Shown: positions 1 to 42,657 of the stretch, piece by piece
Numbering within the stretch: the first letter of the stretch is position 1
Layout of the letters: the number at the start of each line of letters is the position of its first letter
The notes under the pieces: model-generated
The model's input: the letters and a program-made list of their open reading frames with translations, nothing else
What the model was told of the DNA's origin: nothing
Database searches by the model: none
Translations under genes and position numbers: made by a program
DNA from: a virus
Lineage: Duplodnaviria; Heunggongvirae; Uroviricota; Caudoviricetes
Length of the DNA: 42,657 nucleotides
Reading direction: 5' to 3' (one strand)
IMG/VR virus record: IMGVR_UViG_2925914267_000007
Coordinates: 1-42,657 of that record

Positions 1-6
1 AAGAAA

Positions 7-38
7 TAGGGCTTCCACCTGGGAAGCCCTTTCTTTTT
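7..38. terminator. GC-rich hairpin with T-run, bidirectional-looking intrinsic terminator
   Basis: Inverted repeat GGGCTTCC (8-15) / GGAAGCCC (22-29) followed by TTCTTTTT. Confidence 0.4.
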
Positions 39-165
39 ATAGTTCGGCTGTATGTAGGGTACAGCACGATGAATCTGTTAGAGGCGCAATAGTGACAGAT
101 TTGATTATCAATTCCTATTTTGTTCTAAGGATAAAACCTTAGGTTGTGATCATCCGCACAATCCC

Positions 166-408
166 TTAGTAACGCCAGCGGTCATAACGCTGATATTTCG
201 GCACTTTTGGTGCTTTAATCGCCTTAATAACCCACACCACCGCAATCGCCAGTAGTAACCACGGCAGCAACTTAATCATCAATGCCAGCATACCGCCGAG
301 GAACATAATGGCCGTCGCCACAACCAGCGCGGCGATAATGCCCAGCAACGAAACGCCGGTGACCATCAGCATGACAAAAAAGCCAATCACAAAAAGTAGT
401 TCCAGCAT
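166..408 (-). CDS. pspG: phage shock protein G, 80 aa small membrane protein
   Basis: Last 80 aa of the 150-aa ORF (MLELLFVIGFFVML...KYQRYDRWRY) match PspG as I recall it; ATG at 408; hydrophobic. Upstream part of the ORF judged non-coding. Confidence 0.8.
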   Translation of the reverse strand: MLELLFVIGFFVMLMVTGVSLLGIIAALVVATAIMFLGGMLALMIKLLPWLLLAIAVVWVIKAIKAPKVPKYQRYDRWRY

Positions 409-440
409 GATGCACTCCCAAATATGAAATCTCTTGCTGG

Positions 441-460
441 CATTACAAGAATCATGCCAA
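441..460 (-). promoter_or_regulatory. candidate sigma54 promoter for pspG
   Basis: Minus-strand TTGGCATGATTCTTGTAAT resembles a sigma54 -24/-12 element of the psp type, about 30 nt upstream of the pspG start. Confidence 0.4.
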
Positions 461-483
461 AAATAATCTATTGATTTAACAGC

Positions 484-512
484 AAAACGCCCCGCGACGG
501 TGCGCAGGGCGT
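484..512 (-). terminator. intrinsic terminator downstream of dusA
   Basis: Minus-strand hairpin CGCCCTGCG / CGCGGGGCG (one mismatch) followed by TTTTGCT, about 30 nt after the dusA stop. Confidence 0.4.
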
Positions 513-541
513 GGTGAATTTGACTATTTTTTGGTGAAAAG

Positions 542-1579
542 TTAACGCTTATCCGCCACCAGTTTGAGCGCGTGTTCCAGCACATTAATGTCTGCACCCG
601 CTTTATGGGCATTTTCACTTAAATAACGCCGCCACTGCCGCGCGCCAGGAATACCCTGGAACAAGCCCAACATATGCCGGGTAATATGACCGAGATACGT
701 CCCCTGGCTGAGTTCACGCTCAATGTACGGATACATGGCGCGCACTACCGCCACCGGATCGGCATCGATATCCGAGGAACCAAAGATCTCCCGGTCTACC
801 GCCGCCAGAATACCCGGATTCTGATACGCCTCGCGCCCGACCATCACGCCATCCATATGTTGCAGGTGTGCTTTGGCCTCTTCCAGCGACTTGATACCAC
901 CGTTAATCGACATTGTCAGATGCGGAAAGTCACGCTTCAGTTGATACACACGCGGATAATCGAGCGGCGGGATCTCACGGTTTTCTTTCGGACTTAACCC
1001 CGAAAGCCAGGCTTTACGTGCATGGATGATGAACATCTCACACTCGCCTTTGCCGGAAACGGTGTTGATGAAATCGCAGAGAAATTCATAGCTGTCCTGG
1101 TCGTCGATGCCAATACGCGTTTTCACCGTCACCGGAATCGACACCACATCGCGCATCGCTTTCACGCAGTCGGCAACCAGCTGCGCATTACCCATCAGAC
1201 ACGCACCAAACATGCCGTTCTGCACCCGGTCAGACGGGCAGCCGACATTCAGGTTGATCTCATCATATCCACGCGCTTCTGCCAGCTTCGCACACTGTGC
1301 CAGCGCCGCCGGATCGCTACCGCCGAGTTGCAACGCTACCGGATGTTCTTCTTCACTGTACGCCAGGTAATCACCTTTACCGTGAATAATCGCCCCTGTG
1401 GTCACCATTTCGGTATACAGCAACGTATTGCGGGAAAGCAGACGCAAGAAATAGCGGCAATGTCTGTCCGTCCAGTCGAGCATTGGTGCAACGCTAAACC
1501 GACCACTCCAGTGAACGTCAGTTTTTTCAGGCATCACACTGGTTTGATTAATTTTTTGTGTTTCATGATTATCGTGCAT
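542..1579 (-). CDS. dusA: tRNA-dihydrouridine synthase A (TIM-barrel flavoenzyme); N-terminal residues likely supplied by the prophage
   Basis: 345-aa ORF with near full-length identity to DusA as recalled; first ~15 residues ([15 protein letters not shown]) differ from the K-12 form I remember. True start may be an internal Met. Confidence 0.85.
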
Positions 1580-1612
1580 TTTTGAACATTTCAGGCTATT
1601 TTTCTCGCGTTA

Positions 1613-1647
1613 GGTTCCCGCACAGGTTCCCACGTTTTATGGGAACC
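1613..1647. promoter_or_regulatory. GGTTCCC direct repeats plus inverted GGGAACC copy between dusA and int; candidate integrase-binding or int promoter element
   Basis: GGTTCCC at 1613-1619 and 1625-1631, GGGAACC at 1641-1647, in the 88-bp divergent intergenic region. Confidence 0.3.
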
Positions 1648-1667
1648 CGAAATAACGAGGTCGTGTA

Positions 1668-2765
1668 ATGGCGTACTATAACATAGAGAAACGACTAAAA
1701 TCCGATGGCACACCACGCTATCGCTGTAATGTGATTATCAAAGAAAAAGGTGTTATCACTTACAGGGAAAGCAAAACATTCCCTAAACATGCTCATGCCA
1801 AAACATGGGGCACACAGAAAGTGATGGAATTAGATCTATATGGCATTCCATCATCAAATGCAGTTGACGGACTTACAGTCCGTGACTTACTACACAAATA
1901 TTTAAATGACCCAAATGCCGGAGGTAAAGCAGGCCGTACTAAAAGATATGTGCTGGAACTGCTTATGGATAGTGACATCTCCGCGATCAAACTATCTGAA
2001 CTGACAGAAAATGACGTAATTGAACATTGCAGGCTAAGAAACAACGCTGGCGCAGGTCCAGCAACAGTCAGCCACGATGTTAGTTATCTTGGCAGTGTTC
2101 TGGATGCGGCCAAACCTGTATACGGAATTAATTACACATCAAACCCGGCGAAAAGTGCTCGTCCATATCTACTTAAACTTGGTTTGATTGGTAAATCAAA
2201 CCGTCGTAATCGTAGACCAGCATCTGCTGAACTGGACATGCTCATTGAAGGCCTTCAACAACGATCTACTCATAAATGCTCAAAAATTCCGTTCGTTGAT
2301 ATCCTCAAATTTTCTGTATGGTCCTGTATGCGAATCGGAGAAGTATGCCGGTTACGATGGGAAGATCTCGACCAAGAACAAAAATCTATACTCGTAAGAT
2401 ACAGGAAAGATCCACGCAAAAAGGAAGGCAACCACATGAAAGTAGCCTTGCTTGGGGAAGCCTGGGATATCGTCCAACGACAGCCCCAAAAATCGGAATT
2501 CATTTTTCCATATAACAGCACTTCTGTTACTGCGGGATTTCAGAGGGTAAGAAGCAAATTAGGTATTAAGGATCTGCGATACCATGATTTGCGTAGAGAA
2601 GGGGCAAGTCGCTTATTTGAGGCTGGTTTTAGTATTGAGGAAGTCGCCCAGGTTACAGGGCATCGTTCATTAAACGTGCTATGGCAGGTATATACCGAAC
2701 TGTATCCGAAATCTTTACATAATCGTTTTGAAGAGCTCCAAAGGAGCAGAAATAAGACCCCTTGA
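1668..2765 (+). CDS. tyrosine-type site-specific integrase (dusA-associated integrase class)
   Basis: 365 aa, AT-rich; C-terminal YHDLRRE...GHRS...Y motifs typical of tyrosine recombinases; divergent and adjacent to the dusA 5' end. Confidence 0.85.
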   Translation: MAYYNIEKRLKSDGTPRYRCNVIIKEKGVITYRESKTFPKHAHAKTWGTQKVMELDLYGIPSSNAVDGLTVRDLLHKYLNDPNAGGKAGRTKRYVLELLMDSDISAIKLSELTENDVIEHCRLRNNAGAGPATVSHDVSYLGSVLDAAKPVYGINYTSNPAKSARPYLLKLGLIGKSNRRNRRPASAELDMLIEGLQQRSTHKCSKIPFVDILKFSVWSCMRIGEVCRLRWEDLDQEQKSILVRYRKDPRKKEGNHMKVALLGEAWDIVQRQPQKSEFIFPYNSTSVTAGFQRVRSKLGIKDLRYHDLRREGASRLFEAGFSIEEVAQVTGHRSLNVLWQVYTELYPKSLHNRFEELQRSRNKTP

Positions 2766-2767
2766 CA

Positions 2768-2811
2768 CTGTTTATCCATACAGTTAAAAATGATGCTGTA
2801 TACAAACACAG
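2768..2811. promoter_or_regulatory. two tandem LexA (SOS) boxes overlapping the promoter of the DinI-like gene
   Basis: CTGT-N8-ACAG at 2768-2783 (CTGTttatccatACAG) and 2796-2811 (CTGTatacaaacACAG); TTGACA at 2762-2767; RBS GGAGGG at 2815-2820. Confidence 0.6.
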
Positions 2812-2826
2812 TATGGAGGGACTTTT

Positions 2827-3075
2827 ATGCGTATTGAAATCTGCATAGCCAAAGAAAAAATGACTAAAATGCCAACCGGTGCTGTGGATGCGTTAAAGGA
2901 AGAATTAACCCGACGCATCAGTAAGCGTTATGACGATGTTGAGGTGTTAGTAAAAGCCACCAGCAATGATGGCCTTTCTGTTACACGCACCGCAGATAAG
3001 GATTCTGCAAAAACTTTTGTTCAGGAGACTCTGAAAGATACCTGGGAATCTGCTGACGAGTGGTTTGTTCACTAA
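2827..3075 (+). CDS. DinI-family SOS-response protein
   Basis: 82 aa; MRIEICIAK... and C-terminal [16 protein letters not shown] resemble DinI; preceded by LexA boxes. Confidence 0.75.
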
Positions 3076-3326
3076 TAAACACGTAAAATCTGTAACGGCT
3101 GGAAATCATTCAATACTCGCACTATCGAAAGTTCACCAGCCAACCGCAGCGCGTTCTTGCATACGACGTGGCTGCGGTCTCAACTCCGTCCCCCACCAAT
3201 CATGATTGGGCAGTACCAGTACAGCACTAGTAAAAACTGGAAATAAGCAGTCTCAGCAAAATACCGGCCAGACGGTGAGAAGACAAAAAAGATACGCAAA
3301 GTAGCCGCGGCCCTTAGTGACATGAA

Positions 3327-3349
3327 ATCCCGCTATACGGGCTTTTTTG
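3327..3349 (+). terminator. weak intrinsic terminator candidate
   Basis: Short hairpin CCCG-ctata-CGGG followed by six T. Confidence 0.3.
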
Positions 3350-3423
3350 TATCTGCACACGATTGATTATTAGGTCCGTATAGCTAATAGTGGTCTTAAC
3401 CTACATATAGAATCAGAGACTTT

Positions 3424-4119
3424 ATGAAAAAGGAAATACTCAAGGCTCTTTGCCCTACATGCGGTGGGTTACGTAACTGCACTGTGCATGGGAAGCTAAC
3501 CACTAGCTGGGAGGATTCCCAATATCCAGTTTATGGGTACCATTACCATCACCTACTCCAATGCAATGGCTGTGATACTGTCTTCTATCACCACAACGAA
3601 CACTTCAGTGAGCATACTACCCACGAATATCGTGATGGTGAATTTGTAGAAACGCCTATAGATATGATCACTACCTATCCTGCCGCTGAAACATTTCAAG
3701 CTCCGATATGGTTATCCAAGCTTGAATCAGTTGATCGTCAGCTCTTTCAAATATTTAATGAAATGTATTCTTCATATACTTCTGACCATTTCATTCTTTC
3801 GTCCATCGGTTTACGGACGATTTTTGATCGAACTGCTGAACTGTTACAAATTCACCCCGGTTTGCCGCTTGGTGAAAAAGTTGAAAAATTAAAACAAGAT
3901 GGAGTCATAGGCGACACTGAGGCATGCGTTATATCTTCAGTAATTGATGCAGGAAACGCCGCCGCACATCGCAGTTGGAGCCCGAATAAAAGTGAGTTCG
4001 AACAAATGCTAGAAGCTATAGAAAGTTTTGTCCAAAGAACTATCTTGGGCAAAAAATCACTTGAACATATAACCAAACAACTCCCACCTCGGGTTACAAG
4101 ACCTAAAAATAGTGCATAA
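3424..4119 (+). CDS. orphan zinc-ribbon protein with a C-terminal DUF4145-like domain; candidate accessory or defence gene
   Basis: 231 aa, AT-rich; N-terminal CPTCGG...CTVHG and HH..CNGCD Cys/His clusters; C-terminal GNAAAHRSW motif recalled as characteristic of DUF4145. Confidence 0.6.
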   Translation: MKKEILKALCPTCGGLRNCTVHGKLTTSWEDSQYPVYGYHYHHLLQCNGCDTVFYHHNEHFSEHTTHEYRDGEFVETPIDMITTYPAAETFQAPIWLSKLESVDRQLFQIFNEMYSSYTSDHFILSSIGLRTIFDRTAELLQIHPGLPLGEKVEKLKQDGVIGDTEACVISSVIDAGNAAAHRSWSPNKSEFEQMLEAIESFVQRTILGKKSLEHITKQLPPRVTRPKNSA

Positions 4120-4145
4120 TCCGCGATCATCAATGTGGCGTAAGG

Positions 4146-4738
4146 TTATGGTTTACTTGCTACAGGGAATTTTTTATACACCGTTGAAATACCCAGATCA
4201 TAAATCAGTGCGACTTGCTGCTGATATATTCCCGATTCAATCAACCTGCCAGCCTGCCCCCATTGTTCTACTGTCAGCTTTGGCTTTCGCCCACCGTTCC
4301 TCCCTTCTTGTCGTGCTGCGGCAAAGCCGCCCTAGTACGTTCGACAATAAGCTCTCGCTCCATTTCAGCCAAGGCACCCATCACATGAAAGAAAAAGCGC
4401 CCCATTGGTGTGCTGGTATCAATAGCATCCGTCAGGCTGCGAAAATTAACGCCACGTTCGCGCAACTCTTCCACCAGCACGACAAGATGCCGCATACTGC
4501 GCCCCAGTCGGTCCAGTTTCCAGACCACCAGCGTGTCACCTGCCGATAATGTCCTGAGCAGCTTTTTCAGTCCTGGTCTGTCGGACTTTGTACCGCTTAT
4601 CTTGTCTTCAAAAATCAGCTCACATCCTGCACAGTTCAGCGCATTACGTTGTAGATCGGTATTCTGGTCATTTGTTGATACACGTACATAGCCAATAAGT
4701 ATGTTAAATCCCCCTGGTAAAAGCAGGAATGATGCCAT
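4146..4738 (-). pseudogene. Gin/Pin/Hin-family serine DNA invertase, decayed (start codon ATA plus frameshift)
   Basis: Catalytic domain (ILIGYVRVSTNDQ...ERTRA) in one frame 4274-4738, HTH domain (AAARQEGRNGGRKPKLT...VALIYDLGISTVYKKFP) in another frame down to the TAA at 4146-4148; canonical Met codon reads ATA; apparent 1-nt loss near 4326-4331. Confidence 0.6.
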
Positions 4739-4756
4739 TTGCTTGTTATTTCTTCA

Positions 4757-4782
4757 TTTTCATAAACGTTGGTTTGGGAGAA
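4757..4782. repeat. left 26-bp crossover site (gix/hix-like) of the invertible tail-fibre segment
   Basis: Reverse complement TTCTCCCAAACCAACGTTTATGAAAA matches the right site at 19 of 26 positions with central AA; lies just upstream of the invertase. Confidence 0.6.
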
Positions 4783-5238
4783 ACGATAAATAAAGCCTCC
4801 GGAGCTATGCAGAAATCGGCTAATGGAGCTGATATTTCTGATGTATCAGCCTTCCGAAATGCGCTCCAGTTAGGGACCGCCGCAACACGAGATGTTGGAG
4901 CAGATAATGCCTCGAAGTTACTGGATTTAGACAGCTTCAGGTCAATGATGTCAGGGAATGGCTACATCTACATTCCATGCATTGCGACGACAGGAAACCC
5001 GGTGAAACTTATGTTGCAGTGGGGAACGGTGGCAACACAAAAGGGAGCTGATGCTGGATATGCCTTACCATTTGCTTTTCCCTATGCAGGCTTATTTGCG
5101 ACCGGAAACCGTGGAACATCTGGCTACAATGCCGCGATGAATGTGCGTATTGCCAGCAGAACGCATATCAGTATTCAGAACTGGTCGCCATCCGGAGAGG
5201 GCACCGAAGATTGTTGTTTTATCGCGCTGGGGTATTAA
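4771..5238 (+). CDS. silent alternative tail-fibre C-terminal segment, expressed only after inversion
   Basis: Open frame without its own start; junction encodes VGLGE, mirroring the LGLGE junction in the expressed fibre. Confidence 0.5.
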   Translation, partial: GLGETINKASGAMQKSANGADISDVSAFRNALQLGTAATRDVGADNASKLLDLDSFRSMMSGNGYIYIPCIATTGNPVKLMLQWGTVATQKGADAGYALPFAFPYAGLFATGNRGTSGYNAAMNVRIASRTHISIQNWSPSGEGTEDCCFIALGY

Positions 5239-5240
5239 GA

Positions 5241-5657
5241 ATGAATAAATTTTATAAAGGCTCTTTCTATCCGAAAGCACTAAAAGAGGTATATATCAGC
5301 GCCGGTTCATGGCCTGAAAATGGCGTTGATGTTGATGATGAAACAATGGCAATTTACACAGGCGTAGCGCCACAAGGCAAAACGCTGGGGGCTGATAAAA
5401 ATGGTAATCCTGCGTGGATTGATATCCCGCCACTCTCCGCTGAACAACAGATTATTCAGGCTGAACAGAAAAGAACGGTATTGCGCTCTATGGCTGATAA
5501 GGAAATAGTCTGGAGACAGGATGCTTTTGATGCGGAAATCGCGACGGCAGAAGAAACCGCCGCGTTATCTGAATGGAAAAAATACCGAGTCTTGCTGATG
5601 CGCGTTGATACATCAAATCCCGTCTGGCCTACGCCTCCGGGGGAGCAGGCCAATTGA
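5241..5657 (+). CDS. tail fibre assembly protein, alternative copy
   Basis: 138 aa; Tfa-like sequence ending VWPTPP; 3' end overlaps the convergent Tfa gene. Confidence 0.6.
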   Translation: MNKFYKGSFYPKALKEVYISAGSWPENGVDVDDETMAIYTGVAPQGKTLGADKNGNPAWIDIPPLSAEQQIIQAEQKRTVLRSMADKEIVWRQDAFDAEIATAEETAALSEWKKYRVLLMRVDTSNPVWPTPPGEQAN

Positions 5658-6249
5658 TATCCGGCGCGGTGCTGGTATCAGTTGCCGTCACCGCGTCAAT
5701 GTAATCCAGCACGACGTTAAGCCGGGTGGTTTCTGTCTGCGTCAGTTTTCGCCCGGCCTGCAATTTCAGTTGAATCAGATTAATGGAAGCCATTGCAGTA
5801 TCAATCAGCGACTGGCGTTGTGTTTCTGCCGCTTCTACAGCGGCACGATGTTGCGCATCTGTATCGGTCACCCATTCCTCACCATCCCATTTATCGTATG
5901 GCGTTAACGGTGCGACAGTGGTTATGTTTTCAGGGTAATCACCCGGAGTGGCAATTTCTGCTGCCTCACGGGTTTCTGTGTTATAGACTGTCTCACCCCG
6001 ATGGTCCGGCACATACTCCCACGCGGTCAGGTCAGCAGTGCGGCAAATCATATAACCAGCCCGCCTTTCCCCGGGGGCATCAGTGCATGAATGTGCAGGA
6101 AGGCCAACGCCCACAGCCAGATATTCGGTTGACGTGCAAAGGTATTCCCGCGTCTTATTATCGTAGCTGTGGACAACAACCTCTCCTGCAACTGTTGCCA
6201 GCCGCGATTCATTCAGCACCGCTGTAGTCATGGTGTTCTTGCTCATCAT
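5629..6249 (-). CDS. tail fibre assembly protein, expressed copy
   Basis: 206 aa; Tfa-like, ending INWPAPPEA; immediately downstream of the tail fibre gene. Confidence 0.7.
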
Positions 6250-7010
6250 GCAGCCCTTACGATGTAGTTAAATGCAATGTTACGTGGCCTTGCATAACCC
6301 AGATACTGAATCCCCCAGGCTCCCACTGGAACGGGGTTCCAGATATGTTCTGTAGGTATACTTTTCGCTCTGAGAATATCTGAATTGGTTTCAGTTTTAT
6401 CCCATCCCAGCAGGGCAATGTCGTTTACCGAAAACTGCACCACGCTGTCGGGTGATATATTGGCTTCCTGAACCAGATAAGAGCCTTTTTGCCACGACAA
6501 CAACGTCCGGCTACTGTCCACTCCGCGCCCGTCATCCCAGCCACGAATAAATTCACCACGTAAATCAGGCAATATATTTGTCGGGTAAGCCTTTGCCAGT
6601 TCCGGGTATTCTTCAGCAGAAAATGCCGCCCCGTTGCATTTCAGCCAGCCTGTTGGCGGAGTGGTGGAAGGCCACGGAACAGGCACACCAACGGGTAATG
6701 CAGAGCCTTCTCCCAGACCAAGGTTTTCGAGAGCCGTTTTCACCGTGCCATCCGATTTGATATCGCCAAACGGATTCTTGCGGCTTAACAGCAGCGCACG
6801 AAGTGCGGTAAGCAGCTGGTCGTGCCGCGCCTTCTCCAGACTGGCACCGGATGCCTCAACAACGCTACAAAGTTCTTCCTGCAACATGTCAAAGTAGTCA
6901 TCATCCAGATCGGTGGCAGGTGTGCCGGTCTGGGGGTTACCACGGGTAAAACCGTTCTTACCCGCGCCGAACTTATCCTTCTGCGCGGTTTTCGTGTCTA
7001 TACGATGCAT
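6246..7010 (-). CDS. tail fibre protein (constant N-terminal part plus current variable C-terminal part)
   Basis: 254 aa; collar-like motif [21 protein letters not shown]; the crossover site falls at codons 95-101. Confidence 0.7.
6710..6735. repeat. right 26-bp crossover site of the invertible segment, inside the tail fibre gene
   Basis: TTCTCCCAGACCAAGGTTTTCGAGAG; inverted copy of the left site; core ACCAAGGTTTT resembles hix/gix half-sites. Confidence 0.6.
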
Positions 7011-7013
7011 GGA

Positions 7014-7598
7014 TTACTCCGGATATTTAAAAATTACGTAGGTATGCGAAGGGCAGAGTTTGTTAAGCACGCACTCGACAACGGTGTCGCCCCAGATACG
7101 CAGTGCGGAATCACAGGGATCGCCACATGTCATCCAGGTGGTGTTGGTGGCGGCTGGCATGTTGACCTGCCAGTAATACCGCCATTCCGGCGCATTCACT
7201 GCGTCAGTACAGGCCGATGAGCAGGTGAACGTGCTTTTATCGTATCGCGTGATAGTGGCGTCTGGTCTGCCCAGGGCAGCAAGCTGTGCAAGATAAAAAT
7301 CCTCATTGATGCCGCCCGCCAGATTAACCTTCGCATCCAGCCGTTGCTGACGCTGGCGAAGGGTCTGTGTCCCTGCGGGAATACATTCATCCGGCAGACC
7401 GCACAGACGCTCCCAGCGGTTTATCAGTTCGGTGGTGGTGCGCGGATCCAGCTCCCGCATCAGGGCATCCGCACGCTGATGAACGCGGGTTAATGACGGT
7501 GCCGCACCGGCAATCGCCGGATCGCTGACTGACCACGCCGGACCGGGCGGCAACAGTGCCGACAACAGACGGATATAATCATCGTTTGTCACGTCCAT
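7014..7598 (-). CDS. tail/baseplate protein, Mu gp48-like (DUF2313, e14 YmfQ-like)
   Basis: 194 aa; Cys-rich C-terminus; position between baseplate J and the tail fibre. Confidence 0.55.
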
Positions 7599-8647
7599 GA
7601 AATCGTCCCCAGAACCGCCAGCTCATTTTTTGCAATGGAGATATTGTCCGCCGGGGCAAGCAACTGATGGCTGTATTCCCCGTTCGTACCGGAAATCGCT
7701 TCACTGATACGTGACACCTTCAGTTCTCCCTGCGGATAACCATCACGCAGCAGGAACGAACGCAACTCGGCGGTGATGGCAGCCCGTATTTCCGGTGTGT
7801 CCGGCGTCACGCGGATATGAAAATCCACTTTATGCGCCACCGGCCTGAATACATACAAATCAGAGCCTGCCACCGGGGCCAGTGGCCCGATATGTTGTCT
7901 TGCCGCCGTTTCCGTTGACTCTTCCGGAATGGGATTAATCAGGTCACTGCTGGCAATCATCACACCGACAGTCCCCGTTCCCATCCAGTGTCGGTATGTC
8001 CATGCGCGGGTAATGCCGGGCACTTCTTTAGCCCAGACGACATAGTCCCCGTCAGCCCCGCCCTGCGGCGTCCAGTAATACCGCTCAATGACGCGGGCGC
8101 GCCACGTTTCCAGCTCTTCAGTATCAAATCCGCCAGTCAGGATGTCAGCCACACCGGAAGACGGCAGACCATTCACCGGCGTGACCAGGATTAATGCCGT
8201 ACCGTCGTCAGCGTTACCGACCGCACCTGCACTTGAGCAGGCGATCGGCACGCGCAGGACACCACCGGAGCTGGTTGCATCGACAGTTGCCGTGTACTGA
8301 ACCAGGTCATCGCGCTGAATAACACTCCCGGCGGTCACCTTCAGGCCATCGCTGACACCTTCCCAGCGCATATACCCGCTGGCAGCCGTGGCCCCCTTGC
8401 GCGGACACCGTTTCATCGCAGCATGTCGCGCCAGCCAGGACTCATCGCACAGGTCAGGCAGCATGTTCATTGCCAGATAATCGATGTACCCGTAAACCGT
8501 ATGCAGCGCCGCCGCATACACCTTTGCCCGCACGTCTTCATCCATGCGCCGGAGCGTGTCGCTGACGTCCAGCCTGGCGAATAAATCGTTACGGAGCATA
8601 CTGATATTTTCTGCCAGCGTCGGGCGCTGAAATTCACTGTCCGCCAT
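7589..8647 (-). CDS. baseplate J-like protein (Mu gp47-like)
   Basis: 352 aa; synteny within the Mu-type baseplate module. Confidence 0.65.
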
Positions 8648-9062
8648 GCGTTATCGCACTCCACAGATCATCAAAAGAAATCATTACCGGTCCGTCACGA
8701 CGCCAGAGAGTGATACTGTTACCCAGTTCATTAATCCCGGTGCGGCGGATATCCAGATCAATACGGGACACCACGCCATCATCAATCATCCATTGCAGGC
8801 ATTCGCGGATATACCCCCTTACCGTCTGCACCAGCTGATTGGTCAGTTTGCTGCGCTGAAGCAGCCACAGTCGGGAGCCGTAACGGTCATTCTGTACCGC
8901 AGGCCAGGTATCCCCCCACCATCCCATCGGGACGTCGGCGTTGTCATCAGGCTCCGCCCGCCGCCAGGTAAACAGGGAAATCACCACGGCGCGGGTCAGC
9001 GGATCCAGCGGTGCGCTGGCGCAGGTGCGTTTACCGTTCACCGTCAGCCACAGTTCCATCAT
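8634..9062 (-). CDS. baseplate protein, Mu gp46-like
   Basis: 142 aa; overlapping start/stop with neighbours; synteny. Confidence 0.55.
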   Translation of the reverse strand: MMELWLTVNGKRTCASAPLDPLTRAVVISLFTWRRAEPDDNADVPMGWWGDTWPAVQNDRYGSRLWLLQRSKLTNQLVQTVRGYIRECLQWMIDDGVVSRIDLDIRRTGINELGNSITLWRRDGPVMISFDDLWSAITHGGQ

Positions 9063-9607
9063 GCCTCCATCGCTTTATCCGGTTTGTCGGTGTTACTGCC
9101 CTGACCGTTCTCTCTGTGACTATGCCCGTTATAGGCAAGCCGCATCGCTGACATGGTGGTGCCGCCGGAGTCGCACAGGTCTTTCACCTGTCCTGTCACT
9201 TCCAGGTCCATTTCAAAACGTGCTTCAGGTGCATTGCGAAACGTGATCGTTTTACCTGCACCGTCCACCACGATCCCCTCCCGGGTCAGCGTCACGGACT
9301 GCCCCTGATCGTCATAGACAGCCACCTCACCCGTCTGCAGCCCTTTCAGGCGGTAGCGACGGTCCGACACCGTAACAACCACCGCATGAGAACGGTCGCC
9401 ATCCGGAAACAACACCACCGCTTCCGCACCGCTGTTTGCCCTTGCGGTAAAACCGTAGGGTTCAAGATGTTCAACCCCGGCTTTGGGTTCACCGGCAATC
9501 AGGAACACATCCACGGTCTGACATTTCGTGGCGGCACTGATGCTTTTCACCACGGCCCGCCCAATCAGGCCGAGGAGTTGTCGCTGCATGGCTTCAATCG
9601 TCCTCAT
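9059..9607 (-). CDS. baseplate assembly protein V / spike (Mu gp45-like)
   Basis: 182 aa; gpV-like; synteny. Confidence 0.6.
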   Translation of the reverse strand: MRTIEAMQRQLLGLIGRAVVKSISAATKCQTVDVFLIAGEPKAGVEHLEPYGFTARANSGAEAVVLFPDGDRSHAVVVTVSDRRYRLKGLQTGEVAVYDDQGQSVTLTREGIVVDGAGKTITFRNAPEARFEMDLEVTGQVKDLCDSGGTTMSAMRLAYNGHSHRENGQGSNTDKPDKAMEA

Positions 9608-18848: not shown

Positions 18849-20078
18849 TCAACCACCAACGCTACCTTTCCCCACCAGCGCTTTAATGGCAGAGGTGTCT
18901 TCCAGGATACAGTCAAAACGATGGAAGGCCAGAAAACCGGTCTGATCATATTCCGCGTAACGCTCAACCAGACGTTTAAGAATCATGTATCGCACACGAC
19001 GGATAATGAAGCGATCAAAGTCACCACAGAACATGAATTTTTTACCCGCCCCGATATCATCAATTTCCTGATCAATGACATACGGTACATTCAACACTGA
19101 AGCAGGTGCCACACCAACAATATCCGGCAACCATAAAGGGCGTCCCTGACCGTCTTCCATCTCACTGATCAGTTTCAGCGTATTATCGTTAAACGCCAGG
19201 CGGAATTTCGGTCCGCGACGATATGCAGGATCAATGCTGTGTTTCAGAGCCAGAATTTCCTGCCATTTCACCGCATTTGCCGCGGCAGTCTGTGTTGTGC
19301 CGGTCACTGATGCTGCCAGCCCTTTGGGTTGTTTAGGCGTACCAGCACCAGTTCCCTGAATCAGATAACGGGCTTCACCACGACCAATACGTTCAGCAAT
19401 GCGACGGGCAAGATAAGCTTCCATATCGATCGCGCTGTCCTGCAACAACTCATTAGACACACGAATGATTTTCGATGTCATTTTGAGCGCCCCAAGGCTT
19501 CCCATACCGAAATCGGTGTCTTCTTCACCGGCTTCTTCATTTTCGCCCAGCAGAACACCAACTTCGGAAGTACCATCAGCTGTTGCCCACTCCATAGTGC
19601 GACCGTCAGAAGTGGTCAGAATCTGCGCCACACTGGCGATGCCACCGTAGGATTTCATCTTCTCAACAACTTTCGCCAGGAATGTTTCTGGTACGGTATA
19701 TCCGCCCTTTTCATCCTGAGCTACACCCTGAGCACGAAGTTCACGCAACGCCTTTCGTTCTTCTGATGTCAGCTCACTGGCACCGTGACGCATCCACTTA
19801 TCAAAAACCTGAGCTCGTTTCTCATCCTGTTGCGGATTGTTTTCCGGATCAAGATTCTGACGCTGCTCTTCCTCATTGCTTTCAATGTACGCCTGATCCT
19901 GACGACGCAGTTCTTCTTCGCGTGCAATTCGTTCATCAAGCGCTTCCAGTTCGGATTTTGCTTTGTTCCACTCAGTGCGCTGCTCTTCCGTCCATGCGTT
20001 ATCACCAATTTTTTCATTCAGGGCGCGCATGTCAGTTGCGATAGTATTACGTTTCTGTTTCAGTTCATGCAGTTTCAT
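18849..20078 (-). CDS. major capsid protein, HK97 fold
   Basis: 409 aa; coiled-coil-rich N-terminal delta-like domain (EEQRTEWNKAKSELEALDERIAREEELRRQ); follows a prohead protease. Confidence 0.8.
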   Translation of the reverse strand: MKLHELKQKRNTIATDMRALNEKIGDNAWTEEQRTEWNKAKSELEALDERIAREEELRRQDQAYIESNEEEQRQNLDPENNPQQDEKRAQVFDKWMRHGASELTSEERKALRELRAQGVAQDEKGGYTVPETFLAKVVEKMKSYGGIASVAQILTTSDGRTMEWATADGTSEVGVLLGENEEAGEEDTDFGMGSLGALKMTSKIIRVSNELLQDSAIDMEAYLARRIAERIGRGEARYLIQGTGAGTPKQPKGLAASVTGTTQTAAANAVKWQEILALKHSIDPAYRRGPKFRLAFNDNTLKLISEMEDGQGRPLWLPDIVGVAPASVLNVPYVIDQEIDDIGAGKKFMFCGDFDRFIIRRVRYMILKRLVERYAEYDQTGFLAFHRFDCILEDTSAIKALVGKGSVGG

Positions 20079-20088
20079 GATGTTTCCT

Positions 20089-20691
20089 TTACGCGTTAAG
20101 AAGGGTCAGGACGCGTTCACGCGCCATACGTTGATTAATGGCTTTCTGTAGCGCGCCGCTGTTGCGCGCCTCCTGCCATGCTTTCATGGAGCGAACAGCC
20201 GAGTCAGCCTCCTGATAGGCAGGATATGTCACAGGACTGACATCCAGCAGACGGGAAAAGCGGGTTATCTCGCGAATAACAACCCCATCCTCATCCTGAT
20301 ACCACTCCTCACCGTCACGGGCGACACGGAAAGCGAAAGATGACTGGTTAATATCTCCACGTTGCATCGGGGCCAGCACCAGATCACGAATGGTCTGTGT
20401 CTCCGGAGCCTGGATGTCATAGCGTAATCCGCGCTCATCAACTGAAAGATTCAGCGTGCCTGCTGCACTACGCCCAAGAATAAAATTAGGATCGTGGTTA
20501 AACAGTGCGCGTACATCATCACCAAGCACATCGTCAAAAGCGCCGGGCCGGATGATTTCGCGGAATGAACCGAATATCAGCTCAGAACGACAGTCAAACA
20601 CCGATCCATAACCGATAATGTGCGCCGGGTTATCGTCATGCCTCTCAGCACGCACCTCACCGCTGTAACAACGGATTTCACGGTCATTCAT
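20089..20691 (-). CDS. prohead maturation protease (HK97 family)
   Basis: Start MNDREIR... with SD GAGGGA; position between portal and capsid; longer ORF-track start judged upstream read-through. Confidence 0.7.
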   Translation of the reverse strand: MNDREIRCYSGEVRAERHDDNPAHIIGYGSVFDCRSELIFGSFREIIRPGAFDDVLGDDVRALFNHDPNFILGRSAAGTLNLSVDERGLRYDIQAPETQTIRDLVLAPMQRGDINQSSFAFRVARDGEEWYQDEDGVVIREITRFSRLLDVSPVTYPAYQEADSAVRSMKAWQEARNSGALQKAINQRMARERVLTLLNA

Positions 20692-21958
20692 TGGTTTTTC
20701 CCTCATCATTTTTTGGGGGCTTAAAATCTCCTGCCGGGTTAGCAGCATTCACGCTTACCAGCATCTCATCCAGCCCTTCAACCGGATTCATATCCTCGAA
20801 TGCGCGGGCCTCATTACGGCTCATCCATCCATCGGTAATAGCGAAGTGATAGAATTGCGCGCGCTCCTGCGGAGTTCCGCGTAAAAGCCCCGTCAGATTG
20901 AACCTGACGTAATACCCGGCGGCTAACTCAGCGCGGGTAAACAAGCGACGGTTAAGCTCCTGCTCCCAGTTCGTCACCCACGGCATCATCGTGTAGCGGA
21001 CAAACTGAATCGCCTGCGCAGAAATATTGGAGAAGGTGGCTTTTTCGAGGTCATTAATCATGTGCGCAGGAATATTGAAAATACCGGCGATCATTGAACG
21101 GTTCAGCTTCATCATGTCAATGATCTGAGCGTCAACTGGCGACACAGTCAGTGCCTTGTAATCCAGATCGGCTGGCAGCAGCATGGTTTTGTTTTCCTGG
21201 CGGCGTAACGCCTGCGATGCCTTCTGCCACTGATCTTTAAGCCAGCCCCAGCTTTCCTTATTGAGTCCGCTTTTAACGGATACTATCCCCGCCGGACGGG
21301 CATTACCGCTGAAGAAGCTTTCTGTGTACTTCTGACCGCTCATCCCCATGCCTATTGTTTCGGCATGTTGCATAATCGGACTCAGCCCCATCTTCTGATT
21401 ATTACCCAGCGCACGGATGTGGATCATATCGTCCGGACTGATCGCAAACGCCCCATATTCGTTGTACAAACCGTAGGTATATCGGCCACCAGTATTCATC
21501 AGCGTCGTTTCCCACGGCATACAGCAATCCAGGGATATGACTTCACCGCGACGATTACGTTTCACCCAGGTATACCCATTCCCCCAGCCAAGGATGTGAC
21601 GTTGCTTCAGTTCGCGCCATTTGTAGCTGGTTTGCCAGGTATTGGGCTCATCATGAACCAGATAAAACGCCGGATGATCGCGTGCGGGTTCAACCTTCCC
21701 CTTGTGCCTGCGCATAACATGCAACGGCATCTGGGCAAGGCTGGAAGACAGGACATAGATACAGGAATACACCGCAGCCAGTTTCATCGCAGTCTCAGGA
21801 CTGACATAAACGTCTGCCCGGAACAGCCCATCAGTATCAACGGCATCACCGGTTATCGGGGTGGAAGGATTCTCCAGTGATTTACTTCTGAACAGAGCAT
21901 CAAGCAGCACGCGTCCCCCTTCTGGCCATAGCCAGTGCGCCCACCAGCAGTAAAGCAC
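20684..21958 (-). CDS. portal protein (HK97 family); start uncertain
   Basis: 424-aa ORF; first codon at 21958 is GTG, alternative GTG at 21910; position after the terminase. Confidence 0.75.
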   Translation of the reverse strand: MLYCWWAHWLWPEGGRVLLDALFRSKSLENPSTPITGDAVDTDGLFRADVYVSPETAMKLAAVYSCIYVLSSSLAQMPLHVMRRHKGKVEPARDHPAFYLVHDEPNTWQTSYKWRELKQRHILGWGNGYTWVKRNRRGEVISLDCCMPWETTLMNTGGRYTYGLYNEYGAFAISPDDMIHIRALGNNQKMGLSPIMQHAETIGMGMSGQKYTESFFSGNARPAGIVSVKSGLNKESWGWLKDQWQKASQALRRQENKTMLLPADLDYKALTVSPVDAQIIDMMKLNRSMIAGIFNIPAHMINDLEKATFSNISAQAIQFVRYTMMPWVTNWEQELNRRLFTRAELAAGYYVRFNLTGLLRGTPQERAQFYHFAITDGWMSRNEARAFEDMNPVEGLDEMLVSVNAANPAGDFKPPKNDEGKTNE

Positions 21959-22061
21959 CGGACAAAATCAGAGCCGGAGCCATACCAAACTGCAGGTAAA
22001 CCCCGCACGTAAGCAGGCCAAAACCAGCCAGCCCGATAACATCAGCAATTAGTGATTTCAT
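21900..22061 (-). CDS. small hydrophobic protein (53 aa) between terminase and portal, not in the ORF track
   Basis: My own translation [46 protein letters not shown]...; ATG overlaps the TerL stop. Confidence 0.35.
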
Positions 22062-23791
22062 AGAATTAAGAGATCATCGTCCGGATCAAGAGATGAGAGG
22101 AAATCGTCAGGTTCTTTGAGCATTGCCCGACCGATCGTCATAATCAGTGCAACCGCACCATCGATTTTGTTTTCCGCCTGCTCCTTGACGGGCTTCACTA
22201 AATCATCGTTACCTGGCATGTTTTTGCCGACCACATTGCCGATACACCAGGTCATGATGGGATTGCCGTCATGATGAAAGCGCCCCGATTCAATCGCTGC
22301 TTCCAGCTCTTTCATCGGGTCGGACATATTGGCGAAGTTCTGGACGATAGTAACGGGATTCAGGTCTTCATCAGCAAGGTCATGTGACAGCCCGGTCGCC
22401 CCGAAAGGGTCGATGGGTGACTCACTGACCGGGCTGATTTTGTTCGCCGCTTTGGCCTCTTCGAGGATGTAGCGATAATCCACCTCTGCACCATCGGTAA
22501 CGATCAGGACGCCCATTTCCACCCATTTCTGAAAGCGTTCGGCTGTCCGGCGATCTTCATTTTTCTCGACGCTGTACACCGTGTCATACGGTACCCAGAA
22601 GCGCGGGGCCACACTGTAGTAATGCGTTTTACCGTCAATCTCGCGGGTATAAAGTCGCGCCATGCTGTTCATATCCAGCTTACGCGCCAGGTCAAAGGCC
22701 AGAATGCACGGTTGCCCCTCGAACTGCTCAAGGGTCAGTGATTTATCCTCGCAGCTCTGCCAGCTCACCAGATTGAAATAAGCCGAACGCGCCGACACCC
22801 AGATATTGAGGTGTTTTGTTTTAAAGACGTTTGCCAGGCGGGCGTTATTTTTCGCACGCTGCTGCTGACTTAACAAAAATTCGCGATAAACCGACACGCC
22901 AATATTTGGATTGGCTTTTTCCAGCACCTGCGGGTCGGTCCAGTCGTCACCTTCGTCAACGGTATAGATGATCCCGAACAGTTCATCGTTAGGCACCGAG
23001 CCGTTGAGCATCTCGATGACTTCCCGCCGCTTGTCGTAGCACGGCCCCTCAATGTTGTACCCGGCGGTGGTGATGGCCCACATCAGTGGCTGACGTCGCG
23101 CCCCCATCCCGGTAAGCATCGTGGTGTAAAGCGCATCGGTGGCGTGCTCGTGATATTCATCCACCACCGCACAGTGGGGTGATGAACCATCACCGGGGTT
23201 ACCGATCAGCGGTTCAAACCGCGCGCCATCCTCCGGACGGTTCATGTTTGAAGCGTTAACCTCAATCCCGAACGCTTCCGTCAGCATGGGTGTGCGTTTA
23301 CACATCAGTCGCGCCGGGCGAAAGACTTCCCACGCCTGTTTCTCTGTCGTGGCACCGGAATACACTTCCGCGCCAAACTCGTTATCACAGGCAAAACAAT
23401 ACAGGGCAACACCGGCAGAGATTGCTGATTTGCCGTTCTTACGGGGGATTTCGGTATACACCTCCCGGAAGCGGCGCAACCGGGTGCCTTTATTGACCCA
23501 GCCAAACGCACAGCAGATCACAAATAGCTGCCACGGCTCCAGCGTGATGGGCATCCGTTTGAATGCCCACTCACCCTTGGTGTGCGGCAACAGCTGAATA
23601 AATTTCGCGGCCCGTTCAGCCAGGTCCTTGTCGAAGCGGTAACGAAACGACTTACTTTTTTCCGCCATCAGGTCATCAAGATGGCGCTGGCAGGCCTGAA
23701 TCACAAACTGGCAGGCCACAATCTTTCCGCGCACGACATCACGGGCATACTGATTGGCAGCATTTACGTTGGGGTAAGATTTCCGGCTCAT
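22058..23791 (-). CDS. terminase large subunit
   Basis: 577 aa; ATPase plus nuclease-size protein; start overlaps the TerS stop. Confidence 0.85.
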
Positions 23792-24282
23792 GATTCGATG
23801 ATTTTCAGAAACGGGTTAGTGGCTTTCTTCTGCCCCGCCAGGCCAATCAGACGCTGGCGGCTGCTGGGGTCGAGTCCGAGCATTGCCCCCGTGCTGCTCA
23901 TCTCGGACTCCTGTTCTTTTTTGGCGGTCAGCTCCGGATTTTTGACCATACCGCCCATTGCACCGGTGATGGTGTTGCCCTGTCTGGCAATATTTTTCAC
24001 GGCACGTCGCCAGAACTCGTAGGCCACGCACCACCGCTCAAGCACCGCGAGGTCAGTCACGCACAGCAGGCCCTGACCGCAGAGTTCTTTAGTTGTCAGT
24101 TGCCACATGATCGTAGCGAGAGGGAGATCTTCTTCAGCGAACCACTCCGGTGGCTCAACACCTTTGATGGGCGTAAAAACAGGTTCATCTTTATTCAGGG
24201 CTCGCTTGCCGGGGTTTCCGGCCAGCGCCTTGCGCGCCGTTGGCTTGGGGCGACGCCCGGAACGCCCCGCCGTTCCAGCCAT
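23788..24282 (-). CDS. terminase small subunit (P27-like)
   Basis: Start ATG at 24282 with SD AGGAG (ORF-track start at 24291 is GTG); basic N-terminus; directly upstream of TerL. Confidence 0.7.
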
Positions 24283-24291
24283 ATGCGGCAC

Positions 24292-24407
24292 TCCTGGTTA
24301 AATTTCATTTTTCGCGGGTATAAAAAAACGATGGGGCGGGCAGTCCGGAAGACGTCAGGCTGCAGGGATTTGACCCGCCCCTCCCCTCAGACAGTTGAGA
24401 ATTATTA
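24292..24407. other. candidate cos / packaging-site region
   Basis: Intergenic segment between HNH and terS containing inverted repeat GGGGCGGG...CCCGCCCC. Confidence 0.3.
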
Positions 24408-24758
24408 TCACTTTAACCGTTCACGGGCCGTCTTCGCCTTATGACACGGCCAGCACAGACTCTGCAGATTACTGTCAGCATCAGTGCCGCCATGCGCTTT
24501 AGGGATGATGTGGTCAACAGTTTTCGCCTCACGCACCACACCAGCACGCAGACATAACTGACACAGACCTTTGTCACGCTTCAGAACACGCGCGCGGATA
24601 CTGTCCCACTTCGAACCGTAGCCGCGCTGATGACGGGATTGTCCAGGTTTGTATTGCTTCCAGCCTTCGCTTTTGTGGCTTTCGCAGTAGCCTGAAGGGT
24701 CAGTAGTGGTATGGCGGCAGCCGCGAACACGGCAGGCTTTCGGGGTTCGTGGCGGCAT
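24408..24758 (-). CDS. HNH endonuclease (packaging-associated)
   Basis: 116 aa; Cys pairs CRVRGC, CQLC and CWPCH plus DHIIP and KAHGG motifs; directly upstream of terS. Confidence 0.8.
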   Translation of the reverse strand: MPPRTPKACRVRGCRHTTTDPSGYCESHKSEGWKQYKPGQSRHQRGYGSKWDSIRARVLKRDKGLCQLCLRAGVVREAKTVDHIIPKAHGGTDADSNLQSLCWPCHKAKTARERLK

Positions 24759-24807
24759 TAATGCTTCCCTTTAAGTTATTACGATGGAACAGACCATAGA
24801 AATGGCA

Positions 24808-24832
24808 ATAAAAAACCGCCCGGAGGCGGTTC
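24808..24832 (-). terminator. intrinsic terminator downstream of the GrlR-like moron
   Basis: Minus-strand stem AACCGCC / GGCGGTT (loop tccg) followed by TTTTTATTG. Confidence 0.55.
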
Positions 24833-24850
24833 AATTATCATCTCGATAAA

Positions 24851-25171
24851 CTAAATCAGATCACCAATGTATTTTGCACTAATTGAAATTTGCATCTGAG
24901 GCATTCCGACCACAGATCCATTTAACAGGTAATCACGTCCTCGTTCCTGCAAAGAAAGACTCAATTCAAAGTTCTTTACCCCAGGGAAAACCGAGGTGAC
25001 ATTTAAATCATGCTGCGATACGCGCAGAATAAGTTGGCTACCGTCAATTTTTCCCTGATACGTAAAACCAAAATCTCCGCCGTTTACTGCATTGTTTTTG
25101 ACAACTACGGTACCATTACCAAAATCACGTTGATTGCTTCTGAAAACAACAAAATAGATACCATCTTTCAT
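24851..25171 (-). CDS. small beta-rich protein resembling GrlR-family regulators (identity unverified)
   Basis: 106 aa; MKDGIYFVVFRSN...GGD pattern recalled from GrlR; AT-rich; own terminator; sits between the lysis cassette and HNH. Confidence 0.4.
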   Translation of the reverse strand: MKDGIYFVVFRSNQRDFGNGTVVVKNNAVNGGDFGFTYQGKIDGSQLILRVSQHDLNVTSVFPGVKNFELSLSLQERGRDYLLNGSVVGMPQMQISISAKYIGDLI

Positions 25172-25263
25172 GTGTAAAGCCCTTTAAAAGAGTCACCAAA
25201 ATCAGGTGCTTTGTATCTATTGGGCCATCACATATCAAATCAAGGAACAAAACAAAGTTAACA

Positions 25264-25533
25264 TCATTTTTTTTGCATGATGTGACCACGCTCAACTTCA
25301 ATCCTTCTGATGTCAGCTTTATCGGTATTACACTGCGCCAATGCAGACAACAAGGCGACATTCAGATCTAAGCTCGAGCCCCACGTAAAATGATCAGGTA
25401 AATCAGGCTGAGGGGTTTCAGCCGTCAGGCTGGCTGGTAACGGAACTACCGGAACCTGGACGTAAACTGTTCGCGTACTTCCGCAACCGGTCAGCAGCGG
25501 CAGCAGGCACAGGACGTGAAGCACAATCATCAT
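25264..25533 (-). CDS. outer-membrane spanin (Rz1-like lipoprotein), overlapping Rz in another frame
   Basis: MMIVLHVLCLLPLLTGCGS lipobox; Pro-rich; starts inside the Rz gene and extends past it. Confidence 0.55.
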   Translation of the reverse strand: MMIVLHVLCLLPLLTGCGSTRTVYVQVPVVPLPASLTAETPQPDLPDHFTWGSSLDLNVALLSALAQCNTDKADIRRIEVERGHIMQKK

Positions 25534-25810
25534 CCGCAACAGCCACTTTGATATCTTCCTGGGTTCTCTGTGACTCCAGTGCGATCTGCTGTTTTGCATG
25601 CTGGTTAGCCTCCAGTACTGTATTGACGATTTGCAGTGATTGCAGGATGTTATTGGTAATGGCAGTTGCCAATTTGGCATTTTGTACAGCCTCATCAGCA
25701 CGTTTCTTTTCGTACTGATATTTGCTGTAGTAGTGGTTGGCTGACCAGATGAAAGAACCAATGACAGTAACGAAGAAAGCAGAGATAACCAGCTTATAGC
25801 TCAACTTCAT
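25418..25810 (-). CDS. inner-membrane spanin (Rz-like)
   Basis: 130 aa; N-terminal transmembrane helix then coiled coil; downstream of the endolysin. Confidence 0.65.
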   Translation of the reverse strand: MKLSYKLVISAFFVTVIGSFIWSANHYYSKYQYEKKRADEAVQNAKLATAITNNILQSLQIVNTVLEANQHAKQQIALESQRTQEDIKVAVADDDCASRPVPAAAADRLRKYANSLRPGSGSSVTSQPDG

Positions 25811-26270
25811 TTACCACCCCACCAGCCTCTTTAAACCGGGAAATCAGGTCGCCAATTTTATGTTCATACTGACCGTAACCTGCACCAGGTAAAGACGCCC
25901 AGATATTGCTGCAACGGTCGATTGCCTGACGAATATTGCCGCGATCAATCATCGGTAAAGCGCCACGCTCTTTAATCTGCTGTAATGCCACTGAGTCCTG
26001 GCTTCTGGGAGAGAAGTCTTTCAGCTCAAGCTGCTTGCGGTAAGCATCCCACCAACGTGAAAGAAGTTGATAACGGCCTGCAGCTGTTGATTTGAGTTTC
26101 GGGTTTAGCGTGACAAGTTTGCGAGGGTGATCGGAGTAATCAGTGAAGAGTTCGCCACCGACAATAACGTCATAACCGTGGTTACGTGTCGGTTGTCGCC
26201 CGTTATCCGTTCCTTCTGACCATGCCACCATATCGAGGAAAGCTTTACGCTGGGAATTTAGTACCTGCAT
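25794..26270 (-). CDS. endolysin, lambda R-like lytic transglycosylase
   Basis: 158 aa; near-identical over most of its length to lambda R as recalled (QRKAFLDMVAWSEGTDNGRQ...GRYQLLSRWWDAYRKQL). Confidence 0.85.
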   Translation of the reverse strand: MQVLNSQRKAFLDMVAWSEGTDNGRQPTRNHGYDVIVGGELFTDYSDHPRKLVTLNPKLKSTAAGRYQLLSRWWDAYRKQLELKDFSPRSQDSVALQQIKERGALPMIDRGNIRQAIDRCSNIWASLPGAGYGQYEHKIGDLISRFKEAGGVVNEVEL

Positions 26271-26273
26271 AAA

Positions 26274-26600
26274 TTACTCCTTAGAGCCACCAAACTTATT
26301 ACCGATTACTCTCATTGCAGCCCCACGAATAGCATCGACCCCGATCAGCCCAACGCCGCCACCAATGGCAACAGAAAGAGATTTAGGCCATCCGACATAC
26401 TCAAGAGCGGATGCAAAAGTCAGTGTCAGGGCGCCACAGAGAAAAATCTCGAGCGTTTTTCGCTTCCAGCCACCACCACCGCCAAAATAGGCAATGCGCA
26501 AGCCAGCCATAACGATCGACATAATTACTGCGCCCAGTGGTGTGTCTCCACGCCACCAGCTCTGGAACAACTCCAGCCAGGTATTTGGGTTATGAGGCAT
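26274..26600 (-). CDS. holin
   Basis: 108 aa; hydrophobic segments, Gly-rich, charged C-terminus; immediately upstream of the endolysin. Confidence 0.6.
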   Translation of the reverse strand: MPHNPNTWLELFQSWWRGDTPLGAVIMSIVMAGLRIAYFGGGGGWKRKTLEIFLCGALTLTFASALEYVGWPKSLSVAIGGGVGLIGVDAIRGAAMRVIGNKFGGSKE

Positions 26601-26749
26601 TTGTAGTTATCTCTCACCTCGCTGAAACAGCAGGTGCAAATTGAGGGAACATCATGTACCGCAAATCAGAAGCGGAAACGTCAAAGAAGCCGAACCAATG
26701 GATAACTGCGGAATAGGCCTAGACCAACGAATCCCCAGCCCCAGAAACG

Positions 26750-26778
26750 ACAAAACCCGCTCGATGGCGGGTTTAAGC
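26750..26778 (-). terminator. hairpin terminator upstream of the holin (tR'-like)
   Basis: Minus-strand stem AAACCCGC / GCGGGTTT followed by TTTTGTCGTTTCT, about 150 nt before the holin start. Confidence 0.4.
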
Positions 26779-26892
26779 TGTGTGGCGAAGTAACCACTCT
26801 TAACACGATACAATTTTTTTTGCGTACGCGTTAGTTTTTTATTACTTTACTTTTTGATACTATCGGCGTGGTTACAAACAAGGAGAACAGCA

Positions 26893-27156
26893 ATGAGTAA
26901 CTACTTGGAAGTTAAGAGAAAAATTGGTCAATATGCATGTGTTACTCGGTGGGGTTTTCCCTGTGCCGAGCGTGAAATCACTTTGATACAAAATGACATT
27001 AACTCCGCGATTCAAAGTGGTAAAGTTATAAGTCGTAGCATGCTCCAAGGCATTATCAGCCGTCATGTTCCCAATACCCATTTCTTAATCACCGACAGTG
27101 TGGACAACTCTGATCTTAACACTGCATTAAGAATGCTGGCGCCAAAACAAAAATGA
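26893..27156 (+). CDS. AT-rich hypothetical protein, first gene of a two-gene cassette
   Basis: Start MSNYLEVKRK with RBS AAGGAG; 87 aa; opposite strand to the surrounding late genes; stop overlaps the next start (ATGA). Confidence 0.6.
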   Translation: MSNYLEVKRKIGQYACVTRWGFPCAEREITLIQNDINSAIQSGKVISRSMLQGIISRHVPNTHFLITDSVDNSDLNTALRMLAPKQK

Positions 27157-27893
27157 ATAATGATGTGTTTCAGATCAGCCCCGACGAAGTAACGTCGGAG
27201 CTGATTTCTGCAAAGGAAAGATTTTTACGTGGTATTCAGCCATACTTGTGTAATGGTATATCAAACCTTGCTGACCTACATGAAATTCAGCAGCATGCTT
27301 CAAAATATTTTAATACCGCTGTTAAATTAGTTCAAAAAGTAGATTTATGTAAACTGGATGACAATAAGACATTTGCCATTTCCTTAGTTGGAGACTGTCG
27401 AGCGGTTCTGGAAACTTATTTAGAATACTACGACATGATGGTGTCAAACATTAAATGCCTAGAAATTGATCCAAACAATATTGTACTGTATAGCAAAGAT
27501 GGTCTATCAAACCTCCAAAGAATCATTAAAAAGTATTCATCAAAAGATATTTACACACCTATTATTGCTGAATTTGAGTCTCGAAATTTGCCAATCGATG
27601 GATTTACTATAGGCACACCAATGAATTGGAAATTAATTGTCACTGCCATTATTGGATTTTTAAGTTTTTGTATTTTTTTATCAATTACGCTGCTAATCCC
27701 AGATTTAAATGAATTTCAAAAGAAAATGATTTTCTCTTTATATTTCATGAGCGCGGCCGTTGGAATCTCGCCATTCATTGCAAATAATATAAAGGTCAAT
27801 GGGAAGATGGCATTTCGTGGTTCGGAATTCAAAGTATCTGCTGTTGGTGGTTTAGCAGCATTGATTGTTTCTTTCATCATCCAAGTAATTTAG
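27153..27893 (+). CDS. AT-rich membrane protein with about three C-terminal transmembrane helices, second gene of the cassette
   Basis: 246 aa; soluble N-terminal ~155 aa; hydrophobic stretches WKLIVTAIIGFLSFCIFLSITLLI, MIFSLYFMSAAVGISPFIA, VSAVGGLAALIVSFIIQVI. Confidence 0.65.
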   Translation: MNNDVFQISPDEVTSELISAKERFLRGIQPYLCNGISNLADLHEIQQHASKYFNTAVKLVQKVDLCKLDDNKTFAISLVGDCRAVLETYLEYYDMMVSNIKCLEIDPNNIVLYSKDGLSNLQRIIKKYSSKDIYTPIIAEFESRNLPIDGFTIGTPMNWKLIVTAIIGFLSFCIFLSITLLIPDLNEFQKKMIFSLYFMSAAVGISPFIANNIKVNGKMAFRGSEFKVSAVGGLAALIVSFIIQVI

Positions 27894-27896
27894 CAA

Positions 27897-27914
27897 AGAG
27901 GCCCTAAGGCCTCT
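27897..27914. terminator. hairpin between the convergent cassette gene and the Q-like gene
   Basis: AGAGGCC-ctaa-GGCCTCT perfect stem; weak flanking T-runs on both strands. Confidence 0.4.
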
Positions 27915-27919
27915 TATAA

Positions 27920-28261
27920 TCATAGCATTGATAGCACACCACTAACAAAACCTAATGCTGTTTGCATATCTTTTCTAATTGTCCCATCAGAACACTTACG
28001 CTTCTTCGCAATGGTGCGTAATGAAATACCAATAACAAAGTGGGCAATAACTAACTCATATTCTTCTTGTTTATATTTACGTAACCGTGCGACACAACCG
28101 TCTATCATGATACCTTCATCATCATCACACTGGAGGCGAGACTTTTTACCGTGTGGTAAAAGCCCCTTGAAGCCTGCTGCTACCGGCTGCCAGTCCACAC
28201 CACTGTTGTCTGCTGCAGCCCATGCACCCCAGCGGTCCAATACTTCATACATATCACGCAT
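27920..28261 (-). CDS. late-gene antitermination protein Q-like (small Q family)
   Basis: Start MRDMYEV with SD GGAG; about 113 aa; position between early genes and lysis genes. Confidence 0.55.
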   Translation of the reverse strand: MRDMYEVLDRWGAWAAADNSGVDWQPVAAGFKGLLPHGKKSRLQCDDDEGIMIDGCVARLRKYKQEEYELVIAHFVIGISLRTIAKKRKCSDGTIRKDMQTALGFVSGVLSML

Positions 28262-28279
28262 CAACTTACTCCACAAAAA

Positions 28280-37080: not shown

Positions 37081-37680
37081 GTATCTAAAAGAAACATGTC
37101 ACAGGCAAGATTAAACAAAATTTGGTTGTAACACGGCGTATGGCACATGCGTCGTTAGCGGTCTGGGGACGTTAAAGGGGACAATCCACTCCTTGCTCGA
37201 GCAGACAAACCAGGTAGCCGGAATGTGCAAGTCAATGAGGATGCTGATAAGACGCCTAACCAGCGTGGCGATTCGGTTTGACGCCTGGGAAGAGACCAGG
37301 GTGCAACGATGAGGGCATTTATGGAACCGCGACAAAGTGTGGTGCCGTAACTGGCTAAGTGCTCTCAGCGTTGTGGTAATCCGCGAAATGGCGCGGCGGT
37401 AAGTATGGCGGGGTTATTCCTTCCCCGTTGAGGACACCGGATTGTCAGGTTGACCATACACCTGAGTGACAACCCCACCACAACAGCCACTGCTTTGGCG
37501 GTACCAGTTTGTACACTTGCTTCCGGCTGGTACCGCTCTTTTTACAAAACAGAGAAGAGCATCACCGGACGACGGGCTCATAACCCAATCCATCCGGGCG
37601 GCTGCCACCGCAGGTGTTCTTCTCTGTTTTGTGGAGAAACCAACCGACCTTGCAGGGTCGATATGATGAGGAGCAGCAAA

Positions 37681-38043
37681 ATGGCTAGCGAACGCAGTAC
37701 TGATGTGCAGGCATTTATCGGGGAGCTGGACGGCGGCGTATTTGAAACCAAAATCGGCGCAGTTCTCAGTGAAGTCGCTTCCGGTGTGATGAACACGAAA
37801 ACCAAAGGGAAGGTCTCACTCAACCTGGAAATCGAACCATTTGATGAGAACCGTGTGAAAATCAAACACAAACTCTCATATGTTCGCCCGACTAACCGCG
37901 GGAAAATTTCCGAAGAAGACACCACCGAAACGCCGATGTATGTCAATCGCGGTGGTCGCCTGACTATTCTGCAGGAAGACCAGGGACAGTTACTGACTCT
38001 TGCCGGTGAACCTGACGGAAAACTCCGCGCAGCAGGTCATTAA
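37681..38043 (+). CDS. hypothetical early protein
   Basis: Start MASERSTD with SD GAGGAG; about 120 aa; upstream part of the 197-aa ORF judged to be leader. Confidence 0.45.
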   Translation: MASERSTDVQAFIGELDGGVFETKIGAVLSEVASGVMNTKTKGKVSLNLEIEPFDENRVKIKHKLSYVRPTNRGKISEEDTTETPMYVNRGGRLTILQEDQGQLLTLAGEPDGKLRAAGH

Positions 38044-38108
38044 TATCGTTCTTAATTAACTGATTATTTATCTCATCACTGAATATCTTAATATAGTGAG
38101 GACTTATT

Positions 38109-38933
38109 ATGTCTCAGAACTTAGACTCAACCGCAATTAATCAAATCCATGCCCTTATTTCTGCTCAGGGTGTTAATGAAATTATCAGTAAGATTGGTGC
38201 CGATGCTGTGGCATTGCCTGAGAATTTCCGCATTCATGATCTGGAAAAATTTAATTTAAATCGTTTCCGTTTCCGTGGTGCACTTTCCACTGCCAGCATC
38301 GATGACTTTACCCGTTATTCTAAAGATCTTGCAGATGAAGGCACCCGCTGCTTTATCGATGCCGATAATATGCGAGCCGTCAGTGTGCTTAACCTGGGTA
38401 CTATTGATGAACCAGGTCACGCAGATAACACCGCCACTCTCAAACTGAAAAAGACAGCACCGTTCTCTGCTCTGTTGTCTGTTAATGGCGAGCGTAACTC
38501 CCAGAAGTCACTGGCAGAATGGATTGAAGACTGGGCCGACTACCTTGTGGGCTTTGATGCTAATGGTGACGCCATTCAGGCAACCAAAGCGGCTGCGGCG
38601 ATCCGTAAAATCACAATTGAAGCGAACCAGGCCGCTGATTTTGAAGACAATGACTTCAGCGGCAAACGCTCCCTGATGGAGTCTGTCGAAGCGAAGACCA
38701 AAGACATTATGCCAGTGGCATTTGAATTTAAATGCGTTCCGTTTGAAGGTCTGAAAGAACGTCCGTTTAAATTACGCCTCAGCATTATCACTGGCGATCG
38801 TCCTGTACTGGTTCTGCGCATTATTCAGCTGGAAGCGGTGCAGGAAGAAATGGCTAACGAATTTCGTGATCTGCTTGTTGAGAAATTCAAGGACAGCAAA
38901 GTAGAAACCTTTATTGGTACTTTCACCGCCTGA
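38109..38933 (+). CDS. DUF2303-family early protein (YfdQ-like)
   Basis: 274 aa; gene order matches the yfdQ-yfdR-yfdS arrangement I recall from a K-12 cryptic prophage. Confidence 0.45.
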
Positions 38934-39060
38934 TTTCATTACTGCAAATGCCCCTGCGGGGGCATTTATGGAAACGTAATTAACTCAATAATCACCGGAT
39001 GGTGAGGGATTCTTTTTAGCAGAATTCAGCGCGGTGCAGCGCATATACGTGGAGAACAAA

Positions 39061-39597
39061 ATGTCATTTATTAAAACTTTTTCCGGGAAGCATTTTTATT
39101 ATGACAGGATAAATAAAGACGACATCGATATTAACGATATCGCGGTTTCCCTTTCAAATATCTGTCGCTTTGCCGGTCATCTTTCGCACTTCTACAGCGT
39201 CGCCCAACATGCGGTTCTTTGCAGCCAGCTGGTGCCGCAGGAATTTGCTTTTGAAGCGTTAATGCATGATGCAACAGAAGCGTATTGCCCGGACATTCCC
39301 GCACCACTGAAACGCCTTCTTCCTGACTATAAACGGATGGAAGAAAAAATAGACGCCGTAATCCGTGAGAAATACGGGTTACCACCGGTTATGAGTACGC
39401 CCGTGAAATATGCCGATCTCATCATGCTGGCAACCGAACGCCGCGATCTCGGGCTTGATGATGGCTCTTTCTGGCCTGTACTGGAAGGTATCCCGGCAAC
39501 AGAGATGTTCAACGTGATTCCACTGGCTCCAGGCCATGCCTACGGGATGTTTATGGAACGCTTTAACGAATTATCGGAGTTACGCAAATGCGCATGA
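39061..39597 (+). CDS. HD-domain phosphohydrolase (YfdR-like 5'-deoxynucleotidase)
   Basis: Start MSFIKTF with RBS GGAGAA; H...HD-type residues (SHFYSVAQHAV, MHDATE). Confidence 0.5.
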   Translation: MSFIKTFSGKHFYYDRINKDDIDINDIAVSLSNICRFAGHLSHFYSVAQHAVLCSQLVPQEFAFEALMHDATEAYCPDIPAPLKRLLPDYKRMEEKIDAVIREKYGLPPVMSTPVKYADLIMLATERRDLGLDDGSFWPVLEGIPATEMFNVIPLAPGHAYGMFMERFNELSELRKCA

Positions 39598-39950
39598 ATG
39601 TTTTCGAAATGGAAGGATTTCTTCGCGGGAAATGTGTACCGCGAGATCTGAAAGTGAATGAAACGGATGCTGAATACCTGGTGCGTAAATTTAATGCGCT
39701 TGAAGCTAAATGTGCAGCACTGGAAAACAAAGTAATACCAGTGTCAGCTGAACTGCCGCCAGCGAATGAAAGTGTTCTGTTATTTGATGCTAATGGAGAA
39801 GGCTGGCTGATTGGCTGGCGTTCTCTCTGGTATACATGGGGGCAAAAAGAAACCGGAGAATGGCAGTGGACATTTCAGGTCGGGGACCTTGAAAACGTCA
39901 ACATCACTCACTGGGCAGTAATGCCAAAAGCACCGGAGGCTGGAGCATAA
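39588..39950 (+). CDS. DUF551-like early protein (YfdS-like)
   Basis: 120 aa; Trp-rich C-terminal GWLIGW...WQW pattern. Confidence 0.4.
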   Translation: MRMNVFEMEGFLRGKCVPRDLKVNETDAEYLVRKFNALEAKCAALENKVIPVSAELPPANESVLLFDANGEGWLIGWRSLWYTWGQKETGEWQWTFQVGDLENVNITHWAVMPKAPEAGA

Positions 39951-40759
39951 TGACCACATTTACCGATAAAGAACTGATTAAAGAAATCAAAGAACGAATC
40001 AGCAGCATGGACGTGCGAGACAATGTTGAGCGCCGTGCTTATGAAATTGCTCTGGCATCGCTGGAAGAGGATCCGGTGGCATGGCTGCATTCAGACAATG
40101 GCTTAGGTATTCCGGCAATAACCAGGAGTAAAAACATTGCTGACAGTTGGTTATCAAAGGGCTGTTATGTTCAGCCGCTATATATAGCCAAGCCAGTGCC
40201 GGTGGTGCCAGATGCTCGTCCGTCTTTAAATAATGGCATAGTCGGTTTTGATGAAGGCTGGAACGCCTGCCGCGCTGCCATGCTCTATGGTGCCGTACCT
40301 GCAAGCCAGGCTTACAAGTTGCCACAAACGCAGTTTAAACAGGTTGCTGACCTCTACGAAATGCAATTTGATGACGGTCGCACTTGTGCCTTTCACACTG
40401 ATGCGCAAAAGGCTGTGCAATGGCTTCAGGCGTGCGACGGAAACAGGGTTCAGGAATACGTTAAGCTGGAACGATTGCAGAACGCACTGTCTGGCAACTC
40501 TCCGGTAACTCCGGATGGTTGGGTTATGGTGCCGAAGAGACTAACAGCCGAGAACGGCGCTAAGGGGGCGCTATCCGGTGAATTTTCAGAAACTACGTTT
40601 ATAAGCTGCCTGGAATGCTTTGGCGATGATGATTGCGATACCTGTGACGGGAGCGGACGTATTGAAATTAAAGTGCCAGTCACGTGGTCGACCATAAAAT
40701 CTATCTGGGATAAAGGTATCGAGTATTTTGCAGCAAAACCATCACAAGAGGTGAAGTGA
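39950..40759 (+). CDS. hypothetical early protein with C-terminal Cys cluster
   Basis: 269 aa; CLECFGDDDCDTCDGSGR zinc-ribbon-like motif. Confidence 0.45.
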   Translation: MTTFTDKELIKEIKERISSMDVRDNVERRAYEIALASLEEDPVAWLHSDNGLGIPAITRSKNIADSWLSKGCYVQPLYIAKPVPVVPDARPSLNNGIVGFDEGWNACRAAMLYGAVPASQAYKLPQTQFKQVADLYEMQFDDGRTCAFHTDAQKAVQWLQACDGNRVQEYVKLERLQNALSGNSPVTPDGWVMVPKRLTAENGAKGALSGEFSETTFISCLECFGDDDCDTCDGSGRIEIKVPVTWSTIKSIWDKGIEYFAAKPSQEVK

Positions 40760-41331
40760 TGAACAACTTAATGATCGACCTTGAGACGATGGGGAAAAAT
40801 AAGGATGCACCGATCGTTTCCATTGGCGCGGTGTTCTTCACTCCAGAAACCGGAGACATCGGACAAGAATTCTATACGGTTGTTAGCCTGGACAGTGCTA
40901 TGAAGCAAGGAGCTACACCTGACGGCGATACCATCCTGTGGTGGTTGAAACAGAGCTCTGAAGCACGAGCTGCAATCTGTATTGATGATACTTTGTCGAT
41001 CAGCGATGCACTCTCTGAACTGAGCCATTTCATTAATCAGCATGCAGACAATACAAAATATTTAAAAGTCTGGGGTAACGGGGCCACCTTCGACAACGTA
41101 ATTTTACGTGGAGCTTACGAGCGAGCAGGACAAATCTGCCCGTGGGCGTACTGGAATGACCACGATGTACGCACGATCGTTACGCTTGGGCGTTCCATCG
41201 GATTCGACCCAAAAATGGACATGCCTTTCGATGGCGAACGGCACAACGCCCTGGCTGATGCCCGTCATCAGGCAAAATATGTTTCCGCTATCTGGCAGAA
41301 ACTAATTCCTGCCACCAGCACAGAATTATGA
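40759..41331 (+). CDS. DEDDh-family 3'-5' exonuclease
   Basis: MIDLETMG motif near the N-terminus and HNALADA near the C-terminus; ATG at 40759 (GTG at 40756 in the ORF track). Confidence 0.6.
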   Translation: MNNLMIDLETMGKNKDAPIVSIGAVFFTPETGDIGQEFYTVVSLDSAMKQGATPDGDTILWWLKQSSEARAAICIDDTLSISDALSELSHFINQHADNTKYLKVWGNGATFDNVILRGAYERAGQICPWAYWNDHDVRTIVTLGRSIGFDPKMDMPFDGERHNALADARHQAKYVSAIWQKLIPATSTEL

Positions 41332-41367
41332 TTTTCCCGGGTGCAGCCGGTTTTGATGGAGAAAATT

Positions 41368-41640
41368 ATGAACACCTTGTTTTTACTGATGGCTGAATTC
41401 AATACCCCAAACATTGAGCTGTCAGCTGTATGCCAAAAGTATTTCGGTATGAGCCCTAACACAGCAGAAGCGAAAGCAAATGCATGCCAATTGCCGATCC
41501 CGACTTATCGTGTTGGTACATCACAGAAAGCAAAGCGCTGCATCAACATTCAGGATCTTGCTGAATATATAGATAAACGGCGTGAAGAAGGCAGAATTGA
41601 ATGGGAGAGGGTAAGAACAAATAGGAAAATAAATAACTAA
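41368..41640 (+). CDS. PrtN-family small DNA-binding protein; candidate excisionase or activator
   Basis: Start MNTLFLLMAEF with SD GGAG; family assignment from memory. Confidence 0.4.
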   Translation: MNTLFLLMAEFNTPNIELSAVCQKYFGMSPNTAEAKANACQLPIPTYRVGTSQKAKRCINIQDLAEYIDKRREEGRIEWERVRTNRKINN

Positions 41641-41644
41641 TCTC

Positions 41645-41674
41645 ACAAAAAACCCGCTTCGGCGGGTTAGTTTT
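41645..41674. terminator. bidirectional intrinsic terminator between convergent genes
   Basis: AAAAAA then stem AACCCGC-ttcg-GCGGGTT then TTTT; overlaps the stop codon of the YafO-like gene. Confidence 0.6.
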
Positions 41675-42101
41675 CATCTTTATAATTCTGGGCAATTCGC
41701 GCCAGATAGCTCATCACATCATGTTTTCTTGCTTTTTCATGTGCATCGGGATACATAATAGCAATGAGTGAATATTTATTCTCATAAAGCTCACCTTGGA
41801 CATACACAAGACAAGCATCATTATCAGGATCACCTTTCTTGCAGACCCTATCCGGTTGTGGAAGTTTCTCGGGAAACTTGTTTGGCGGTAGACAAAGATG
41901 GATATGCATCAACCCAGCCCGAAAAGCACCATAGGGCTGAGTATACGCAACGTCCCTACCGAAATAATGCGGAAGCTCACCGGTTGCTTTGTATCTCTTG
42001 AAATCATCAATGATAGAAGACTCTAGCTCCGGGAATTTGAGAAAAACTTCATCAAAAAATTCAGCTCTAGTTTCTGGATTAATAGAGACTTCTAGATGCA
42101 T
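41667..42101 (-). CDS. YafO-family toxin-like protein
   Basis: 144 aa; HIHL...PFP...LVYVQGE...LIAIMYPDAHEKAR parallels YafO as recalled; AT-rich. Confidence 0.55.
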   Translation of the reverse strand: MHLEVSINPETRAEFFDEVFLKFPELESSIIDDFKRYKATGELPHYFGRDVAYTQPYGAFRAGLMHIHLCLPPNKFPEKLPQPDRVCKKGDPDNDACLVYVQGELYENKYSLIAIMYPDAHEKARKHDVMSYLARIAQNYKDEN

Positions 42102-42117
42102 GGTCGTCCGCTATCGG

Positions 42118-42657
42118 TTAGTGAAATTGCATCGATTTTAGCTTATTTGATGTGTGACTAGCTAGTGCTGCAATTCCAGCAAGATCCGCGCGCCCGCTAA
42201 ACGTAACAGTTTCTTTAAATATGCTCTTTATGTAATTGTTAAGGCGAGTGACAGATGAGCGAGCTTTAGCAATATGACGCCAGTAAACCTTCAGTTCTGA
42301 CCTGATAAATTCAGGCAGAGGCGATTCAATTGTACGCTTCACTTCTTCTTCAAAAGCACGCAGGAACATTTCGCATGCCTCTGTCGTATCTGTCCCGTTT
42401 TTGGAAACAAACTCGCGAGCATCTTGGCTATTAAGATCAATCAAACAGATATAGTAGTCATCTGCTGCAATTGTTAACTTTTGCAAGATCTCCTTACCCT
42501 CTTCCATTCTGCGTGAGAATTCCTCAACAGAAGGAGAGTACTCAAAAGGTTTAGCAATCACAGGGGCTGGCTGGATGATGAACTCCTGCGCCATAGCAGC
42601 AGGACAAGCCAGAGGCCCGCACAATGCAGCAAAAGTAATGGCGTTAAACGGATTCAT
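42118..42657 (-). CDS. AT-rich hypothetical protein with signal-peptide-like N-terminus, upstream partner of the YafO-like gene
   Basis: 179 aa; ATG is the last three bases of the window; ITFAALCGPLACPAAMA hydrophobic start; 16-bp spacer to the toxin-like gene. Confidence 0.5.
   Translation of the reverse strand: MNPFNAITFAALCGPLACPAAMAQEFIIQPAPVIAKPFEYSPSVEEFSRRMEEGKEILQKLTIAADDYYICLIDLNSQDAREFVSKNGTDTTEACEMFLRAFEEEVKRTIESPLPEFIRSELKVYWRHIAKARSSVTRLNNYIKSIFKETVTFSGRADLAGIAALASHTSNKLKSMQFH

Follow-up and report, generated by a model that had tools for sequence, protein, structure and literature searches.

The window analysed here, by which we mean the whole 42,657-nucleotide stretch of a tailed-virus record (IMG/VR IMGVR_UViG_2925914267_000007), carries near its left end a dusA gene and, facing away from it, a gene for a tyrosine integrase. 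The following features lie at this junction.

542 to 1579, minus strand: dusA, a 345-aa ORF (Pfam Dus, E = 2e-104; NCBIfam DusA)
542 to 1475, minus strand: host-derived dusA body, codons 36-345 plus the stop codon, collinear with K-12 dusA
1476 to 1483, strand not applicable: att core, the identity block TCGAGCAT, common to attL, attR, attB and attP
1484 to 1534, minus strand: core-proximal, element-side dusA 5ʹ segment of 51 bp with 0 differences from K-12
1535 to 1579, minus strand: distal, phage-type stretch of the donated dusA 5ʹ end, with its ATG at 1577-1579 and ten differences from K-12
1580 to 1667, strand not applicable: divergent intergenic region (P' arm), phage-derived, including the int ribosome-binding site
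1668 to 2765, plus strand: dusA-associated tyrosine integrase (DAI), 365 aa (PF00589, E = 1e-20)

A preliminary description of this DNA had placed dusA and the integrase gene in divergent orientation with 88 bp between them, and the gap from 1580 to 1667 is indeed exactly 88 bp. It had also stated that the first ~15 DusA residues differ from the K-12 form. Alignment to the prophage-free dusA of K-12 confirms a variant 5ʹ end, with identity extending up to position 1534. Window positions 1-1534 show 13 scattered differences from K-12. Within dusA, none of these falls in 1368-1534, whereas ten differences fall in 1535-1572, such that ten changes within 38 nt follow none in 167 nt. The encoded protein carries G3D, S5H, M7T and A15V, and the unrelated T271I besides. 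The extent of the variation was therefore described correctly, but only four residues within it are changed. As a measure of what the element donated, 15 residues is too few, because the phage contributes 35 codons including the core (about 104 nt, 1476/1484-1579).

The integrase residues R222, H306-x-x-R309, H332 and Y342, which constitute an RHRH tetrad and its nucleophilic tyrosine, are invariant in alignments of 5 and of 77 sequences. The protein is 98.4-99.2% identical to the integrases of mEp460, SKA5, Lys8385Vzw, PhiR40_1, 1720a-02 and phiSTEC1575-Stx2k (98.9% over 365 aa for phage 1720a-02). A PDB sequence search with the protein produced matches confined to the catalytic domains of XerA-type recombinases.

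The att core, which the preliminary description had been unable to pinpoint, can be placed by comparing junctions. Our table of junctions comprises the K-12 attB, attL and attR of the lysogens MB53, TF5 and RM8082, attP of phages mEp460 and SKA5, and the window; far junctions were compared in the complete lysogens OHT76-1, TF5, MB53 and RM8082. The sole block common to attB, attP, attL and attR is TCGAGCAT, at 1476-1483 in the window. The attB site is arranged as ...GTCCAG / TCGAGCAT / TGGTGCAACGC... and the attP site as ...CATCCTA / TCGAGCAT / AGGAGCAATGC..., and the canonical attL (MB53, TF5) joins a host left side to a phage right side, with attR joining phage on the left to host on the right. 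Judged by this comparison, recombination occurs within the block TCGAGCA(T), 1476-1483, and the 7-bp overlap is probably TCGAGCA (1476-1482). In attP this heptamer lies between the inverted half-sites ATCCTA and TAGGAG, and inverted half-sites around a 7-bp overlap represent the classic core layout. The core encodes Met33-Leu34-Asp35 of the conserved APMLDW motif.

This placement agrees both with experiments on phage 1720a-02 and with the att motif of the integrase family. For 1720a-02, insertion 100 bp into dusA was established by PCR, sequencing and deep sequencing of the junctions, attP was found to be regenerated, and a seven-base core was located inside TCCAGTCGAGCATGGGAGC (PMC6328086). 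The DAI family was described by Farrugia et al. 2015 and has an att motif of 21 bp (PMC4482086), which corresponds to about 1470-1490 in the window and encloses the core. The attL repeat TCCAGTCGAGCATTGGTGC is present at 1471-1489. We also scanned IMG/VR with the integrase alignment and recovered 52 viral contigs, 48 of them being attL junctions; all of their integrases are of the E. coli type (88-99% identical), with no new diversity. Phage-type polymorphisms start right after TCGAGCAT in 47 of these 48 junctions, and the lone exception is chimeric in the same manner as the window.

To the right of the core, the prophage has an SfV-like backbone. Positions 1476-25000 match phage SfV over 61% of their length at 97.6% identity, match the structural module shared by SfV, SfII and SfIV at about 97% identity, and also match phage SKA5, integrase included. 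The right part of the window is most similar to strain TF5, with which it is collinear to the last base. Two further features lie at this end.

41341 to 41640, plus strand: PrtN-family RDF, a homologue of RdfN (PF11112 PyocinActivator, E = 4e-24)
41667 to 42657, minus strand: final genes of the prophage on the attR side, one for a YafO-family toxin and a 179-aa ORF ending at the edge of the window

Neither a direct-repeat search nor one allowing 3 mismatches found a second att copy in the window, and attR must therefore lie outside it, as the preliminary description had held. In TF5 the attR core is located 204 bp past the position equivalent to 42657. By extension from this near-identical lysogen, attR of the window prophage would be found about 204 bp beyond 42657, which gives a prophage of about 41.4 kb. 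We likewise infer its attR junction and P arm from TF5, MB53 and RM8082. In each of these three complete lysogens, a displaced native dusA 5ʹ fragment is present at the far end; there, as at the far junction of OHT76-1, the RefSeq annotation lists a dusA pseudogene of 105 nt ('missing C-terminus') beside a DUF2713 gene.

The true start of the PrtN/RdfN homologue is likely to be the ATG at 41368, and a PrtN family protein is annotated at the equivalent position in both TF5 and MB53. Excision of a dusA-specific element has been found to require RdfN, and RdfN and Int together suffice for it (PMC8409611). The protein encoded at 41341-41640 would, in the same manner, direct excision of the window prophage.

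Free phage genomes reveal what the element brings to the junction. Their attP holds an in-frame 35-codon dusA mimic that is contiguous with the other phage arm, and an intact attP is present in sequenced virion or induced phage genomes carrying the same module (mEp460, SKA5). The canonical phage mimic is about 83% identical to K-12 DNA over 104 nt. Adjacent to it, the intergenic sequence corresponding to 1580-1667 is identical or nearly so in the free phages mEp460, SKA5 and Lys8385Vzw, and is unrelated to the sequence upstream of K-12 dusA.

Our reading, which includes inferred steps and to which we assign a probability of roughly 93%, is that the window contains attL of a ~41.4-kb SfV-like temperate myovirus integrated by a DAI into codons 33-35 of E. 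coli dusA. Sequence comparison shows that all of the DNA to the right of the core derives from the phage P' arm, namely 32 further mimic codons, the divergent regulatory stretch of 88 bp and the int gene. Because this arm brings the remaining codons, dusA is rebuilt as an intact 345-codon ORF, and in the related lysogens the original 5ʹ fragment is stranded at attR, a site that here lies just outside the window. The earlier proposal that a dusA-specific integrase provided a new DusA N-terminus is thus supported by the identity of the integrase and by the attP, attR and attL junctions.

Expression of dusA after integration would depend on phage signals within 1580-1667. In the Vibrio element IMEVchUSA3, lacZ fusions revealed a new dusA promoter, and a new N-terminus was also demonstrated (PMC8409611). 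By analogy, a replacement dusA promoter presumably resides in 1580-1667. A scan of 1400-1800 for sigma-70 promoters and terminators detected nothing, including no consensus promoter, and therefore we draw no promoter claim from the sequence.

Only residues 3, 5, 7 and 15 differ from K-12, leaving 31 of 35 residues in the donated N-terminus identical to the native one, because the window attL is chimeric. Canonical phage arms differ from K-12 at 9 positions within 1484-1534, the segment that is of host type here, whereas 1535-1579 matches the phage arm of SKA5 and MB53 save for one private SNP at 1538. Such chimeras are rare: of about 747 int-linked junctions from complete genomes in RefSeq, four records match at 99% identity or more, and one of the 52 IMG/VR viral contigs is of this type. 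The identical chimera occurs in attL of RM8082, where it is associated with an unrelated lambdoid prophage. The attR of RM8082 is wholly of host type, and thus the patch is non-reciprocal with respect to the present integration. The presence of one chimeric arm on two unrelated backbones, SfV-like here and lambdoid in RM8082, suggests that it travels with the phage attP. Most likely, the patch arose by an earlier homologous exchange between a phage mimic and a host-type copy and is now carried in attP. A RecA-type exchange of this kind would have replaced 51 bp of the mimic, after which the phage attP would share about 59 bp with attB rather than 8 bp. Against such an exchange, the reciprocal 'scar' that it should leave, an empty dusA gene with a phage-type proximal patch, was not found in the 5426 E. 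coli genomes searched, in which the best full-length match reached 95.2%, just one mismatch fewer than the K-12 type.

Two other explanations for the junction need to be weighed against integrase-mediated insertion. The differences at the 5ʹ end of dusA might be viewed as ordinary allelic polymorphism, the prophage merely residing upstream of an intact native gene, and megablast does carry the K-12 alignment to window position 1582 at 98.5% identity overall. However, polymorphism does not lead one to expect the abrupt clustering of differences described above, nor that free phage genomes physically hold, beside their P arm, the variant 5ʹ sequence as far as the core, nor that lysogens contain another native 5ʹ fragment in a displaced position. 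This explanation is refuted by comparison of the attP and attR sites, and we give it next to no credence. It is also improbable, albeit not to the same degree, that the junction was made by homologous recombination within the ~100 bp of dusA homology rather than by the integrase. A single crossover near 1534/1535 predicts exactly what is observed in the window, which is identical to the host up to 1534 and of phage type from 1535. Yet a reciprocal crossover should place a phage-type patch at attR, whereas attR of RM8082 is fully of host type. In addition, the sharing of one chimeric arm by two unrelated phage backbones suggests normal integration at the core, and 47 of the 48 attL junctions (all but the chimera) change type at the core.

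Three copies of GGTTCCC are present in the intergenic region, one of them inverted.

1613 to 1619, plus strand: P'1, putative arm-type site GGTTCCC, the 8-mer beginning at +136 from the core start
1625 to 1631, plus strand: P'2, putative arm-type site GGTTCCC, at offset +148 with 12-bp spacing from P'1
1641 to 1647, minus strand: P'3, putative inverted arm-type site, reading GGGAACC on the plus strand, at offset +164

These are three of eight copies in the whole 42.6-kb window, in which about 5 would be expected, and GGTTCCC also occurs in the other attP arm (GGTTCCCAATAGGCTCCC). The preliminary description had guessed that the repeats are integrase or regulatory sites. To compare them among relatives, repeat positions were measured relative to the first core base in six elements whose two arms were both available and which carry five different motifs.

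mEp460 and SKA5: Int 98-99% identical to that of the window, motif GGTTCCC
Yersinia phage YeP1: Int 68% identical, motif AGCACCCC
'Elizabethkingia' phage EKP1: Int 67% identical, motif GTACACC
Salinivibrio phage SMHB1: Int 56% identical, motif AGTCTCCC
Vibrio non-tailed phage PE001: Int 55% identical, motif AGTACG

Repeats are located at -61/-50 and at +136/+148 in all six elements (+147 in SMHB1), the +136 offset of the window being shared by the element-specific repeats of YeP1, EKP1, SMHB1 and PE001. The offset from the core is conserved even though the int ATG lies at distances that differ by 20 nt (arms of 172-192 nt). An inverted third copy is found at +164 in the four enterobacterial-type elements. 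The P' pattern is repeated in chromosomal attL sites from Mixta, Morganella and Xenorhabdus (L145, L151, L156 and L167), and L145 and L156 also have the inverted +164 copy, as do YeP1 and EKP1. More distantly, Pseudomonas phage E220 and Burkholderia phage BcepIL02, whose integrases are about 35% identical, carry TGCTAC repeats in both arms and use the core TCCATCAT, which mimics APMMD. Under a strict criterion, which asks for two exact copies of a 6-mer spaced 9-14 nt in the P arm and at least two copies in P', four of the six lineages carry repeats, as against no more than 5 of 2000 shuffles in each.

The integrase is predicted to have a domain suited to binding such sites. An AF2 model built from the 77-sequence alignment (mean pLDDT 87; a single-sequence model with pLDDT 42 was discarded) places strands at residues 2-10, 16-26 and 29-38 and a helix at 41-58, with pLDDT 83-93 across residues 2-58. 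A low-confidence linker (59-64) and then the core-binding and catalytic domains follow. In Foldseek searches with this predicted model, matches include Tn1549 Int and full-length lambda Int over 366-370 columns, these being whole-chain alignments with large rmsd. Pfam searches with residues 1-81 returned no family, arm-binding families included, at E<=10. Between lineages, the N-terminal and core-binding parts of Int are more divergent (49-51% mean identity) than the catalytic domain (73%).

The best reading of the GGTTCCC repeats, supported by the comparative evidence and by the structural model, is that they probably serve as arm-type sites of a heterobivalent integrase. The catalytic and core-binding domains would act at ATCCTA-TCGAGCA-TAGGAG, while the N-terminal three-strand-plus-helix domain would bind two GGTTCCC sites in the P arm (-61/-50) and three in P' (+136/+148/+164). 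Alternatively, a different protein, for instance RdfN/PrtN or a regulator of divergent int and dusA promoters, might use the repeats as operators or binding sites. Their location within the 88-bp divergent region, shortly before the int ribosome-binding site, would suit this role, as would the operator-like inversion of the third copy. Moreover, RdfN covaries with the element just as Int does, and therefore covariation alone cannot distinguish between these two proteins as the binder. Nevertheless, the motif recurs in the other attP arm, which in the prophage is about 41 kb distant, at fixed -61/-50 positions in all six elements, and it is the distance to the core, rather than to the int start, that is maintained. 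The 2 + 3 arrangement on two arms also parallels P1-P2/P'1-P'3 of lambda, and the Int model has an N-terminal domain of a suitable DNA-binding type. Binding by another protein instead of Int appears unlikely. We found no description of a fixed arm-site architecture for dusA integrases in the searchable literature.

Lambda Int is heterobivalent and uses the arm-type sites P1, P2 and P'1-3. The window system resembles lambda in its 7-bp overlap between inverted core half-sites, in its two plus three arm repeats, in its separate small RDF and, as modelled, in an N-terminal beta-sheet-plus-helix domain on a flexible linker. As for differences from lambda, sequence homology is undetectable in the N-terminal domain (no Pfam hit), the binding of the repeats is putative, and the DAI target is the 5ʹ end of a protein-coding gene that the element must rebuild.

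Among known elements, the published DAI elements (PMC4482086) share with the window an RHRH/Y tyrosine recombinase gene divergent from and adjoining the dusA 5ʹ end, a semi-conserved att repeat in the APMLDW-coding region, a replacement dusA 5ʹ end supplied by the element, and a PrtN homologue. The window accordingly presents a recombinase tetrad, a dusA-adjacent int gene, a frame-restoring 5ʹ end and a PrtN-type RDF at the opposite end, and differs in nothing essential, except that its attL is chimeric with 51 bp of the donated segment being of host type. Phage 1720a-02 (Phi-stx2dact, an Stx2 phage; Citrobacter rodentium; PMC6328086), mEp460, SKA5 and Lys8385Vzw have the same core, P' arm and phage-borne dusA' ORF, and 1720a-02 integrates at the same 100 bp into dusA. 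Those four are lambdoid siphoviruses, whereas the window represents an SfV-like myovirus, and thus to judge from sequence the recombination module has evidently been exchanged between phage backbones. IMEVchUSA3 and the dusA-specific SGI1-like Vibrio elements (Durand et al. 2021, PMC8409611) use the same target, can use E. coli dusA as attB, and employ the PrtN homologue RdfN as a demonstrated RDF. However, they are mobilisable islands driven by IncC plasmids rather than phages, and the N-terminus that they supply is 61% identical to the native one, compared with 31 of 35 residues in the window. SXT/R391 ICEs integrate into the 5ʹ end of prfC, but both the integrase family and the target gene differ from those of the window.

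Integration into the dusA 5ʹ end is therefore correctly recognized and already known, since the phenomenon has been published, verified experimentally with a near-identical integrase, and is common: an int-linked dusA junction is present in 741 of 5426 complete E. coli genomes (about one in seven). What is added here is the precise placement of the core, the true length of dusA that the phage donates, the uncommon chimeric arm, the location of attR, the RDF and the conserved arm-site geometry. For routine annotation, dusA in this strain begins with phage sequence, and the prophage boundaries are at 1476-1483 and about 200 bp past the window. The fixed geometry of arm sites offers a precise, sequence-independent means of delimiting dusA-specific elements, which could be of modest use, and a testable model of intasome assembly for a widespread integrase family.

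Two types of dusA 5ʹ end exist among E. coli strains. About a fifth of the genomes (e.g. EC8) have a shorter dusA start, MPAESHTVYPAYRFSIAPMLD, which departs from the K-12 type right after TCGAGCAT and is accompanied by the absence of the DUF2713 gene between dusA and zur.

We collected dusA loci from other bacteria by a search of genome contigs with DusA. Among the matches listed, which comprise 80 species-level loci, Enterobacter, Kluyvera, Pseudescherichia and Phytobacter typically have short dusA starts of this kind. K-12-like starts of 35 codons (MH[EDQ]N...) are found in six of the eight listed loci that have an adjacent integrase or integrase remnant, the exceptions being Grimontia (L170) and Vibrio (L174). 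As a working hypothesis drawn from these sequences, this distribution suggests that the 'native' 5ʹ end of K-12 (MHGNSEM..., 35 codons, followed by DUF2713 genes) may itself be the relic of an older element. If so, the phylogroup-B2 type (MPAESHTVYPAYRFSI...), which resembles that of Enterobacter and Kluyvera, would be ancestral. The matches listed include no Escherichia, Salmonella or Citrobacter, and the ancestral E. coli type is consequently judged from more distant genera. Upstream of K-12 dusA, a search produced no integrase remnant or att duplicate in support of the relic, with integrase similarity there falling short of significance (blastn E=0.2-0.8, tblastn E>1, global alignment z about 2.7). 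The relic is also disfavoured by some 'native' dusA genes of Yersinia, whose starts likewise begin with MHE.

A broader proposal would unite these observations, holding that DAIs are heterobivalent with a fixed attP geometry, that mimic and chromosome exchange sequence in both directions, and that the K-12 5ʹ end is a DAI fossil. We advance this combination tentatively, rating it slightly short of an even chance. Element-specific arm repeats (-61/-50, +136/+148) would co-evolve with the divergent N-terminal domain of Int, and homologous exchange would move sequence both ways, yielding chimeric attP and attL arms like that of the window. A heterobivalent DAI contrasts with the published phylogeny, which places DAIs nearest to the arm-less Rci shufflon recombinases. 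The chimeric arm, considered alongside the existence of two dusA 5ʹ types in E. coli, suggests that phages passing through this site time and again have rewritten the beginning of a conserved housekeeping gene.

The 5ʹ end of dusA occurs as two types in E. coli, being shorter and different in phylogroup-B2-type strains (MPAESHTVYPAYRFSIAPMLD; strain EC8 L002:4476-4625 versus K-12 L001:2976-3440). The att core, TCGAGCAT, is the exact point after which the B2-type gene departs from the K-12 type, and the counterpart of this divergence in the window extends from position 1476 onward. B2-type strains are without the DUF2713 gene, and homology between EC8 and K-12 resumes upstream of zur. The dusA starts of Enterobacter and Kluyvera are similar to the short B2-type start, whereas the K-12-type start resembles the 35-codon MH.N starts that integrated elements supply. 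Given this latter resemblance between sequences, the K-12-type 5ʹ end may be a fossil left by an older dusA-targeting element.

The core itself is not invariant, as the variants TCCAGCAT, TCCAACAT or TCAAGCAT are present in four chromosomal attL sites (L151, L156, L167 and L169) from species of Morganella and Xenorhabdus and from the metagenome-assembled genome of an unclassified member of the Pseudomonadota. Variation at these sites follows the Leu codon that the host uses in APMLD, and the core of Pseudomonas and Burkholderia phages is TCCATCAT (APMMD). In the deposited circular genome of phage Lys8385Vzw (MT225100.1; L006:1801-1816), the 8-bp core appears as a tandem duplicate, TCGAGCATTCGAGCAT. 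This duplication is most simply an artefact of keeping both att cores when the prophage was cut out, and it incidentally delimits the same core boundaries.

The following features of the prophage are given with their positions in the window:

2827-3075, dinI
3424-4119, DUF4145-domain gene, between dinI and the invertase
4274-6249, serine invertase and tail-fibre region
41667-42657, YafO-family toxin (PF13957) and adjacent 179-aa ORF, in the cargo position between rdfN (the PrtN-family RDF gene) and attR

The DUF4145-domain gene is missing from the otherwise similar prophage of lysogen MB53, and 3424-4119 is therefore a variable cargo slot adjoining int. A second such slot, 41667-42657, is located at the opposite prophage end, where a Panacea-domain gene set is carried by the lysogens MB53 and OHT76-1, and yet another set by the free phage mEp460. 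The region 4274-6249 probably represents an invertible host-range segment of the Gin/Hin type with a truncated invertase. Its serine invertase ORF encodes 154 aa comprising only the resolvase N-domain (187 aa in the MB53 homologue), and is adjoined by pairs of tail-fibre C-terminal and tail-fibre-assembly genes in opposite orientations. One weak inverted repeat (4291-4305/5018-5032) is also present.

Within the early/replication region of the prophage, two 39-nt direct repeats (GTGAAT...CTGCAC; 33721-33825) are spaced 66 nt apart and are 82% identical, possibly representing iterons or internally repetitive coding sequence.

‘Elizabethkingia phage EKP1’ (OM284015.1; L013) carries a dusA-associated integrase (DAI) with 67% identity to the E. 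coli protein, and also encodes a dusA mimic with an MHQN... start, DinI and PrtN, all of which are typical of enterobacterial elements. By contrast, DAIs have been reported only from Proteobacteria. The Bacteroidota host stated for EKP1 looks doubtful.

Follow-up and report, generated by a model that had tools for sequence, protein, structure and literature searches.

The closest described system to the gene analysed here is PD-T7-4 of E. coli UMB1727 (RRL46918.1), described as a 'Zn finger-HEPN' protein. It is about 219 aa long, was recovered by functional selection in 2022 and has a zinc ribbon at approximately aa 9-59 and a DUF4145 domain at aa 87-175 (Vassallo 2022, with its Table S3, PMC9519451). 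The protein was renamed RAZR (ring-activated zinc-finger RNase) when its mechanism was worked out in 2026 (Zhang 2026, PMC13017515; PDB 9Y6U and 9Y9C). Its zinc-finger domain, which the authors superpose on the zinc ribbon of RPB9, binds ring-shaped phage proteins, namely T7-type portals and the Erf-like Gp77 of SECphi27, and 24 RAZR copies assemble around the ring (PMC13017515). In the assembled state the HEPN domains cut RNA nonspecifically and block translation; both R146 and H154 are needed, the Arg lying eight residues before the His (PMC13017515). The zinc domain is the most variable region of RAZR and sets its phage specificity, such that swapping this domain swaps the specificity, and the linker that follows is conserved and packs on the HEPN domain (PMC13017515).

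DUF4145 was placed in the HEPN superfamily in 2013, when a fusion to a 'Zinc Ribbon' was listed and RNase roles in defence were predicted (Anantharaman et al. 2013, PMC3710099). Approximately 80% of DUF4145 members had a conserved Rx4-6H motif and approximately 20% were without it, and the same authors listed HEPN families with 'conserved H but lacks R' (PMC3710099). Among other defences, DS-38 (WP_001313577.1; DefensePredictor, PMC13092281) and HEC-08 (bioRxiv 10.1101/2024.01.29.577857) are validated single proteins that combine HEPN and zinc fingers, and BxaP (PMC10799925) and Ishtar1/2 (bioRxiv 10.64898/2026.07.06.735840) are defence proteins using a DUF4145-type HEPN domain.

The DNA analysed here (the window) is the whole 42,657-nucleotide stretch of IMG/VR virus record IMGVR_UViG_2925914267_000007, an E. 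coli prophage with the gene of interest close to its left end. Positions below are those of the window.

1668..2765, plus strand: tyrosine integrase at the left end of the prophage, beside dusA (Pfam Phage_integrase, 74.5 bits; in locus L001, dusA is annotated at the corresponding position)
2827..3075, plus strand: DinI-family gene (Pfam DinI, 71 bits; RefSeq annotation)
3179..4140, no strand assigned: variable cargo module, made up of about 245 bp of upstream DNA and the ORF (G+C 42.5%)
3329..3350, plus strand: weak hairpin CCCG-CTATA-CGGG with a T6 run behind it, from reading the sequence; the scan called only the minus-strand version
3424..4119, plus strand: ORF, complete, with an ATG start, 231 aa and a stop (RefSeq WP_001514810.1, 'DUF4145 domain-containing protein')
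4146..4738, minus strand: serine recombinase (Pin/Gin-type invertase), frameshifted (Pfam Resolvase, 167 bits over 4274-4738; RefSeq 'frameshifted')

The ORF at 3424..4119 is a real gene, since the identical 231-aa protein was found on at least 1000 public contigs. Its G+C content is 41.5%; the window as a whole has 50.4% and the body of the prophage 51.3%. The first-pass annotation, made from the sequence, had described a 231-aa AT-rich single gene between a DinI-like gene and an invertase, and both the position and the exact translation agree with that description. It had also called the gene an orphan, which holds for its being a single gene with no conserved partner and fails for its ancestry, as homologues are plentiful (289 clusters at 50% identity and E<=1e-30).

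In the public record, members of the family are all named either 'DUF4145 domain-containing protein' or 'hypothetical'. The 231-aa protein matched PHROG_1305 over its full length (E 5e-43), the NCBIfam search returned nothing meaningful, and the PADLOC 2.0 search gave no match at E<=1. The same 951 bases were present at >=99.8% identity in 33 of 5426 complete E. coli genomes, and each of the matches listed covered the DUF4145 gene together with the recombinase gene; the one opened among these E. coli matches (strain PigCaeca_1) was a prophage beside dusA. Against 50,697 deposited phage genomes, neither a DNA match nor a protein match to the gene was obtained.

The module that carries the gene was delimited by the conserved integrase/DinI backbone on one side and the 3' end of the invertase pseudogene on the other. 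The recombinase itself borders an invertible tail-fibre segment, with the tail-fibre genes next to it. Prophages sharing the integrase and the DinI gene were 88-96% identical to the window over positions 2600-3178 (local blastn); there, homology ended at 3178 and the slot was either empty or occupied by a Clp-fold serine protease. A third locus had the DinI gene and the recombinase/tail-fibre flank in common; its homology to the window broke off at 3068 and set in again at 4502, and its slot contained a 'TIR domain-containing anti-phage reverse transcriptase'. In these loci the slot is empty or filled with a protease or a TIR reverse transcriptase; it is therefore a site of variable cargo, a recognised defence gene included, which bears out the earlier suggestion of a cargo position beside the integrase. 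The search for an attL/attR repeat within the window found none. A YafO toxin gene lies at the window's other end.

Upstream of the ORF, the hairpin at 3329..3350 may insulate the gene from read-through from DinI. It was not conserved in the other loci, and no conserved upstream element was found among six loci. Between positions 3350 and 3424 there was no promoter-like site, with a weak hairpin of 4 bp of GC and a T-run lying upstream, and the Rfam search found no family at the locus.

A profile search against 1.84 billion cluster representatives gave 2696 relatives at E<=0.001 and 289 clusters (50% identity) at E<=1e-30, all of the latter with the full-length layout. The best 150 relatives were nearly all about 230 aa long and aligned end to end. 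The family occurs in many Enterobacterales, in Burkholderia and in high-G+C P2-like prophages. Conservation was scored on an alignment of 106 diverse relatives with a mean identity of about 29%, in which C47, R131, H182, W185 and P221 were invariant and C10, C13, C50, D135 (101/106), K152, R183, E200, P86, P94 and W96 were kept in >=90%. Some longer relatives with N-terminal extensions had weak extra zinc-ribbon matches and one DnaG-type CHC2 finger; these extended proteins may be gene-calling fusions and were set aside. The parts of the protein, with their conservation in the 106 relatives, were placed as follows.

3424..3678, plus strand: N-terminal zinc-ribbon domain (ZFD), aa 1-85, modelled as five antiparallel strands; the most variable part of the protein
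3451..3462, plus strand: first zinc knuckle, C10-P-T-C13 (C10 and C13 each 105/106, P11 95/106)
3562..3573, plus strand: second zinc knuckle, C47-N-G-C50 (C47 106/106, G49 102/106, C50 105/106)
3679..3711, plus strand: conserved linker, aa 86-96 (P86 103/106, P94 100/106, W96 97/106)
3712..4053, plus strand: DUF4145/HEPN helical domain, aa 97-210, the proposed RNase effector
3814..3816, plus strand: R131 codon (cgg), the only family-invariant Arg (106/106), within G-L-R-T-x-F-D-R
3949..3978, plus strand: HEPN histidine motif A-G-N-A-A-A-H182-R183-S-W185 (H182 and W185 106/106, R183 102/106)

The two CxxC knuckles were separated by a median of 37 residues in the 106 relatives. Two N-terminal Cys/His clusters had been noted beforehand: the four cysteines of the knuckles are each kept in at least 105 of the 106 relatives, while the nearby His residues, and also C19, were not conserved, so that the putative metal site would be of the Cys4 and not of the Cys/His type. 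When the ZFD was modelled alone (29 sequences, pLDDT 93.5), a five-stranded antiparallel sheet with a confident beta-hairpin was predicted, with strands at residues 5-9, 16-30, 37-47, 53-70 and 73-85, one knuckle in the loop before strand 2 and the other in the turn that links strands 3 and 4. The zinc ribbon proposed in the first-pass annotation is thus supported by family-wide knuckles and by the modelled hairpin. Foldseek searches of the ZFD-only model against the PDB gave no match at E<=0.001, and neither RAZR structure (9Y6U, 9Y9C) was among the top 50, in a search type that is weak on small beta domains. The hits that were returned (actin-capping protein and RNA-phage coats) were at chance level and were rejected as fold matches. 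Mean pairwise identity was 27.5% in the ZFD compared with 40.2% in the HEPN domain; by this comparison of sequences the zinc domain evolves faster than the HEPN domain, and we propose it as the sensor.

The C-terminal domain matched Pfam DUF4145 (PF13643) at aa 115-199, over profile positions 4-87 of 88, with E 8.8e-10 and 39.0 bits against a gathering score of 23.1, and the GNAAAHRSW segment named in advance as a DUF4145 signature (aa 177-185) lies within this match. The first-pass assignment to DUF4145 is therefore correct. In the full-length AlphaFold2 model (13 homologues, mean pLDDT 83), a short linker joins a beta-rich region at aa 1-85 to a C-terminal domain made of helices. For aa 97-210 the predicted structure is an alpha-helical bundle of the HEPN type, which places the domain in the HEPN fold class. 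Its structural matches included the HEPN domains of AbiA, Csm6, AbiV and RnlA, and HEPN toxins such as HepT were among the best.

The Rx4-6H catalytic motif was absent: none of the 106 relatives had an Arg 4-8 residues before H182. Positions -4 to -8 were occupied by N/S, G, A and D/E and, at -8 (position 174), by T/V/I/A/L, and position -5, the site of the Arg in canonical HEPN motifs, was Gly in 103 of 106. The conserved Arg residues were R131, 51 residues upstream of H182, and R183, directly after it (+1), and the first of these is on its conservation a candidate catalytic or structural arginine. Since the His is kept and the motif Arg is not, either an arginine is supplied from elsewhere (R131 or R183) or the domain is not an RNase, and RNase activity is not assured, given that other HEPN families with the His but no Arg are on record. 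The invariance of H182, together with (near-)invariant R131, R183, K152 and E200 at about 29% mean identity, is evidence for a functional active or binding site.

Relatives with 67-70% identity, from Citrobacter and Enterobacter, were located at the outer edges of P2-like, lambda-like and P22-like prophages, with DinI, umuD/umuC and gtr glycosyltransferase genes among their neighbours. At the three Enterobacter loci the upstream DNA, as read, resembles the 3' part of a tRNA gene. More distant relatives had as neighbours AbiTii (PADLOC, E 1.6e-33), a Gabija-like ATPase/helicase pair plus a PRTase gene, or an Mrr-type enzyme accompanied by another paralogue of this family. In IMG/VR, 47 viral contigs had a relative, and its G+C content was below that of the flanks in 46 of them (mean difference -11.4 points). 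At approximately 26 of the 47 loci, in P2-like prophages, the relative was flanked by gpS, for tail completion, and gpV, for the baseplate spike, inside the late operon, with short gaps and in the same direction as the late genes. This junction is, we assume, the site of the non-essential orf30 of phage P2. No conserved partner gene was found in loci from six contexts, and the upstream regions of six loci did not align; with neither a partner nor a conserved upstream element, the gene acts as a single gene, like RAZR.

Our preferred reading, to which we give a probability of roughly 0.55, is that the gene is a stand-alone prophage 'moron' encoding a RAZR-like abortive-infection sensor-RNase of a distinct family, which most likely protects the lysogen from other phages. 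According to this reading, the fast-evolving N-terminal Cys4 zinc-ribbon domain would bind a protein of the infecting phage, and binding of this trigger would alter the oligomerisation of the protein. The altered oligomer would put the DUF4145/HEPN domains in an active arrangement around H182, beside which R131 and/or R183 would supply the arginine. The active enzyme would then cut RNA, shut down translation and stop the spread of the phage.

A wider claim can be made tentatively, and with clearly less confidence than the reading above: that this is a second widespread family of zinc-ribbon/HEPN immune sensors (at least 289 clusters at 50% identity), RAZR-independent or long diverged from RAZR, possibly with an enlarged five-stranded sensor, an active site rebuilt from H182 and R131 and/or R183, and triggers other than those of RAZR, and which may repeatedly have colonised moron slots, including the gpS/gpV junction.

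Of the other explanations, the one we rate highest, although still unlikely, is that the protein is a true divergent member of the RAZR/PD-T7-4 family and works by the identical mechanism, as a 24-mer around portal or Erf-like rings of about 170 Å with nonspecific RNA cleavage. Domain order, size, the Cys4 spacing of about 37-38, the conserved linker, the variable ZFD, the single-gene state and the setting near integrases and in mobile elements all speak for membership, as do 3 of the 106 relatives that weakly matched the PD-T7-4 model (PADLOC PDLC04109, PADLOC-DB 2.0.0; best E 0.021). That profile missed the protein itself at E<=1, and phmmer and two family profiles run against PDB sequences recovered no RAZR chain at E<=10, the presence of 9Y6U and 9Y9C in the searched sequences having been confirmed with Gp77 as bait. 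By single-sequence and profile searches, as opposed to profile-profile comparison, the protein is therefore not detectable as a RAZR-family member, and it was kept apart from that family because the PD-T7-4 profile fails, no PDB hit was obtained, the zinc domain is longer by about 20 residues and there is no Arg at -8. Ranked after membership of the RAZR family, and doubtful, is a non-catalytic nucleic-acid-binding or regulatory phage protein, whose zinc ribbon would bind DNA or RNA and whose HEPN domain would only dimerise or bind a ligand. The missing motif Arg and the place of some relatives inside P2 late operons leave a non-catalytic or phage-serving role some probability. The invariance of H182, W185 and R131 across sequences of about 29% identity counts against a non-catalytic protein, as do the lack of a match in the 50,697 deposited phage genomes, the defence-gene neighbours of some relatives, and the patchy presence of the gene in otherwise near-identical prophages, from which it follows that no essential phage function rests on it; as an annotation, the PHROG label is unverified.

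It is improbable that the gene benefits the phage directly rather than serving the immunity of the lysogen, for example as a late-expressed RNase that acts in host takeover or excludes superinfecting phages, or as a counter-defence factor. That it is phage-borne would fit such a role, and so would the gap lengths and late-gene direction of the P2-like loci between gpS and gpV. The enterobacterial loci, on the contrary, are at the prophage edge, away from the structural operons and among lysogenic-conversion genes (DinI, umuDC, gtr), some relatives are in non-phage defence islands, and sequenced phage isolates, whether lytic or temperate, lack the gene. Very improbable in our estimate is the toxin of a prophage-stabilising addiction (toxin-antitoxin) module with an unrecognised antitoxin, which the HepT-type HEPN toxins among the best structural matches and the YafO gene in the window could suggest. 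No MNT antitoxin gene was found as a neighbour in the window or in ten further loci (L002-L007 and L055-L058), nor was any other conserved neighbour seen on either side in the six contexts, and the HEPN-MNT toxin-antitoxin reading fails for want of a partner gene. The lack of a conserved upstream DNA or RNA element and of an Rfam family at the locus also speaks against an addiction module, and RAZR, the nearest analogue, is not toxic alone (PMC13017515).

If the family is active as an immune sensor-RNase, immunity by a RAZR-type sensor zinc ribbon and a HEPN RNase would be broader than current detection models allow for; PADLOC 2.0 misses the family, one protein of which is alone on at least 1000 contigs. 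An active family would also make the enlarged, fast-evolving sensor a second case for how one small domain recognises unrelated phage proteins, and through its lack of the motif arginine such a family would reveal whether residues at other positions can reconstitute a HEPN site. For further defence cargo, two places look worth searching: the slot that follows DinI in dusA prophages and, in P2-like phages, the junction of gpS and gpV.

Compared with the known systems, the 231-aa protein is above the gathering threshold of Pfam DUF4145, and its family differs from the approximately 80% of DUF4145 members with a conserved Rx4-6H motif (PMC3710099) in keeping the His but not the upstream Arg. DS-38 and HEC-08 have the reversed order, with an N-terminal HEPN domain and several C-terminal zinc fingers; they are 366 aa long or similar, their domains are a Retron_IX HEPN-like domain (DS-38) and DUF3644 (HEC-08), and their sequences are unrelated to the one described here. 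Identity with DS-38 was accordingly rejected on its length of 366 aa with HEPN first and zinc fingers last, and identity with HEC-08 on the opposite domain order given in its description. In BxaP and Ishtar the DUF4145 domain is N-terminal and fused to a HEAT-like or beta/alpha domain, and there is no zinc ribbon. Toxins of the HepT/MntA type (PDB 5YEP, 7AE8) have the canonical Rx4H and an adjacent MNT antitoxin, neither of which is present here.

The protein described here and RAZR are both single proteins of about 220-230 aa in which an N-terminal Cys4 zinc ribbon precedes a C-terminal DUF4145 domain, a divergent HEPN, with the knuckles about 37-38 aa apart, and both are found on mobile elements near integrases in Enterobacteriaceae. 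The ZFD here, at about 85 aa, has two additional long strands; that of RAZR has about 65 aa. H182 was equated with RAZR H154, and position 174 with R146, by spacing and the Pfam coordinates of both proteins and not by direct alignment; on that basis the counterpart of R146 is never Arg in the present family, which has instead the invariant R131 and, after the His, R183. Shared with RAZR are the one His, essential there and invariant here, and the combination of a variable ZFD (27.5% identity versus 40.2% for the HEPN domain) with a conserved linker, in which P86, P94 and W96 are each kept in >=91% of relatives.

E. coli prophages integrated at dusA have a cargo hotspot, a slot downstream of their DinI gene. 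Window positions 3069-4501 were compared with three further loci (L060, L061 and L062), and the contents of the slot varied by locus: it carried the DUF4145 gene, an anti-phage reverse transcriptase with a TIR domain or an SDH-family Clp-fold serine protease, or was empty. In E. coli, the DUF4145 gene (ORF 3424..4119) is accompanied by ~245 bp of non-coding-looking upstream DNA (3179-3423), conservation of which was not found in other genera. No promoter was called in this stretch immediately 5' of the ORF, and two features were located upstream of it:
3329-3350, + strand, weak hairpin with a T6 run
3309-3295, - strand, terminator-like site

Downstream, the ORF is followed by a recombinase gene:
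4146-4738, - strand, Pin/Gin-type invertase, frameshifted
It is adjoined by tail-fibre C-terminal and assembly genes in opposite orientations (4729-6249). Together these genes look like an invertible segment for host range, which is probably locked.

The gene family was also placed elsewhere. The junction between gpS (Phage_tail_S) and gpV (Phage_base_V) of high-G+C P2-like prophages is a second recurrent insertion slot, occupied in the same orientation as the late genes in approximately 26 of 47 IMG/VR viral loci (among L009-L054), for example:
L027:5001-5678, family gene between gpS and gpV

A Rahnella island near an integrase (L056) carries two diverged paralogues that lie ~4 kb from each other and flank an Mrr-type restriction enzyme, and this pairing looks like sensor diversification:
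L056:2304-3050, first paralogue
L056:7001-7764, second paralogue

Within E. coli SX12, one copy was detected on the 55,642-bp record NZ_CP142787.1 (match H14 in the search of complete genomes), which is classed as a plasmid, and the chromosome of this strain also has a copy. The NZ_CP142787.1 copy may be explained by a phage-plasmid, by excision of a prophage or by an artefact of assembly. Some relatives (P0079, P0104, P0109, P0112 and P0122; 326-507 aa) have N-terminal extensions with additional CxxC pairs, and one of them has a CHC2 zinc finger of the DnaG type (99 bits); these may be true fusions or gene-calling artefacts.

Near the other prophage end, a further candidate module was observed:
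41667-42101, - strand, YafO-family toxin gene (Pfam, 76.5 bits)
42118-42657, - strand, ORF reaching the window end, with no Pfam match
Together these could form a second cargo or toxin-antitoxin module.

The early region of the prophage appears to harbour an insertion sequence, with the following features:
30574-30690, - strand, Rfam ALIL pseudoknot (116 bits)
29758-30648 and 30645-30971, ORFs at the pseudoknot
This pseudoknot acts as the signal for frameshifting in an element of the IS3 family.

Two small RNAs neighbour each other on the same strand:
34908-34995, - strand, C4 antisense RNA (67 bits)
35020-35096, - strand, isrK Hfq-binding RNA (60 bits)
With C4 and isrK side by side in this mosaic prophage, the arrangement is reminiscent of a control region for immunity or anti-repressor of the P1/P7 type.

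Follow-up and report, generated by a model that had tools for sequence, protein, structure and literature searches.

The DNA analysed here, a stretch of 42,657 nucleotides referred to in its full length as the window, contains a myovirus-type prophage of Escherichia coli that adjoins dusA and looks complete, with genes for the sheath, the capsid and the terminase. Its tail-fibre region is organized as a Pin/Gin-type invertible segment of 1,951 bp, the features of which are collected in Table 1, and BLAST matches to other prophages begin and end at positions 4766 and 6726. A PADLOC search of the cargo genes gave no match for a DUF4145 protein and, for three other cargo ORFs, a marginal match to DndH (E 0.003) in one case and none in the remaining two.

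Table 1. Features of the invertible tail-fibre region (positions refer to the window)
Feature	Position	Strand	Remarks
Pin/Gin-family DNA invertase pseudogene, 557 nt	4146..4702	-	Two lesions; Resolvase and HTH_7 in different frames
Presumed Fis-dependent recombinational enhancer	4600..4675		Position inferred only; 5' part of the invertase pseudogene
In-frame upstream ATG, would add 12 residues (MASFLLLPGGFN)	4703..4738 (ATG 4738-4736)	-	Start of the 154-aa ORF reported by gene callers
Left (invertase-proximal) 26-bp crossover site	4757..4782	+	TTTTCATAAACG TT GGTTTGGGAGAA
Invertible segment between the central dinucleotides	4770..6720		1,951 bp
Silent alternative fibre C-terminus, gp53-like	4783..5238	+	Pfam Gp53-like_C, E 1e-8
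Silent Tfa, 138 aa, for the gp53-like end	5241..5657	+	Pfam Caudo_TAP, E 1.7e-31
Expressed Tfa, 206 aa, for the collar-type end	5629..6249	-	Pfam Caudo_TAP, E 1.1e-32
Expressed tail fibre, 254 aa	6246..7010	-	Pfam Collar, E 8.4e-15
Variable collar-type fibre part	6720-6246	-	Collar domain
Right (fibre-proximal) 26-bp crossover site	6708..6733	+	TTCTCCCAGACC AA GGTTTTCGAGAG
Constant N-terminal fibre part	7010-6721	-	96 codons

The crossover sites were located by scanning the entire 42.6-kb window with TTNTCNNAAACCNNGGTTTNNGANAA, which we take to be the consensus of the crossover sites of this family, while permitting up to three mismatches. Exactly two sites were recovered, the left one with one mismatch and the right one with two; 0.02 sites are expected in shuffled sequence, and none of 100 shuffles reached two. 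The original prediction had placed 26-bp inverted sites at 4757-4782 and 6710-6735; the first of these stands, and the second has to be moved 2 nt to the left according to the consensus scan. Read in the same sense, the sites (left, TTTTCATAAACG-TT-GGTTTGGGAGAA; right, CTCTCGAAAACC-TT-GGTCTGGGAGAA) match at 20 of their 26 positions, and their matching central dinucleotides are inverted with respect to each other (TT at 4769-4770, AA at 6720-6721), an arrangement that is a hallmark of Fis/enhancer-dependent switches. An e14-like locus (L003) and a P2-like locus (L001) have exactly the same left site. Conservation of the sites among related phages, which the original prediction implied, is indeed found: related loci in which the two segment ends are still present also have both sites, and the repeat core agrees with the e14 repeats described in the literature (TTGGTTTGGGAGAA; PMC12529663).

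One of the two sites lies inside the fibre gene, and the C-terminal part of the fibre and its cognate Tfa are swapped together, as in P segments of the e14 type. A silent and an expressed fibre end, each accompanied by a Tfa of its own, had already been recognized from the sequence, and the Pfam domains agree with this assignment. The two Tfa genes are convergent, and their 3' ends overlap by 29 nt. Both the present collar-type fusion and the predicted gp53-like fusion of the flipped state are in frame with the constant part of the fibre, and the predicted flipped fusion (252 aa) corresponds exactly to a protein (P0001) of other E. coli prophages. The locus encoding P0001 was considered as a flipped form of the window copy and rejected; its invertase is an intact protein of 187 aa that is only 50% identical, and its segment is smaller. 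Across related loci, the constant fibre part is 97-100% identical, while the identity of the variable part ranges from 39 to 100%.

The invertase gene next to the left site specifies the two parts of a small serine recombinase, a catalytic Resolvase domain with the Ser9 motif YVRVST and a C-terminal HTH_7 domain. When the reading frame is restored, the protein matches Gin of phage Mu (3UJ3; residues 1-181, E 3.4e-91) and shares 79% identity with Cin of phage P1. The Gin/Pin-type switch bracketing about 1.95 kb that had been proposed originally is confirmed. The gene as it stands contains no single intact ORF with a usable start. One G has been deleted at 4327-4328 (GGG to GG; codon 126), and ATA is present at 4702-4700 in place of the ATG start codon. 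A 0-frame stop at 4276-4274 terminates the frame of the Resolvase domain (Pfam E 3.1e-49), and the HTH_7 domain (Pfam E 2.2e-11) lies in the other frame, which runs to 4148-4146. The ATA codon and the out-of-frame HTH domain had both been reported previously; ATG is found in all 19 other alleles compared that have a readable start, and the frame change can now be assigned to the 1-nt deletion. The resident invertase is dead: the deletion parts the catalytic from the DNA-binding domain, and the ATA codon removes the start. No obvious Shine-Dalgarno sequence was found for the in-frame upstream ATG, and an equivalent in-frame ATG also precedes the intact e14-like pinE of L003; a Shine-Dalgarno sequence (AGGGGGA) is still present upstream of the ATA codon. 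A tblastn search of the whole window detected no second invertase, so that any helper enzyme would have to be encoded elsewhere in the genome.

The enhancers of gin, cin and hin are located in the 5' coding region of the invertase gene. This 5' portion is retained in the homologous gene of the prophage studied here, with variation that is synonymous only. A crude scan of this 5' part for the Fis motif GNNYRWWWWWYRNNC gave three weak matches, none of them at the expected enhancer position, and no convincing pair. In the Hin system, the enhancer carries two Fis sites in cis and starts about 100 bp from hixL (PMC3798978); the presumed placement at 4600-4675 follows this layout, together with the 5' coding location of the gin, cin and hin enhancers.

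Both invertase lesions are real and inherited, and are not sequencing errors. Among public assemblies (NCBI, ENA, Logan), 41 indexed blocks contain the identical 154-aa product, and 23 contigs were read. The deletion is present in 14 of the 20 related complete E. coli genomes examined, which in the 14 cases were sequenced by different groups, and the gene is intact in the other six; PGAP marks the invertase gene as "frameshifted" in 14 related genomes. An intact frame and an ATG start on resequencing had been named as evidence that would speak against the lesions, and the recurrence of the lesions across many independent assemblies answers this point in favour of the lesions. The ATA codon is found only in the window and in ten related loci (L004-L013); two others (L014 and L015) possess an ATG start despite an identity of 99.84% to the window. 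To judge from the alleles compared, the deletion is the older lesion, and the change from ATG to ATA is younger and confined to the sublineage of the window.

In its design, the element is an ordinary e14/Mu-type DNA switch that exchanges the tail-fibre tip of an E. coli prophage, and nothing in it alters the known picture of such systems. Its layout is that of the P segment/PinE system of the cryptic prophage e14 of E. coli K-12 (stfP-tfaP / tfaE-stfE): the invertase, a site, a silent fibre end with its Tfa, a convergent Tfa with the expressed fibre end, a site in the fibre gene, and then YmfQ and baseplate J. The e14-like locus L003, whose pinE is intact, is 90% identical over window positions 4168-6166 and 96% identical over positions 6517-8700. 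However, e14 is a remnant at icd, whereas the prophage of the window looks complete and adjoins dusA; the e14 segment measures 1,797 bp rather than 1,951 bp; the invertase of the window is a pseudogene from a distinct allele family (85% DNA identity to pinE of L003); and the right site, unlike that of e14, has a G at core position 5. The G segment/Gin system of Mu and the C segment/Cin system of P1 also combine a serine invertase with two 26-bp sites, and in these systems, too, the chaperone changes along with the fibre C-terminus. In comparison with Mu and P1, the constant fibre part of the window is much shorter (96 codons), the segment is smaller, and the resident invertase is non-functional.

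The damage to the invertase had led to the proposal that the switch may be locked unless another invertase acts in trans, and sister copies of the prophage allow this proposal to be assessed. Strains MEI148-20EC and 20KM0223N both carry the frameshift and have near-identical flanks, with a precise inversion between them and an exchange of the inner half-sites. At the level of the loci (L022 and L024), the flanks are collinear (99.98% and 99.94% identical) and 4965-6731 is exactly inverted (99.89% identity); the two loci have traded the inner half-site marker (GGTTTTGGAGAA versus GGTTTGGGAGAA) but kept their outer halves. In L008 and L009, which belong to the doubly damaged lineage, the end of the collar cassette is joined to the invertase-side site; reverse-complementing the cassette of L005, L006 and L011 reproduces these ends at 150/150 and 64/64 nt, and the invertase flank of L008 and L009 is 100% identical to that of the window over 1,483 nt. 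An exchange at the site centre is seen for sister loci only, namely L022 with L024, and L008 and L009 with L005, L006 and L011. The doubly damaged allele, with both the deletion and the ATA codon, occurs in both orientations, and every allele class contains both orientations. Each of the two flipped complete genomes gave a second megablast match to the query, i.e., matches at two places in the record. Flips have taken place in sister copies that bear the same lesions, and the broken invertase does not lock the switch across the prophage family, since sister prophages with the same frameshift have inverted precisely. Lock-in of the family through loss of its invertase can consequently be set aside, while the window copy itself is possibly slowed or locked for a different reason, a G at core position 5 of its right site.

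Since flips have occurred despite the broken invertase, inversion by the invertases of other prophages is the best explanation. The e14 P segment is inverted by each of PinQ, PinR and PinE, and the Salmonella H segment by Fin of Fels-2 (PMC12529663). In the cases of PinQ, PinR and Fin, the enzyme is encoded elsewhere in the genome, and this is the mechanism we propose for the family of the window. In e14 (PinE) and Salmonella (Hin), an intact resident enzyme makes the outside ones redundant, whereas the resident enzyme of the window is dead and its dependence would be complete. In the envisioned reaction, a serine invertase would pair the two 26-bp sites and exchange strands at the central dinucleotide, thereby inverting the 1,951 bp; the 96-codon stem would be joined either to the collar-type tip and its Tfa, as in the present state, or to the gp53-like tip and its Tfa. 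Inversion would now rely on a Pin-family invertase of another prophage in the same cell, which would act on both sites and on the Fis enhancer presumably surviving inside the pseudogene, and the window copy would flip more slowly or never, owing to its G half-site. We consider it likely that this reading as a whole, a Pin/Gin-type switch with a dead resident invertase that is inverted by a helper in trans and is slower or stuck in the window copy, is correct.

The G at core position 5 of the right site is a new observation that was absent from the original prediction. It is located at position 6716 in the inner half of the site, where it changes the triplet to AGA, versus AAA in the other three half-sites, and is synonymous in the fibre gene (CTG versus TTG, Leu). 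When the window and the fetched loci are considered together, 129 of 132 half-sites have only A/T at core positions 6-4; the three exceptions are those of the window and of the metagenome contigs L012 and L013. Gin needs A/T at positions 6-4, where a Gly-Arg arm makes contact with the minor groove, and its preference for A/T at these positions exceeds 1000-fold, a value measured on Gin catalytic domains in zinc-finger fusions and not on a native Pin enzyme with one of four half-sites altered (PMC3616721). The window copy may hence be slow or locked, because one of its four half-sites has a G where the family needs A/T.

Taken to its extreme, this consideration would make the window copy a fossil that does not invert under any conditions, fixed on the collar-type fibre while the gp53-like cassette silently decays. 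The two invertase lesions, the altered right site and the strong A/T preference of Gin would all fit such a fate, as would the shared orientation of the three G-bearing sequences; however, three near-identical sequences are a weak guide to orientation, and just one of four half-sites is altered. Moreover, the reading frames of the silent cassette and of its Tfa remain open, the cassette shows 100% identity with the tip of a fibre that other prophages express (P0001), and flips are seen in sister copies with the same invertase lesions. We therefore view a complete lock of the window copy as possible but rather unlikely.

A quite improbable alternative is that the damaged gene still yields traces of full-length invertase, through rare -1 slippage near GCU UUG at the deletion site or RNA polymerase slippage, with a start at the ATA codon or the upstream ATG, and thus supports rare, helper-free inversion. 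Invertases work at very low concentrations, every frameshifted allele has kept its HTH frame open and almost unaltered, the majority of loci (14/20) carry the frameshift, and the Shine-Dalgarno sequence in front of the ATA codon has been kept. Against these points, a canonical slippery heptamer is absent at the lesion, the predicted RNA fold around it is not unusual (z -0.94), and a 13-bp long-range helix (4306-4318 with 4475-4487) that adjoins the slip site also exists in most intact alleles compared, with a break in L029 alone. Alleles of the frameshifted clade are set apart by two non-synonymous changes, a synonymous one, a stop-to-stop change and the lost start, a pattern that fits relaxed selection; the remaining variation is shared with intact alleles, and no trace of purifying selection since the frameshift is apparent at the variable positions. 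Furthermore, the ATA codon arose later as a second disabling lesion. A more elaborate version, in which the frameshifted allele would be tuned to very low activity and rare -1 slippage at GCU UUG would set an extremely low switching rate, would account for the majority status of the allele and the open HTH frame, but we find it hardly credible. That the invertase is truly intact and both lesions are sequencing or assembly errors is next to impossible and effectively refuted already, for although the deletion sits in a short G run, the identical 154-aa product and the same deletion recur in the assembly blocks and complete genomes described above.

Inversion by a helper in trans remains the reading we prefer. 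The switch sets the receptor-binding tip on the phage particle and hence the host range. For its homologue in e14 of K-12, an additional effect on resistance to phage T2 is described (PMC12529663). The single-base change in the core of the right site offers a simple natural test of how far one bad half-site slows a Pin-type reaction. For genome annotation, a "frameshifted recombinase" beside a fibre gene need not mean a frozen fibre type, and a switch that keeps flipping in nature with a dead enzyme would imply that co-resident prophages can rely on each other's recombinases.

The window appears to contain an entire temperate prophage of the myovirus type, with a tail-tip region like that of e14; dusA lies directly downstream of the prophage, and the arrangement of dusA, integrase gene and DinI-like gene (window 542-3075) recurs in most related E. 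coli genomes. Downstream of the switch, the minus strand encodes tail and head proteins: Mu Gp48/YmfQ, baseplate J, Gp46, Gp45, tape measure, sheath, HK97-type capsid and large terminase. The 231-aa DUF4145 protein, which carries two CxxC pairs at its N-terminus, found no match in PADLOC; each of the 20 related complete-genome loci examined has it in its annotation, as WP_001514810.1.

Coordinates of genes in and beside the switch region of the window
Feature	Coordinates	Strand	Pfam domain or position
dusA	1579-542	minus	window start
Tyrosine integrase	1668-2765		dusA-side end of prophage
DinI-like gene	2827-3075
DUF4145 gene	3424-4119		between DinI and invertase
Silent fibre C-terminus	4783-5238	plus	Gp53-like_C
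Tfa of silent fibre end, 138 aa	5241-5657	plus	Caudo_TAP
Tfa of expressed fibre, 206 aa	6249-5629	minus	Caudo_TAP
Expressed fibre, 254 aa	7010-6246	minus	Collar

A search of the 42.6 kb window with a hix/gix/pix consensus (up to three mismatches allowed) returned exactly two matches, at 4757-4782 and 6708-6733; shuffled sequence gave 0.02. The original prediction had placed the left, invertase-proximal site correctly, while its coordinates for the right, fibre-proximal site (6710-6735) were 2 nt too high. The two sites are identical at 20 of 26 positions, and their inverted central dinucleotides (TT at 4769-4770, AA at 6720-6721) define the exchanged DNA as 4770-6720; the resulting 1,951 bp agree with the roughly 1.95 kb first estimated. 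The right site is located within the fibre gene, at the motif ENLGLGE, so the fibre is constant over its first 96 codons, and both the present and the flipped fibre fusion are in frame. The domain assignments likewise uphold the proposal of a silent and an expressed fibre C-terminus, each with its own Tfa. The convergent Tfa genes share 29 nt at their 3' ends (5629-5657), an overlap also present in related loci. Several short-read contigs end at or just inside the left site: the ends of L007-L010 lie 44-220 nt from the invertase ORF, with L010 terminating precisely at the final base of the site, and such ends would fit a sample in which both orientations are present, or a genome with the segment in two places.

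A related dusA prophage (L030-L034, e.g., GCA_013370395.1) has as its expressed fibre precisely the gp53-like fusion that inversion of the window segment is predicted to yield; its segment is smaller and has one Tfa, and its intact 187-aa invertase shares only 50% identity with that of the window. Window 4766-6726 shares 97-98% identity with segments of P2-like prophages and of phage vB_EcoM-640R3 (L002, L001 and phage records compared), whose flanks are unrelated to those of the window. The similarity is bounded by the crossover sites, and from these alignments the cassettes evidently travel as a unit between phage families.

As predicted, the catalytic domain of the invertase (Pfam Resolvase, E 3e-49) and its HTH_7 domain (E 2e-11) occupy different minus-strand frames. 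Comparison with intact relatives revealed two lesions: an ATA at 4702-4700, already noted, where the other alleles have ATG, and a GGG run short of one G at 4327-4328 (codon 126). The G-restored protein aligns with residues 1-181 of Mu Gin (3UJ3; E 3.4e-91) and is 79% identical to P1 Cin. An in-frame ATG at 4738 would extend the product by 12 residues; no ribosome-binding site was seen before it, and the same upstream ATG also precedes the intact e14-like pinE. The DUF4145-invertase module was found in 34 records (33 complete E. coli genomes); among the 20 complete-genome loci examined for invertase lesions, 14 carry the same 1-nt deletion (PGAP label 'frameshifted') and six an intact 185-aa invertase. 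ATA is confined to the window and contigs L004-L013; the closest complete genomes (L014, L015) are 99.84% identical to the window, yet have ATG. Hence, the deletion is the older event and the start-codon loss a later one in a sublineage, the order expected of a decaying gene.

Only the frameshifted clade has E149G, L118F, one synonymous substitution, TAA to TAG, and the lost start codon; intact alleles share the rest of the variation, which lies at third positions and indicates recombination among alleles. Among the variable positions compared, which are few, nothing indicated that selection on the protein has continued. Two loci are further decayed: L023 (NZ_CP061754.1) has lost most of the segment, with one Tfa left and a fibre without C-terminus, and in L017 (NZ_CP061764.1) IS26 removes the 5' end of the pseudogene and takes the place of the segment. 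The gene also contains a perfect 13-nt inverted repeat (4306-4318/4475-4487), whose downstream arm in the mRNA starts 3 nt past the UUG codon adjoining the deletion; the helix is part of the predicted minimum-energy fold, and since most intact alleles compared also carry it (L029 is the only one in which it is broken), it is probably fortuitous.

It had been proposed that the switch is locked unless an invertase acts in trans. Genome comparisons show that it is not locked across the family. The complete genomes L022 (MEI148-20EC) and L024 (20KM0223N) are both frameshifted and collinear in their flanks (99.98% and 99.94% identical), and positions 4965-6731 are exactly inverted between them at 99.89% identity. 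The inner half-sites are GGTTTTGGAGAA (left) and TTCTCCCAAACC (right) in L022, and GGTTTGGGAGAA (left) and TTCTCCAAAACC (right) in L024, while the outer half-sites are the same; the inner halves have thus traded places, as is expected of exchange at the site centres, and homologous recombination would not produce this swap. Given the common frameshift and near-identical flanks, the common ancestor was most likely frameshifted, and the flip must be later than the frameshift. The allele with both lesions tells the same story, with flipped copies in its lineage: metagenome contigs L008 and L009 have an invertase flank 100% identical to the window over 1,483 nt, joined to a collar-cassette end that matches (150/150 and 64/64 nt), in reverse complement, the cassette of L005, L006 and L011, which have the orientation of the window and the doubly damaged allele. 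Every allele class contains both orientations. The DUF4145-invertase module, with segment and tail genes, also occurs elsewhere in the chromosome (L009, ERZ28637052; L029, NZ_CP101920.1; L036/L037, NZ_CP010242.1 and NZ_CP116152.1), beside yciE-like/trp genes, bioA-ybhB or an hsdR-like gene; the presence of the frameshifted allele in more than one context suggests exchange between prophages.

No other serine recombinase was found in the 42.6-kb window, and the simplest explanation for the flips is an invertase encoded at another place in the genome. Of 5,426 complete E. coli genomes, 3,405 have megablast matches to the invertase-fibre region, at a median of two places per genome. There is experimental precedent: PinE, PinQ and PinR each invert the e14 P segment, whose repeats have the core TTGGTTTGGGAGAA in common with the sites of the window, and Fin of Fels-2 does the same to the H segment of Salmonella (PMC12529663). 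Such a helper would still depend on a Fis enhancer located in cis. Those of gin, cin and hin lie within the 5' part of the invertase coding sequence. That of Hin begins about 100 bp from hixL (PMC3798978). By position, the enhancer here would lie at roughly 4600-4675, inside the retained pseudogene; a simple motif scan for it gave no confirmation.

The window copy itself may be a special case. The inner half of its right site reads TTCTCCCAGACC, with a G (6716) at core position 5 from the centre, a lesion overlooked in the original prediction. Because its Gly-Arg arm reads the minor groove at positions 6, 5 and 4, Gin accepts no base but A or T there, a preference of >1000-fold measured with zinc-finger fusions, not native Pin (PMC3616721). 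Only A or T occurs at these positions in 129 of 132 half-sites (window and all fetched loci), the three exceptions being the window and metagenome contigs L012 and L013, all in the same orientation. G6716 is synonymous in the fibre (CTG vs TTG), so there is no protein-level opposition to this change. The prediction is that the window copy may be slow or locked even with a helper enzyme, although only one of four half-sites is altered; that it is completely locked seems less likely than not. It is most improbable that residual self-activity persists through rare -1 slippage, given that a slippery heptamer is absent, the RNA around the deletion has no unusual fold (z -0.94), and the gene has since acquired another disabling lesion. 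Sequencing error is excluded as the source of the lesions, because 41 indexed blocks of NCBI, ENA and Logan assemblies contain the exact 154-aa truncated product (23 contigs read).

In layout, sites and sequence the switch is of the e14 P-segment type (the e14-like locus L003 is 90-96% identical), and it fits the Gin/Cin/Pin/Hin class apart from one half-site and the lack of an intact invertase. Public annotation of sister genomes already marks the pseudogene, and inversion in trans is an established phenomenon. What is new is modest: the order of the two lesions of the invertase, the position-5 site mutation particular to the window copy (and L012 and L013), and cases from nature of precise inversion in lineages with a dead resident invertase.

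Follow-up and report, generated by a model that had tools for sequence, protein, structure and literature searches.

Identity of the gene and its product

The window analysed here is the whole 42,657-nucleotide stretch of a tailed-phage record (IMG/VR IMGVR_UViG_2925914267_000007), and its late region contains a small AT-rich gene between the spanin genes and an HNH endonuclease gene. An earlier note, made from the sequence alone, had described this gene as terminator-flanked cargo encoding a GrlR-like protein through which the prophage might act on host virulence circuits, and the locus thus raises the question of what the gene encodes and whether its product is likely to act as GrlR does. 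The placement of the gene was described correctly: a 106-codon open reading frame (ORF) lies at 24851-25171 on the minus strand, and the interval of 24808-25171 assigned to it takes in both the ORF and its terminator. The GC content of the ORF is 39.3%, compared with 50.4% for the whole window and 56% and 48% for the two 1-kb flanks. The features of the late region are as follows.

27920-28276, minus strand: Q antiterminator, upstream of the late genes and on the same strand
26274-26600, minus strand: lambda-type holin
25794-26270, minus strand: GH24 lysozyme
25264-25810, minus strand: Rz/Rz1 spanin pair, the last lysis genes and upstream neighbour of the gene (ORFs; RefSeq 'Rz1-like lysis system protein LysC', DUF2570)
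25172-25263, minus strand: 92-nt leader from the Rz1 stop codon to the ATG, with a TTGATT-N18-TAGATA block, a hairpin CACC-N7-GGTG and the Shine-Dalgarno (SD) sequence AAGGG
24851-25171, minus strand: gene for the predicted GrlR-family beta-barrel protein, 106 aa (RefSeq WP_000651450.1; PHROG 2483)
24806-24832, minus strand: Rho-independent terminator with an 8-bp GC-rich stem, a 4-nt loop and a T-run (terminator scan and fold)
24763-25297, minus strand: whole cassette, 535 bp, 38.9% GC (blastn against the E. coli TF5 prophage, locus L002)
24408-24758, minus strand: HNH endonuclease, the first packaging gene and downstream neighbour (ORF; RefSeq annotation)
23788-24291, minus strand: TerS, P27-type small terminase
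22058-23791, minus strand: TerL, large terminase

Within the spanin pair, Rz occupies 25418-25810 on the minus strand, and Rz1 is embedded and ends at 25264. The 106-codon ORF begins with ATG and reads MKDGIYFVVFRSNQRDFGNG...SAKYIGDLI, giving a product with the N-terminus MKDGIYFVVF. It is a real gene under purifying selection: dN/dS is 0.16-0.17 in comparison with alleles that are 92-94% identical, the synonymous sites of more distant alleles are saturated while the proteins are still 50-60% identical, and a length of ~106 aa is kept in most members of the family (42 distinct proteins). Two plus-strand ORFs over the gene (38 and 55 aa) and a promoter-like plus-strand match at 25098-25125 were judged to have arisen by chance.

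An AlphaFold2 model computed from a 47-sequence family alignment is an eight-stranded beta-barrel with a mean pLDDT of 93 and a pTM of 0.85. The long plug-like loop and the eight-stranded antiparallel barrel of the GrlR fold are both present in the predicted model. No signal peptide and no transmembrane segment were found in the 106-aa protein. The product is modelled as a cytoplasmic eight-stranded beta-barrel of the GrlR family.

Relationship to GrlR

GrlR (L0044; PDB 2ovs, 3e3c and 4kt5; PF16518) is encoded in the LEE of EHEC, EPEC and Citrobacter rodentium. A phmmer search with the 106-aa protein against all PDB sequences returned GrlR only (2ovs/3e3c and 4kt5), with an E-value of 1.6e-10 over residues 1-105, and a profile of the phage family matched GrlR with an E-value of 3e-18 and an hhalign probability of 98.2%. 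The protein scores 26.7 bits against Pfam PF16518.11, for which the gathering score is 26.8, and many sister sequences have a precomputed PF16518.12 match. The MKDGIY start and the GGD motif, which first suggested a likeness to GrlR, are indeed common to GrlR and are invariant or nearly so in the phage family, the latter motif being N30-G31-G32-D33 in the 106-aa protein. Sequence and predicted fold, which share full-length homology and the barrel with GrlR, together indicate that the protein is a true but distant GrlR homologue.

The features by which GrlR acts are conserved to different degrees. The GrlR homodimer clamps the helix-turn-helix of GrlA and holds GrlA off DNA (PMC1868957, PMC9979310), and mutagenesis has shown that GrlR can neither bind GrlA nor repress LEE1 unless its surface EDED motif (E46-D49) is intact (PMC1868957). 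The two partners carry opposite charges, GrlR being strongly acidic with a pI of 4.83 and GrlA strongly basic with a pI of 9.71 (PMC1868957). The EDED position of GrlR aligns to '-GSQ' in the 106-aa protein, and this loop is variable and non-acidic across the phage family. The 106-aa protein has a pI of 8.0 and a charge of ~+0.6, whereas the aligned part of GrlR has a pI of 4.7 and a charge of ~-8, and the C-terminal extension of ~15 residues that GrlR possesses is missing. Against the NCBIfam GrlR equivalog model NF010652, the protein scores 40.5 bits, compared with a cutoff of 205. The genomic settings also differ, as the GrlR gene is paired with grlA in the LEE, whereas the phage gene lies in the late region with its own terminator and with Rz1 and HNH as neighbours. 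Comparison with Pfam, which covered 20 ORFs of the window with regulatory or cargo character, found no protein of the CaiF_GrlA family.

The dimer face is better preserved. The GrlR dimer is formed through a hydrophobic face of the barrel, with the interface residues Ile7, Ile23, Ile25, Val39, Ile107 and Gln41 (PMC1868957), and these align to I5, T21, V23, T37, I102 and Q39, respectively. Most or all members of the phage family keep these residues, I5 and I102 being invariant, and at two of the positions threonine (T21 and T37) is present where GrlR has Ile or Val. The 106-aa protein belongs to a distinct phage-borne subfamily and not to the orthologues of LEE GrlR, whose defining features it lacks wherever the sequence allows a comparison.

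The cassette as an insertion

The cargo status of the gene proposed in the earlier note is borne out by its presence or absence in close relatives, its deviant GC content and its own terminator. When the window was compared by blastn with the TF5 prophage of E. coli, homology was found only at 24000-24762 and 25298-26700, where the two are 89-95% identical. Between these blocks, 535 bp of the window are replaced in TF5 by 59 bp, and the TF5 HNH gene directly follows lysC. The 535-bp cassette comprises the last ~11 codons of Rz1, the 92-nt leader, the ORF, the terminator and the ribosome-binding region of the HNH gene, and its GC content of 38.9% compares with 56.4% and 48.3% in the flanks.

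Morons, a concept due to Hendrix and Juhala, are exemplified in lambdoid phages by bor and lom of lambda and gp15 of HK97. Because the otherwise homologous TF5 prophage does not have the 535-bp unit, the cassette is a classic phage moron. Its likeness to the lambdoid examples extends to the single extra gene between genes that adjoin one another in related phages, the deviant base composition, the terminator after the gene and the position at the lysis/packaging boundary of the late operon. It differs from bor, lom and gp15 in that its product is predicted to be a soluble cytoplasmic barrel and not a membrane protein or lipoprotein, and in that no promoter of its own is demonstrable in this allele. 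It is very probable that the locus is a phage-borne GrlR-family moron inserted between Rz/Rz1 and HNH-TerS-TerL of a temperate E. coli phage.

Terminator, leader and promoter

The description of the gene as terminator-flanked holds for the downstream side and not for the upstream side. A strong terminator hairpin at 24832-24813 on the minus strand, 18 nt past the stop codon, reads GAACCGCC-TCCG-GGCGGTTT followed by TTTATTG, and its predicted folding energy is -17.2 kcal/mol (z = -3.3 against dinucleotide shuffles). Upstream of the gene, the terminator scan gave none, and the small hairpin CACC-N7-GGTG located there was not listed. A GC-rich hairpin with a T-run no more than 110 nt from the stop codon, and mostly 14-18 nt from it, is present at 88 of 97 distinct family loci, and several of the remaining loci have imperfect versions of the hairpin. 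The stems vary among loci and include CCGCC/GGCGG, CCCGC/GCGGG, GGTCGC/GCGGCC, CCTCC/GGAGG, GCCACCTC/GAGGTGG and others. An Rfam scan of 24700-25400 at E <= 1 gave just two sub-threshold matches, Yfr10 (over the terminator) and SNORD73, both of which were regarded as chance.

The leader contains a TTGATT-N18-TAGATA block that is a possible weak, non-canonical promoter candidate. The best sigma-70 score in the leader of this allele is no better than that of shuffled sequences (p 0.88), and a consensus scan finds no promoter upstream of the gene. In the class A relatives, the group to which this allele belongs, TTGA(A/T)T-N18-TA(A/G)ATA is kept across leaders and is followed by the hairpin GCACC-N7-GGTGC. 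The class B relatives, which come from Serratia, Klebsiella, Pectobacterium and others, have a perfect TATAAT whose distance from the downstream ATG is fixed at 33-38 nt; it was seen in more than 12 distinct leaders, with a -35-like hexamer before it and a short conserved palindrome GCCAWWWGGC after it. The class A TTGAWT-N18-TA[AG]ATA block sits at a position equivalent to that of the class B promoter. As no canonical sigma-70 promoter is detectable in its leader, independent expression of this allele in the lysogen is plausible only by analogy with these relatives.

The stretch from the putative -10 element to the SD sequence contains a conserved short palindrome, GCACC-N7-GGTGC in the E. 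coli and Enterobacter group and GCCAWWWGGC in the Serratia and Klebsiella group; examples lie at 25200-25215 of the window, at 4960-4975 of locus L003 and upstream of 6001 in L077 and L096. They show little covariation and could be an operator or a 5'-UTR hairpin.

Distribution of the phage-borne family

The gene is already known as a RefSeq-named and PHROG-catalogued member of a widespread family of prophage cargo in Enterobacterales. The identical protein WP_000651450.1 is named 'GrlR family regulatory protein' in RefSeq, and PHROG 2483, annotated as function unknown, is matched end to end with an E-value of 6e-53. The gene belongs with this family, which also includes 'negative regulator' genes of Klebsiella prophages, by its 106-aa length, its place beside the lysis cassette and its terminator, and nothing distinguishes it from the other members. 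Of 5,426 complete E. coli genomes, 53, including that of ETEC H10407, carry a 721-bp region with 100% identity, and so does the isolated phage SKA5, in whose record the gene is called hypothetical. Homologues of ~106 aa with 50-93% identity are present in Salmonella, Citrobacter, Klebsiella, Enterobacter, Serratia, Pantoea, Pectobacterium, Yersinia, Cronobacter, Providencia, Xenorhabdus and Arsenophonus. When 1.8 billion representatives were searched with a profile, 482 clusters (50% identity) matched at E <= 1e-3; the majority consist of the barrel protein by itself, at 105-120 aa, and fusions to other domains are few.

About 100 family loci were gathered, and neighbouring genes were clustered across 97 of them. 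At most loci, the gene comes next after holin-endolysin-Rz on the same strand, ahead of the terminase, and the gene-plus-terminator unit occurs with unrelated lysis modules (GH19 or GH24) and unrelated terminase modules (P27-type, lambda GpA-type and others). In phages of the Providencia/Xenorhabdus type, the gene has Q or a methylase on one side and the holin on the other, and in Pectobacterium and a few others it persists in prophage remnants or islands without lysis genes. Across the 97 loci, neighbour clustering revealed no recurring partner, as only lysis and terminase genes recur, and no GrlA-like neighbour was found beside the divergent chromosomal members (L100-L102) or the distant superfamily members P0140 and P0103. 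Homologues of GrlR are described as having no experimentally assigned function (PMC9979310), and no study of the homologues in phages emerged from a search of the literature on the GrlR family, GrlR-like homologues, GrlR in prophages and the RefSeq accession.

Several loci (L046-L061, L066, L075-L078, L092 and L099) carry an additional gene just downstream of the GrlR-like gene, at ~6330-6520, that is absent from the window. In the Providencia/Xenorhabdus-type phages, an ORF of 44-63 aa with the start MK(N/Y)LFI... (cluster c19) begins immediately beyond the terminator and ahead of the holin, and in some Serratia and Klebsiella phages an ORF of ~212 aa with no Pfam match (cluster c26) follows the GrlR-like gene. 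In the distant superfamily members P0174 and P0196, the barrel is fused to N-terminal domains of ~100 aa, whereas further distant members are chromosomal and unfused, including one that adjoins ftsZ (L104). These fused and stand-alone chromosomal members show that use of the barrel extends well beyond phages and the LEE.

Expression and possible function

Q-modified polymerase is known to read through terminators in the late operons of lambdoid phages. Since the gene lies inside the Q-dependent late operon, its late transcription in lytic growth would, by lambdoid precedent, have to occur, and it would be read within the Q-antiterminated late transcript, overriding its own terminator. In the lysogen, the gene may instead be read from the putative weak promoter in its leader, and the terminator would then keep transcription out of the packaging genes. 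By analogy with GrlR, and this is the least certain part, the protein would homodimerise through the conserved face of the barrel and would bind and sequester another macromolecule; the target would most likely be a DNA-binding regulator other than GrlA, which would make the protein a lysogenic-conversion anti-regulator. A moron with both late and lysogenic expression, and with a product that sequesters a non-GrlA regulator in the manner of GrlR, is tentatively favoured as the best explanation overall.

Within this explanation, the idea that a dimeric binding protein sequesters some regulator other than GrlA is a rather doubtful guess, made because the protein retains the dimer face but not the GrlA-binding patch and because the cassette has the build of a moron expressed in the lysogen. 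Sequestration is the only mechanistically defined activity of the GrlR fold family (PMC1868957, PMC9979310). Against sequestration and a role in the lysogen, the neighbours differ between phages with no co-occurring partner gene, and the steady association with the lysis cassette fits a late or lysis-related role as well.

The reading with which the locus was first presented, in which the protein is a functional GrlR that binds GrlA or CaiF as a prophage repressor and modulates LEE type III secretion, flagella or carnitine genes, draws on the full-length homology, the GrlR fold and the largely retained dimer-interface residues. GrlR can also repress LEE promoters without the involvement of GrlA, an unexplained activity that works even in E. 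coli K-12 (PMC9979310), and CaiF, a homologue of GrlA, is encoded by E. coli hosts (PMC9979310); a PerC-family gene is present in the same prophage. This reading is nevertheless quite improbable, given that the EDED motif is missing, the pI is 8.0 and not 4.7, the equivalog score is far under its cutoff and the scan of 20 window ORFs gave no member of the CaiF_GrlA family. The cassette moreover occurs in LEE-negative E. coli, such as ETEC H10407, which is not known to carry the LEE, and in the non-LEE genera Serratia, Klebsiella and Pectobacterium. The proposed action on host virulence circuits is thus unsupported, as the protein lacks the features on which the interaction of GrlR with GrlA depends. 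An accessory role in late-phase lysis or packaging, for example as a barrel that binds lipid or small hydrophobic ligands, tunes membrane disruption or lysis timing and is made from the Q-dependent late transcript only, would fit the want of a canonical promoter in this allele and the position of the gene at most loci, where it abuts the lysis cassette in the same orientation, following Rz/Rz1 or immediately preceding the holin. The barrel of GrlR has a hydrophobic cavity in which detergent was bound in the crystal (PMC1868957), which would also suit such a role.

This accessory role is unlikely all the same, as the strong terminator kept family-wide and the canonical promoter of many relatives are both typical of independently expressed morons, the gene is absent from close relatives such as TF5 and is kept in remnants and islands that have no lysis genes, and the protein has neither a signal peptide nor a transmembrane segment. 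Lipid binding by GrlR itself has reportedly been observed (Jobichen, 2009, cited in PMC8553066), which counts in favour of a ligand-binding barrel. It is likewise unlikely that the protein is a phage-versus-phage or anti-defence factor, in which the barrel would guard the lysogen from superinfection or act as a sponge for a signalling molecule of host defence. PADLOC gave no defence-system match for the 106-aa protein. That the ORF is decaying, non-functional and simply carried along by recombination is extremely improbable in view of its low dN/dS, the saturation of synonymous sites among proteins that are 50-60% identical, the ~106-aa length kept in most of the 42 distinct proteins, the confident structure prediction and the occurrence of a 100% identical gene in 53 complete E. 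coli genomes and an isolated phage.

A more speculative proposal is probably wrong as a whole: the 106-aa phage barrels would be the main ancestral branch of the 482-cluster family, spread by phages as cassettes with a non-GrlA target, and the GrlR of the LEE would be a late recruit. If true, temperate phages would be spreading small cytoplasmic binding proteins as promoter-gene-terminator cassettes, their conserved target would be a host or phage regulator or a small ligand, and LEE GrlR would be a specialised recruit from the phage pool that gained the EDED patch and GrlA as its partner.

As a discovery the gene carries little weight, the identical protein already having a RefSeq name. A caution attaches to that name, which invites a virulence reading ('T3SS negative regulator' in some phage records) that the sequence does not support, as it has no GrlA-binding determinant and no partner gene was found among the ORFs scanned. 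Being a clean moron that is widespread and strongly conserved, and whose fold is predicted with confidence, the family would reasonably suit an experimental study, on a small scale, of prophage cargo in Enterobacterales lysogens.

Other features of the prophage

Beyond the GrlR-like cassette, the following features of the window were noted.

26854-27156 and 27153-27893, plus strand: cargo ORFs of 100 aa and 246 aa, with no Pfam match and no credible PADLOC match
29758-30648: IS3 orfB, rve
30645-30971: IS3 orfA, HTH_Tnp_1
32781-33275, minus strand: PerC-family ORF in the early region (Pfam PF06069, E 1.8e-8)
41667-42101, minus strand: YafO-family type II toxin gene near the prophage end

The two cargo ORFs make up a second AT-rich segment (26841-27946, 36% GC) that lies between the Q antiterminator and the holin and is oriented opposite to the late operon; the 246-aa ORF has a hydrophobic C-terminal part. 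In the TF5 prophage, the same slot holds a different cargo of 1.9 kb and three genes (TIGR04255 family and others), which marks 26841-27946 as a variable hotspot, possibly one for defence genes. A 1.3-kb insertion sequence of the IS3 family at 29718-31023 interrupts a KilA-N-domain gene in comparison with TF5, and the prophage may be partly disabled as a result.

PerC/Pch proteins are known activators of LEE ler. As a candidate for virulence cross-talk in a LEE-positive host, the PerC-family ORF is more direct than the GrlR-like gene. The YafO-family toxin gene adjoins a small ORF at 42118-42657.

Follow-up and report, generated by a model that had tools for sequence, protein, structure and literature searches.

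The window analysed here is a 42,657-nt stretch of DNA from a Caudoviricetes virus (IMG/VR record IMGVR_UViG_2925914267_000007), and between the genes for its Q antiterminator and its holin it carries a two-gene cassette whose relatives are found in phage-defence hotspots and islands. Therefore, we consider it most likely, with moderate confidence, that the cassette is an undescribed two-component anti-phage defence or exclusion module in which a membrane effector would be controlled by a small protein. The anti-phage function is suggested by association with these genomic neighborhoods, which we describe below together with the genes themselves.

Results

Two overlapping genes of foreign composition

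The cassette consists of two plus-strand genes, ORF1 (26893-27156) and ORF2 (27153-27893), which are joined by an ATGA stop/start overlap and encode products of 87 aa (counted from the ATG) and 246 aa. ORF coordinates and hydropathy agree with the first-pass annotation of this DNA, which had described two overlapping genes, one for a small protein followed by one for a 246-aa protein with C-terminal membrane helices. In the mechanical ORF list ORF1 starts with a TTG at 26854, as opposed to the ATG at 26893. Both genes are present in RefSeq, where they are annotated as hypothetical proteins.

The cassette is of foreign composition. Its GC content is 0.361, far below the window mean of 0.505 (1-kb windows, sd 0.051, z = -2.9), as had been claimed from a comparison with the flanking genes, and it is the kilobase with the lowest GC in the whole window. 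Homologous cassettes from E. coli, Klebsiella, Citrobacter and a P2-like phage have a GC content of 0.35-0.36, versus 0.49-0.51 in their flanks. The Q and holin genes run on the minus strand and the cassette on the plus strand, so that strand and composition both fit the earlier description of an AT-rich cassette in opposite orientation between Q and the holin, and mark it as foreign cargo. Both cassette genes are real and under purifying selection: relative to a 94% E. coli variant, ORF1 has a dN/dS of 0.45 and ORF2 one of 0.22, and more distant cassette versions retain 51-58% protein identity although synonymous sites are saturated.

Table 1. Features of the cassette and its flanks in the window
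Feature	Position	Strand	Evidence or remark
Holin, lambda family, first gene of the lysis cassette	26274..26600	-	PF05106 E 9.8e-25
Late-leader block (CTAACGCGTACGCAAAAA...GTTAAGAGTGGTTACTTCGCCACACAGCTTAA), then intrinsic-terminator hairpin and T-rich tail	26743..26834	-	left slot boundary, outside the cassette
Putative cassette promoter, extended -10 type	26855..26863	+	TG 26855-26856, hexamer TACTAT 26858-26863
Shine-Dalgarno AAGGAG for ORF1	26880..26885	+	read from sequence, 7 nt before ATG at 26893
ORF1, 87-aa soluble protein, invariant C-terminal motif SVDNSDLNTALR	26893..27156	+	
ORF2 N-terminal cytoplasmic helical-bundle domain, residues 1 to ~156	27153..27620	+	AlphaFold and family motifs
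ORF2 C-terminal membrane region and stop codon	27630..27893	+	hydropathy, AlphaFold
GC-rich hairpin, 8-bp stem (AAGAGGCC-CTAA-GGCCTCTT)	27896..27915	.	between convergent ORF2 and Q stops
Q antiterminator, 113 aa per RefSeq	27920..28261	-	PF06530 E 3.4e-45; TTG-start ORF extends to 28276

A cargo slot between Q and the late leader

The position occupied by the cassette can be defined as the interval from the Q stop codon to a conserved late-leader block. This slot is empty in phage PhiR5_1, in which the leader block lies ~40 nt past the stop codon of a Q that is 57% identical. Elsewhere it holds PDC-M53A/B (SfII_50/SfII_49 of phage SfII), other gene pairs (Stx2a_1447, cdtI), one ORF (mEp460) or a GIY-YIG nuclease (phiP27). 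The Q/leader framework is found in 1144 of 5426 E. coli genomes, and the cassette in 21 of the 5426 complete genomes. The best explanation is that the slot is a recombination hotspot and that the cassette is a moron, cargo gained by horizontal transfer, with its own promoter. The proposal that the cassette sits where lambdoid phages carry Stx toxins is right in that this is a cargo slot, but it is not the stx slot, because stx lies downstream of the leader block in both Stx2a_1447 and phiP27.

Expression signals and boundaries of the cassette

The cassette has its own ribosome-binding site, as originally noted, in the form of an AAGGAG 7 nt before the ORF1 ATG. A putative extended -10 promoter lies ~30 nt 5' of this ATG, and its TGnTAnnnT pattern is retained in 5/5 lambdoid versions (TGATACTAT, TGATATGAT, TGTTATAGT and, twice, TGATAAAGT) amid adjacent bases that vary. 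Judging from these letters, the site at 26855-26863 would be the promoter of the cassette.

The hairpin between ORF2 and Q has a fold energy of -13.4 kcal/mol. An equivalent hairpin of other sequence fills the ORF2-Q gap in the Klebsiella, Citrobacter and Enterobacter versions, and equivalent hairpins are also found 3' of other cargos in the slot. It is probably a bidirectional terminator, common to the cassette and Q, which marks the right boundary of the cargo. The earlier claim of hairpins on both flanks thus stands for the one at 27896-27915, which is associated with the cassette, but not for the one at 26753-26774, which is the minus-strand terminator of the late-operon leader (a terminator scan places its stem at 26774-26753).

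The late-leader block is near-invariant in six phages with different cargo; the terminator that follows it differs in sequence in the Klebsiella and Citrobacter versions. We infer that the block comprises the late promoter, Q-loading site and tR'. The late-promoter assignment is drawn from position, since no sigma-70 consensus hexamers were found in the block. A promoter-like site in the 3' end of Q (27948-27919) was set aside as the late promoter because the Q-allele-specific block lies past the cargo and directly follows Q in the cargo-free phage. A literature text search for the block gave a single match, a deletion primer, and Rfam contained no match to an RNA family within 26500-28000.

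Domain composition of the two proteins

ORF1 matches phrog_31842 (E 5.6e-7). Its DNSD motif is invariant across nine diverse sequences of the ORF1 family, and AlphaFold was confident in only one of five models of the protein.

ORF2 matches phrog_5814 (E 2.7e-14) and is divided into a helical N-terminal domain and a membrane region. AlphaFold places the helices of the N-terminal domain at residues 10-34, 39-61, 72-103 and 117-143, with pLDDT of 84-92 over most of the domain. The motifs found here are YFN, C82, LQR (NMQRMV in the family) and a juxtamembrane LPxxGF, and an alignment of 44 members shows conserved columns at F53, Q122, L146, G150 and F151; the window protein has V at the E57 position of the family consensus YFNxxE. 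A fold search with this domain returned generic helical-bundle matches only, which give no indication of a sensor or enzymatic function.

In the membrane region, hydrophobic segments at ~160-183, 191-211 and 228-246 coincide with AlphaFold helices at 159-181, 187-209 and 230-245, so that two methods agree on the roughly three C-terminal helices that had been reported for the 246-aa protein. The loop at 208-232 contains four K/R residues, and the predicted topology is N-terminus in and C-terminus out. Long variants of the ORF2 family extend past TM3 into DUF3298, which is an extracytoplasmic domain, and this fits an outward-facing C-terminus in the family. In another variant (P0090), an ORF2-type N-terminal domain is fused to one TM helix and an alpha/beta hydrolase (PGAP1/DUF676-like). 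The hydrolase replaces most of the TM region here, which marks the N-terminal domain as the regulatory part. By analogy, such an exchange of TM and hydrolase modules can be regarded as the kind of effector swapping that is typical of defence systems.

Searches for known relatives

The first-pass annotation had recognised neither protein, and searches of Pfam, NCBIfam, PADLOC, PDB sequences and folds all likewise ended without an informative match. Neither ORF1 nor ORF2 matches Pfam or NCBIfam. PADLOC-DB 2.0.0 covers PD-T4-10, the Rousset systems and the PDC candidates, but none of its component models matches either protein: a DndH fragment (E 0.0032, 12.8 bits) was the sole PADLOC match at E<=1 and is spurious. 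PADLOC likewise gave no match for the homologous pairs from the P2-like phage and from Pseudomonas. Pfam searches with 44 members of the ORF2 family gave scattered weak matches only, the ORF2 family profile found nothing among PDB sequences, and Foldseek against viral models returned nothing at E<=0.001. Fold searches gave no clearly informative match for either cassette protein, and for ORF1 the HopAB/AvrPtoB helical kinase-interacting domain is a candidate relative only. The literature searched contains no mention of the RefSeq accessions or PHROG ids of the proteins. Homology to phage housekeeping proteins, which had been named at the outset as the outcome that would speak against a defence role, was looked for and not found.

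Several specific candidates were rejected. Bandua, Aernus, Toga, Reve, Crouga and Hailong, which are P4/P2 systems from a 2026 preprint, differ in domain content. Rst_3HP (three hypothetical proteins, Rousset et al. 2022) gave no PADLOC match, and its presumed proteins, the entries directly preceding DprA in the Rousset table of cloned systems, greatly exceed 85 aa in length and have other sequences. PD-T4-10 was rejected as the identity of the cassette on size and for want of a model match. A holin or antiholin identity was rejected on the lack of a Pfam match and on the position of the cassette, on the opposite strand and outside the late leader.

A widespread family of paired genes

The ORF2 family comprises ~79 clusters (50% identity; E<=1e-3), and the layout of a helical N-terminal domain followed by 2-3 TM helices is kept in nearly all of them. 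The ORF1 and ORF2 families are strictly paired: at 27/28 species-level loci the ORF2-family gene is immediately preceded, on the same strand, by one or two genes of the ORF1 family. The one exception is a locus cut by a contig end. The majority of family loci have three genes, namely two small DNSD paralogues and then the membrane protein, and ORF1 is closest to the small paralogue that is proximal to the membrane gene (the 'second'). The window cassette is a reduced two-gene form of this mostly three-gene family, so the two-gene layout initially described is real here but is not the usual form.

The cassette-bearing hosts include human, animal and environmental isolates. Sampled at one genome per species, the family extends to soil, marine and plant-associated Proteobacteria, Desulfobulbus and one Ignavibacteriales genome. 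Pairs that are 51-58% identical occupy the same slot in Klebsiella, Citrobacter and Enterobacter prophages, which differ in their holins and replication modules. The P2-like phage P2DC1 carries a homologous pair (27%/45% identity) between G and FI.

Genomic neighborhoods of the family

The family is recurrently placed in defence islands and hotspots of unrelated elements. The P2DC1 pair sits exactly where P2 has Fun(Z), a locus that is reported as a defence hotspot (PMC9519451). Pseudomonas versions have gop-beta-cII genes on one side (beta E 3e-22, cII E 2.5e-37) and Gabija on the other (GajA E 5e-205, GajB E 1e-137), with Abi_C/AbiJ genes and an integrase nearby, and a copy on a P. aeruginosa plasmid adjoins HamA of Hachiman (E 8e-131). 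When large flanking genes were tested at one genome per species, the gene was OloA/OloB, GajB, PifA or ZorD at 4/9 loci and was without a PADLOC match at the remaining 5/9. Many other neighbors of family loci are housekeeping genes (110 neighbor proteins scanned, counts by family). The suggestion that the cassette is a candidate for defence or exclusion thus gains support from context, in the form of the Fun(Z) hotspot and of Gabija, gop-beta-cII, Hachiman, Olokun, PifA and ZorD neighbors.

Discussion

Proposed mode of action

If the cassette is an anti-phage module, its domain composition suggests how it could work. ORF2 would reside in the inner membrane, with its cytoplasmic helical domain acting as the receiver of a signal and its three TM helices as an effector that permeabilises or depolarises the membrane once activated. 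Through the ATGA overlap, ORF1 could be made in coupled stoichiometry with ORF2 and could bind the cytoplasmic domain of ORF2 as a switch, which would either keep the effector off in the manner of an antitoxin or sense a phage trigger via the invariant DNSD surface. When a foreign phage infects, the effector would then be released or activated, and the infected lysogen would cease to support phage growth. Binding between ORF1 and ORF2, membrane damage as the output and expression in lysogens are all suppositions within this scheme.

A bolder proposal, which we put forward tentatively and consider rather doubtful, is that the pair is a minimal form of an undescribed and widely scattered three-component anti-phage family, made up of two small DNSD paralogues and an effector with a helical domain and three TM helices, and triggered at the inner membrane upon genome injection or breach of the cell wall. 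The small proteins would form a trigger-binding switch, the membrane or lipase-like module would deliver the killing or blocking output, and the periplasmic DUF3298 variants would sense muralytic activity.

Alternative explanations

The three TM helices fit equally well with a passive block to injection or with a membrane toxin that merely stabilises its element. In superinfection exclusion, for which P22 SieA, T4 Imm and HK97 gp15 are the envelope models, inner-membrane ORF2 would act with ORF1 to block entry of an incoming genome and the cell would not be killed. We regard this as unlikely. It is true that the prophage encodes ORF2 as a polytopic protein of the inner membrane under a putative promoter of its own, that the pair takes the place of the exclusion gene Fun(Z) in the P2-like phage, and that the C-terminal DUF3298 of the long variants would face the periplasm, suggesting envelope-side interactions. 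However, known Sie proteins are usually encoded by single genes and confined to phages, whereas this family needs one or two small cytoplasmic partners and is often found on chromosomes, in defence islands next to genes of Gabija, Olokun and Zorya; the alpha/beta-hydrolase variant, too, suggests that the output is active and destructive. A toxin-antitoxin or addiction module that stabilises the prophage or island, with ORF2 as the toxin, ORF1 as the antitoxin and no dedicated anti-phage role, seems quite unlikely: its repeated placement at phage hotspots and next to defence genes in unrelated taxa is not expected for pure addiction, and an antitoxin would not usually be encoded by two small paralogues. 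What speaks for it is the small upstream gene with an ATGA overlap to a larger downstream gene, the mobile nature of the carriers (prophages, an integrase-linked island and a plasmid) and the validated PD-T4-10, which according to PMC9519451 shows that two-ORF modules can be true toxin-antitoxin pairs. PMC9519451 also shows such pairs to defend against phage, and because of this the addiction explanation overlaps the anti-phage reading.

The cassette could also be a lysogenic-conversion pair that alters host physiology or the envelope (stress tolerance, colonisation, virulence) in a way unrelated to phage. Lambdoid morons near Q and the lysis genes do include stx (Stx2a_1447, phiP27; same inter-module interval), and the hosts range over human, animal and environmental isolates. 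We nevertheless judge this very unlikely, given that the neighbors are defence rather than virulence genes and that the broad spread over taxa and habitats, from soil, marine and plant-associated Proteobacteria to Desulfobulbus and Ignavibacteriales, argues against a host-specific virulence role. Finally, a membrane protein encoded directly between Q and the holin might be thought to regulate lysis or late expression of the resident phage, as an antiholin-like or lysis-timing factor. This is highly improbable: the cassette lies on the opposite strand, outside the late operon and behind a putative promoter of its own, it accompanies two different holin families, it is missing from most phages that share these Q and lysis genes, it is also found among the tail genes of the P2-like phage and in islands outside phages, and Pfam gives no holin-family match.

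Implications of a protective role

If the cassette proves protective, it would add a defence family of only 1 kb whose two protein families lack described relatives, and as a simple two-gene version of a three-gene system it would lend itself to studying the control of a membrane effector by a small soluble protein. The interval from the Q stop codon to the late leader would then be a defence-cargo hotspot in a very common E. coli/Shigella prophage framework and, like the P2 and P4 hotspots before it, could be searched in a systematic way. The cassette rides on SfII-, phiP27- and Stx2-type phages, which have the Q/late-leader framework in common, and therefore it could influence which phages, therapeutic ones among them, are able to grow on such lysogens.

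Comparison with known systems

The closest known layouts are those of lambda RexAB and of the RexAB-like or two-gene prophage defences of mycobacteriophages (Sbash gp30/31, Butters gp30/31). Like RexAB, the cassette is encoded by a prophage, is presumably expressed in the lysogen independently of the lytic genes, and combines a cytoplasmic partner with a polytopic inner-membrane partner; the proposed output is also similar, in that infected cells would lose membrane integrity or potential. Unlike RexAB, it has its sensor-like domain fused to the membrane region (246 aa), a partner of just 87 aa, a wider family with two small paralogues and a location at Q and the late leader instead of the immunity region, and no match to RexA or RexB was found in the comparison, which was made via Pfam and PADLOC only.

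PD-T4-10 (Vassallo et al. 2022, PMC9519451) resembles the cassette in consisting of two overlapping ORFs without predicted domains. The paper describes a toxic second ORF neutralised by the first, protection by abortive infection and carriage on E. coli mobile elements (PMC9519451). On the same account PD-T4-10 is larger (~1.6 kb versus 1.0 kb), and, unlike ORF2, it has no membrane domain reported in the passages on this system (PMC9519451).

Fun(Z) of P2 is a non-essential lysogenic-conversion gene that blocks T5, and it shares with the P2DC1 pair the G-FI interval and the strand opposite to the tail genes. Unlike the cassette it encodes a single 528-aa protein, and the relation is positional, not homologous; the reference P2 was not among the matches of a tblastn search with ORF2. 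PDC-M53 of SfII, a PADLOC defence candidate only, is likewise a two-gene unit on the opposite strand and fills the same Q-to-leader slot of a closely related framework, but its proteins (340 and 194 aa) are unrelated to those of the cassette and gave no cross-match.

At the level of the effector, the cassette differs from CBASS, Pycsar and the Rousset systems in being without a cyclase, TIR or other signal-generating enzyme. It also gives no Pfam or PADLOC match to their effectors, and its partners are one or two DNSD proteins of ~85 aa. What it has in common with the TM effectors of CBASS and Pycsar, and with the hydrolase + 3TM and 2TM-1TM-TIR systems of Rousset, is a small membrane output of 2-4 helices, and the swapping of TM and hydrolase (lipase-like) effectors is found both in systems of the CBASS, Pycsar and Rousset type and in the ORF2 family.

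Coding Sequences and Composition of the Cassette

ORF1 and ORF2 are genuine coding sequences. When compared with a 94%-identical E. coli variant, the dN/dS ratio is 0.45 for ORF1 and 0.22 for ORF2, and the Klebsiella and Citrobacter versions retain 51-58% protein identity despite saturated synonymous sites. The start of ORF1 was taken to be the ATG used in RefSeq and in all homologs; a mechanical ORF list gives a TTG at 26854. As the first-pass annotation had proposed, the two genes overlap, are encoded opposite to Q and the holin, and have their own ribosome-binding site (see the table). It was also right in assigning the cassette a GC content far below that of its surroundings: 36.1%, against a mean of 50.5% (sd 5.1) for 1-kb windows across the sequence (z = -2.9), the lowest of any kilobase in the window. 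Every version of the cassette has about 35-36% GC within flanks of about 50%. Other 1-kb stretches of reduced GC (0.39-0.42) are located at approximately 11650-13150, 3200-4250 and 41350-42550. The holin gene is followed by a GH24 lysozyme gene and the spanin genes.

The putative promoter motif TGnTAnnnT is retained in all five lambdoid versions, and the surrounding bases diverge. Flanking hairpins had been claimed for the cassette; the one in the ORF2/Q gap stands and has a counterpart of different sequence in other cassette versions, but the upstream one is the phage's own minus-strand terminator.

Features of the cassette, of the corresponding slot in related phages, and of the remaining prophage
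Feature	Position	Strand	Details
ORF1	26893-27156	+	87 codons, ATG start
ORF2	27153-27893	+	246 codons, ATGA overlap with ORF1
Shine-Dalgarno-type AAGGAG	7 nt upstream of ORF1 ATG	+	
Putative extended -10 promoter TGnTAnnnT	26855-26863	+	TGATACTAT, ~30 nt upstream of ORF1
GC-rich hairpin	27896-27915		within the 26-nt gap between convergent stop codons of ORF2 and Q
Hairpin upstream of cassette	26753-26774	-	terminator, part of the phage rather than the cassette
Putative late-leader block and terminator	26743-26834	-	six-phage alignment
Q antiterminator		-	cassette neighbor; PF06530, E 3.4e-45
Holin		-	cassette neighbor; PF05106, E 9.8e-25
SfII slot cargo			PDC-M53A/B, PADLOC defense candidate, E 2e-32 and 3e-54
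Stx2a_1447 slot cargo	L011 2630-4193	opposite	343 + 179 aa pair
cdtI slot cargo	L020 3156-4544	opposite	313 + 147 aa pair
mEp460 slot cargo	L012 2642-3568	opposite	308-aa ORF
phiP27 slot cargo			GIY-YIG nuclease
GrlR-like protein	24851-25171	-	106 aa; PF16518, E 6.6e-6, just under Pfam cutoff
IS3-family element	29758-31000		inside KilA-N gene
ALIL frameshift pseudoknot of IS3 element	30574-30690		RF01497, 116 bits
C4 antisense RNA	34908-34995	-	RF01695, 67 bits
isrK Hfq-binding RNA	35020-35096	-	RF01394, 60 bits

A Cargo Slot between Q and the Putative Late Leader

Within the interval under study, matches to known phages (SfII, SfIV etc.) cover only the first 240 nt (26601-26840). In six aligned phages a block of about 65 nt, CTAACGCGTACGCAAAAA...GTTAAGAGTGGTTACTTCGCCACACAGCTTAA, is almost unchanged; the terminator that comes after it has a different sequence in the Klebsiella and Citrobacter versions. 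In PhiR5_1, whose Q is 57% identical, the block starts about 40 nt past the Q stop with no cargo between, which is why we take it to be a probable late promoter/Q-loading/tR' leader comparable to lambda PR'-6S-tR'. Consensus sigma-70 hexamers were sought in it without success. Block and terminator recur among phages of this Q family; the upstream third of the block varies with the Q allele (CTAACGCGTACGC in the window, TTAGTGCGGTCCGC in PhiR5_1, L021 2995-3075), as would be expected for a Q-binding element.

The interval from the Q stop to this block is a cargo slot with contents that vary between phages. For the Stx2a_1447, cdtI and mEp460 cargos PADLOC returned no match, and Pfam gave at most a sub-threshold match for those of Stx2a_1447 and mEp460; all three are further defense candidates, and that of Stx2a_1447 is carried by an Stx2a-converting phage. 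The cassette had been assigned to the slot of Stx toxins, which proved incorrect: stx of Stx2a_1447 and phiP27 lies downstream of the block, and therefore in the slot adjoining the cassette's own. By megablast, the Q/leader framework is present in 1144 of 5426 complete E. coli genomes and the cassette in 21, always in this slot. The slot is a common cargo hotspot that appears to be undescribed. In E. coli NZ_CM169495.1 (2289880-2290951, H34) the cassette match overlaps an annotated phage tail tape measure gene, suggesting that this prophage is rearranged or mis-assembled.

The gene for the GrlR-like protein (RefSeq name "GrlR family regulatory protein") lies in a second low-GC patch (~0.39-0.41), with spanin genes on one side and HNH/terminase genes on the other; the 94%-variant prophage, otherwise collinear, lacks it. 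Its site resembles a further cargo slot, immediately upstream of the packaging genes, which is where the Tai defense genes of phi80 are located (PMC11364771). Elsewhere in the prophage, the IS3-family element splits the KilA-N gene into two halves, which RefSeq annotates as pseudogenes in the identical prophage, and the adjoining C4 and isrK RNAs suggest a P1/P7-type antisense-controlled antirepressor module.

Homologs and Their Genomic Neighborhoods

The pair is mobile. Homologs with 56-92% identity are restricted to prophages of E. coli, Citrobacter, Klebsiella and Enterobacter, where they are invariably convergent with a PF06530 Q gene; the accompanying holin belongs to either PF05106 or PF16083, and the replication module also differs between prophages. 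A P2-like phage carries a more distant pair between its tail genes G and FI (ORF2 27% identical, E 3e-12; ORF1 45% over 56 aa); the identity of G was confirmed by an 82% match to P2 G. In reference P2 this position holds Fun(Z), which is non-essential and blocks T5, and the locus was described by Vassallo et al. as a second P2 defense hotspot, with three of their validated systems there (PMC9519451).

A search of 1.84 billion cluster representatives with the ORF2-family profile yielded 79 clusters, 34 of them at E<=1e-10; almost all are 245-270 aa long and have an N-helical domain and 2-3 TM helices. A Pseudomonas copy resides in an integrase-linked island, flanked by gop-beta-cII (beta E 3e-22, cII E 2.5e-37) and Gabija (GajA E 5e-205, GajB E 1e-137), with Abi_C and AbiJ nearby, and a P. 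aeruginosa plasmid copy adjoins Hachiman HamA (E 8e-131). Scanning one genome per species gave 28 loci, distributed among alpha-, beta-, gamma-, zeta- and epsilon-proteobacteria, Desulfobulbus and an Ignavibacteriales genome. Large flanking genes were tested at nine of them: four showed Olokun OloA/OloB, Gabija GajB, PifA or Zorya ZorD, and the remaining five no match. In pooled neighborhoods, defense-type ATPases and helicases are mixed with plasmid and housekeeping genes.

At 27 of the 28 loci the ORF2 homolog is immediately preceded, on the same strand, by one or two genes of the ORF1 family; a contig end cuts the sole exception. Tandem small paralogs, two per locus, are present at at least 17 loci; Pseudomonas inefficax carries two complete small-gene plus membrane-gene systems in tandem (L051 6297-7685 and 8840-10092). 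DNSD, within G[VAI]DNSD[LYI]NTLL, is invariant in all small proteins. Against profiles built separately for the first and second paralogs, ORF1 of the window scores 46.3 bits as the second (membrane-gene-proximal) type versus 39.3 as the first, the P2-like small protein 71 versus 48, and the remaining enterobacterial single small proteins also score higher as the second type. The cassette is therefore a reduced two-gene form of a mostly three-gene system.

Predicted Proteins and Possible Mechanism

Neither protein had been recognized at first pass, and this held: Pfam, NCBIfam and PADLOC models gave no match, and fold searches returned only generic helical bundles. The ORF1-family profile aligns almost end to end, at marginal significance, with the HopAB/AvrPtoB helical domain of P. 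syringae type III effectors (HopAB2, 3svi_A, E 0.049; HopAB3, 3tjy_A, E 0.08; hhalign probability 72%), with an insertion inside DNSD; structural search did not recover it, and we regard it as a weak lead. ORF1 is modeled as a small protein of alpha/beta type; the best of five models reaches pLDDT 80 and the others 55-66.

ORF2 is confidently modeled with an N-terminal helical bundle (helices 10-34, 39-61, 72-103 and 117-143; pLDDT 84-92), and the three C-terminal TM helices claimed for it are borne out in the model and predicted topology as hydrophobic helices at about 160-183, 191-211 and 228-246. Small residues G168, G211, G232 and A235 are conserved in this region. An N-in/C-out topology is predicted because no signal peptide was found in ORF2 and its 208-232 loop holds four K/R. 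Long, 469-aa family variants (P0070; L054:9995-11404) support the C-out orientation, since a DUF3298 domain follows their third TM helix (E 1.9e-9 and 6.7e-7). DUF3298 is extracytoplasmic, as in the lysozyme-binding part of RsiV. A 562-aa variant (P0090) combines the N-helical domain with one TM helix and an alpha/beta hydrolase (PGAP1/DUF676-like). These variants suggest that family members sense in the periplasm and exchange effectors; the constant N-helical domain and variable membrane-directed part fit the sensor/adaptor plus swappable effector pattern familiar in defense systems.

The suggestion that the cassette serves defense or exclusion gains independent support from genomic context, namely the P2 Fun(Z) hotspot and the defense islands, and we consider this function probable, its details less certain. 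We infer a phenotype, partner binding, trigger and output as follows. The cassette would be expressed in the lysogen from its own promoter, and ORF1, made in coupled amounts, would bind the cytoplasmic domain of ORF2. A phage-derived trigger would alter this interaction, the three-helix membrane module would then oligomerize or open, and the membrane would be depolarized or permeabilized, aborting infection. We speculate that, because the cassette and Q are convergent and just a hairpin separates the two, early-operon read-through on induction could silence the cassette, in a manner like the non-contiguous-operon logic of Tai in phi80 (PMC11364771).

Envelope-level superinfection exclusion without cell death is an unlikely alternative to this abortive mechanism, and a pure addiction toxin-antitoxin module is less likely still, with a host-physiology conversion gene slightly behind it. 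An accessory role in lysis or late gene expression seems highly improbable, as the cassette lies outside the late operon, most phages that share this Q and these lysis genes lack it, and it has homologs in P2-like and non-phage contexts.

Comparison with Known Systems

We class the cassette as a putative prophage/island defense system with a membrane effector, from two uncharacterized protein families. New defense families are now a frequent find; the cassette is a compact, directly testable candidate. The three-gene "HP + HP + HP" system was rejected, the sequences taken as its proteins being much longer than 85 aa, as were the 2026 P4/P2 systems, which have different domains. The cassette would be functionally similar to TM-effector cassettes and to the lambda RexAB type, as a two-component prophage defense, and to PD-T4-10, but given the lack of Pfam, NCBIfam and PADLOC matches it belongs to none of the three. 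It resembles PD-T4-10 in its two overlapping, uncharacterized ORFs, which in that system act as a toxin-antitoxin abortive-infection pair, and differs from it in size, PD-T4-10 being 1.6 kb.

Follow-up and report, generated by a model that had tools for sequence, protein, structure and literature searches.

The architecture of the leader described here is already known in kind, from the dicBF leader, from the leader of the P1 ban operon and from small RNAs derived from early-left terminators. In Qin of E. coli K-12, the dicBF operon (ydfABC-dicF-dicB) is read from beside a DicA/cI-type repressor gene. RNase E generates the 5′ end of the DicF small RNA; the 53-nt form owes its 3′ end to termination, and cleavage by RNase III gives a 72-nt form (PMC9438474, PMC5069750). 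In lambda, the terminator that forms the PreS RNA (LPR1) in the early-left operon also serves as an Hfq small RNA (bioRxiv 10.1101/2024.10.31.621285). In phage P1 the ban leader comprises a dicF-like region followed by tRNA-Asn, tRNA-Thr and tRNA-Ile ahead of ban itself, and in the N-less lambdoid phage HK022 the put element is a ~73-nt, two-stem RNA found at both PL and PR. The lambda nutL-N leader carries boxA and boxB together with an RNase III-sensitive stem before N. Stable RNAs are also found in phage tRNA clusters, as with the species 1 and 2 RNAs of T4 and with GOLLD and ROOL, which lie near prophage tRNAs.

We analysed the early-left leader of a lambdoid prophage of the SfV/cdtI/Ayreon type, contained in a stretch of 42,657 nucleotides that we refer to in its entirety as the window. 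Positions 37040-37700 (661 bases) are 100% identical to E. coli APEC E123 DNA by BLAST. The PL-like promoter that a preliminary description of this DNA had placed ahead of the leader is near-consensus, and its layout with the operator-like repeats is that of SfV. The leader between this promoter and yfdP is ~600 nt in length and contains no open reading frame (ORF) under coding constraint. A Pfam scan of nine neighbouring proteins returned no N-like domain, in agreement with the earlier statement that an N-like gene is absent; YfdP itself gave no Pfam match and no arginine-rich N-terminus was seen in its sequence. The features of the locus are as follows.

36340-37014: cI-like repressor gene (Peptidase_S24), directly upstream of the promoter
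37026-37043: terminator of the cI-like gene, between that gene and the promoter
37053-37080, + strand: PL-like sigma-70 promoter, TTGACA-16-CATAAT, 11 of 12 consensus matches
37059-37097: operator-like repeats, overlapping the PL-like promoter
37132-37308, + strand: module A, a conserved pseudoknotted RNA domain
37134-37141 with 37147-37154: hairpin P1 of A, loop GGCAC
37158-37165 with 37211-37218: helix P2 of A, containing a variable insert
37213-37231: invariant segment of A, GGUAGCCGGAAUGUGCAAG
37252-37255 with 37263-37266: helix P4 of A, loop UAACCA
37258-37261 with 37275-37278: pseudoknot of A, AACC with GGUU
37284-37288 with 37296-37300: helix P5 of A, loop GAAGAGA
37311-37366, + strand: punctuation hairpin 1 ('A-ext'), base GAGGGCAUUUA/UAAGUGCUCUC, interior variable
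37370-37376: junction motif GUUGUGG, following punctuation hairpin 1
37370-37484, + strand: module B, a cassette closed by GUUGUGGU (37370-37377) and ACCACAAC (37477-37484)
37381-37385 with 37392-37396: hairpin H1 of B, CCGCG with CGCGG
37409-37413 with 37423-37427: hairpin H2 of B
37442-37447 with 37467-37472: hairpin H3 of B, UUGUCA with UGACAA
37403-37408 with 37454-37459: loop pairing of B, GUAUGG with CCAUAC
37485-37543, + strand: terminator and candidate small RNA in the DicF position, tail UCUUUUU at 37537-37543
37498-37507 with 37527-37536: terminator stem, GCGGTACCAG with CTGGTACCGC, 10 bp, 100% complementary, 19-nt loop
37544-37632, + strand: module C (punctuation hairpin 2), a candidate RNase III site
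37544-37568 with 37608-37632: arms of C, 25 nt each, 84% complementary
37544-37558 with 37618-37632: perfect repeat of C, ACAAAACAGAGAAGA with its complement
37633-37683, + strand: region following C, within which lies the conserved GGAGAAACCAAC (GGAGAAAC motif)
37645-37660, + strand: small hairpin
37668-37673, + strand: Shine-Dalgarno sequence of yfdP, GAGGAG
37681-38043, + strand: yfdP, ATG at 37681, no Pfam family
Downstream of yfdP, + strand: yfdQ (DUF2303)
Downstream, + strand: putative yfdR, weak YfbR-like match (E = 1e-4)
Opposite strand: cro-like, CII/CP76-like and Rha/Ash genes

The suggestion that no convincing ORF precedes position 37681 was borne out. Five small ORFs are present in the interval, three of which are broken in relatives (75-81% identity over the aligned leader), and the substitutions within them are spread evenly across codon positions (for example 8/4/5 and 11/11/14); they bear no coding signature. 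The + strand fold of the whole interval is more stable than that of shuffled sequences (z = -4.25), and the paired segments are conserved, with covariation in A, B and C, as expected of the structured leader that had been proposed. Since base pairing is conserved in the absence of translation, the leader works as RNA, and the evidence supports an interval transcribed from the PL-like promoter and conserved at the level of base pairs. The option of a regulatory RNA thus stands, part of the interval being plausibly a regulatory small RNA.

The leader is not a single element but a series of at least five modules, each found independently elsewhere. BLAST cuts the interval into pieces with separate distributions: the left piece (A) occurs in P1, P7, D6, SJ46, the epsilon15-like Uetakeviruses (phages of E. 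coli, Salmonella and Klebsiella) and many lambdoid prophages; the middle piece (B) in thousands of E. coli genomes; and the right piece (C) in SfV, SfII, ST64B, Citrobacter phiNP and Klebsiella phages. Their order in the window is promoter, A, a punctuation hairpin with its GUUGUGG junction, cassette B, terminator, C and yfdP. A, B and C each have a + strand fold supported by covariation, none is under coding constraint, and the modules recombine as separate units among lambdoid, P1-like and epsilon15-like phages. What appears to be new here is A, B and C themselves and the grammar by which cassettes are arranged. Rfam, searched at the gathering threshold with the window and 12 related loci and permissively with the leader, A, B and the terminator, gave zero matches in the interval and holds no family for A, B or C. 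Full-text literature searches with the core sequences returned no paper, and no account of A, B, C or the cassette grammar was found in the literature searched, which covered DicF precursors, the P1 ban operon, antiterminator RNAs and structured RNAs of prophages.

Module A was evaluated on a MAFFT alignment of 26 diverged copies (alignment A2) with a model of five helices and two loop pairings. In these 26 copies 98.8% of cells are paired, compared with 25-46% when the partners are slid, compensatory change occurs at 10 pairs, and the covariation score was matched by 0 of 500 shuffles. The first hairpin has a G-C to A-U swap in 11 of the 26 sequences, helix P4 has three compensated pairs, and the pseudoknot CACC:GGUG, which in the window reads AACC:GGUU, shows a C-G to A-U swap. 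The unpaired nucleotides of A are invariant, and its invariant U-G pairs would be A-C mismatches on the opposite strand, which favours the + strand. A long-range GGCACAU/AUGUGC helix proposed by RNAalifold was dropped for the local P1 hairpin, which shows compensation; the long-range pairing involves only invariant bases and is kept as a possible loop pseudoknot.

Scanning viral contigs with the invariant 19-mer located the core of A at 120 or more loci, which collapse to 44 representatives (<93% identity). A is also present in 1832 of 5426 complete E. coli genomes (34%), with plasmids accounting for 554 of the places, and no annotated feature lies under any of the 12 E. coli matches sampled. 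Rfam 15 gave no match to A up to E = 10. Some copies lie beside tRNA genes: in phage P1, A begins 13 nt past the CCA end of tRNA-Ile and before ban, in the Uetakeviruses A and its hairpin stop 3 nt short of tRNA-Arg, and among 127 core-motif loci a tRNA-Ile is found just upstream in 17 and a tRNA-Arg just downstream in 33. ARAGORN labels the tRNA-Ile upstream of A as tRNA-Met.

Between modules, a GAGAGC...GCUCUC hairpin followed by (C)GUUGUGG recurs as punctuation. In the 14 evaluable representatives a hairpin base of GAGAGC/GCUCUC or AAGAGC/GCUCUU closes an interior of 59-88 nt. The slot that follows GUU|GUGG is occupied by tRNA-Arg, by B or by about a dozen other cassettes, and ends in CCAC(AAC). 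A unit made up of A, hairpin, cassette and DicF-like terminator is common to lambdoid and Uetakevirus loci, with a terminator ~285 nt past the A motif in all 25 Uetakevirus loci and in 53 of 70 lambdoid loci.

The fold of module B, consisting of the closing stem, three hairpins and a loop pairing, was tested on 14 sequences (alignment A4), in which 92.8% of cells are paired, compared with 32-57% for slid partners, and six pairs are compensated; the loop pairing GYAUGG:CCAURC is compensated in phage P1. The K-12 Qin copy of B has 90% identity to that of the window and stops 8 nt before dicF, while P1 and P7 contain a copy of 75-80% identity ~45 nt past the C1-controlled ban promoter, and the P1 annotation 'dicF-like region' overlaps this copy and its terminator. 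A hairpin with a U-run follows B within 20-60 nt in seven of seven diverged copies, and in Qin this terminator is DicF. Scanning genome contigs for the 19-mer GGCGCGGCGGYAAGYATGG, for which we estimate ~100 chance matches from composition, returned mostly chance matches in GC-rich genomes; only the Escherichia-type loci are real, and the scan therefore added little taxonomic breadth for B. We found no description of the B domain as a structured RNA in the literature searched.

The dicBF leader of Qin and the leader of the window are thus alike in being read from beside a repressor gene of DicA/cI type and in the succession of B, a terminator hairpin with the shared sequence UUUGGCGGUAyCAGUUU (which is present in DicF), a long stem and the first downstream ORF. 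The window differs in having neither ydfABC nor the 5′ part of DicF, and in having module A and a punctuation hairpin in front. The P1 ban leader likewise combines a B-type domain and terminator with a module A, there directly 3′ of tRNA-Ile; however, the order and neighbours are different, real tRNAs are interspersed and module C is missing.

The sequence that follows B has the properties of an intrinsic terminator, with 13 pairs in the minimum-energy fold (-21.5 kcal/mol) and a terminal U-tract; a simple terminator scan missed 37498-37543 because of the 19-nt loop. Two motifs reported previously fall within this hairpin. The boxA-like string is present (GCTCTTTTTACAA, 37535-37547), but it consists of the 3′ end of the terminator stem and the U-tract, and its homologues read CGCCCTTTTT or CGACCTTTTT, so that the stem and U-run persist but the boxA letters do not. 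At a tolerance of one mismatch, the boxA pattern occurs twice in the window where chance predicts 0.83 occurrences, which is not significant alone. The second inverted repeat (GGTACC) is also real and 100% complementary, but the operator half-sites that it was thought to carry are the terminator stem, and its conservation in phiNP, where the sequence around the promoter (the operator site) is different, means that it is not an operator. The 'boxA' and the 'operator-like repeat' are therefore two halves of one terminator.

By position and context, directly after B and with its 3′ end at a terminator, the candidate small RNA corresponds to DicF. As for DicF identity, the RF00039 model gave no match up to E = 10 on either 36900-37800 or 37470-37560, with K-12 dicF scoring 76.7 bits as a control. 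Complementarity to the start region of ftsZ was not found for the candidate, with a duplex energy of -24.7 kcal/mol compared with a shuffle mean of -28.9 and with -38.5 for DicF. Lambda PreS resembles the candidate in being an Hfq-type small RNA that finishes at a terminator within the early-left operon, although the two are unrelated in sequence and position.

Module C begins at the nucleotide after the terminator. The perfect 15-nt inverted repeat of the preliminary description is real but lies one base to the right of where it had been placed, and forms part of a stem of 20-25 bp around a three-way interior that is itself conserved (CCGGACGACGGGCUCAUAACCCAAUCCAUCCGG and GCGG..CCGC). The minimum-energy fold contains 24 pairs in C, and 20 pairs were counted on an alignment of nine sequences from E. 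coli, Salmonella, Citrobacter and Klebsiella (alignment A6), in which 95.6% of cells are paired, compared with 42-51% for slid partners, and six pairs are compensated. C thereby has the almost unbroken duplex, at least ~20 bp long, expected of an RNase III hairpin. Its interior motif GACGGGCYCAUAACCCAAUCCA is also found inside the punctuation hairpin at other loci, and C is an extended member of that type. Qin has a long stem, GUGAAUUUUGUGAUG/CAUCACAAAAUUCAU, in the place of C, between the DicF terminator and the ribosome site of dicB, and on our reading the RNase III cut that gives the 72-nt DicF lies within it. The early-left leaders of lambda (nutL-N) and of the window are alike in being untranslated and in placing a boxA-like string and a long stem of RNase III type before the first gene; the window differs from lambda nutL in having no recognisable N and no boxB, and its stem of at least 20 bp follows the boxA-like string.

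Our preferred explanation, to which we assign a probability of about 0.58, is that the interval is an array of the dicBF-leader type, in which stable RNAs and a terminator-derived small RNA are transcribed together and then processed by nucleases. The array would head the repressor-controlled early-left operon and be built as the dicBF leader is, with one extra module in front. On derepression, many transcripts would end at 37543, and host nucleases would process the ~460-nt product to stable pieces, namely A, B and, from the 3′ terminator, a small RNA of Hfq type. By analogy with the 5′ end of DicF, RNase E would cut 3′ of B. Since GUU|GUGG is precisely where a true tRNA-Arg begins in other phages, an RNase P-like cut is suggested there, although B, being closed by an 8-bp stem, lacks a free RCCA-type 3′ end of the kind that helps RNase P. 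In read-through transcripts, RNase III may cut the 20-24 bp stem of C, which would part the RNA array from the yfdPQR message and might set the translation of yfdP. A and B most likely act as free-standing stable RNAs, in the way that tRNAs do, rather than as signals to RNA polymerase. They share with T4 species 1 and 2, GOLLD and ROOL the character of structured, conserved phage RNAs that lie beside tRNAs and are probably co-processed with them, but they have no sequence or Rfam relationship to these RNAs and differ in size and fold. Because the first gene is separated from the promoter by a terminator and no N is recognisable, the operon needs a route for read-through, and a processed array supplies none.

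Such a route would be provided if A, B or both were a cis-acting processive antiterminator of a new fold, comparable to HK022 put, an alternative that we regard as possible but unlikely. The nascent RNA would bind RNA polymerase, which would then read through 37498-37543 and resist Rho on the untranslated stretch. An operon in which no N-like protein was found and a terminator between the promoter and the first ORF fit this explanation, B is always directly upstream of a terminator, and the invariant unpaired nucleotides of A are as expected of a surface that binds protein or polymerase. In SfV, ST64B and phiNP, another conserved module of ~70 nt takes the slot that A fills here. A strong promoter lies within 150 nt of A in 19 of 70 lambdoid loci, compared with 0.6% of background windows, and A is promoter-proximal in many lambdoid loci, so that a cis-acting leader would fit too. 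However, the A of phage P1 sits past the terminator and the tRNAs, far from the promoter, and the Uetakevirus loci have no strong promoter nearby and their unit stops at the terminator. Moreover, the place of B can be taken by a true tRNA, as would be expected of a stable-RNA payload more than of a signal to polymerase.

The comparison with put itself was negative. Like the leader of the window, HK022 put is an RNA-only element just past an early promoter in an N-less lambdoid phage, upstream of terminators; but put has sites at PL as well as PR, whereas A and B are present once each, are larger and pseudoknotted, and occur beside tRNAs in non-lambdoid phages as well. A covariance model built from five putL sequences (R1), for which HK022 putL was located with numbering that fits PMC9378689, recovers putR of HK022 (34 bits) and of phiEt88 (35 bits). 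The same model found nothing up to E = 10 in the window and nothing in SfV, ST64B, P1 or Qin, and the best score in the leader with filters off was 4.0 bits (E = 1.3). The nhmmer profiles of A and B match the window once each, with nothing on the PR side. A blastn comparison of the leader with HK022 gave only chance words, including a 14-nt exact match that falls in nun and not in put, and A gave only short, non-significant matches to the HK022 region. The leader is therefore not a member of put or nut, and with the put model negative, the boxA letters not kept, A and B single-copy and the modules separable, the interpretation of this interval as a nut- or put-like antitermination element is not supported.

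It is improbable that B and the terminator together form a riboswitch-like or tRNA-sensing attenuator controlling transcription of the early-left operon. Such a device would account for an operon leader in which a pseudoknotted, stem-closed domain is conserved and a variable intrinsic terminator comes immediately after it, and for the retention of the upstream domain while the terminator sequence varies. On the other hand, no Rfam aptamer model of a known riboswitch class matches the leader, inspection by eye of the window, Qin and P1 versions revealed no conserved alternative helix in which the 3′ part of B would pair with the 5′ terminator arm, and the same slot is taken by unrelated cassettes and a tRNA. 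Still less probable is the view that the conserved pieces are mostly recombination linkers and the debris of mosaicism, with only the terminator functional. The short boundary motifs GUUGUGG and CCACAAC do flank exchangeable segments, as in module shuffling, but three modules contain compensatory base changes and the pieces are retained in a third of E. coli genomes and in three phage lineages, which together point to selection on the RNA folds. That the interval encodes one or more small proteins (among the ORFs are 39 aa at 37193-37312 on the + strand and 64 aa at 37414-37608 on the - strand) is very unlikely, since, although two of the five ORFs stay open in the relatives (75-81% identity over the aligned leader) and the record of phage Ayreon has three hypothetical proteins in the homologous stretch, substitutions show no third-position bias, the 64-aa ORF runs across three elements (B, the terminator and C) that form separate units in Qin and P1, and length differences among the variable hairpins do not come in multiples of three.

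In K-12 itself, module B immediately precedes DicF, which is among the oldest known bacterial small RNAs. If A and B are processed stable RNAs, early operons would carry a modular "RNA payload" with swappable cassettes that follows the logic of a tRNA operon, which would raise questions about anti-defence, the takeover of the host and how small RNAs are made. If they are instead leaders that modify polymerase, they would constitute a second class of RNA-only antiterminators and would explain early-terminator read-through in N-less lambdoid phages. Either way, the biogenesis of DicF and many of the "hypothetical protein" calls in these regions need to be re-read.

A more speculative proposal, against which the odds are still considerable, is that A and the slot cassettes, including B, are widespread phage 'pseudo-tRNA' effector RNAs, which host tRNA processing would free from early transcripts. 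Their targets in trans would be proteins that handle tRNA; they might, for instance, inhibit anticodon nucleases and other defences directed at tRNA, or serve as decoys for them. The likeness of the cassettes to tRNA is a resemblance in geometry and position rather than established membership: ARAGORN found no tRNA in the window, the Rfam tRNA model gave no match to B up to E = 10, and the other cassettes had no Rfam matches. Many cassettes read GUGGUGA-AU-GCGC-AGGCUGAU-GCGC ... GCCGG-AGAUCAGCA-CCGGy-CACCAC, and the layout of many is an acceptor-like strand of 7 nt, then 2 nt, then a D-like stem of 4 bp, with a GC hairpin beside the 3′ strand. Compared by eye and with no statistical test, B reads GUGGUAA + UC + CGCG-AAAUGG-CGCG + G; the Uetakevirus tRNA-Arg in the slot of B starts, also by eye, GUGGCAU + UA + GCUC..., and in sister cassettes a GC hairpin can be seen to adjoin (U)CACCAC. 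The two cassette loops are complementary, with one compensated case (GCUAAU/AUUAGC), and one sister cassette contains a tRNA-Lys(UUU)-like anticodon arm.

In SfV, ST64B and phiNP the slot held in the window by module A, the pseudoknotted RNA domain, is occupied by an alternative promoter-proximal module of about 70 nt that is conserved and different from module A. The gene-free leaders of ST64B and phiNP, running from cI to the yfdP homologue, exceed that of the window in length and represent other combinations of the same kinds of module.

SfV (L002), about 2555-2625: alternative module
ST64B (L256), about 640-715: alternative module
phiNP (L257), about 535-605: alternative module
ST64B (L256), 527-1343: gene-free leader, about 815 nt
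phiNP (L257), 418-1411: gene-free leader, about 990 nt

The module reads CGAACAGGCAGGACGCCCACGAAGUAGCCGCCYGGGGCAUAUGAAGnCCRGGAUGAUUCG and contains a covarying hairpin (CCGGU/ACCGG, CCCGG/CCGGG, CCUGG/CCAGG); the put model, built from HK022-type putL sequences, did not match it. The highest put-like score in the region of the window lies on the PR side, directly downstream of the CII-like ORF, and is probably a chance match. Its E value comes from a 3.2-kb search with filters off.

35382-35456, minus strand: weak put-model match (9.8 bits, E = 0.04)

Module A also forms part of a unit in epsilon15-like phages (Uetakevirus loci L004, L006, L007, L008 and others), where it is followed in order by the punctuation hairpin, a tRNA-Arg and a DicF-like terminator, the whole being sited between portal-side and terminase genes. 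The terminator, CUUGGCGGUGAUGG...CUAUCACCGCC plus a U-run, was present in 25/25 Uetakevirus loci examined. tRNA-like arms were also seen in two sister cassettes, taken from L016 (minus strand, after GTTGTGG) and L098: one has GCGGA-CUUUUAA-UCCGU, a tRNA-Lys(UUU)-like anticodon arm, and the other combines a D arm of canonical form with a GGGUUCGAAUCCC T arm that carries a long insertion. tRNA calling identified neither cassette as a tRNA. In L042 and L077, arrays of repeated CCUGACCAGC ... GGGAAAGACC motifs lie 3′ of the terminator, some 300-560 nt past the core motif of module A; they resemble two parts of that module, its P4 loop and P5.

A copy of module B, the RNA cassette of the window, was found in a record whose assigned host is in the Pasteurellaceae, accompanied by E. 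coli-type DicA, Kil and exonuclease VIII genes; this could reflect horizontal transfer or a mis-assigned host.

Actinobacillus phage vB_Apl-pPE4 (L134), 1500-1615: module B copy, 85% identity

Elsewhere in the window, C4 antisense RNA and isrK RNA lie inside or adjoining an ORF that encodes Rha and Ash domains, and together these constitute an immI-like antirepressor module resembling those of the P1, P7 and Gifsy phages.

34308-35309, minus strand: ORF with Rha and Ash domains
34908-34995, minus strand: C4 antisense RNA (67 bits)
35020-35096, minus strand: isrK RNA (60 bits)

The prophage also contains an insertion sequence, as indicated by a match to the ALIL pseudoknot, a frameshift signal of IS3-family transposases.

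30574-30690, minus strand: ALIL pseudoknot, RF01497 (116 bits)

Follow-up and report, generated by a model that had tools for sequence, protein, structure and literature searches.

At the right-hand edge of a dusA-integrated prophage of E. coli, a gene for a YafO-family toxin lies directly behind a gene for a 179-aa protein that appears to be exported and does not resemble a YafN/RelB-type antitoxin, and this pairing is obligate in every relative that we examined. Toxins of the RelE superfamily are the classic example of toxin–antitoxin control in the cytoplasm, by an antitoxin that is small, labile, and DNA-binding. Every phage-borne member of this YafO lineage that we sampled is instead tied to the uncharacterized, apparently exported partner. 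We tentatively propose that the two genes form a self-contained toxin-partner moron, likely for defense or addiction, in which the exported partner controls the RNase in a non-canonical way. If the partner does control the toxin, then this would be a new coupling of a translation-arresting RNase to secretion or to the status of the envelope. If it does not, then a RelE-fold toxin without a visible neutralizer is widespread in prophages, which would also be unexplained.

The window (the whole 42,657-nucleotide stretch of viral DNA that we analyzed) includes these features:

542-1579, minus strand: dusA
1476-1534: left copy of the 59-bp att core
1668-2765, plus strand: integrase
41341-41640, plus strand: xis, the gene originally described as PrtN-like (phrog_1300, excisionase)
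41651-41668, both strands: bidirectional intrinsic terminator, AACCCGC-TTCG-GCGGGTT (terminator scan and sequence)
41667-42101, minus strand: ORF of the YafO-family toxin, 144 aa
42102-42117, minus strand: spacer of 16 nt from the stop codon of the partner to the start of the toxin, which resembles an operon junction
42118-42657, minus strand: ORF of the partner, 179 aa
42133-42528, minus strand: partner codons 44-175, a five-helix bundle and predicted periplasmic domain (model)
42559-42588, minus strand: partner codons 24-33 (QEFIIQPAPV), with a conserved F-x-x-x-P-A-P motif at what is predicted to be the N terminus of the mature protein, ahead of a variable linker (alignment)
42589-42657, minus strand: partner codons 1-23 (MNPFNAITFAALCGPLACPAAMA), a Sec-type leader with a predicted cleavage site at AMA↓QE (n-h-c analysis)

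The ATG of the partner is the exact end of the window, so we relied on E. coli TF5, which is 100% identical over the cassette stretch, for the sequence around the start codon. TF5 has an in-frame stop 8 codons upstream of the ATG and a GAGG Shine-Dalgarno sequence 5 nt before it, and hence the 179-aa reading frame is complete. (The same stop codon and the good Shine-Dalgarno sequence rule out a longer 5' start.) We also considered, and rejected, a hidden third gene as the true antitoxin. When all ORFs of at least 35 aa were compared across nine divergent cassettes, no third ORF was conserved; an antisense ORF that overlaps the junction is present in 4 of the 9.

The original prediction described the pair as a low-GC island that converges on a PrtN-like gene. 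The convergence is real: a perfect terminator hairpin, which was found by a terminator scan of the E. coli locus that is identical to the window, serves both xis and the cassette and overlaps the stop codon of the toxin by 2 nt. The neighboring gene is present as described, but it most likely encodes an excisionase (E = 2.5e-40 to phrog_1300). The pair does have lower GC content than the prophage (42.9% vs. 50.5%, or the 7th percentile of 991-bp windows), but the difference is modest, and xis and the integrase gene are equally low.

The downstream protein had been predicted to be YafO-like, and it scores well above the gathering threshold of Pfam's YafO_toxin family (PF13957; 76.5 bits vs. a gathering score of 25, E = 1.9e-21, covering positions 1-100 of the 101 in the profile). 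It is 36% identical to YafO from E. coli K-12 over 117 aa. Its score against the NCBIfam equivalog for YafO (NF007377) is 75.8 bits, which is below the cutoff of 153, so it is a member of the YafO family and not an ortholog of K-12 YafO. The motifs FGRD, HIH, Q..R, LVY, and P..H..R are common to both proteins and are invariant across the subfamily; His66, His68, Arg85, Tyr100, His121, and Arg125 are conserved between the two. An AlphaFold model that was built from 35 homologs (pLDDT 95.9) has a RelE-like alpha/beta fold, and its best structural neighbors are all toxins of the RelE/ParE superfamily, with HigB2 at the top. (A sequence search of the PDB with the toxin gave no match at all, and there was no match to the defense models in PADLOC-DB v2 at E values up to 1.) Together with the published biochemistry of YafO, the conservation of these residues suggests that the toxin is a ribosome-dependent mRNA endonuclease of the RelE/HigB fold.

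To describe the linkage, we considered only those loci on viral contigs (IMG/VR) with enough DNA upstream of the toxin. A homolog of the partner lies directly upstream of the toxin in all 71 of these loci: 55/55 in a first scan, and 16/16 in a second scan that was seeded on a different clade of toxins. Although the toxin of the second clade shares just 38% identity with that of the window, which is about as distant as K-12 YafO, it is still paired. Another 14 genome or metagenome contexts also keep the pair, including genome loci from Phytobacter, Enterobacter, Pantoea (two loci), Yersinia, Photorhabdus, Gilliamella, Providencia, Rahnella, and Klebsiella, and two metagenome contigs that encode the most distant partners. 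Across the linked loci, the partners are 177-214 aa long and match the HMM for the partner with E values of 1e-10 to 1e-81, and the gap to the toxin is 3-60 nt (20 nt or less in all but two cases). We found no YafN-type partner among the phage-borne YafO genes that we recovered. Two adjacent genes in the same orientation, separated by a short spacer and inherited together, are a generic feature of type II toxin–antitoxin systems.

As for the partner itself, the expectation that it would not be a YafN/RelB-type antitoxin held up: it has no match in Pfam or NCBIfam, comparison to YafN gave no similarity, and its predicted structure contains no helix-turn-helix, ribbon-helix-helix, or other DNA-binding domain. 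Nor did profile searches identify it as a recognized phage protein; its sole family match is to PHROG 8416, whose function is unknown (E = 5e-86). PADLOC-DB v2 gave no match at E values up to 1, and searching the PDB with a profile of the partner gave nothing meaningful. The family is small, with 22 clusters in an index of 5.8 billion proteins and 23 representatives from an exhaustive HMM scan of 1.84 billion proteins. In the model of the partner (pLDDT 79.9), an N-terminal helix (residues 6-24) is followed by a disordered linker (pLDDT below 50 at residues 34-36) and by a five-helix bundle (residues 44-175), which contains the conserved segments TEACEMFLRAFEE and YWRHIAKARSSVTRLN and, according to the alignment, a single conserved cysteine. 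Structural comparisons gave no fold match that points to a function and no likeness to known exclusion proteins.

The partner was also predicted to begin with a signal-peptide-like segment, and such a segment is present throughout the family. (Our calls of signal peptides are from applying n-h-c rules to the sequences by hand.) In the leader of the window, the n-region is uncharged and the hydrophobic core spans about 13 residues (A6-C18); these are followed by Pro19 at position −5 and a candidate site for signal peptidase I after residues 21-23 (A21-M-A23↓Q24). Within the Enterobacterales, no other part of the protein is as conserved as the leader, which has a mean pairwise identity of 84%, as compared to 71% for codons 24-33, 26% for the linker, and 55% for the bundle, and the changes in its DNA sequence are mostly synonymous. 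Such conservation is unusual for a plain signal peptide, and the leader could have another role. We rejected a constraint at the DNA level, such as an att site or an RNA, as the cause, given that most of the differences are synonymous and that 204 bp separate the leader from the att core. We also rejected the idea that the conserved Cys13 marks a lipoprotein: there is no lipobox ([LVI][ASTVI][GAS]C), and the preceding residue is L, M, I, or V but never G, A, or S.

In more distant homologs of the partner, the leaders are unrelated in sequence, and most of them still resemble signal peptides. In most leaders, the n-region is charged, the core is hydrophobic, and the residues at −3 and −1 are small; one clade has a basic n-region with a shorter hydrophobic core. 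Some are textbook Sec leaders (e.g., MARTKIPFSKVAMLSLALSVSTSCA↓QL, MNLSLRSCLAVVLFGGVLSVPSFS↓AG, and MKTTLSICAAALSMALSSPNVLA↓RE). This turnover of the sequence while the grammar of a signal peptide is kept is as in genuine signal peptides, so the bundle is likely exported, and export is probably part of the function of the partner.

The location of the pair at the edge of the prophage was confirmed by extending the sequence to the right. The 59-bp att core recurs about 204 bp beyond the end of the window, next to a displaced 5' fragment of dusA, so the cassette is the outermost cargo of the prophage, between xis and attR. Just outside the window and upstream of the partner, there is a conserved promoter-like element (TTGACC-17-TAGACT), a conserved GAGGTTG Shine-Dalgarno sequence, and, between these, a palindrome or hairpin with 6-bp arms that shows compensatory changes. 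Given that DNA-binding domains are lacking in both proteins, this element is no less likely to be an RNA hairpin than an operator. Also, our terminator scan did not identify any terminator between the displaced dusA promoter and the cassette, so read-through from the host into the cassette may occur.

The two genes travel together as one cassette, which is found at moron sites of several kinds. Besides the xis-att slot, we found it in the gap between tail chaperone and tape measure genes, in the gap between tail tube and tape measure genes (next to ParDE), inside a baseplate cluster, between the gene for antiterminator Q and the lysis genes, and at one chromosomal location that is not in a phage, and overall there are at least five kinds of insertion site. 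Along with its promoter-like element, its terminator, and its low GC content, this variability in location and its replacement in sibling phages are features of phage morons. It is uncommon: only 47 of 5,426 complete E. coli genomes contain the full cassette. It is also present in the isolated phages PhiR40_1 (PhiR40.1) and PhiR55_1 (PhiR55.1), which have been used as viable temperate phages (PMC13190303). PhiR40.1 exists in culture.

The most informative replacement is in PhiR47_1 and phiSTEC1575-Stx2k, which have the exonuclease-xis region in common with the cassette-bearing prophage. In the xis-att slot, these phages carry a gene for a Panacea-domain antitoxin (PF13274, E = 5.9e-18) followed by a gene that is annotated as its toxin, PanT, with the same orientation and position as the partner and the toxin. 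It appears that this slot exchanges two-gene toxin–antitoxin cassettes and that the gene for the 179-aa protein occupies the position of the antitoxin. The original suggestion of a non-canonical toxin–antitoxin or exclusion module is thus partly supported, by the linkage of the two genes, by their movement as a unit, and by the presence of PanA-PanT in the sibling slot.

That YafO toxins can be paired with unclassified proteins is already known, and none of these partners has been characterized. Specifically, the partners reported for YafO toxins are either antitoxins of the Phd type or unclassified “guilt-by-association” proteins (Leplae et al., 2011, PMC3141249), and a 2023 survey of E. coli described 13 clusters of YafO partners, of which 8% were known (PMC10790755). 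A study of Salmonella prophages mentioned a yafO-like gene as a possible component of a toxin–antitoxin system (PMC9836087). We searched the literature for YafO together with prophages, signal peptides, morons, defense, or novel antitoxins, and we did not find a paper that characterizes this partner or mentions its leader. In RefSeq, the toxin is named and the partner is “hypothetical,” so tools that search for toxin–antitoxin or defense systems will score such loci as orphan toxins. One phage record labels the partner as “YafM antitoxin,” and we found no basis for this name.

How might the cassette work? We propose that it comprises its own promoter and leader region just outside the window, then the partner, the toxin, and the terminator, and that it is horizontally mobile. 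Free toxin would arrest translation. The partner would be made with a Sec-type leader, and its helical bundle would end up in the periplasm or be tethered to it. From the antitoxin position, the partner would control the toxin, most plausibly while it is still a cytoplasmic or membrane-engaged precursor. (Once it was cleaved by signal peptidase and exported, the partner could not sequester a cytoplasmic toxin at steady state.) In that case, two things would govern the restraint of the toxin: whether new partner is still being made, and whether the partner has been exported. In a lysogen, the cassette may act as an addiction device and/or as an abortive-infection device that defends against superinfection, like PanA-PanT in the sibling phages. 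The difficulty with this proposal is that classical neutralization in the cytoplasm does not sit well with a partner that is exported, and we know of no precedent for an exported type II antitoxin. This is why we suggest that control is via the precursor, or is indirect, or that the leader has some other role.

A more specific and more speculative version of this proposal, which we consider unlikely, is an “export-labile antitoxin”: the precursor would neutralize the RNase, and Sec-dependent export, rather than proteolysis by Lon or Clp, would remove the partner from the cytoplasm. In this way, restraint of the toxin would serve as a readout of active translation and of the condition of the secretion machinery or the membrane. 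If a phage shut off the host, or if the prophage were lost, then the pool of precursor would be emptied into the periplasm, which would release the RNase. An uncharged n-region is established to slow export, and the conservation of the leader in the Enterobacterales together with its uncharged n-region would be in keeping with selection for an export step that is tuned to be slow. If this version is correct, then the partner family would be a new class of toxin control, and YafN-YafO would be the atypical case.

Instead of acting together, the two proteins might have independent functions as co-travelling cargo, with the partner as a periplasmic exclusion or envelope factor (such as Sim from P1 or Sp from T4) and the toxin as a separate cytoplasmic YafO-like effector that does not interact with the partner and is harmless because of low expression, an intrinsic requirement for activation, or a host factor. 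Three observations are consistent with this idea: most family members have a signal-peptide-like N terminus that puts the greater part of the partner outside the cytoplasm; the partner lacks an antitoxin-like domain; and the cassette occupies sites that are typical of morons and are expressed in lysogens. Nevertheless, we think that it is somewhat unlikely, because two independent functions would be expected to separate in at least some lineages, yet the pair was kept in 71/71 viral loci and in 14 further contexts, and nearly all of the gaps are 3-20 nt even though the toxins have diverged to 38% identity. Also, the partner has no similarity to known exclusion proteins or to the models in PADLOC, and it should be hard to maintain a RelE-fold toxin with conserved catalytic-type residues if nothing neutralizes it. 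Another idea is that the YafO-like protein serves the biology of the phage itself, for example by trimming the mRNAs of the host or the phage at the time of induction or establishment, that the partner is a co-regulated accessory, and that neither is addictive or defensive. The cassette does lie within the int-xis-att recombination module and adjoins genes of the early region, and phages that carry it (PhiR40.1 and PhiR55.1) are viable and temperate. However, close sibling phages lack the cassette and have a different toxin–antitoxin pair in its place, the cassette is also found in unrelated types of phage and at one site outside of phages, and its presence in just 47 of 5,426 complete E. coli genomes implies that it is dispensable accessory cargo, so this explanation seems very unlikely.

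It is also conceivable that this is an ordinary, cytoplasmic type II pair whose antitoxin has a new fold, and that the hydrophobic N terminus of the partner binds the toxin or acts as a degron. HigA2 offers a parallel, as it has an N-terminal neutralizing segment that folds onto HigB2, and HigB2 is the best structural neighbor of our toxin. A toxin-binding element might also explain why the first 33 residues of the partner are its most conserved part (84% and 71% identity for the two segments vs. 55% for the bundle, with mostly synonymous changes in the DNA), and both the lack of positive charge in the n-region in the Enterobacterales clade and the single conserved cysteine in the bundle, which is more typical of a cytoplasmic protein, fit this explanation as well. 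On the other hand, the N termini of distant homologs are unrelated in sequence, and many of them have all the marks of a classical Sec leader (basic n-region, hydrophobic core, AXA-type site); such turnover is how signal peptides evolve, and not how binding motifs evolve. Furthermore, the positive-inside rule places the C-terminal domain outside of the cytoplasm, and AlphaFold 2 leaves the N-terminal helix unpacked from the bundle. Overall, a conventional cytoplasmic pair seems quite unlikely.

To return to our preferred explanation, in which an exported partner controls the RNase, it is instructive to compare the cassette to known systems. YafN-YafO is a type II toxin–antitoxin system in the dinB operon of E. 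coli K-12, and YafO is a ribosome-dependent mRNA interferase. Both toxins are from the same Pfam family (36% identity, with motifs in common), and the order of the genes (partner and then toxin, with a short gap) is the same. In contrast, YafN has just 97 aa, while our partner has 179 aa, lacks any Phd/YefM-type fold or sequence, and has a secretion leader; and yafN and yafO are genes of an SOS operon, while the cassette is phage-borne cargo. The similarity to HigB2-HigA2 of Vibrio cholerae, and to other toxins of the RelE/ParE superfamily, is more remote, with a sequence identity to our toxin of only 6-17%. Antitoxins of the HigA type have a helix-turn-helix DNA-binding domain and are cytoplasmic, and the partner has neither feature.

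Other prophage cargo is similar in layout or in location. PanA-PanT, in which a Panacea-domain antitoxin is paired with a variable toxin, is the positional equivalent of the cassette, with the same xis-att slot, orientation, and two-gene layout in related phages, but neither protein is homologous to its counterpart, and PanA is a cytoplasmic protein with a recognized domain (PF13274). Sim of P1, Sp and Imm of T4, and gp15 of HK97 are periplasmic or membrane proteins for superinfection exclusion, and RexA/RexB of lambda is a pair of genes for abortive infection, one of whose products is in the membrane and the other in the cytoplasm. Like our cassette, these are prophage moron cargo with a component in the envelope, but we found no similarity between them and it in sequence or fold, and none of them is coupled to a RelE-fold RNase. 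Finally, in the TAC systems, HigBA is accompanied by a third gene for a SecB-like chaperone that stabilizes the cytoplasmic antitoxin. The TAC systems and our cassette both involve a toxin of the RelE superfamily and, if our proposal is correct, both tie its control to the protein export machinery. The cassette would do this with only two genes, as the partner itself appears to be the substrate for export.

The prophage ends carry the following features; sequence just past the window's right end is covered by comparison locus L001:

542–1579, minus strand: dusA (not the integrase), at the left end of the window
1476–1534: att core of 59 bp, with a second copy about 204 bp past the window's right end
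1668–2765, plus strand: tyrosine integrase
41341–41640, plus strand: a gene termed PrtN-like (Pfam PyocinActivator), with a match at E 2.5e-40 to PHROG 1300, whose annotation is excisionase
L001 7561–7700, minus strand, outside the window: displaced 5' fragment of the native dusA, pointing into the prophage and towards the cassette

The right-hand copy of the att core adjoins the displaced native start of dusA, and the phage supplies the replacement 5' end. As for the gene that the original prediction called PrtN-like, it adjoins att, and Xis of the phage is a likelier identity for it than an activator of the pyocin type.

The native dusA promoter presumably travels with the displaced 5' fragment and faces the same direction. 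Because no terminator is predicted between this fragment and the cassette, the host dusA promoter may drive transcription of the cassette in lysogens.

The leader of the partner gene contains a further element, with a promoter-like element on one side and the partner's Shine-Dalgarno sequence on the other:

L001 7388–7403, minus strand, outside the window: short hairpin or palindrome AATAGC-taag-GCTATT, 30–45 nt upstream of the partner ATG

Counterparts are found at equivalent positions in six other comparison loci (L003, L004, L005, L054, L061 and L063). In other hosts, double changes preserve the pairing (GATAAC/GTTATC and TATAGC/GCTATA), with compensatory changes at two pairs, and 95% of cells are paired, as compared to 24–51% in slid controls. 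The hairpin could be a 5'-terminal stem that stabilizes the mRNA, or an operator.

In the PhiR40_1 record, the depositors labeled the partner (L002 3816–4355) "YafM antitoxin," but we found no sequence support for placing it in any antitoxin family; RefSeq names the same protein hypothetical. Also, automated prophage boundaries often stop exactly at the toxin gene and lose the partner (IMG/VR loci L027–L029, L031, L034 and others). Because of these boundary calls, the YafO-family toxin will often appear as an orphan in catalogues of viral contigs.

In other phages, further cargo expressed in lysogeny adjoins the cassette, in each case in the tail-chaperone/tape-measure gap:

L007 1328–2176 (Yersinia): a ParD-ParE pair and an additional ParD
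L016 4069–5704 and L020 1460–4469: Arc/Mnt-like repressors with Ant/Bro-N genes (immI-like region)

At the opposite edge of our prophage, just downstream of the integrase, lies a gene for a 231-aa DUF4145 protein (window 3424–4119, plus strand), possibly another piece of cargo or a gene of the defence type. E. coli SX12 carries the cassette on its chromosome and again on a separate 55.6-kb record (NZ_CP142787.1, 30251–31608). This record is filed as a plasmid and may be an excised or circular form of the phage that was assembled separately.

Sibling phages hold a different pair, a Panacea-domain antitoxin gene with a gene annotated as toxin PanT:

L105 2175–3219: phage PhiR47_1
L106 2172–3216: phiSTEC1575-Stx2k (whose record gives only DUF4065 and hypothetical)

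The Panacea-PanT pair has the same xis-att slot and the same orientation as the YafO-type cassette, and because sibling phages hold it there, this slot is an exchange point for two-gene toxin-antitoxin cargo.
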